From a virus (Duplodnaviria > Caudoviricetes): a DNA stretch of 28,182 bases. Numbering within the stretch: the stretch's first letter is position 1; each line of letters opens with the position of its first letter. The notes beneath the pieces are model-generated. The model did no database searches. It was given only the letters and a program-made list of their open reading frames with translations, and was not told where the DNA came from. This document shows positions 1-28,182 of the stretch, piece by piece. The stretch spans positions 1 through 28,182 of IMG/VR virus record IMGVR_UViG_3300011335_000398, one strand, 5' to 3'. Both the position numbers and the translations under genes were made by a program.

Positions 1-44
1 AGTTCAGAGTTCGATACGACTCGCAGGAATGTCAGTCCGGCCAT
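1..44 (-). CDS. N-terminus of probable portal protein (runs off left edge)
   Basis: ATG at 44 directly abuts the TAA (45-47) of the upstream ORF; reads MAGLTFLRVVSNSE, open to the edge. Portal call rests on position after terL and recollection of similar N-termini. Confidence 0.5.
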   Translation of the reverse strand, partial: MAGLTFLRVVSNSE

Positions 45-737
45 TTACTTCTTTCTCACGGGTACTGGCAACGCCAATTGTTTGGCGCGTTCTGAGAGTT
101 GCCGTGGTACTTCCTTGATAATTTCCAGTTCTCTTTCGCGGAAAGTCGGCTCTACGCGCTCCAGCCGCTTAACTACGGTTTTAGCGCCGCCGCCGCGATT
201 GGCTAGATTTTGAGCCAATTTGGCAATGGTTTTGATACCAACGCCAGCCGCTCCACCCACCATGTTTTCGAGGGGGTAAGAACCTTCTAGCGCCTGCGAC
301 TTTTCCATCGCGGCTCTTTTGGCTTTCCCCTCTGGAGTTTGTTCGGCTTCTTGCGCTCTCTGGTACTGCTGTTCTTTGCCGTAGGCGTTGGAAGTGTCAG
401 CGGCGGGAGCGCCCCTACGTGTAAGCCCTTGCTGCTTGTTCATGTAGTCCCGCAAAGACAAACCGGATTTTTCCAATTCTTCCTTGGTGACTATCGGGGG
501 TTTACCCCTTGGTGTCTGTCGGTCAGTTAAAGTCATACCGTAAGCAGGCGCTGCTACCGGTTTTGCACCCGATTCGGAACTGGCAACAGATTGCCGTGCG
601 CGTTCTCGAACGTCTTCGTCGATATTGGGGTTAGACCCCTCCACTATTCCGCCCTTTTCGTAAGACCTGACGGCTGGGCCACCCATCTTCGGGTTGGTGG
701 ATGTCATCGTAAACGGCTTCGACTGGCTGCATTTCAT
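45..737 (-). CDS. Hypothetical protein (230 aa, hydrophilic, low complexity) between terL and portal
   Basis: SD AAGGAG 5 nt before ATG; stop abuts next start. Confidence 0.8.
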   Translation of the reverse strand: MKCSQSKPFTMTSTNPKMGGPAVRSYEKGGIVEGSNPNIDEDVRERARQSVASSESGAKPVAAPAYGMTLTDRQTPRGKPPIVTKEELEKSGLSLRDYMNKQQGLTRRGAPAADTSNAYGKEQQYQRAQEAEQTPEGKAKRAAMEKSQALEGSYPLENMVGGAAGVGIKTIAKLAQNLANRGGGAKTVVKRLERVEPTFRERELEIIKEVPRQLSERAKQLALPVPVRKK

Positions 738-791
738 GGTCGCTCCTTACCTGTTCAACAGGGTTCTACCAACAAGTATACATGCTATCGA

Positions 792-834
792 GAAAAAAGA
801 AACCCCCGGTGTCAAGGACGCACACACAGGGGTT
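792..834 (-). terminator. Probable intrinsic terminator after terL
   Basis: Minus strand AACCCCTGTGT...ACACCGGGGGTT stem followed by TCTTTTTT. Confidence 0.6.
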
Positions 835-889
835 AACCCCGATGGTCGGGGGAGGAGGTGACAACTGCGCGAGCAGTGGTGTAAGCATA

Positions 890-2278
890 TCACGTCCAGC
901 CCAGAGCGGAAGTTCTTTTAACATCCCGGCGCTGCTGGAGCGCGTACCCCTCACCGGCGTGGGCAATATGCAACATCAGGTACTGGAGCGCCTCGGCCAC
1001 GTGCGAGTGCTTGTTCTTGTCGATGTCGCCGTCGCCCTTGGGCTTGTACCGGTAGCCGCCCATCATGGCCGCTTTGAGTTGCGTGCAGCGGGGATCAACG
1101 AGGAACGCCGGGTCGCCGTCCACCTGCCGCATAAGGTACTCGTCCACGGCGTTGATGCGTGCCGACACGTTGTTGGTTCTGGCCGGGATGACTTTCATCC
1201 CCTCGGCCTTGATGATGTCCACCACGCTGCGCTCGTCGGTCTGCGCCCGCTGCACACCCGCTGGGTCAACGACGACCAGCACCGGGGAGCCGGGGTACCG
1301 CTCGTACAGTAACGGTTTGAGCATGGTGCGGATGAACCGCTGGATGCCCATGTCAAACGAGACAGCCTCGTCAAGTATCAGCGCCCGCCCTCGGGGGTCT
1401 TGCTGACCGAGCACCGCTGCTGGGGTTAACCCTAAGTCCATGCCAATGACGATGGGCCGCACCCCGTTCACGATGGCCCTCAGCCGCTCCTTCGCCATGT
1501 GGTAGTCAGGCCGGAAGTACTTGTACACCGGCATACCGGCTGAACTGAGGCCGTACTCGCCGTCGATGTAAACCCGGATGTACTCCTCGCTGCGGCCTTG
1601 GGTGTCGTAGTACCCATCCGGCAGATTCTCAATGTTCTCAGCGTAGGGACTGCGCCCCGAGGGTTGCCGGAACACGTCCCACCCGTTGTCGTTGGGGGAG
1701 ACGCCATCCCTCACGTCCAGCCCCTCCATCTGGTAGTACCACCAGCCGTCCATCGTCGGCGGGTTGGTGTCGCCCCACATACCGTGCCACGTCGGCCCGC
1801 CGTCCTTGGCCGACGGGAACCGCCCAATACGTTTGGACATGGCGTCCATGATGTCGGGGTGAATGTCCCGGCACTCGTTGAACCATGCGAAGGACAACTC
1901 CAGCGAGTTCAAGTTGGCAACGTCGTCAGCGTCGTCCAGCGCCCGGAACATGATCTCGCACTCCACGTCGCCCACCTTGAAGAAGTAGGTCTTGGTGGTG
2001 CGCATGTACTGCCCGCACACACCCGGTGGGAACCAGTCGAGGAACGTCTTGATCGTCGTGTCCTGTAACTGGCGGGCGGTTTCCCGCACGATGGCCGCTC
2101 GGGTCTTCCTGATACCCTGCGCGTTGGGTTCCTGTATGGACGCCCTGCGCACGATCTCGAAGGAGCAGGTGACGGACTTGCCCGAACCCACTGGCCCCAT
2201 GAGGACGCGCATCTTGGCGTCCGAGGCCATGAACTTCTTGCCCGTGGGCGGCGGCGTGTAGTTGATGTCAAGCGCCAT
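890..2278 (-). CDS. terL: Terminase large subunit
   Basis: Walker A MGPVGSGKS, Walker B-like FAWFNE, coupling motif DTNP, RNase H-like nuclease IGMDLG / VVVDPAG / HSHVAEALQY. Confidence 0.95.
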   Translation of the reverse strand: MALDINYTPPPTGKKFMASDAKMRVLMGPVGSGKSVTCSFEIVRRASIQEPNAQGIRKTRAAIVRETARQLQDTTIKTFLDWFPPGVCGQYMRTTKTYFFKVGDVECEIMFRALDDADDVANLNSLELSFAWFNECRDIHPDIMDAMSKRIGRFPSAKDGGPTWHGMWGDTNPPTMDGWWYYQMEGLDVRDGVSPNDNGWDVFRQPSGRSPYAENIENLPDGYYDTQGRSEEYIRVYIDGEYGLSSAGMPVYKYFRPDYHMAKERLRAIVNGVRPIVIGMDLGLTPAAVLGQQDPRGRALILDEAVSFDMGIQRFIRTMLKPLLYERYPGSPVLVVVDPAGVQRAQTDERSVVDIIKAEGMKVIPARTNNVSARINAVDEYLMRQVDGDPAFLVDPRCTQLKAAMMGGYRYKPKGDGDIDKNKHSHVAEALQYLMLHIAHAGEGYALQQRRDVKRTSALGWT

Positions 2279-2487
2279 CAGTGTTCCCTCAACTCACCGG
2301 ACTCGTACTTCTCGCGCTGGTCGAGCGAGTGGTGAAGAATGACAAACGGTTCTTCCATATCCGGCGTCGGGAGACACCAGCAGTCGATCCGGGTCGTGTG
2401 CTCCCGCAGATCGTTTAACGGCACCACATGGATCAGATTGCAGGTGCAGTTGCGCCCTTGGTTGCAGTCCCCGGTGCATGAACTCAT
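2278..2487 (-). CDS. Small Cys/His-rich phage protein (69 aa)
   Basis: Overlap-coupled on both sides; SD AAGGAG; motifs CTGDCNQGRNCTC and HVVPLNDLREH..CWCxP..HHSLD. Confidence 0.75.
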   Translation of the reverse strand: MSSCTGDCNQGRNCTCNLIHVVPLNDLREHTTRIDCWCLPTPDMEEPFVILHHSLDQREKYESGELREH

Positions 2488-2687
2488 GCTGGCTCTCCTT
2501 GTACCAACGAAATCACGAACTCGCGCCCGTGCTTCTTGCTGCGTGTGATCTTGGTCTGGAACGACAGGCTGGCGCGGCCCAGCGCGTTCTCTACGGCCAC
2601 TGCCTCGGTGGCGGTGCGCAGTTTCACGGCGCGAAAGCCGTTGAAGTTTTGGGTGAACAGGTCTTCAATTCTCGATGGCAGTTGCAT
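2484..2687 (-). CDS. Hypothetical protein (67 aa, start re-called at MQLPS)
   Basis: Fills the gap between terS and the Cys-rich ORF, overlapping both; start uncertain. Confidence 0.65.
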   Translation of the reverse strand: MQLPSRIEDLFTQNFNGFRAVKLRTATEAVAVENALGRASLSFQTKITRSKKHGREFVISLVQGEPA

Positions 2688-3144
2688 CTTGTACGTCCAC
2701 AGTGGTTGCTTCAATGGTACGGGCATCGCGGGGGTCGTTGCCAAGGTTGATGGTGATCTTCACACCACCAGTGCCGTTGTCCTGCGGGCCAGCGTCCTTT
2801 GGCTCCAACCCGGCCCACTTCACCGTGGACTTGATCAGGTCGGCCTTGACTGCGGGGGACACGGACGAATCATGGATCAATAACCACGAGGTCGTCAGCA
2901 ACTCCTCGGCTTGGGCGCGGGCTTTGAGTTTGAACGTCAGCCCCTTCTCCCGAACCTCGGTGCGGTAGCCCTCCACCTTCTTGAGAAAGATGGGGTCGGC
3001 GTTGAACGTGAGGATGTCGTTGGCCGAGATACGGTGCCGTGTGATGACCTCCTGCAAGGTATCACCGCTGCCCTCAAGGGTCAGGGCTACATCGAAGGCC
3101 AGACGGTCGTTCCACTTGGTGTGATTGAGAGGTAGGTTGTCCAT
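2665..3144 (-). CDS. terS: Probable terminase small subunit
   Basis: First gene of the operon leading to terL; 159 aa, helical core, C-terminal GGVKITINLG beta strand typical of TerS. Positional inference. Confidence 0.6.
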   Translation of the reverse strand: MDNLPLNHTKWNDRLAFDVALTLEGSGDTLQEVITRHRISANDILTFNADPIFLKKVEGYRTEVREKGLTFKLKARAQAEELLTTSWLLIHDSSVSPAVKADLIKSTVKWAGLEPKDAGPQDNGTGGVKITINLGNDPRDARTIEATTVDVQDATAIEN

Positions 3145-3150
3145 GAGCGC

Positions 3151-3181
3151 AATATAGCACGGGAGGTTACGGGGCTGTCAA
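3151..3181 (-). promoter_or_regulatory. Putative promoter of the packaging operon (leaderless start)
   Basis: TTGACA-N19-TATATT with extended -10 TGc; ATG lies 6 nt after the -10 with no SD. Confidence 0.55.
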
Positions 3182-3287
3182 GGGATGAGGTAACTTTACA
3201 CGTTCTATTTTTTGGGTCTTGGTTTAAGAGGTTGCCTACAACTACCGGGGGCCTCGCTTTTCTCAAGCCATGTACCCCCCTCCCCCT

Positions 3288-3358
3288 TGCGTCACACACG
3301 CGCATCACGTGCGCACGCGCATTATGTGCGCACATGCGCATCACGCGCATTATGCGCG
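3288..3358. repeat. Alternating purine-pyrimidine tract with short repeats
   Basis: GCGCATCACG x2 and CGCGCATTATG x2 within a CA/CG/TG run; preceded by C-tracts at 3275-3286. Confidence 0.8.
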
Positions 3359-3365
3359 AGGCAAC

Positions 3366-3394
3366 TTGACACTTTCGGCAAGATCGGCGAGTCT
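3366..3394 (+). promoter_or_regulatory. Putative early promoter P1
   Basis: TTGACA-N17-GAGTCT; same architecture recurs at 4637-4665 before the paralogous gene. Confidence 0.6.
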
Positions 3395-3405
3395 GAATTT
3401 GTCGA

Positions 3406-3445
3406 TGCAGTGATCGTACTGCAAAGATTCAAAGCTCTTTAACAA
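3406..3445 (+). promoter_or_regulatory. Hairpin plus boxA antitermination-like site
   Basis: Stem TGCAGT-N6-ACTGCA (3406-3423) then GCTCTTTAACAA (3434-3445), matching rrn boxA TGCTCTTTAACA. Confidence 0.65.
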
Positions 3446-3529
3446 TACATAGCTATTCCCTTGCATGATGGCCTTCGTTTGAAGGGTTCATTTCGATCCC
3501 GGATGAGGGTTATCACTGAGGAGATAGTT

Positions 3530-3829
3530 ATGTCTGCAAAGACTTTTGAGGGTTCGGTGTCCATCGTCAAGAACACCAAGGGCGAAATCGCTCTGAAGAA
3601 AGACGCTGAGGGTAAGTTTACGGTTGACAATGCTGGTGAATGCCATGCAAAGATGACCGAGCTTTCCAAGAAGCTCAAGGCTCCGATCAACAAGTACTCC
3701 TTGTTTATCGCTGACGGTGGCACCGAAGCAGTGATGTTGGCAAACCGGTTCGGCAACCCCTACATCGCCCTGCTCCCCAAGCGTGGCGATGGTGCTGCAA
3801 AGCGCAACGCTGTGACCAAGTTGGCCTAA
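3530..3829 (+). CDS. Hypothetical early protein A (99 aa), paralog of 4723-5019
   Basis: SD GAGGAG before ATG 3530; followed by a terminator; 35/97 identities to the paralog in an ungapped manual alignment. Confidence 0.9.
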   Translation: MSAKTFEGSVSIVKNTKGEIALKKDAEGKFTVDNAGECHAKMTELSKKLKAPINKYSLFIADGGTEAVMLANRFGNPYIALLPKRGDGAAKRNAVTKLA

Positions 3830-3836
3830 GTTGAAT

Positions 3837-3867
3837 CCCGGAGCGTGACAGGCTCCGGGTTCTTTTT
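3837..3867 (+). terminator. Intrinsic terminator
   Basis: CCCGGAGC-GTGACAG-GCTCCGGG followed by TTCTTTTT. Confidence 0.85.
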
Positions 3868-3883
3868 CACACTGGAGAACGTA

Positions 3884-3970
3884 ATGTCTGACGACGCAAA
3901 AGCAATCATCGGCGCGATCATCTTCGCACCCATCTTCTACTTCCTTCTGGTCGTAGTGATGTCCTTCTAA
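3884..3970 (+). CDS. 28-aa single-pass membrane peptide MSDDAKAIIGAIIFAPIFYFLLVVVMSF (below ORF-track cutoff)
   Basis: SD GGAG before ATG; exactly fills the space between two terminators; long uncharged hydrophobic run. Confidence 0.75.
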   Translation: MSDDAKAIIGAIIFAPIFYFLLVVVMSF

Positions 3971-3974
3971 CCAC

Positions 3975-4002
3975 AGCCCGCTTCGGCGGGCTTTTTTCTT
4001 TT
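3975..4002 (+). terminator. Intrinsic terminator with cUUCGg tetraloop
   Basis: AGCCCGC-TTCG-GCGGGCT followed by TTTTTCTTTT. Confidence 0.9.
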
Positions 4003-4128
4003 CATCTATGGATTAGGCAGAGAAGCGGGGGAACTCCCTTTCTTCTGTGTGTTACACACACCATACGTCGGGGGTTTATAGCTCACAACGCTGCGGTACT
4101 GAACGACTTTACACAGGGGGGACACAGT

Positions 4129-4157
4129 AGTATACAACATTACACGTAAAGTGTCAA
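4129..4157 (-). promoter_or_regulatory. Near-consensus sigma70-type promoter, leftward
   Basis: TTGACA-ctttacgtgtaatgttg(17 nt)-TATACT on the minus strand. Confidence 0.7.
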
Positions 4158-4286
4158 GTAAGGGGCTAACCTGACACAATCTAACTATACATGCAACAAT
4201 CTATTTTTAACTCGGCACGAAATCAGTACTTTACATCGAGAAACTTTACATGTGTAAAGTGTCAAGTTAGAAGAAATGTCCAATGA

Positions 4287-4299
4287 AATCAACCACTTA
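4287..4299 (+). promoter_or_regulatory. IHF consensus site
   Basis: AATCAA-CCAC-TTA fits WATCAANNNNTTR. Confidence 0.6.
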
Positions 4300-4482
4300 C
4301 GTGATTTTTACCATGAGCCATGAGTCTATGAACGATATATATGATATAGAAAAGATAGGTTTTTAGTGTATACTACATAAACCCTGAGATGACTCCACAC
4401 TTTTCATAATGTGGCATGAAGTCTTCCAACTTTTTAGTGCGACATTACTTCCAAAAACGTAGATTGTTTAGATCGTCACTCG

Positions 4483-4495
4483 TAACCCGTTGATT
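4483..4495 (-). promoter_or_regulatory. IHF consensus site (inverted partner)
   Basis: Minus strand AATCAA-CGGG-TTA fits WATCAANNNNTTR. Confidence 0.6.
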
Positions 4496-4636
4496 TCATT
4501 GGATTTTTGCGATCTACGAGCAATCTAACTTGACACTTATTTATAGATTGTTTACATCAATTCGTAGATTGTTCACGCGCCAAGCCCCCTTTAAGCCGCT
4601 TTACACAACCCATGTTCTTGGACAACGAGCCGCCAC

Positions 4637-4665
4637 TTGACGTTCGTCCCGGCCCCGGCGAGACT
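4637..4665 (+). promoter_or_regulatory. Putative early promoter P2
   Basis: TTGACG-N17-GAGACT; shares ACTTGAC...CGGCGAGWCTG with P1. Confidence 0.6.
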
Positions 4666-4722
4666 GGCTGGGCCTCGTTGCTGGGCTTTGTACAGCTTCT
4701 AAACAACCTCTAAGGAGCCATC

Positions 4723-5019
4723 ATGGCGAAGATTTATCAAGGTCAAGTATCAGTGTTCAGCAATGCCAACAAGCAGTTGGTGGTCAAGCCCGATGTTGAG
4801 GGCAAGTTCAGCCATGAGAATGTCGCTGAACTTTACAAGACTATGTTGACACTCGGCAAGAAACACAAGATGGAAGTCAGGGTGTTCAAGCCTGAGAATG
4901 AAGCCAACTGTGACACACCACTGCTGATGGCAGACCGTTGGGGCAAGCCTTACATCGCTCTGTTGCCAGAACGCAAGGCCCCCGGTGCTGTCAAGGTCAC
5001 TGTTCAAAAGCTCGCTTGA
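4723..5019 (+). CDS. Hypothetical early protein B (98 aa), paralog of 3530-3829
   Basis: SD TAAGGAG; shared motifs DxEGKF, AxRxGxPYIALLPxR, VxKLA. Confidence 0.9.
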   Translation: MAKIYQGQVSVFSNANKQLVVKPDVEGKFSHENVAELYKTMLTLGKKHKMEVRVFKPENEANCDTPLLMADRWGKPYIALLPERKAPGAVKVTVQKLA

Positions 5020-5032
5020 GAGGAACCACATC

Positions 5033-5224
5033 ATGCCTACTACTCAAGTCCTTCCTTCCAAAGCCCCTCGTAAAGCACGTAAACAGGAGTCCCTCCGCTT
5101 TGTGGTCAAGTGGATCGTTGCTGACACCATGTATTTCCAGTGGTTCAAACGTGACAGTGCAGCTTGTGCCTTCCTCAACCGTCTGACAGCCGACGGTATC
5201 GAGGCCCGTATCCTGATGAAATGA
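5033..5224 (+). CDS. Hypothetical protein (63 aa)
   Basis: SD GAGG before ATG 5033; operon packing. Confidence 0.75.
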   Translation: MPTTQVLPSKAPRKARKQESLRFVVKWIVADTMYFQWFKRDSAACAFLNRLTADGIEARILMK

Positions 5225-5231
5225 GAACACC

Positions 5232-5417
5232 ATGACACAACAAGTCTCTTTTGTTTTGACTGAGTTGACCCATGTCTGCCCTTTCCCGGTTCAGAATCGG
5301 GAGTTCTTCAGGGTGCAGATCAAGTCCGACGATGGCCGCTCTACCAAGTGGATCAATATCACCCCTGACCAGTTCAAACAGATCGAGCAGGTTCTGCTGG
5401 GTATCCCAGTAACCTGA
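5232..5417 (+). CDS. Hypothetical protein (61 aa)
   Basis: Starts 7 nt after the previous stop; fits the operon. Confidence 0.7.
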   Translation: MTQQVSFVLTELTHVCPFPVQNREFFRVQIKSDDGRSTKWINITPDQFKQIEQVLLGIPVT

Positions 5418-5464
5418 CATGCCAACTTACAGCCCTGTGACAGAGGGCTGTGGGGTGCAATGTC
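5416..5464 (+). other. Intergenic stem-loop without U tract
   Basis: ACAGCCCT-GTGACAG-AGGGCTGT core (5429-5451), extendable by G-U pairs and GACAT/ATGTC. Confidence 0.6.
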
Positions 5465-5486
5465 GCACTGTATCGGAGCAAATGCT

Positions 5487-5858
5487 ATGAAGATCGCCAA
5501 CAAAAACGCTAGAGAGTTCGTTGTAAAGCAGCACCCCTTCGAGGGTTCCAACCTGTTCGGCCAGTTCTTCTGTGTCGATCCCAAAGACCCTGATCCCGGT
5601 CAGAGTGGCTACGTGGTTTACAGCTACGGCCCTCACCATCCGCTGCTGGTGTCAGTGACCATCGACGGTCGAGACGAGTGGTTTGCCAACGAGGACGGTT
5701 ACAGCCAGTCCACCAAGCGGCACATGTCCCAGAGCCGTCCCGACATTTACACCGATATCGAACTGCACTGGCTGTCCACTGCTTGGATGAAGCGGCTGGT
5801 GCAGGGGGGATACCGTGAACTGGTCAAGGCCCGTGTCGTGGAAGGAGTTGCAGCATGA
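5487..5858 (+). CDS. Conserved phage early hypothetical protein (123 aa)
   Basis: SD GGAG; motifs PFEGSNLFG, YVVYSYG, YSQSTKRH recalled from phage early proteins. Confidence 0.8.
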   Translation: MKIANKNAREFVVKQHPFEGSNLFGQFFCVDPKDPDPGQSGYVVYSYGPHHPLLVSVTIDGRDEWFANEDGYSQSTKRHMSQSRPDIYTDIELHWLSTAWMKRLVQGGYRELVKARVVEGVAA

Positions 5859-6031
5859 ACGGTTACATCGCCTTCTACCGTGGCAAACAGGTCGAGGTCT
5901 ACGCTGTGTCAAGTTACGAGGCACAGCAGAAGGCCGCTGCCATGTTCAAAGCCCGCAAGTCCTACGAGGTCACAGTGATGCTGGCTGAGAAGGATGGGCA
6001 GCAGGTTGTCCATTCAACTGGGGGACTGTGA
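5855..6031 (+). CDS. Hypothetical protein (58 aa, MNGYIAFYRGKQVEVYAVSSYEAQQKA...)
   Basis: ATGA overlap, SD AAGGAG; translated by hand; not in the ORF track. Confidence 0.8.
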   Translation: MNGYIAFYRGKQVEVYAVSSYEAQQKAAAMFKARKSYEVTVMLAEKDGQQVVHSTGGL

Positions 6032-6147
6032 TGAACGTGTACTTCGCTGGACGGCTGATCGTCGTCGAAACAAACGTGGCATGGGCTTTGCCGTACTGGA
6101 CAGCCCACAAACAGCAGAACAACTGCATTACATGGAGGTTTACATGA
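6031..6147 (+). CDS. Hypothetical peptide (38 aa, MNVYFAGRLIVVETNVAWALPYW...)
   Basis: TGATG overlap at start and ATGA overlap at end. Confidence 0.6.
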   Translation: MNVYFAGRLIVVETNVAWALPYWTAHKQQNNCITWRFT

Positions 6148-6386
6148 AACAAGCTGAGGACACCTTCACGATGGAACTGGACTTCAGTCCAGCCCCTGTG
6201 ATCTGCCGCTGTGGGGATGATGTCCCTGCCAAACGTGCTGAACTGGGCTACAGGACTTGCCTGTTCTGTGGTGACAAAGCAGCACGTCAAGTTCGCCACA
6301 CCGTGGCACCGATGAACAAGAGCAACTACATGCTGTTCACTGACCCTGAACTGCTCAAGCAACTTAACCCAAAGAGGACAACATGA
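6144..6386 (+). CDS. DksA/TraR-like C4 zinc-finger protein (80 aa)
   Basis: SD GGAGG; CRCGDDVPAKRAELGYRTCLFC resembles the CxxCGxxIPxxR..CxxC finger. Confidence 0.6.
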   Translation: MKQAEDTFTMELDFSPAPVICRCGDDVPAKRAELGYRTCLFCGDKAARQVRHTVAPMNKSNYMLFTDPELLKQLNPKRTT

Positions 6387-6598
6387 GAAAACCGACACCT
6401 ATCAAACCGATGGGGGTATCCATCAACGACACCGTGTGGAGACGTATTGCACGGTGGCTTGGCAAGCTGCTGCTGTCACTGGCCTTCGCTGTACTGATGG
6501 CCGTCTTCCTGCTCGAATGGATGGCTGGTTGTGGGGAAACTTACATTGATGCCAAGGGAGTGCGACATGTCAACCAATGCCTGTTCATCAACCGATAA
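6383..6598 (+). CDS. Small membrane protein (71 aa)
   Basis: ATGA overlap, SD GAGG; one hydrophobic helix then EWMAGCGE...C. Confidence 0.75.
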   Translation: MRKPTPIKPMGVSINDTVWRRIARWLGKLLLSLAFAVLMAVFLLEWMAGCGETYIDAKGVRHVNQCLFINR

Positions 6599-6809
6599 CC
6601 TGCGGCTTTACATGCTGCGGTACGGCAAACGTGGGGCACCAGTGCGTGACTCCACTGGCCGGATCATTTACTTCAACGACAAGGAGAGTGCAAAGCGACA
6701 GAGGAACGAACTTAACACAGGGGTAAACCCATTCATTTTTGTAGTATCTACCGGCCCTGACCATCAACCTAAATCCGAGAGGAAAATCAAATGCGAGCCA
6801 CGCTTCTGA
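6567..6809 (+). CDS. Hypothetical protein (~80 aa; start uncertain)
   Basis: SD AAGGGAG before ATG 6567; fills the gap before the AAA gene. Confidence 0.6.
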   Translation: MSTNACSSTDNLRLYMLRYGKRGAPVRDSTGRIIYFNDKESAKRQRNELNTGVNPFIFVVSTGPDHQPKSERKIKCEPRF

Positions 6810-7777
6810 AAGAAACCATCAAGTCCCTGTTCCCCATCACCCGTACCCTGTCCATCGAGGGTAGCCCCGGCGGTGGCAAGACGACCATCGTCCACGAGGT
6901 GGCACAGGAACTTGACATCCCCTGTGTCGAACGTCACATGCCAACCATGTTGGTCGAGGACTTCGGCATCCTGTTCCCAGACGGCACTGACAAGCTGAAC
7001 TACCGTCTGCCTGACTGGTTCCCTGTCAAGGGCAAAGCCCCCGAGGCTGGCATCCTGCTGTTCGACGACCGCAACCAAGCTGGCCCTGACTTGCAGAAGG
7101 TGCTTGCCAACATCTGCCAAGCCCGGACACTGCATGGTGTACCGATGCCAGACGGATGGCAGGTTATCTCCACTGGCAACAGGCAGTCTGACCGTGCTGG
7201 TGCCAACCGGGTGCTCAGTCATCTCCGCAACAGGGAGACGGTGCTGGAGTTGGAGACACACCTTGACGACTGGACTTCATGGGCCATCAACCACGGTGTC
7301 AAGCCCGAGGTCATCAGCTTCATCCGCTTCCGTCCCGGTCTGTTGCATGACTTCGATCCTCAGCGTGACCAGAACGCTACACCACGGTCTTGGGTGGACG
7401 GTGTGTCTGACGTGCTGGGTACTGTGGCACCAGAGGCTGAGTTCGAGTGCTTCAAAGGCGCTGTGGGTGAGGGTGCTGCTGCCGAGTTCGTAGGGTTTGT
7501 ACGTATCTTCCGCAAGCTGCCCAACCCCGACGCTATCCTGCTCAACCCTCAAACTGCTGACGTTCCCAAAGACCCAGCGACCTTGTATGCCCTGTCCGGT
7601 GCCTTGGCACAGCGGGCTACCGAGGCCAACTTCGAGAGGGTCTGCCAGTACAGCGAACGTATGCCTCCCGAGTTCTCTGTGCTGACCATCAGCTATGCAG
7701 CACGGCGCAACCCTGACTTGGCTAACACCCAAGCCTTCACCAAGTGGTCTATCAACCACCAAGACGTGTTGTTCTGA
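6791..7777 (+). CDS. MoxR-like AAA+ ATPase
   Basis: Walker A GSPGGGKT, Walker B LLFDD, sensor-1 STGNR, Arg finger LRNR, sensor-2 TPRSW. Confidence 0.9.
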   Translation: MRATLLKETIKSLFPITRTLSIEGSPGGGKTTIVHEVAQELDIPCVERHMPTMLVEDFGILFPDGTDKLNYRLPDWFPVKGKAPEAGILLFDDRNQAGPDLQKVLANICQARTLHGVPMPDGWQVISTGNRQSDRAGANRVLSHLRNRETVLELETHLDDWTSWAINHGVKPEVISFIRFRPGLLHDFDPQRDQNATPRSWVDGVSDVLGTVAPEAEFECFKGAVGEGAAAEFVGFVRIFRKLPNPDAILLNPQTADVPKDPATLYALSGALAQRATEANFERVCQYSERMPPEFSVLTISYAARRNPDLANTQAFTKWSINHQDVLF

Positions 7778-7853
7778 CCCAGTGAAACCTATGGCGCATT
7801 TGCTAGCGACAAGTGCGTCACACATCCATCAACATCTTTAGAGGAACCAAACC

Positions 7854-8702
7854 ATGAATCTCAATGACCGCGCACTGTTGGTGCAACTGAACGTGTCCCA
7901 GTGGACAGCCCGCAAGTACGACAAGAAGGCAACCAAGGAGGTGATCAGCAACCACGGCACCACCGCTGCTGCTGGCCGCTTCAACAAGGCACTGCTGCCC
8001 ATGTCTGACCTGCTGGAGAACATCCACAAGAAGACGACTTACATCCGCACCAAGTACTACGAAAACACCTTGCCGTGGGGTATGGACGGCACCATGATGC
8101 TGCCCACTGCCAACTACCTGAACTTCATGTCCGACTTTCGCAAGGAACGTGGCGAGTGGGACAGACTGGTGCAGGACTTCATCGACAACTACGACAGCCT
8201 CAAGCTCGATGCACAGCGCATCCTTGGCTCCCTGTACGACCACTCGGACTACCCGCCAGTGCTTGAGTTGCGGCACAAGTTCCACATGGACATGGCTGTG
8301 TTCCCAGTGCCGAGCAGCGACTTCCGGGTTGCCATCGGCAGCGAGGAACTGACACGCATCCAGCAGGATGTTGAGAGACGTGTGAAGGATGCGGAGCAGA
8401 CGGCGCTGAAGGATGTGTGGAACAGGCTGTACGAACGGGTCAAGCACATGGCTGAGAAGCTGGCTGACCCCAAGGCGATCTTCCGTGACTCGATGCTGGA
8501 GAACACCCGAGAAATCTGTGCGCTGTTGCCGAGGCTGAACTTCAGCGATGACCCCAACTTGGAAGCTATGCGGCAACAGGTTGAGGCATCCCTGATCAAG
8601 CACCCCGAGGCACTGCGTAACGACCCTGATCTGCGGCGTGACACTGCCGCTGAAGCGAAGGCCATCATGGACAAGATGGGTGCCTTCATGGGAGCACTGT
8701 GA
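7854..8702 (+). CDS. DUF3150-like helical protein
   Basis: LNVSQWTARKYD N-terminus, YPP..L..KF motif, coiled-coil C-terminus; sits between AAA and VWA genes as recalled for this family. Confidence 0.6.
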   Translation: MNLNDRALLVQLNVSQWTARKYDKKATKEVISNHGTTAAAGRFNKALLPMSDLLENIHKKTTYIRTKYYENTLPWGMDGTMMLPTANYLNFMSDFRKERGEWDRLVQDFIDNYDSLKLDAQRILGSLYDHSDYPPVLELRHKFHMDMAVFPVPSSDFRVAIGSEELTRIQQDVERRVKDAEQTALKDVWNRLYERVKHMAEKLADPKAIFRDSMLENTREICALLPRLNFSDDPNLEAMRQQVEASLIKHPEALRNDPDLRRDTAAEAKAIMDKMGAFMGAL

Positions 8703-8989
8703 TGCAGATTACTATCGAGAAGATGCACTGTCCGCAATGCACTGAGCGAACTGTGTTTGAGGTACTGCGGTATCGCCACGGCAAGCTAAACAACCGTACC
8801 ACACTGCGGTGTGTGGGATGTGGACACGTGTTTGGGATTGCCGAATCCAAGGAGTTCATCGAGCTAGAAATGGCCGAGATGGATGCAATCATCGACAGCA
8901 ACATTACCATCACTGACCCAAGACTGCGAGACGGTGTGTACGGCGTGGTAATTGACACGATGATGGCACTGAGGGAGAAAAACACATGA
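8702..8989 (+). CDS. Zinc-ribbon protein (95 aa)
   Basis: TGATG overlap; CPQC...CVGCGH. Confidence 0.7.
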   Translation: MQITIEKMHCPQCTERTVFEVLRYRHGKLNNRTTLRCVGCGHVFGIAESKEFIELEMAEMDAIIDSNITITDPRLRDGVYGVVIDTMMALREKNT

Positions 8990-9180
8990 ACGTGGAGGAC
9001 ATCTTTGACGCTGACGGCGCTGCCATACAAGCAGCGTATGACCTGATCCGAACGATCCTGAAGACCGATCCCGGTGTATACGATGACTTCGCTGGGCCTG
9101 TCCTGTTGCTGCTACGGCAGCGACTGGGTAGTTCATGGCGCAACGTACCCAAGAAACGCAAACCAAGGAAAACCAAATGA
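8986..9180 (+). CDS. Hypothetical protein (64 aa, basic tail)
   Basis: ATGA overlaps at both ends; SD GAGGGAG. Confidence 0.7.
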   Translation: MNVEDIFDADGAAIQAAYDLIRTILKTDPGVYDDFAGPVLLLLRQRLGSSWRNVPKKRKPRKTK

Positions 9181-10316
9181 CAACTGCAACCATTGACATG
9201 AAGAAGCTGACCACCAAGCTGGCGAAAGCCAAGACCGCTCTGATCTTGGAGCATCCCTTTGTGGGCACCATTGCCCTGAGTATGCCCTTCGAGTTCGACG
9301 AGAACATCAAGACCGCTGCTACCAACGGTAAGCGGATCAAGTTCAACCCCGAGTTCGTGGACAGCCTGACTGACGAGGAGGTCAAGTTCCTCGTTGCCCA
9401 CGAGTGCTTCCATCCCATGCTGGAGCACAACTTCCGGCGTGGTGAGCGGCAAGGGAAACGCTGGAACATGGCCGCTGACTACGTGATCAACAAGCTGTTG
9501 ACCGATGAGAGTATCGGACGGATGCCCAAGGTCGGCCTGCTGGATGCCAACATCTACAACGCTGGGCACGGCACCAGTGAGGGCATCTACAACATCCTGC
9601 CTGAACAGGATGAGAGCGGTGGCTCCGGTGCTGGTGAACCCGGTGGCCCACTGGACGACTGTGAGGACGGTGACGGTAGCCCTGCCGAGCAACAGCAGCA
9701 ACAGGCTGAGTGGAAGGTGAAGGTGGCCCAAGCTGCGCAAGCGGCGAAGATGATGGGCAAGATGACTGCCAACATGCAACGTCTTGTGGATGAGGTGCTG
9801 CAACCCAAGGTGGACTGGCGTGAGGTGCTGCAAAAGTTCCTCGTCAAAGCACGGACAGATCAGCGATCCTTTGCCCGGTTTAATCGCCGCTTCATTGCAC
9901 AAGGACTGTACCTGCCCAGTGTCAGCGGTGAGCAGATGGGTGAGGTGTGCTTCGCTGTGGACTGCTCTGGCTCCATCGACCAGAAGACGGTCAACCAGTT
10001 TGCCGCCGAGATCAAGCGGGTCAAGGAAGACCTGATGCCTGAGCGTATTCATGTGCTGTACTTCGACAGTGAGGTCAGCCACGTGGAGAGCTACGAGCAG
10101 CACGACGATCTGGACATCAAGCCTCACGGCGGTGGAGGCACCGACTTTGCACCAGTCTTCGACAAGATCATCGAGCTTGGGATCAACCCCGTTGCTATCG
10201 TGTTCCTCACTGACCTGTGCTGCAACAGCTTCGGTGATCAGCCTGATGCACCAGTGCTGTGGGTCACGACCGACCCCGGCAACGCACCCTTCGGTGAAGT
10301 GGTGGAAATGAACTGA
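9177..10316 (+). CDS. DUF2201-type metallopeptidase-like + VWA domain protein (379 aa)
   Basis: TAATNG, HECFH (HExxH), WNMAADYVIN; MIDAS DCSGS, GGGTDF, VFLTD. Confidence 0.9.
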   Translation: MTTATIDMKKLTTKLAKAKTALILEHPFVGTIALSMPFEFDENIKTAATNGKRIKFNPEFVDSLTDEEVKFLVAHECFHPMLEHNFRRGERQGKRWNMAADYVINKLLTDESIGRMPKVGLLDANIYNAGHGTSEGIYNILPEQDESGGSGAGEPGGPLDDCEDGDGSPAEQQQQQAEWKVKVAQAAQAAKMMGKMTANMQRLVDEVLQPKVDWREVLQKFLVKARTDQRSFARFNRRFIAQGLYLPSVSGEQMGEVCFAVDCSGSIDQKTVNQFAAEIKRVKEDLMPERIHVLYFDSEVSHVESYEQHDDLDIKPHGGGGTDFAPVFDKIIELGINPVAIVFLTDLCCNSFGDQPDAPVLWVTTDPGNAPFGEVVEMN

Positions 10317-10564
10317 TGCTGGCCCTGCCGGATGGGTACACAGTAGGCGATAAGGCGCACCACTTGATGCTGGGCAGCGAGTGGCAAGTCGTTGTCAATT
10401 ACAAAGGTCGCCCAACGTTTGAGCTTGCAAAGATGTTCGACATACGAAGCTACGCACCGAGGTATGCGGGGCGACTTATCGGCGGTAAGTGGGCACAGTT
10501 CCCTCACTATACCGAGGCAGTTAGAGTGATGGCAACTAAACACAGACTAGGAGTTAGACCATGA
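10316..10564 (+). CDS. Hypothetical protein (82 aa)
   Basis: TGATG and ATGA overlaps. Confidence 0.7.
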   Translation: MLALPDGYTVGDKAHHLMLGSEWQVVVNYKGRPTFELAKMFDIRSYAPRYAGRLIGGKWAQFPHYTEAVRVMATKHRLGVRP

Positions 10565-10800
10565 ACCAATTCCAAACCGATGAGTACCACAATCGTGTCA
10601 TGGCTGTGGTCACAAAAATCAACGACATGATGCATGAAAGTGAAGTGGAATTTGATGTCGGGGTCAATGCCCTGATTACGTTGCTGGCTTCGTGCAGCAA
10701 GCACTCTGAACTAAGTGACAAGGAGTTCCTGACGATGCTGGTGGCACAGACCATGCATGTGATGGACAACATGTCCGTTCAAACACACCCCGTTCAATAA
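10561..10800 (+). CDS. Hypothetical protein (79 aa)
   Basis: SD AGGAG, ATGA overlap. Confidence 0.75.
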   Translation: MNQFQTDEYHNRVMAVVTKINDMMHESEVEFDVGVNALITLLASCSKHSELSDKEFLTMLVAQTMHVMDNMSVQTHPVQ

Positions 10801-10810
10801 GGAGAATCAC

Positions 10811-11440
10811 ATGGCAACAGTACGTTTTAGCAAAGAACTCATCGAGAAGATCATCCGCAATGCCCGATCCAAGATGGAACCTGCCATCACCAAGGCCAAA
10901 GAGCAGAAGCTCGACAACGCATGGGGTCAGCGCATCTACGACACCATCTTTCTCGAAGTCAAGCCAATCATCTCGCAAGTTCCTGCTGGATGGTTCAAGA
11001 TGGTGGATAAAATTTGTATCGAACAGGTGGGTGACGCCAGATGTGGTATGCAATTTACCTTTGCGACTCCCCTGCCTTGGCCCGACGTGTTTGTCACTAC
11101 TGCCATCGCCAAGAGGGATCGTAGCTACAGCGATGGTATCGTACTCACAGATGAGCATGTATGGGCTGAGTTCTACGCAGAGGTTGTGGCGTACAAGCAG
11201 CGTGTTTCAATAGTCAAACAACGACAGACAGAGTTTGCTGATATGGTCAAGAAGGTAACTGAGGCGTACTCCACACTGGCCCCGGCACTCAAGGCATGGC
11301 CTCCCCTGTGGGAGTTGATCCCCGAGGATGTGAAGGACACACACAGGAAGATCGTGGAACGTACCAAGAACGATGTGGTACTCGACGTTGACATCGGCAA
11401 ACTTACTGCCCTGAGTACTGCTGCCAAGTTCGGACTCTGA
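10811..11440 (+). CDS. Nmad5-like protein (nucleotide-modification-associated domain 5)
   Basis: SD TAAGGAG; C-terminal STLAPALKAWPPLWELIP resembles the T..L...WP....LP signature; recalled, not searched. Confidence 0.5.
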   Translation: MATVRFSKELIEKIIRNARSKMEPAITKAKEQKLDNAWGQRIYDTIFLEVKPIISQVPAGWFKMVDKICIEQVGDARCGMQFTFATPLPWPDVFVTTAIAKRDRSYSDGIVLTDEHVWAEFYAEVVAYKQRVSIVKQRQTEFADMVKKVTEAYSTLAPALKAWPPLWELIPEDVKDTHRKIVERTKNDVVLDVDIGKLTALSTAAKFGL

Positions 11441-11441
11441 C

Positions 11442-11810
11442 ATGAAGATCGACGAAGCCAAGCGCAAGCATTGGCTCCGTTCCTTGCGCCGTTTCAAGTA
11501 CGGTATCAAGGTGCGGGCCAAGCTCGGAGTACTACAGACTATCTGTGAACAAGTTGCAGCAGAACGTAAGGGTAAACAGGGGTGGGATGCACCTCAATGG
11601 CCGCATGACAGATGGGTTACATTGCTGTACACTTGTATCAAAGACAACCAGTTCCCGCCGGAACTACTTACCGGATTCGTGAAGACCGCTGAGGTTACGT
11701 TCCTCAATCCACGCAAGCAACCTACAGTAGAGGGCACAGTCGAAGCCGTGAACGAGATATGCCGCGAACATAGCAAGGCGCTCCGACAGAAGTTCGGGGT
11801 GTTCCTATGA
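11442..11810 (+). CDS. Hypothetical protein (122 aa)
   Basis: TGAcATG junction; operon packing. Confidence 0.75.
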   Translation: MKIDEAKRKHWLRSLRRFKYGIKVRAKLGVLQTICEQVAAERKGKQGWDAPQWPHDRWVTLLYTCIKDNQFPPELLTGFVKTAEVTFLNPRKQPTVEGTVEAVNEICREHSKALRQKFGVFL

Positions 11811-11965
11811 AGTGCCCAGTGTGCAACACATGGGTGCAGGTTAAGGAAACCCGTAGCCGCCCCAACAACGCAGCGTACCGCAGGTATGAGTGCGCCAACG
11901 AGCATCGCTTTACCACACTGGAACAAGTTGTGCGTGTAATTCAACCGAAGAAAAAGAAGCCGTGA
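11807..11965 (+). CDS. NrdR N-terminal-like zinc-ribbon protein (52 aa)
   Basis: Hand translation MKCPVCNTWVQVKETRSRPNNAAYRRYECANEHRFTTLEQ...; ATGA overlap. Confidence 0.75.
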   Translation: MKCPVCNTWVQVKETRSRPNNAAYRRYECANEHRFTTLEQVVRVIQPKKKKP

Positions 11966-12066
11966 ACCTAAGAGCACGAGTACGTAACGCTTTGATAGTC
12001 CTCGTGACTGTGGTATCGCTGATCGTGCTTGTGTTCAACATCTTTTACATAACCTTTTGGAGATAG
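11962..12066 (+). CDS. 34-aa membrane peptide MNLRARVRNALIVLVTVVSLIVLVFNIFYITFWR
   Basis: GTGA overlap; fills the gap; basic N-terminus then a hydrophobic helix. Confidence 0.55.
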   Translation: MNLRARVRNALIVLVTVVSLIVLVFNIFYITFWR

Positions 12067-12068
12067 AA

Positions 12069-12497
12069 ATGAGCAAGATTACCAAGAAGCAGCAAGTCCT
12101 CAACCACTTCCTCAAGCACCCACTGGCTACACCCAAGTTTGTATCTGCGAAGTATGGCATGGCACTGCCCGCTGTGTACACGCTGCGCAAGCAAGCGATG
12201 CACGAGTACCAAGAGCGCAACGCTACGGAGATACTCGGCCCGCAGATCGACGAGCCACAAGTTGTTGTGGGGCAAGCCAAAGACAGGCAGGTGGGGGGCG
12301 ACCACTACAAGTCAATGGGTGTGCAGCCGTGGGATGTCGTGGACACATGGCCCCGTGACCAACGCATTGGCTACTACCGAGGCGGTGCGCTGAAGTATCT
12401 GATGCGCATGGGTAGCAAGGACGAGTCACCCGTCGAGGTGGCAAAGGGCCAGCACTACATCCAGAAACTTCTTGAAGTATTGCAGGAGCAAAGCTGA
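12069..12497 (+). CDS. DUF3310 (SaV-like / T7 gp1.7-like) protein with N-terminal HTH-like segment
   Basis: QVGGDHYK..IQPW-like, GGALKYLMR.G.K, KGQHYI motifs. Confidence 0.8.
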   Translation: MSKITKKQQVLNHFLKHPLATPKFVSAKYGMALPAVYTLRKQAMHEYQERNATEILGPQIDEPQVVVGQAKDRQVGGDHYKSMGVQPWDVVDTWPRDQRIGYYRGGALKYLMRMGSKDESPVEVAKGQHYIQKLLEVLQEQS

Positions 12498-14383
12498 TGG
12501 CAATGGACATCGTAACCATCGACTTTGAAACCTACTACGACAAGGACTACAGCTTGTCGAAGATGACCACCGAGCAATACGTTCGCAGTTCTTTGTTCGA
12601 GGTCATCGGAGTGGGCGTCAAGGTCAACGACTACCCCACTGACTGGTACAGCGGGGACAACCCCGGCAAGTTCCTCAAGTCACTGGACTACAGGAAGCGG
12701 GCCATCCTGTGCCACAACACAGCGTTCGATGGGGCCATCCTGTCGTGGCACTTCGGCATCAGCCCAAGGCTGTGGCTGGACACTCTAGGCATGGCCCGTC
12801 CGCTGCACAACGTCACGGTGGGTGGCTCACTCGCCAAGCTGGTGACGTACTACGGGCTGGGCAAGAAGGGCGACGAGGTGGTGGCTGCACTGGGCAAGCG
12901 CAAGGCTGACTTCACTGAGGCTGACCTCGCTCAGTACGGCGAGTACTGCAAGAACGACGTGAACATGACCAAGCAACTGTTCGACAAGCTCAAGGTGGGC
13001 TTCCCATCCAGCGAGTTGTTGGTGATTGACCAGACGCTGCGCATGTACACCGACCCAGTGATTGAACTCGACGTGCCACTGCTGGAGAAGCACCTCGAAG
13101 AAGTCCGTACCCGCAAGCGCACCTTGATGTCCGATCTGGGCCACGGTATGGGCGGTGAGGCAGCGGTGCAAGAGATGCTCATGTCCAACGACAAGTTCGC
13201 TGCGTACCTCAAGCGCCTCGGTGTGGAGCCGCCCACCAAGACCAGCCTGAAGACGGGCAAGGAGTCGTGGGCTTTCGCCAAGACGGACAAGGGCATGACT
13301 GACATGCTGGAACATGTTGACGAACGTGTGCAGGCAGCGGTGTCGGCCCGCCTAGGGGTCAAGTCCACCCTCGAAGAAACCCGCACCGAGAACCTGATTG
13401 GTGTGGCCGGACGGGGCAACCTGCCCATCATGCTCAACTACTACGGTGCCCACACCGGGCGCTTCAGCGGTGGTGACAAGCTCAACCTACAGAACCTGCC
13501 AAGCCGGGGCAACACGACCATCAGACGGGCACTGAAGGCACCATCGGGGCAGATGCTGATCTCATGTGACTCGTCGCAGATCGAGGCACGTACTGTGGCA
13601 TGGCTGGCTGGGCAAGAGGACTTGCTGGTGGCGTTCCGTGACAAGCGGGATGTGTACTCCGAGTTCGCCACTGAGGTCTACGGTCGTGTCATTACCAAGG
13701 CTGACAAGGTGGAGCGGTTCGTCGGCAAGACCTGTGTGCTTGGGCTGGGCTACGGCATGGGCGCTGAGAAGTTCAGACGCACTCTGGAGATCGGCCAAGG
13801 TGGCATCAACGTGGTGATCGACATCAATGAGGCAGAGCGGATCGTCCGGCTGTACCGACAGAAGAACTGGAAGATCGTGCAGTTCTGGCAGAGGTGCGGT
13901 GCAGCACTCAAGGATATGTTGTACGGTGGCGGCAACGAGTTGCACCCCAAGGTGCGCTACGACAAGGGCGGCATCATCCTGCCCAACGGGTTCCGGGTGC
14001 AGTACCCGGCGCTGCGTGAGACGGCCAACGGCTTCATGTATATCTCGGATGCCCGCACCTACCAGAAGGCGCTCAAGGATCGTGTGCTCACTGGCTCACC
14101 CCCTGACGACATCGCATGGATACGCATCTACGGTGGCAAGGTGACGGAGAACATCGTGCAAGCTCTTGCTGCATTGGTGATCCGTGAGCAGATGGCCGCT
14201 GCCGGACTGCACTTCAAGGTGGCCTTCCAAGTCCACGATGAGATCATCATCGCTGTGCCCGAGAGCAACGCACTGGCTGACCAAGCCAAGCTCGAAGCCC
14301 TGATGTCCACCGCCCCCAAGTGGGCACCCGACTTACCTGTGGCCTGCGAATCAGGCATGGCTGCAAACTATGGAGATACGTGA
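12497..14383 (+). CDS. polA: Family A DNA polymerase with 3'-5' exonuclease
   Basis: Exo I DFET, Exo II HNTAFD, Exo III YCKND; TGRFS, motif A DSSQIEAR, motif B RFVGKTCVLGLGYG, motif C VHDE. Confidence 0.97.
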   Translation: MAMDIVTIDFETYYDKDYSLSKMTTEQYVRSSLFEVIGVGVKVNDYPTDWYSGDNPGKFLKSLDYRKRAILCHNTAFDGAILSWHFGISPRLWLDTLGMARPLHNVTVGGSLAKLVTYYGLGKKGDEVVAALGKRKADFTEADLAQYGEYCKNDVNMTKQLFDKLKVGFPSSELLVIDQTLRMYTDPVIELDVPLLEKHLEEVRTRKRTLMSDLGHGMGGEAAVQEMLMSNDKFAAYLKRLGVEPPTKTSLKTGKESWAFAKTDKGMTDMLEHVDERVQAAVSARLGVKSTLEETRTENLIGVAGRGNLPIMLNYYGAHTGRFSGGDKLNLQNLPSRGNTTIRRALKAPSGQMLISCDSSQIEARTVAWLAGQEDLLVAFRDKRDVYSEFATEVYGRVITKADKVERFVGKTCVLGLGYGMGAEKFRRTLEIGQGGINVVIDINEAERIVRLYRQKNWKIVQFWQRCGAALKDMLYGGGNELHPKVRYDKGGIILPNGFRVQYPALRETANGFMYISDARTYQKALKDRVLTGSPPDDIAWIRIYGGKVTENIVQALAALVIREQMAAAGLHFKVAFQVHDEIIIAVPESNALADQAKLEALMSTAPKWAPDLPVACESGMAANYGDT

Positions 14384-14613
14384 TGAACATCGCTGAAATT
14401 AAGCGCGAACCGCGCAACAAAGACACCATCGACCTGCTGAAGCACATCATGCAACAGGTTGAGGCGAGTGAAGATGCCACTGAGGTGCTGGCCTTTGTGA
14501 AGATCGGCAAGGACTACCACCGATTCTCGACGGGGATCGGTGACATGATGAAGCTGATCGCTGTGCTGGAGGTGGCAAAGCATGATTGCATCACCCGCAT
14601 GACGACCGATTGA
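14383..14613 (+). CDS. Hypothetical protein (76 aa)
   Basis: TGATG overlap with polA; SD GGAG. Confidence 0.75.
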   Translation: MNIAEIKREPRNKDTIDLLKHIMQQVEASEDATEVLAFVKIGKDYHRFSTGIGDMMKLIAVLEVAKHDCITRMTTD

Positions 14614-14637
14614 CAGGAGTTCTCCGTGGTGTACACT
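14610..14637 (+). promoter_or_regulatory. Putative internal promoter
   Basis: TTGACA-N16-TACACT at an intergenic gap. Confidence 0.45.
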
Positions 14638-14691
14638 GGTGGTTCCAACATTACATCTCCCTCGCAGGTAGTCCCTGTGGGGCACACTGCC

Positions 14692-15348
14692 ATGCGCCTA
14701 AGCCACTCATACTCGTCGATCAAGCTGTTCGAGAATTGCCCGTTGCGGTACTACCGCCAACGGATCAAGAAGGAAGTCGTTGACGAGGGCGGCGAAGCGT
14801 CCAAGCACGGGGAACGTATTCATGCGTTCCTTGAAAACCGACTAAAAGGGTCGGGATTGAACTCAGAGGTGGCGCAGTACGAACCCCTGTGTGCATCGGT
14901 GGAGAAGCTGGCAAGGCAGGGCACCCTACACATCGAGCACGAACTGGTGCTCAACGAAAACCTTACACCAACAGGTTGGTGGGATGCTGACGCATGGCTG
15001 CGCAGCAAACTTGACGTACTCGTAATCATCGGCAACGATGCTGTGGTCATGGACTGGAAGACAGGCAAGCGCAACGCTGACCAGTTCCAGATGCAGATGT
15101 TTGCAGCGCAGGTGTTCAAGCACTTCCCGGATGTGCAGCGGGTGAAGACCTCACTCGTGTGGCTCAAGACAATGGAGATGGACACCGAGCAGTACACCCG
15201 TGTGAATATGAACGCGATCTGGGCTGAGATTATGAAGCGCATCCAGCGCATCCATGACGCCTACGACCATGCCAACTGGCCCGCCCGCCCCTCTGGGCTG
15301 TGCCGGTTCTGCCCGTGCCGTCACGACTGTGACTATGCTAGGGTTTAA
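14692..15348 (+). CDS. Cas4/RecB-like PD-(D/E)XK exonuclease
   Basis: SYSSIKLFENCP, GERIH, KLD, DWKTG, Q..MF, C-terminal CRFCPCRHDC (Fe-S staple pattern); start could be slightly upstream. Confidence 0.9.
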   Translation: MRLSHSYSSIKLFENCPLRYYRQRIKKEVVDEGGEASKHGERIHAFLENRLKGSGLNSEVAQYEPLCASVEKLARQGTLHIEHELVLNENLTPTGWWDADAWLRSKLDVLVIIGNDAVVMDWKTGKRNADQFQMQMFAAQVFKHFPDVQRVKTSLVWLKTMEMDTEQYTRVNMNAIWAEIMKRIQRIHDAYDHANWPARPSGLCRFCPCRHDCDYARV

Positions 15349-15364
15349 CCTTACAAAATAAAAC

Positions 15365-15392
15365 TTGACAGCCGTGTAAAGAGGTATAGAAT
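15365..15392 (+). promoter_or_regulatory. Promoter/operator-like element before VRR-NUC
   Basis: A-rich tract then TTGACA-N16-TAGAAT; the -10 overlaps the ATG so its use is unclear. Confidence 0.35.
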
Positions 15393-15696
15393 GAGCGCAC
15401 TGACACCAGAAAGCAAGGTTAAACGTAAGGTCGTTGAGGTACTGAAGAAGCATGAGGTGTGGTACTTCTTCCCTGCCAACAATGGGTTCGGTAAGTCAGG
15501 CATACCCGACATCATTGCCATTGTTGACGGACATTTTGTTGGGATCGAAGTGAAGTCGGCAACGGGAAAGCCGACAGAGTTGCAGAAGATTTGCGGTAAG
15601 CAGATAGAGGAAGCAGGGGGCACGTGGTTGGTGGTATCGAACGACGTAACTCTTGAAGTGTTGGACGCAGTAATAGAAAACAGAAAAGACAGGTGA
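15391..15696 (+). CDS. VRR-NUC domain nuclease (Holliday junction resolvase-like)
   Basis: TPESKVK, GIPDII, GIEVK, PTELQ...I...GG. Confidence 0.92.
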   Translation: MSALTPESKVKRKVVEVLKKHEVWYFFPANNGFGKSGIPDIIAIVDGHFVGIEVKSATGKPTELQKICGKQIEEAGGTWLVVSNDVTLEVLDAVIENRKDR

Positions 15697-15700
15697 TGAC

Positions 15701-17266
15701 ATGCTCGTAGTCGAGAAGGCCAAGGCTCTGGCTCTCAAGTTGAACAACCCGAACCGGGTGCTGGACGCAATCGCCACGGCCAAGGCTATGGATGTGCGTG
15801 GTACCCAGATCGTGATCGCGCCGCATCGTCTGGATGAGGTCAAGGTTCTGCGCAACCTCGGCATCAAGGCACCCAGCCCCATCCTGCACTACTACAACTG
15901 GCCGGGGCAGTTCACCCCGTTCGACCACCAGCGCGAGACTGCTGCGTTCCTGACGCTCAACCACCGCTGCTTGGTACTCAACGAGATTGGCACTGGCAAA
16001 ACCCAGAGCGCGTTGTGGGCAGCGGACTACCTTATCAAGACCAAGAAGGTCAAGAAGGTGCTGATCTTGTCACCGCTCAGTACGTTGGAGCGCGTGTGGG
16101 GTGACGGCATCTTTACCGGGTTGGTTCATCGCCGCTTCGTGGTGCTGCATGGCACCGCTGAGAAACGCATGAAGTTGCTGCGCACCGAGGCTGACTTCTA
16201 CATCATCAACCACGACGGGTTCAACATCATCAAGGAGGAGTGCCACGGTATCTTCGATCTGGTGATCGTGGACGAGGCGGCAGTGCTGCGCAACCCATCG
16301 ACACAGCGGTTCAAGATTTTCCGCCGCTGGATTGACAACAATCCACAAGCACGTTTGTGGTTGATGACCGGCACACCGACGCCTAACGACCCGACTGATG
16401 CGTGGGCGCTTGCCAAGCTGGTGGGTTCACCCTACTGCACCAAGACGTTCACGGCGTTCCGTGAGCAGGTGATGATGAAGATCGGCCAATGGAAGTTCGT
16501 GCCCCGGCCCGAGTCAGTGGACATCGTGAAGCACATCCTGCAACCTGCTGTGCGTTACACACGTGACGAGTGCTTTGACTTGCCGGAGACGATCATCCAG
16601 ACCCGGCAGGTGGAACTGACTGCTGACCAGAAGAAGCACTACACGCAGATGCTGCGCCACTTCGTCACTGAGATGGCAGCGGAGCGTGTGACGGGTGGAA
16701 CCATCACGGCAGTCAACGAGGCAGTGAAGATTCAGAAGCTGGTGCAGATCGCTTGCGGCGTGGCGTATGGCGATGACGGGCAGAACATCCTGCTCGACTG
16801 TTCCCCACGGATCAACTTGGTAAAGGAGGTAATTGAGGAAGCTGGCGAGAAGGTGATCCTGTTCGTACCACTGACAGGAACCCTGCACATGCTGGAGAAA
16901 GAACTGAGCAAGCACTGGACGGTGGGCGTGGTCAACGGTGAGGTTTCCGCTGCGAAGCGCAACAAGATATTTGACGACTTCCAAAAGCAGAGCGACCCTC
17001 GGGTACTGATTGCCCACCCCGGCACGATGGCGCATGGTCTGACACTGACCTCTGCATCAACCATCATCTGGTACGGGCCGATCAACAGCAATGAGATTTA
17101 CGTGCAGGCGAATGGTCGCATCGAGCGTATTGGCAAGCGCAACGTGTCCAACGTGATCCACATCGAGGCCACTGACCTTGAGCACAAGATGTACGAGCGA
17201 CTGAAGAACAAGCAGAAGTTGCAAGGCTTACTGCTGGACTTGATCCAACAACAAACACAAAGGTGA
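15701..17266 (+). CDS. SNF2-like superfamily 2 helicase
   Basis: Q motif PFDHQ, GTGKT, VDEA, MTGTP, HGLTL, QANGRIERIG. Confidence 0.93.
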   Translation: MLVVEKAKALALKLNNPNRVLDAIATAKAMDVRGTQIVIAPHRLDEVKVLRNLGIKAPSPILHYYNWPGQFTPFDHQRETAAFLTLNHRCLVLNEIGTGKTQSALWAADYLIKTKKVKKVLILSPLSTLERVWGDGIFTGLVHRRFVVLHGTAEKRMKLLRTEADFYIINHDGFNIIKEECHGIFDLVIVDEAAVLRNPSTQRFKIFRRWIDNNPQARLWLMTGTPTPNDPTDAWALAKLVGSPYCTKTFTAFREQVMMKIGQWKFVPRPESVDIVKHILQPAVRYTRDECFDLPETIIQTRQVELTADQKKHYTQMLRHFVTEMAAERVTGGTITAVNEAVKIQKLVQIACGVAYGDDGQNILLDCSPRINLVKEVIEEAGEKVILFVPLTGTLHMLEKELSKHWTVGVVNGEVSAAKRNKIFDDFQKQSDPRVLIAHPGTMAHGLTLTSASTIIWYGPINSNEIYVQANGRIERIGKRNVSNVIHIEATDLEHKMYERLKNKQKLQGLLLDLIQQQTQR

Positions 17267-17270
17267 TGAC

Positions 17271-17717
17271 ATGAGCGACAACGAAGTAGCATCGGACGCA
17301 CGACTCCGTATAAACGTGCCCAACGTAGGTGACGTGATCCGTACCTACATGAAACTGCGTGACCAGAAGGTCGTTATTGAGGCGCGGGTCAAGGACGAGG
17401 TGTCCACGATCAAGGCCAAGCTGGACAAGCTCGAAGCGTTTCTCAAGACGCAGATGGACGCGCAGGGCTTGACCAGTTTCAAGTCGGACTACGGCACGGC
17501 CTTCCTGACCACCACGGACTACGCGAACGTGGGCGACTGGGACGCAGTGCTGACATTCATCCGCGACAACGATGCCTACGACATGCTGGAGAAGCGTGTG
17601 AGCAAGATCGCTGTGCGTGGGTACATCGAGACAAACAAAGCAGTTCCCCCCGGCATTACATACGGCACCAAGCTGGAGGTGAACATTCGCAAACCCGGTG
17701 CCAAGGCAGAGGACTGA
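17271..17717 (+). CDS. Conserved phage replication-module protein (coiled-coil N-terminus)
   Basis: SD AGGTGA; motifs YGT, VGDWD, LEKRVS, PPGI. Confidence 0.8.
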   Translation: MSDNEVASDARLRINVPNVGDVIRTYMKLRDQKVVIEARVKDEVSTIKAKLDKLEAFLKTQMDAQGLTSFKSDYGTAFLTTTDYANVGDWDAVLTFIRDNDAYDMLEKRVSKIAVRGYIETNKAVPPGITYGTKLEVNIRKPGAKAED

Positions 17718-17718
17718 C

Positions 17719-18111
17719 ATGATCAAAGCGTTCAAACGATGGCTGGCGAAAGCCGCCTATGAAGGACTGTCCGAACAGAAGGTCAGAGAAGATTCCATGC
17801 GCACAAGCAGCAGCCTCGGCAACATGATGGCTGATTCTGGTGCTGCCCTCGTGGCGTTCCAGATTAACAATGGATTCGTGGTGCGAACCATGAACCGCCA
17901 CGACGACATCGTGGGAAGCCGCGCTAATGGCTTCACATATTGCGCTGACCACCAAGCCATTGCAGATCACATCGTGACTGTGGCGATGGTGCAGAAGCTC
18001 GGTGTGCAACAGGAGATGTTTCCCGAGCAGCAGCGCAAGCAAGTGAACATTGTCCCTAGATCAAAAACCGCTGGCCTTGTCGGTGCCCAACAAGCCAATC
18101 CATCTTACTAA
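17719..18111 (+). CDS. Hypothetical protein (130 aa)
   Basis: SD GAGGA, TGAcATG junction. Confidence 0.75.
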   Translation: MIKAFKRWLAKAAYEGLSEQKVREDSMRTSSSLGNMMADSGAALVAFQINNGFVVRTMNRHDDIVGSRANGFTYCADHQAIADHIVTVAMVQKLGVQQEMFPEQQRKQVNIVPRSKTAGLVGAQQANPSY

Positions 18112-18127
18112 CCCAAGGAGCCTCAAA

Positions 18128-19108
18128 GTGAGCAACATCGTACCCGTGAACATCCAAGTCCCAGCCCACCTCGCAAGTCGCGTTGGTGTCCCCTCAGTCC
18201 TCGGCGCTGCCCTGACTGGTGGCCTGTCGTCTGGTCAGTCCTTCCCCAAGATTTCCATCAAGGCCAGCCGCTTCCGCATCAAGGAAGGCGACACTGAAAC
18301 CGTGCTGGAGTCCACCGCCCTCGACGTAGTGATCGTCGGTGCCAACCCCCGCCTGTCCAAGACTTGGTACGCCAAGGCATGGGACAAGGACGCAGAGCCT
18401 GCTGCACCCGACTGCTACTCACTCGATGGTGTCTCGCCTGACCCAGAAGCTGAGGATGCACAGAACGATCTGTGCGCAAGCTGCCCGCACAATGCGTGGG
18501 GTTCCAAGGTGACACCCACCGGACAACAAGTTAAGGCGTGTTCGGACAACAAGCGTCTGGCCGTCGTCTCGGCTGATGATCCATCCGGCCCGGTCTACCT
18601 GCTGTCGGTCACACCCGCTGCGCTCAAGGGTCTGAACCAGTACCAGAAGGAACTGTCCGTCCGTGGCATCCCGCCTGAGATTGTCAAGACTCGTGTATCC
18701 TTCGACACTGATGCGTCGTTTCCGAAACTGAAGTTCACCTTCGGCGGGTTCCTCGATGCCGACATGCAAGAAGTTGTTGACGGTCTGTTCGGTTCCGAGC
18801 AGGTCAAAGAGATCACAGGGGAAACCCTTAGAACGCCAGTGGCTGTGCCCCAGATTGCACGTGCCGCTGCACCAGTTGCGCCGAAGCCCGCTGTCAAAGC
18901 AGCACCACCCGTTGAGGAACCTGCACCTGCCCCTGCACCAACACAGGCTGCTGCACCTAAGCGTGGTTTCGGCGCATCCAAACCGGCTGCTGCACCTGCT
19001 GCTAAGGCTGCTGCCAAGCCCGCTGCTGCCCCTGCTTCGGACGCTGCATCCTCACTGGCCGACGAGATCGCTGCTCTCGTTGGGGAGGTGAACGCAGATG
19101 ACGCCTAA
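18128..19108 (+). CDS. Probable ssDNA-binding/annealing protein (326 aa)
   Basis: SD AAGGAG + GTG; beta-rich core with CYS..CASCP..AC, Ala/Pro/Lys linker and acidic tail; replication context. Function inferred. Confidence 0.55.
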   Translation: MSNIVPVNIQVPAHLASRVGVPSVLGAALTGGLSSGQSFPKISIKASRFRIKEGDTETVLESTALDVVIVGANPRLSKTWYAKAWDKDAEPAAPDCYSLDGVSPDPEAEDAQNDLCASCPHNAWGSKVTPTGQQVKACSDNKRLAVVSADDPSGPVYLLSVTPAALKGLNQYQKELSVRGIPPEIVKTRVSFDTDASFPKLKFTFGGFLDADMQEVVDGLFGSEQVKEITGETLRTPVAVPQIARAAAPVAPKPAVKAAPPVEEPAPAPAPTQAAAPKRGFGASKPAAAPAAKAAAKPAAAPASDAASSLADEIAALVGEVNADDA

Positions 19109-19385
19109 GCCGCCTCTTGACTTTTCCAAAGTCGAGGCGTTGCGCAAGCATATGCTCCTGACAACCTTGGACATGTCCGAGTTGTTGGGAGTGTCCCGGA
19201 TGACTTATTATGGATGGGTGAAGGGAAAACCCCTTCGCAAATCCAATGATGAGTCTGTCCGAGCAATGCTGCGCAAGCTGTTGGATGTGATGACGCAACA
19301 CAACTGGCCCACCCCGGAAGTGATTGCATCGGATCAGAAGCAGCGCAAAGAGCGCCTCATGGTTATTTTGAACTCAGATCAATAA
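19098..19385 (+). CDS. XRE-family helix-turn-helix protein
   Basis: LRKHMLLTTLDMSELLGVSRMTYYGWVKG; SD GGAGGTG. Confidence 0.85.
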   Translation: MTPKPPLDFSKVEALRKHMLLTTLDMSELLGVSRMTYYGWVKGKPLRKSNDESVRAMLRKLLDVMTQHNWPTPEVIASDQKQRKERLMVILNSDQ

Positions 19386-19390
19386 GGTGG

Positions 19391-19415
19391 CGGGGAGGGG
19401 CAACCCTCCCTGTTT
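19391..19415 (+). terminator. GCAA-tetraloop hairpin, possible weak terminator
   Basis: GGGAGGG-GCAA-CCCTCCC followed by TGTTT. Confidence 0.45.
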
Positions 19416-19428
19416 AGGCAGGGGCAAT

Positions 19429-22278
19429 ATGGACACGTTGAATTTTCTTCAGCGGGTTCTACCGTCGGCAGGTTTCTATGTCACCACAGTCATCAACCCA
19501 GATGGCAGACGCCAAGGATTCTTTGCCACAGTAGAAGAACTCGCAAAAGCAGTGACTGGTCTTGACCAGCGCGGCAACAACACATACTTCGCCATCTCGG
19601 CATTCGTCGAGAAGGGGAATAGAAAACAGGAGAACGTCCGGGCGACCAAGGTGATCGCACTGGATGTCGATTGTGGAGACAGCAAGCCTTACCCCACGTG
19701 GAAAGAAGGACTGGCTGCAACAGGTCGGTTCATCCAGCAGATGGGGCTACCCAAGCCGCTGATCATCCACTCGGGCAACGGGCTGCACGTTTACTGGGTG
19801 CTGACTGAGGAGCTTGAACCTGTGCGGTGGAAGCCGCTGGCCGAGGCCATGAAGGCTGCTGCCAAGGACAAGGGCTTTGAGATTGACCCGGCTGTGCCCG
19901 CCGACTCGGCGCGGGTGCTGCGCCCCGTAGGAACCACCAACCCCAAGAGCGGCACTCAGGTGCGGATGCTCGTTGACGCCCAGCCCGTGGCAGTCGAGCA
20001 GTTGGCTGCTTGCCTATCGGCGTACATGGTGGCTCATCCTGTGAGCCAGTCACGTTCAACATCCAGCAGTCCGTTGGCACAAGCGTTGCAGGTGCAGCAG
20101 GACTTCCCTCCGGCCAACGCAACCGTGATCGCCACCAAGTGCCCGCAGATTGGCTGGGCGGCAAAGAACCAAGGCGATGTAGAGGAACCTTTCTGGTACG
20201 CCATGATCGGTGTAGCTGCACACTGCCAAGACCCAGAGGCCACAGCCATATCGTGGTCAGATCAGCACCCCGGATACAACGCCAGCGAGACGCTGCGCAA
20301 GCTATCACATTGGAAAACGGCAACGACAGGCCCGTCAACCTGCAAGAAGTTTGAGGAGCTTCGGCCTACTGGCTGCAAGGGTTGCAAGTTCAAAGACAAG
20401 GTGGGCACCCCGGCCCGACTCGGTATCCAATACCTCGAAGTCGCGCCATCAACCACCGCCCCTGACACCGCAGCACATGATGTCCCACTGCCCCGCCCAT
20501 TCAAGCGCACTGCTGACGGTATCAAGATGACCGTGGACGAGACAGACATCGACGTGTGCAAGTTCGACATCTACCCCGTGGGCTACGGCAGGGACGAGTC
20601 GCTTGGCTACGAGACGGTGCGCTTCCACTGGAACCGTCCGCACCGTGGGTGGCAAGAACTTGTGATGCGCCAAGCCCTGCTGACCGAGGGCCACCGCGAT
20701 TTCGCCACGGTGCTTGCTGACCAAGGCATCGTTCTCCTCAACCGTAACCAAACAGGATATTTCCAAATCATGCTGCGCTCATATATGGACGAGTTGCGGC
20801 AGAAACGTGCGATGACAAACCTGTACGCCACGATGGGTTGGAAGGAAAACTTTTCCCAGTTTGTCATCGGGGACACGGTTCTGCGTCGCAATACTGATGG
20901 CTCCGTCAGTGAAGAATCAATCACGCTGGCCTCCGGCTCTGCTCGGTTGGGCCATGAACTCTGGCATACCGCTGGGTCGATGGACGCATGGGTGAACTTC
21001 ACCGCGCTGCTCGACAAGGCCGACCTCCGGGCGCACATGTTCGCGCTGGCCGTGGGTTTCTCTGGCCCGCTGTATGCGTTCACTGGCCTCAAGGGTTTGA
21101 CCGTCTCGCTTTACGGCCCGACAGGTGGCGGCAAGTCACTGGCCCAGATGTGGATTCAGTCCATCTATGGCAACCCGGACAAGCTGCACTTCGCTGCCAA
21201 GTTCACGCAGAACTCGCTGTTCGGTCGCATGGGTCTGTACTCCCACATGCCGATGACCATCGACGAAGTGACCATGATGGACAACAAGGAGGTGGGCGAC
21301 TTCGCGTACTGGGTGAGTCAGGGTCGGGACAAGGCCCGCATGAACCGCAACGCTGAAGAACGTGACGCCAAGACGTGGGCGTTGCCAGTCATCGTATCCA
21401 CCAACAAGTCTATGAATTCCAAGCTGATCGCCAGCGGGCTGGACACCGATGCGCAGTTGGCCCGTATCCTCGAAGTCAGCGTACCACCAAGCAGGCTGTT
21501 CACCAAGGACAGCACGGCTGGCCGCAAAATCTACGAGTTCATCAACGCCAACTACGGTCACGTCGGTCGTGAGTTCATCAAGCGGCTGCTGGAGTTGGGC
21601 GAGACAGGCATCCGCGCTGCCATTGCGCAGGCCACCGAGGACTTCCGGGGTAAGTACAAGGCACAGTTCTCTGGTGAGGAACGCTTCTGGGAGCAGTCCA
21701 TCATCCTTGCTGATCTGGCTGCACGGCTGGCGAAAGAGTGGGGCTTGATCGCCTATGACCACAAGGATGGGATCGAGTGGGTGCTGGCGCAGGTGGGTGC
21801 CATTCGCCGTGCTGTATCCGATTTCAAGATTGATGCGTTCGACCTGCTGACCGAGTACCTCAACGAGAACTCTGACGCCACGCTGACTGTTACCCAGACG
21901 GGAACCAACAAGCCGATGGTGGACTTCAGCCGTGTGCCCCGTGGTGAACTGCGGGTGCGCTTCGAGATGTACCGCAAGACAAATGGCGACGTGTTCACAC
22001 ATGGCACTGTGATGCTTGACCGCACCCACTTCCGTCGCTGGCTGGCGCAGCGCGGCGCAGACTACAAGACGTTCATGGGTGAGATGCAGGACGAGAGTGT
22101 GCTCGCCTCGCCGAAGTCCAACAAGGCGTACCTCGGCAAAGACTCACCGATCAAACTGGGCCAGTCCTATGTGATCGGCGTGAACCTCACGCACCCACGG
22201 TTGCAGGGTATCCTGAGCGACGCAGACCAAGCCATCGAAGACATGGCCTACGGTCAACTCAAGATGATCACTCCGTAA
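19429..22278 (+). CDS. Primase-helicase fusion (AEP/RepB-like primase, Cys cluster, DUF927-type helicase), 949 aa
   Basis: LDVD and HSGNGLHVYW primase motifs, RVLRP.GT.N.K, C..CKGC, Walker A GPTGGGKS, Walker B TIDE. Confidence 0.9.
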   Translation: MDTLNFLQRVLPSAGFYVTTVINPDGRRQGFFATVEELAKAVTGLDQRGNNTYFAISAFVEKGNRKQENVRATKVIALDVDCGDSKPYPTWKEGLAATGRFIQQMGLPKPLIIHSGNGLHVYWVLTEELEPVRWKPLAEAMKAAAKDKGFEIDPAVPADSARVLRPVGTTNPKSGTQVRMLVDAQPVAVEQLAACLSAYMVAHPVSQSRSTSSSPLAQALQVQQDFPPANATVIATKCPQIGWAAKNQGDVEEPFWYAMIGVAAHCQDPEATAISWSDQHPGYNASETLRKLSHWKTATTGPSTCKKFEELRPTGCKGCKFKDKVGTPARLGIQYLEVAPSTTAPDTAAHDVPLPRPFKRTADGIKMTVDETDIDVCKFDIYPVGYGRDESLGYETVRFHWNRPHRGWQELVMRQALLTEGHRDFATVLADQGIVLLNRNQTGYFQIMLRSYMDELRQKRAMTNLYATMGWKENFSQFVIGDTVLRRNTDGSVSEESITLASGSARLGHELWHTAGSMDAWVNFTALLDKADLRAHMFALAVGFSGPLYAFTGLKGLTVSLYGPTGGGKSLAQMWIQSIYGNPDKLHFAAKFTQNSLFGRMGLYSHMPMTIDEVTMMDNKEVGDFAYWVSQGRDKARMNRNAEERDAKTWALPVIVSTNKSMNSKLIASGLDTDAQLARILEVSVPPSRLFTKDSTAGRKIYEFINANYGHVGREFIKRLLELGETGIRAAIAQATEDFRGKYKAQFSGEERFWEQSIILADLAARLAKEWGLIAYDHKDGIEWVLAQVGAIRRAVSDFKIDAFDLLTEYLNENSDATLTVTQTGTNKPMVDFSRVPRGELRVRFEMYRKTNGDVFTHGTVMLDRTHFRRWLAQRGADYKTFMGEMQDESVLASPKSNKAYLGKDSPIKLGQSYVIGVNLTHPRLQGILSDADQAIEDMAYGQLKMITP

Positions 22279-25200
22279 CGCCGTACAGTTCGAGGATACG
22301 CTCAGTCTCAGGCCGCATCGCTCTTGGTGCGGCCTTCAGGTACCGCTCTGTTGCTGTGCGTTGTGCTTCCCGCAGCGCACGGTTGGCTGAACCCTCGAAG
22401 CTGCGAATCTCAAGGCCAGTACCCTTGGCCGCATCGTTCCAGTCCTTGACCATCTGCACCACTTCGCGGGCACGGTCGTTGTCCTTGGCGATCTTGGCAC
22501 CGACATACAAGCCACGATACGTTGCAGCAACATCCTTCTGATAGTCTCCGATCCGCTTGGACATCCGCACCACGTCGTTCTCTGCCACAGCGGAGGCTGG
22601 GTAGAAGCCCAGCGCACGGGTGAGCATGGTGCCCAGATGTAGATCGTCGCTGACCACGAAGCCCTTCTGACTGATGATGGCACCTGCATTGTTGTAGGCC
22701 ACCATGTCTCCCAGCGCACGGAGCATGGCAACCGGCGATTCGCGCAGTATCTTGTTGAATGAGGTCTTGTCGTCCAGAACTCTGACAGTCTCCAGTCCGT
22801 AGCGGGCCACGTCTGCTGACATTGCTACAGCACCTTGCAGGAAGGATGCCACTGGCCCTGCGATCTCGATCAGTTCACGACCCACGTTTGCACCAGCCAG
22901 TGCGATGCCAGTGCCGGGGATGATGTTGGACAGCGATACCCGGTCGGCCACGTTGGCAGGCGTGATGGTGTTGAGCAGGCCGCGCATCAGGATAGGTGTC
23001 ATGCCGGGAGCGATAGCGTCCACAGCTTCGGCCAGCGTCTTCTCGGCGCTGCCCTTCCAGATTTTGCTCGGGCCAAGTCCAAGTGCTTGCGCAATGGTGT
23101 CGATGATGTCCATCAAGTCTTCGGCGAAGGGCAGGCCCTTCAGACCGGCGAACATGGCGAGGATGCCCAGCGCCAGCAGTTGCTCTTTGCGAGGCAGCGC
23201 GGCTAGCATTTGGATGCTGTTGACCGGGAACATCTTGAACATGAACAGGAACTGGCGCACGTCGCCACGGAACATGGCGGGCCGGTTGTACATGGCGTAC
23301 TCGCCCAGCGTGTTGTCGATCATGTCCACAGCGAACTTGTCGGCCACCTCGAAAGCTGTTGCTGCGTCTTTGCCTTCGGCCAGAGCGCGTGCATAGGACA
23401 TGCGGAACGCAGCCAAACCTGTTGCACGGCGGCTGTGCTGCTCGGTGTAGTTAAACAGCGACATCCATGTCTCAGCCGCAGCCTTCGTGGCACCGGTGCG
23501 GAACTTGCCCCGCGCAGAACCCAGCAACGAGTTGGTCAATGCCGCCTGCATGGTGCCGCCGCCGACCTCCTTTTGCATGAACCGGGCCTCAGCTTCGGTG
23601 AACCCGGAGGCAGCGAGCTTGGCGGGATCGGCCAGCATGTCGTCCCAGAACTTCACCTCGCTCTGCCCGAAGCCCTTTGTGGAGCCGATGGCGCGGCTAA
23701 TTTCTACCGATGACATACCCCAGCCGAAGCCGCCACCGAAGGCGTTCTTCTGGTTGTACCCGGAGAACGAGGGCAGCACATTGGTTGCCAGCGACAGGTA
23801 GTTCAAGATGGCCGTGGCAAACGACGCGCCCATGAACGCAAAAGTTGTTGCAGTGCGGATGGCTGACGCTGCTTCGCCGGAAGCAAAGTCGGTGTAGTCC
23901 ACGTTGGACTGGGATTCCATGAAGGCCACAGCGCGACGACCACGATCCTTGAATCGGTTGCCCATGACTGGCGATTCTTTGGTCACGAACGTGTAGTGGT
24001 AGTCATCGAACTCCCGCTTGGCCGCAAACTTCTGAGCCTCGGGTGCAGTCGGGTCTTTCTCAGCAGCTTCCCACGCAGCCTTGCGGCGGTCGTACTCTCC
24101 CTTGTCACCGAACCACAAGCGGATGGAGTCTGGGTCGGCGTCGTCAAACAAGCGGTCGAGACGGTGGCGGTTCTGCTTGCGTGCCACAGTTGATGCGGTT
24201 GACTCAAGATGTTGCGACACGTACTTGATGGTGTTCGGGTCTTCACCGGGAGTGCCTGCCCGCTTCAGGCGGGTACGCGCCTTGGCGTTTTGCTGGGTCA
24301 TGCCCACGATCAGACGCTCACGCTCCTCTGGTGTGATGCTGATGGAGAAGCGAGTGATCGCGGAGATGATCTCGTTGAGGTTGGCCTCTGCCGTGGTGGA
24401 GACTGTTTCACGGGATGTCTCAGACTGTGCAACAAGTTTGACTTTCTTGATCACGAACTCGGTGCCGTCCAGCACTTCCATCTCGAAGCCGTCTCTCACG
24501 TCGTCAAACAGCCCTTGGATGCGCTCGGCCATCGCCTCAGCCTCAGCGCGGTTCTCCACTTGCGAGAACAGAAGTTGCTGGCGGTACTGCTCCGACACCT
24601 TGTAGATGCGCCCGGTGCGGGGATCAACAGCTTGGATGCGCACCTGCCACGAACCCTCACGACCGAACGGCACGTAGCCACCAGCGATGGATCGCTTGGC
24701 AAGCAGTTCAGCATCGGTCTTGCTCAACTCAAACAGAGCCAAGTTCTGGATGGCTTGCTGGATGGCGAAGCGGTCAGGGCCGGAGCGCGGGATGTTGGAG
24801 TCTTTCTTCAGCGCCTCGATACCGCCGAACACGTCGTCGGCCTGCGCTTTCTCGAAGAACGCCTGCACGTCTGCATTGCGGTCGGTGTCGCGGCCCAGTA
24901 CAGCGGCATTGAACTTCTTGATGAAGTCGTTGGCAGCGGCCACGGACTCGCGCTTGGTCATCATCACGCCACTGGCGTCAATGCTGGAGCCTTCGGCGCG
25001 GAGCGATAGGTACTTGTCTTCGACGGTCTTGAGGAACGATCTGTCGTTCTCAGTCAGGGCACGGTCGAGGAACCGCTGCACAACACGCTCTACGTTGTCG
25101 CGCTCACCCTTGGCCGCAGCGAAGTTTGCCAACAGCATGTCGGTGGCCGACTTGTTCATGGTGTCGCGCACCTCGTTGTACATGACCCACTCAGGACTCT

Positions 25201-28182
25201 GGTCAGTCAGGTCAGGCATGGCCGAGTAGGACTGCTCAACATCGACAAGCATACTGGGCGCGTCGAGGCGCTTCTGGTACTCACGCTCGATGGCCTTGCG
25301 CTCTTTGTCGTTGACGGCGGTGTCGAGTTCCAGATCACGCTCGGCCCGGATTGCTGCGCGGCCTGCCTCGGTCATGGGGCGCGGCACACTGATGGTGTAT
25401 TTGATGCCCTTCTTAAAGTCTTCCAGCGTGAACTTGCCACGGGCTGCAAGGATGTCGTATACCTCTTGGTTCAGGCGGGCTTCGCCACCCTCGATGGTGA
25501 TCAGGCTACCCATCTTGCGCAATTCAGCTTCGGTCAAGTTGCCCAGCTTCACACGGCTGGTGACGTTAAGCATGGCCGACGTGCTGGCAATCTGCGCCTC
25601 GGATGCGCCCCGTGTGAACCCGCGACCCAGCACTTCTACGGCGGGGGACAGCACGGTATCCATCATCTTGTTGTACTGCGCACGCAGTTGCGCTGCGTTC
25701 TTGCTGGTGTCGCGGAAGATGTCGTACAGGCGGCGGTAGCCTTGGTTCTCACGAGCCGCATAGTTCATCGACTTGAGTTCACCGATCAGGCGGTTGGTGT
25801 AGTCGCCGATGTTGATGCCACGATCCTTGGCCTGTTGGAACAAGTTGGTGATGTCGAACAACTTGGTGCTGCGCTGGCCGAAGGCATCCATTGCGGCCAC
25901 TCGGTTTTGCTCGTCGTAGTACTCACCGGCCAAAGCGAAGCGGCCAGAACCGTCCGGGTCGTTGATGCCTTCGATTGCAGCCATGCGCTGGGCCATCGCC
26001 TTGAAGTCCATGAACGTGCCACTTGTTGTGCCGTTGCGGACGTAGCGGCGGGACTGGCTGACCAGATAGCGGGCAGTGTCATCGTCGAAGCGCACACCAA
26101 TCTTGTTCAGGGCGTTCTTGATGGCGTTCCAGAACCGGGCGATGATGTTGGTGTCCAACATCCCGGCAAAGTCAGCAAGGTATTCCTCAGTGGCTTCTTG
26201 GCGCGACATCTTGCGGGCCTTCATGGCAGTGTCCACAGCAGCCTTGACCTTGGCACTGGAGTTGTACACCGCATCAAGGGCGGCATTCAGTTCCTTCGCA
26301 GTCAGCAGACCACGGAAGCCGAAGTGGCCCAGCGTCTCGTGCGCCAGCACAAACTTCAGTTGCTGCTCAGTGGCAACCCGGTCAGCGAAGATGATGACAT
26401 TGCCGTCACCGAACGAGTACCCCACAGCATTGGCCGTGTCAAAGTCACCCTGCGGGCGCGAGGCCACTGCCTGCGCATACAGCGTGGGGTTCTTGGCTTT
26501 GAAGTCTGCTTGGTTGCGATAGACCTGCACCTTCGGCTTGATGCCCAGCTTGGACAGGAACGCACTGACCAACATCTTCACACGTCCCAGCGGAATTGGA
26601 TTGTTGACCGGCGTGCCGTCGTCGCGGAAGTAGCGACCATCGCTGAAATCATCAGCGCGACCAATGTTGAAGTCGTCCAAAGAGAACGGCGCTTCGTAGT
26701 CGTCGTCTGCTGCGATGTTGTCCTCGTCGATGATCTGTTCACGCTCGGCCTGCACTGCGTCCGTCACTTCCTCAGTGGCGACACGGAAGATACCTTTGAT
26801 CGTGCCGGTGTATGGGTTGCCACTTGCATCGAAGTAGTCAGCCAGCATGTTGCCGTTCTGATCGACAAACAACTCCATATCTGCGGCGCGGGCAGCAGCC
26901 CACAGGTCACGCAACTTCTTGATGGCGTTCCCGCGCTGGGTCTTGTTCATGGGAACCGTCTTGGTGTTCAGTTCCTTGATGTAGTCGGACAGCGCCGTGG
27001 CGGCGTTGGAGCGGGTGTCGTTCTTTATGTTGTCACCGGCCTTGCCGATAATGCCGCTGACTGGGCCGACGCTGGCCTTGTACTTCTTGACCGTATCGGC
27101 TGGCAAGTTGGCGACGCGCAGTTGGCCGGAGTCCAGCATCTTGGTGGCTGCATCAATCGACAAGCCCTTGACCACGGTGGTAATCTGGGGCAGCAGGCCG
27201 CGCCGGGTGGCGTAATCAAACCACGGCTTGGAGTCGCCTTTGGTAGTGCCACGGGTGTAGACCGCCTCAACAGACGGCAACGTGTTGACCAGTTCAAGCA
27301 GCGCAGTGTCGATGGCGTTTTGTTGGGCGTCGGTGAAGCTGGTCGTCGCCAGCAATTCACGGGCACGCAGAACTGCGGCCTTGGTGTTGGTTTCTTCGCT
27401 GGTGAAATAAGCAAACTCAACCACGGTGCCAATGGCATCACGGAAGTCACGGATGTCGGTGGCCGACTCAGCCGAAGCAAACTCGCTGTTAACCAGTTGG
27501 AGTGGGGTTTCTTCTGCGTCGCCAAGGATTTCCTCGGCCCGCTGCATGGTGGCCTTGCCAGCGTCCACATCCTGACGCCACTGGGTGCGCACAGGTGCGG
27601 GCAGATCGTTGAACGCCGGAGCGCCCTCGGGCTTCATGTCCTCCCACGCTTCGGCGGGAGGAAGGGCTTCAACCTTTACCGGAGCGGGGACGGCGGCGGG
27701 TGCCGCCACGGCTTTTGGGGGCTTGGGGGCCTCCTTCTTTACTTCTGGCGCTGTTTTCCCGCGCTTGAGAGCGATGCCGCGACCGCCTGCTTTAGCGCCG
27801 CCTGCTTTGACTTCGGTCGCGGGCTTGACCCCAGCGTCCCCCCCGCCTTGTACTCCCGCATTATCTTGCTGACGTTTTGCGACACTACCTTGCTTGAGCT
27901 TCCCTTTTTGAGTGGCACTTGGAGTCTCCTTGACTTCGACCGCAGCGACACCGGCCTGCTTCTTCAGGCCACGCTGGGTACGGGGTTTAGACACCGGCGC
28001 TTTGGGCGCAGCCGGAGCGGGTTTAACTGTTTCCTTGCGGCCAGCAGACTTGAGCGCGGCCATTGAGGGCTGGCCCTCTTGGGTGATCAGCGGCAACTGA
28101 GCACGGCGCTGGGCAGCAGTCTGTGGAATCTCGGCTGTAGCTGCGGGTAAACCCGTACTCACACCACGGCGCAGACCCTCGG
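22268..28182 (-). CDS. Very large polyvalent / internal-virion-type protein, 5' truncated
   Basis: Frame stays open past GTG 28162 to the edge (EGLRRG); HETLGH..G...EE zincin-like motif; YVPFGREG resembles the PLxRFG motif; hydrophobic helical C-terminus. Confidence 0.75.
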   Translation of the reverse strand, partial: EGLRRGVSTGLPAATAEIPQTAAQRRAQLPLITQEGQPSMAALKSAGRKETVKPAPAAPKAPVSKPRTQRGLKKQAGVAAVEVKETPSATQKGKLKQGSVAKRQQDNAGVQGGGDAGVKPATEVKAGGAKAGGRGIALKRGKTAPEVKKEAPKPPKAVAAPAAVPAPVKVEALPPAEAWEDMKPEGAPAFNDLPAPVRTQWRQDVDAGKATMQRAEEILGDAEETPLQLVNSEFASAESATDIRDFRDAIGTVVEFAYFTSEETNTKAAVLRARELLATTSFTDAQQNAIDTALLELVNTLPSVEAVYTRGTTKGDSKPWFDYATRRGLLPQITTVVKGLSIDAATKMLDSGQLRVANLPADTVKKYKASVGPVSGIIGKAGDNIKNDTRSNAATALSDYIKELNTKTVPMNKTQRGNAIKKLRDLWAAARAADMELFVDQNGNMLADYFDASGNPYTGTIKGIFRVATEEVTDAVQAEREQIIDEDNIAADDDYEAPFSLDDFNIGRADDFSDGRYFRDDGTPVNNPIPLGRVKMLVSAFLSKLGIKPKVQVYRNQADFKAKNPTLYAQAVASRPQGDFDTANAVGYSFGDGNVIIFADRVATEQQLKFVLAHETLGHFGFRGLLTAKELNAALDAVYNSSAKVKAAVDTAMKARKMSRQEATEEYLADFAGMLDTNIIARFWNAIKNALNKIGVRFDDDTARYLVSQSRRYVRNGTTSGTFMDFKAMAQRMAAIEGINDPDGSGRFALAGEYYDEQNRVAAMDAFGQRSTKLFDITNLFQQAKDRGINIGDYTNRLIGELKSMNYAARENQGYRRLYDIFRDTSKNAAQLRAQYNKMMDTVLSPAVEVLGRGFTRGASEAQIASTSAMLNVTSRVKLGNLTEAELRKMGSLITIEGGEARLNQEVYDILAARGKFTLEDFKKGIKYTISVPRPMTEAGRAAIRAERDLELDTAVNDKERKAIEREYQKRLDAPSMLVDVEQSYSAMPDLTDQSPEWVMYNEVRDTMNKSATDMLLANFAAAKGERDNVERVVQRFLDRALTENDRSFLKTVEDKYLSLRAEGSSIDASGVMMTKRESVAAANDFIKKFNAAVLGRDTDRNADVQAFFEKAQADDVFGGIEALKKDSNIPRSGPDRFAIQQAIQNLALFELSKTDAELLAKRSIAGGYVPFGREGSWQVRIQAVDPRTGRIYKVSEQYRQQLLFSQVENRAEAEAMAERIQGLFDDVRDGFEMEVLDGTEFVIKKVKLVAQSETSRETVSTTAEANLNEIISAITRFSISITPEERERLIVGMTQQNAKARTRLKRAGTPGEDPNTIKYVSQHLESTASTVARKQNRHRLDRLFDDADPDSIRLWFGDKGEYDRRKAAWEAAEKDPTAPEAQKFAAKREFDDYHYTFVTKESPVMGNRFKDRGRRAVAFMESQSNVDYTDFASGEAASAIRTATTFAFMGASFATAILNYLSLATNVLPSFSGYNQKNAFGGGFGWGMSSVEISRAIGSTKGFGQSEVKFWDDMLADPAKLAASGFTEAEARFMQKEVGGGTMQAALTNSLLGSARGKFRTGATKAAAETWMSLFNYTEQHSRRATGLAAFRMSYARALAEGKDAATAFEVADKFAVDMIDNTLGEYAMYNRPAMFRGDVRQFLFMFKMFPVNSIQMLAALPRKEQLLALGILAMFAGLKGLPFAEDLMDIIDTIAQALGLGPSKIWKGSAEKTLAEAVDAIAPGMTPILMRGLLNTITPANVADRVSLSNIIPGTGIALAGANVGRELIEIAGPVASFLQGAVAMSADVARYGLETVRVLDDKTSFNKILRESPVAMLRALGDMVAYNNAGAIISQKGFVVSDDLHLGTMLTRALGFYPASAVAENDVVRMSKRIGDYQKDVAATYRGLYVGAKIAKDNDRAREVVQMVKDWNDAAKGTGLEIRSFEGSANRALREAQRTATERYLKAAPRAMRPETERILELYGVTE
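27739..27918 (-). CDS. Nested out-of-frame small basic protein (59 aa), DUF6496-like
   Basis: SD AAGGAG (27931-27926) 7 nt before GTG; MPLKKGSSSKVVSQNVSKIMREYKAGGTLGSSPRPKSKQAALKQAVAASLSSAGKQRQK. Confidence 0.7.
   Translation of the reverse strand: MPLKKGSSSKVVSQNVSKIMREYKAGGTLGSSPRPKSKQAALKQAVAASLSSAGKQRQK

Follow-up and report, generated by a model that had tools for sequence, protein, structure and literature searches.

The window analysed here is a 28,182-nt stretch of caudoviricete DNA (IMG/VR record IMGVR_UViG_3300011335_000398), and it raises the question of whether a 59-codon reading frame lying inside a giant open reading frame is a gene in its own right. A preliminary description had placed this frame behind AAGGAG-N7-GTG, on the same strand as the giant but in another frame, and had taken it for a real small basic phage gene nested in a tolerant linker. 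Its coordinates and translation proved as described, the frame lies +1 relative to that of the giant, and comparison with relatives supports the reading as a whole. We hold with high confidence that a selected 59-codon gene is nested +1 in a giant gene likely to encode an internal virion protein, that it is probably initiated internally, and that its site is a slot holding this gene, an unrelated basic gene, or nothing.

Table 1. Coordinates of the nested gene and its host in the window.
Feature	Positions	Strand	Remarks
Host giant ORF	22268..28180	minus	1,970 visible codons, open to the window end
Dual-coded linker of the giant	27737..27919	minus	visible residues about 88-148
Nested gene, family A (MPLKKG type)	27739..27918	minus	59 codons; phrog_2423-type N-terminus, remainder DUF6496-like
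Nested start codon, GTG	27918-27916	minus	
Nested stop codon, TAA	27741-27739	minus	
Shine-Dalgarno motif, AAGGAG	27926..27931	minus	7 nt before GTG; host-frame reading Lys-Glu

The full giant protein measures about 2,660-2,680 aa in relatives L256 and L081. All 1,970 visible residues align gap-free, at 93%, with a complete frame in L256, which continues upstream for another 710 codons; together with the contigs of runs X5 and X8, which are identical over the site (X5 being a possible source of the same DNA), this excludes the frameshift artefact considered earlier. The giant matches phrog_11358 and phrog_21376, carries a HETxGH motif region, and over its C-terminal ~530 residues resembles the F116 p60 coding region (25% identity, E 2e-20), a similarity that covers the large proteins of Pseudomonas phages F116, H66 and LKA5. 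By these matches it probably belongs with F116 p60 and T7 IVP-D among the internal virion (ejection) proteins, p60 being listed as an IVP-D homolog in the accessible part of PMC4819975. F116 p60, H66 gp60 and their T7 IVP-D-like relatives occur in fused and split forms, as does our giant, which differs in having no detectable methylase domain; the portions of that source available to us mention no nested gene (PMC4819975).

The nested product would be a protein of 59 aa and 6.2 kDa, with a pI of 11.3, 13 Lys/Arg and one acidic residue, predicted to fold as a two-helix hairpin (H7-24, H38-52). It has a significant match to phrog_2423 (E=2.5e-6) that spans residues 1-22 and covers only positions 1-22 of the 52-position profile, and 13 database proteins are homologous. 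The resemblance to Pfam DUF6496 (PF20106) named in the preliminary description does not amount to membership, the match over residues 9-57 (17.8 bits, E=0.0044) falling below the 24-bit gathering cut-off; DUF6496 is matched at E<=0.1 by 5 of 21 family A members, none better than the product here, and no other Pfam family is matched. Related stretches numbered 428 among the 600 viral stretches scanned. In none of 63 stand-alone homologs is the -1 frame free of stops over 40 codons (mean, 3.3 stops), and the Shine-Dalgarno duplex at the nested GTG (-8.5 kcal/mol) is stronger than at any other of the 138 start codons that lie out of frame in the visible part of the giant ORF. Homologs, stop-rich -1 frames and the top-ranking duplex together confirm that the nested ORF is real and not a chance or shadow frame.

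Selection is discernible in both readings. Across nine nested copies, pN is below pS in 36/36 pairs for the small frame, while the host frame of the same copies gives pN above pS in 33/36. Between the window and relative L001, differences fall 16/1/1 at host codon positions 1/2/3 within 54 nested codons, against 3/1/19 in the 60 codons upstream; more generally, differences at host position 1 outnumber those at position 3 in 6/6 pairs inside the nested stretch and in 1/222 windows outside. Substitutions thus concentrate on the wobble position of the small gene, and identity of the small protein stands at 79-93% among hosts that share 30-38% (in one case 77%) identity with this giant in their conserved parts. 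The host reading leaves its own mark: where no stop would result, wobble T makes up 0.6% in 29 nested copies of family A and 20% in 63 stand-alone ones, with 2.7% versus 19% in the unrelated family B described below. By this avoidance the host linker is spared stops, Cys and aromatic residues; Cys, Trp, Phe, Tyr and His account for 0.1% of host residues in nested stretches and 5.0% in the flanks, a depletion beyond mere stop avoidance. The locus therefore shows one ORF wholly inside another, both open and conserved in relatives, with purifying selection on the inner frame and its wobble positions recoded in a way that leaves the host frame open and hydrophilic. A family that normally stands alone is here represented by a small, very basic gene offset by one base within a giant gene, and both readings are kept by selection.

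The preliminary description had also proposed that the host reads this DNA as a low-complexity linker tolerant of dual coding, and relatives agree. The linker is hydrophilic and rich in Gln, Gly and Lys, it lacks Cys, Trp, Phe, Tyr and His, and it can be replaced (L081) or deleted in frame (L226), the giant frame being intact in both. The giant of L081, 93% identical to ours, departs from it immediately behind GTGCC and matches it again from just past the stop; the swap is thus exact between start and stop codon. The allele in L081, B, is a basic gene of MPFKS type unrelated to A: a gap-free 27-residue resemblance between the two is not significant (hhalign probability 1%, E=0.054), and no common ancestry is detectable. 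Such swapping had no place in the earlier account and was added by the present analysis.

Among 112 distinct giants, 63 carry B, 31 carry A, 18 are empty and none has both; the occupants, present in 94/112 hosts, are basic proteins of 45-90 aa. No third occupant family was recognised among 29 empty slots examined, three of which held divergent B copies. Slot state changes 27 times on the host tree, or 17 times counting A and B rows only. Because the very same position holds either an unrelated small gene or no gene in close relatives, it is likely to be a slot whose occupant can be exchanged and is translated separately, as a second protein. Position alone can explain the mutual exclusion of A and B. 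A strict one-or-the-other equivalence is weakened by DUF6496-type matches elsewhere in 4/20 B-nested records, all four stand-alone. Five empty-slot records at least 90% complete contain neither gene anywhere, by a search that also missed one divergent B copy (G044), so that the small product is not essential in this group.

We propose that the late mRNA would yield two products at the ribosome, the ~2,680-aa protein and a basic two-helix protein of 6 kDa, that the giant would read the nested DNA as a dispensable disordered linker, and that alleles may be exchanged between related phages by homologous recombination in flanking giant-gene sequence. What the small protein does can only be guessed at from its charge and its neighbouring genes, since neither family matches a solved or named structure: PDB sequence searches with A and B profiles gave nothing under E=0.1, Foldseek with the family A model (pLDDT 74) gave no match at E<=0.001 in PDB or BFVD, and family B hit nothing but unnamed viral clusters in the ESM Atlas. 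Stand-alone copies lie within head and tail modules, and a portal gene directly precedes stand-alone A in 7/7 loci with a scanned upstream neighbour. Our guess, held at slightly under even chances, is that of an accessory protein, produced late in infection, that binds nucleic acid or helps to assemble the head, A and B being interchangeable occupants. An unlikely alternative grants translation but makes the product a passenger, selfish or driven by conflict, for example a peptide for host takeover or counter-defence that is under balancing selection; it would be sheltered from deletion inside an essential gene instead of serving in the head. Repeated swaps among near-identical hosts and the empty alleles do resemble balancing selection, and the ShiLan domain, in the available text of PMC11855218, offers a precedent for a mobile gene hidden out of frame. 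Against it stand the head and tail neighbourhoods of the stand-alone copies, the lack of any nuclease or other mobility domain, DUF6496 being the sole Pfam match, and the in-frame deletion in L226, by which nesting affords no real protection.

The start region suggests how the product would be made. Profile position 1 is ATG (56) or GTG (26) in 82 of 91 evaluable nested copies, the other nine having a start nearby. A Shine-Dalgarno-like motif is present in 81/82 nested copies and at 10.7% of control starts, with mean duplexes of -9.0 versus -2.2 kcal/mol, and start-region folding is weaker (-8.1 versus -13.4). AAG GAG also spells Lys-Glu in the host frame, a caveat answered by relatives in which the motif is kept while host residues and its distance to the start change. 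No sigma-70-like site indicative of an internal promoter occurs in 27400-28182, and only 6% of the window's words were present in three RNA runs. Separate translation by internal initiation at AAGGAG-N7-GTG is likely. If ribosomes instead shifted by +1 in a programmed manner while reading the giant gene, they would produce an N-terminal product of ~850 aa ending in a basic tail; this would accord with the single relative frame, +1, of all nested copies found and with the B motif's occurrence in longer proteins (L146, L161, L171). We judge it very improbable: ATG and GTG interchange exactly at the stand-alone initiator Met, with the Shine-Dalgarno motif conserved 7-9 nt upstream and little local structure, the B motif is N-terminal, not C-terminal, in those longer proteins, and the upstream sequences inspected vary between lineages except for the motif. 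That the stretch is a recently engulfed, untranslated relic, retained only for residues the host protein needs, can scarcely be credited: the host frame does constrain it and L226 has lost it, but change is faster in the host residues than in those of the small protein, the small protein is far better conserved than its hosts, L081 tolerates an unrelated sequence in its place, and the codon-position flip contradicts the idea.

Relatives in which the giant is split into two genes keep the small gene nested 125-241 codons inside the second, and a simple origin by fusion of two genes through it was rejected on this ground; by the same token, read-through growth of the giant has no advantage over capture as an origin. 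Nested A may have been captured several times independently, its copies falling at four places on a 58-column tree, but a single clade is not rejected (p-AU 0.38). The inner gene, which has the homologs, appears to be the older, with the outer protein's linker as the derived reading.

By analogy, the slot adds to the embedded genes known from phages, Rz1 and ShiLan. In lambda, Rz1 is likewise fully embedded out of frame in a late gene, and homologous systems are both embedded and separated, recalling the nested and stand-alone copies here; yet Rz and Rz1 interact as an obligate pair, and no single family was found to include embedded as well as separated members (PMC6139136, in the part available). 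Here, a single family has nested as well as stand-alone copies, the host linker is dispensable, and two unrelated genes or nothing alternate; the inner protein has neither Cys nor a hydrophobic signal, and the host exceeds 1,970 aa, unlike spanins, in which a lipoprotein with signal peptide and lipobox Cys is encoded inside the gene of a small membrane protein. The ShiLan domain, an HNH endonuclease encoded out of frame within a phage methylase, is similarly inserted and patchy, starts with GTG and is read by its host as a loop, but it is described in the accessible text as a homing nuclease with no detectable Shine-Dalgarno motif (PMC11855218). Our gene has a strong one, no HNH match in Pfam or PHROGs, 94 occupied hosts and a host frame tuned for linker composition. 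Overlapping alternate-frame insertion (OAFI) is engineered and synthetic, as far as the available text goes (bioRxiv 10.1101/2024.11.07.622342), and the slot would be its natural, recurrent and polymorphic counterpart. Phrog_2423, DUF6496 and, for allele B, phrog_1375 are alike in sequence to the occupants and are small, basic families of unknown function, normally stand-alone, unlike the nested copy. The A query had no match in the GenBank phage set, and the B query hit nine records, all three of those opened being stand-alone B. The literature searched, mostly without subscription papers and without supplements, yielded no description of this arrangement.

Overlapping genes are usually viewed as new genes overprinted on old ones; here the inner gene seems the older, and its occupant is exchangeable among near-identical phages, between two unrelated families or an empty state. 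Because one protein family supplies more than 90 distinct natural examples, what nesting costs and what it brings can be tested directly. Two common, uncharacterised phage microprotein families would be undercounted, and may be tied to late head or ejection functions. We give an even chance to the broader view that aquatic podoviruses have, in their giant genes for ejection proteins, a dedicated cargo slot for an exchangeable gene within a gene, in which unrelated small basic proteins have been captured repeatedly and in unrelated giants, wobble-recoded, and shuffled under balancing selection. If that is true, annotation misses a whole class of phage microproteins, and the low-complexity linker of these giant proteins is in part the shadow of other genes.

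The window, a 28-kb virus record, carries genes for a terminase, a DNA polymerase, a helicase and a primase-like protein and, as the preliminary description had held, a giant ORF enclosing a small out-of-frame ORF that opens with GTG behind a Shine-Dalgarno (SD) motif.

Features of the giant gene and its nested ORF in the window
Feature	Position	Strand	Remarks
Giant ORF	22268-28180	minus	runs off window end
Nested ORF	GTG 27918 to TAA 27739	minus	59 codons; +1 frame inside giant ORF, same strand
SD motif AAGGAG	27931-27926	minus	7 nt 5' of nested GTG
HETLGH motif region	about 26,300-26,470	minus	giant residues 570-623
Antisense open frame	25466-28066	plus	866 codons; antisense to giant gene

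Contigs from two sequencing runs, one possibly the source sample, span the nested site with 0 differences, and in the related viral stretch L256 the giant frame is complete and aligns at 93% identity, with no gaps, to all 1,970 visible residues of the window's giant. An assembly artefact is therefore excluded as the source of the nesting, which disposes of the sequencing frameshift that the preliminary description had raised. The nested product (6.2 kDa, pI 11.3) is predicted to form two helices, at residues 7-24 and 38-52 (mean pLDDT 74). Its supposed membership of known small phage families held in part: it matches phrog_2423 (E=2.5e-6) within residues 1-22, whereas its DUF6496 match, at 17.8 bits, falls below the cut-off of 24.

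Translation signals are shared across the nested copies. A start codon occupies profile position 1 in 82 of 91 evaluable distinct copies (ATG in 56, GTG in 26) and lies nearby in the other nine, while an SD-like motif, scored with a permissive pattern, accompanies 81/82 nested copies versus 1,231/11,530 control +1 starts. Mean SD duplex energies are -9.0 and -2.2 kcal/mol, respectively, computed with an assumed anti-SD sequence, and by SD duplex the window's start ranks first among 138 out-of-frame starts in its giant. The caveat that AAG GAG also encodes Lys-Glu in the host frame is answered by the host residues across the SD, which vary among nested copies.

Judged from substitution and codon patterns, both frames are under selection. 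Across 54 gap-free codons of nine nested copies, pN is below pS in the small frame in 36/36 mutually non-independent pairs and above it in the host frame in 33/36. Between the window and L001, differences at host codon positions 1/2/3 number 16/1/1 inside the overlap versus 3/1/19 in the 60 codons upstream; position-1 differences outnumber position-3 differences in 6/6 pairs of the nested family (A, MPLKKG type) within the overlap and in 1/222 windows outside it. The shadow frame, which a host giant would read across the small gene, has about three stops in stand-alone copies, being open in 0/63 copies of A and 1/48 of B, an unrelated small basic family found at the same site. Wobble T where no stop would arise makes up 0.6% in nested versus 20% in stand-alone A copies and 2.7% versus 19% in B, the window's nested copy having 0 in 58 codons, and C, W, F, Y and H constitute 0.1% of host residues in the overlap versus 5.0% in the flanks. 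Recoding of the small gene thus gives the giant a hydrophilic linker across the overlap, in keeping with the tolerance of dual coding proposed earlier.

We infer that the late mRNA is very probably translated in two ways: ribosomes reading end to end would yield the giant, and internal initiation at the nested start would yield a separate 6-kDa basic protein. Set beside the start signals, a small ORF read as a frameshift tail of the giant is highly improbable, and, set beside the constraint on its codons, a relic is scarcely credible.

Among the best 80 viral loci for the nested protein, 9 are nested and 71 stand-alone; all nine share the same relative frame, within ORFs of 1,874 to 2,717 codons. 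Identity in L002-L007 is 79-83% for the small protein against 30-38% for conserved giant parts, and in L022 and L023 A lies inside a 2,536-aa LPD38-bearing protein resembling other hosts across the overlap alone. A portal gene precedes stand-alone copies in 7/7 loci with an upstream neighbour scanned (43 of 116 listed neighbours were covered); 5/8 A loci scanned have a GroES-like gene on their downstream side. Around the stand-alone DUF6496-type gene of L336-L341 runs a series of other small basic genes (60-120 aa), whose families might supply additional nested occupants.

A query with the giant alone retrieved relatives without A (L081, 93% identical, L085 and L087), in which another basic ORF of 54-56 aa, the MPFKS-type B, follows an equivalent SD and GTG. 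DNA identity between the window and L081 ends just after GTGCC and returns just after the stop. B matches phrog_1375 weakly, and profile comparison of A with B detected no relationship. B is nested in 23 of its best 80 loci, always in +1 and within frames of 641 codons or more; the B-bearing giants L131 and L156 showed no link to any other giant at the threshold used.

An occupancy survey took in the window and 160 loci fetched by the conserved giant domain. Of these, 135 were scored and 26 excluded because their flanks were short or the frame was broken, among them the split, empty L255, so that occupancy is slightly inflated. After duplicate removal, 112 distinct giants comprised 63 with B (three B calls in the survey being made by eye), 31 with A, 18 empty and 0 with both. 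A FastTree host tree requires 27 state changes, or 17 with A and B rows alone, and pairs an A tip with a B sister tip in several places; L226, whose close relatives carry A and B, has lost the segment in frame. The alleles were likely moved by homologous recombination in the giant-gene sequence flanking the slot. In run X14, one low-depth contig parts from the window right at the stop codon of the nested ORF and continues into an end that resembles the C-terminus of B. Other X14 contigs follow A, which hints weakly that the two alleles coexist in a sample.

In whole records, B occurs in 0/15 A-nested records, and a DUF6496-type match lies elsewhere in 4/20 B-nested and 3/15 empty records, all six fetched being stand-alone. 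Five empty records at least 90% complete contained neither A nor B in a whole-record search, and the product is therefore accessory. Its charge and neighbourhood alone prompt a tentative guess at a nucleic-acid-binding or head-assembly role; structure searches for both families gave no match. That this accessory gene is instead a conflict-driven passenger seems rather unlikely.

Read-through or capture had been suggested as the origin. Simple fusion of two genes through the small gene is argued against by split relatives, in which B sits 125-241 codons inside the second gene, whereas a single capture of A is compatible with the tree test, which did not reject it. In L311, L320, L321, L326, L327 and L255 the giant is a shorter gene whose start lies 450-560 codons ahead of the conserved domain. 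The gene upstream of it in L311 and L326 shares homology with the N-terminal part of the fused giant, so fused and split forms coexist. L195 and L324 each have one frame break between the nested gene and the conserved domain, either an assembly error or a real split. Stand-alone B directly follows genes of 1,750-2,330 aa in L149, L152 and L157, perhaps the same pairing in separated form; the large L152 protein matches phrog_21376, as does the window's giant. B is also nested in a 455-codon acidic non-giant ORF (L169:5596-5718) and overlaps the 5' end of a 279-codon non-giant frame (L135:8001-8147). Longer stand-alone proteins (224-574 aa) in L146, L161, L171, L117 and L132 begin with the B motif, suggesting that this N-terminal module is portable and might serve as a tag for targeting or binding.

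In its C-terminal part, the giant can be aligned at 25% identity (E 2e-20) with large proteins of Pseudomonas phages F116, H66 and LKA5. The F116 match falls in p60, listed by Hardies et al. as a T7 IVP-D homolog (PMC4819975), and by this homology the giant is likely an internal virion (ejection) protein. The HETLGH region, with H-E-x-x-G-H invariant in the family alignment and a weak Peptidase_M48 match (E=0.086), is a possible zincin-like domain. The antisense frame is probably a codon-bias shadow, since relatives differ widely in their long antisense frames.

Embedded phage genes are already known, as Rz1 in Rz (PMC6139136) and the out-of-frame HNH gene of ShiLan (PMC11855218), and overlaps have been engineered in OAFI (bioRxiv 10.1101/2024.11.07.622342). 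The nested A gene does not qualify as either natural type by their defining tests, and searches of a largely open-access literature yielded no description of a nested, swappable arrangement. In contrast to these three systems, one family here is both nested and free, the host frame is the derived reading, and the slot has three alleles.
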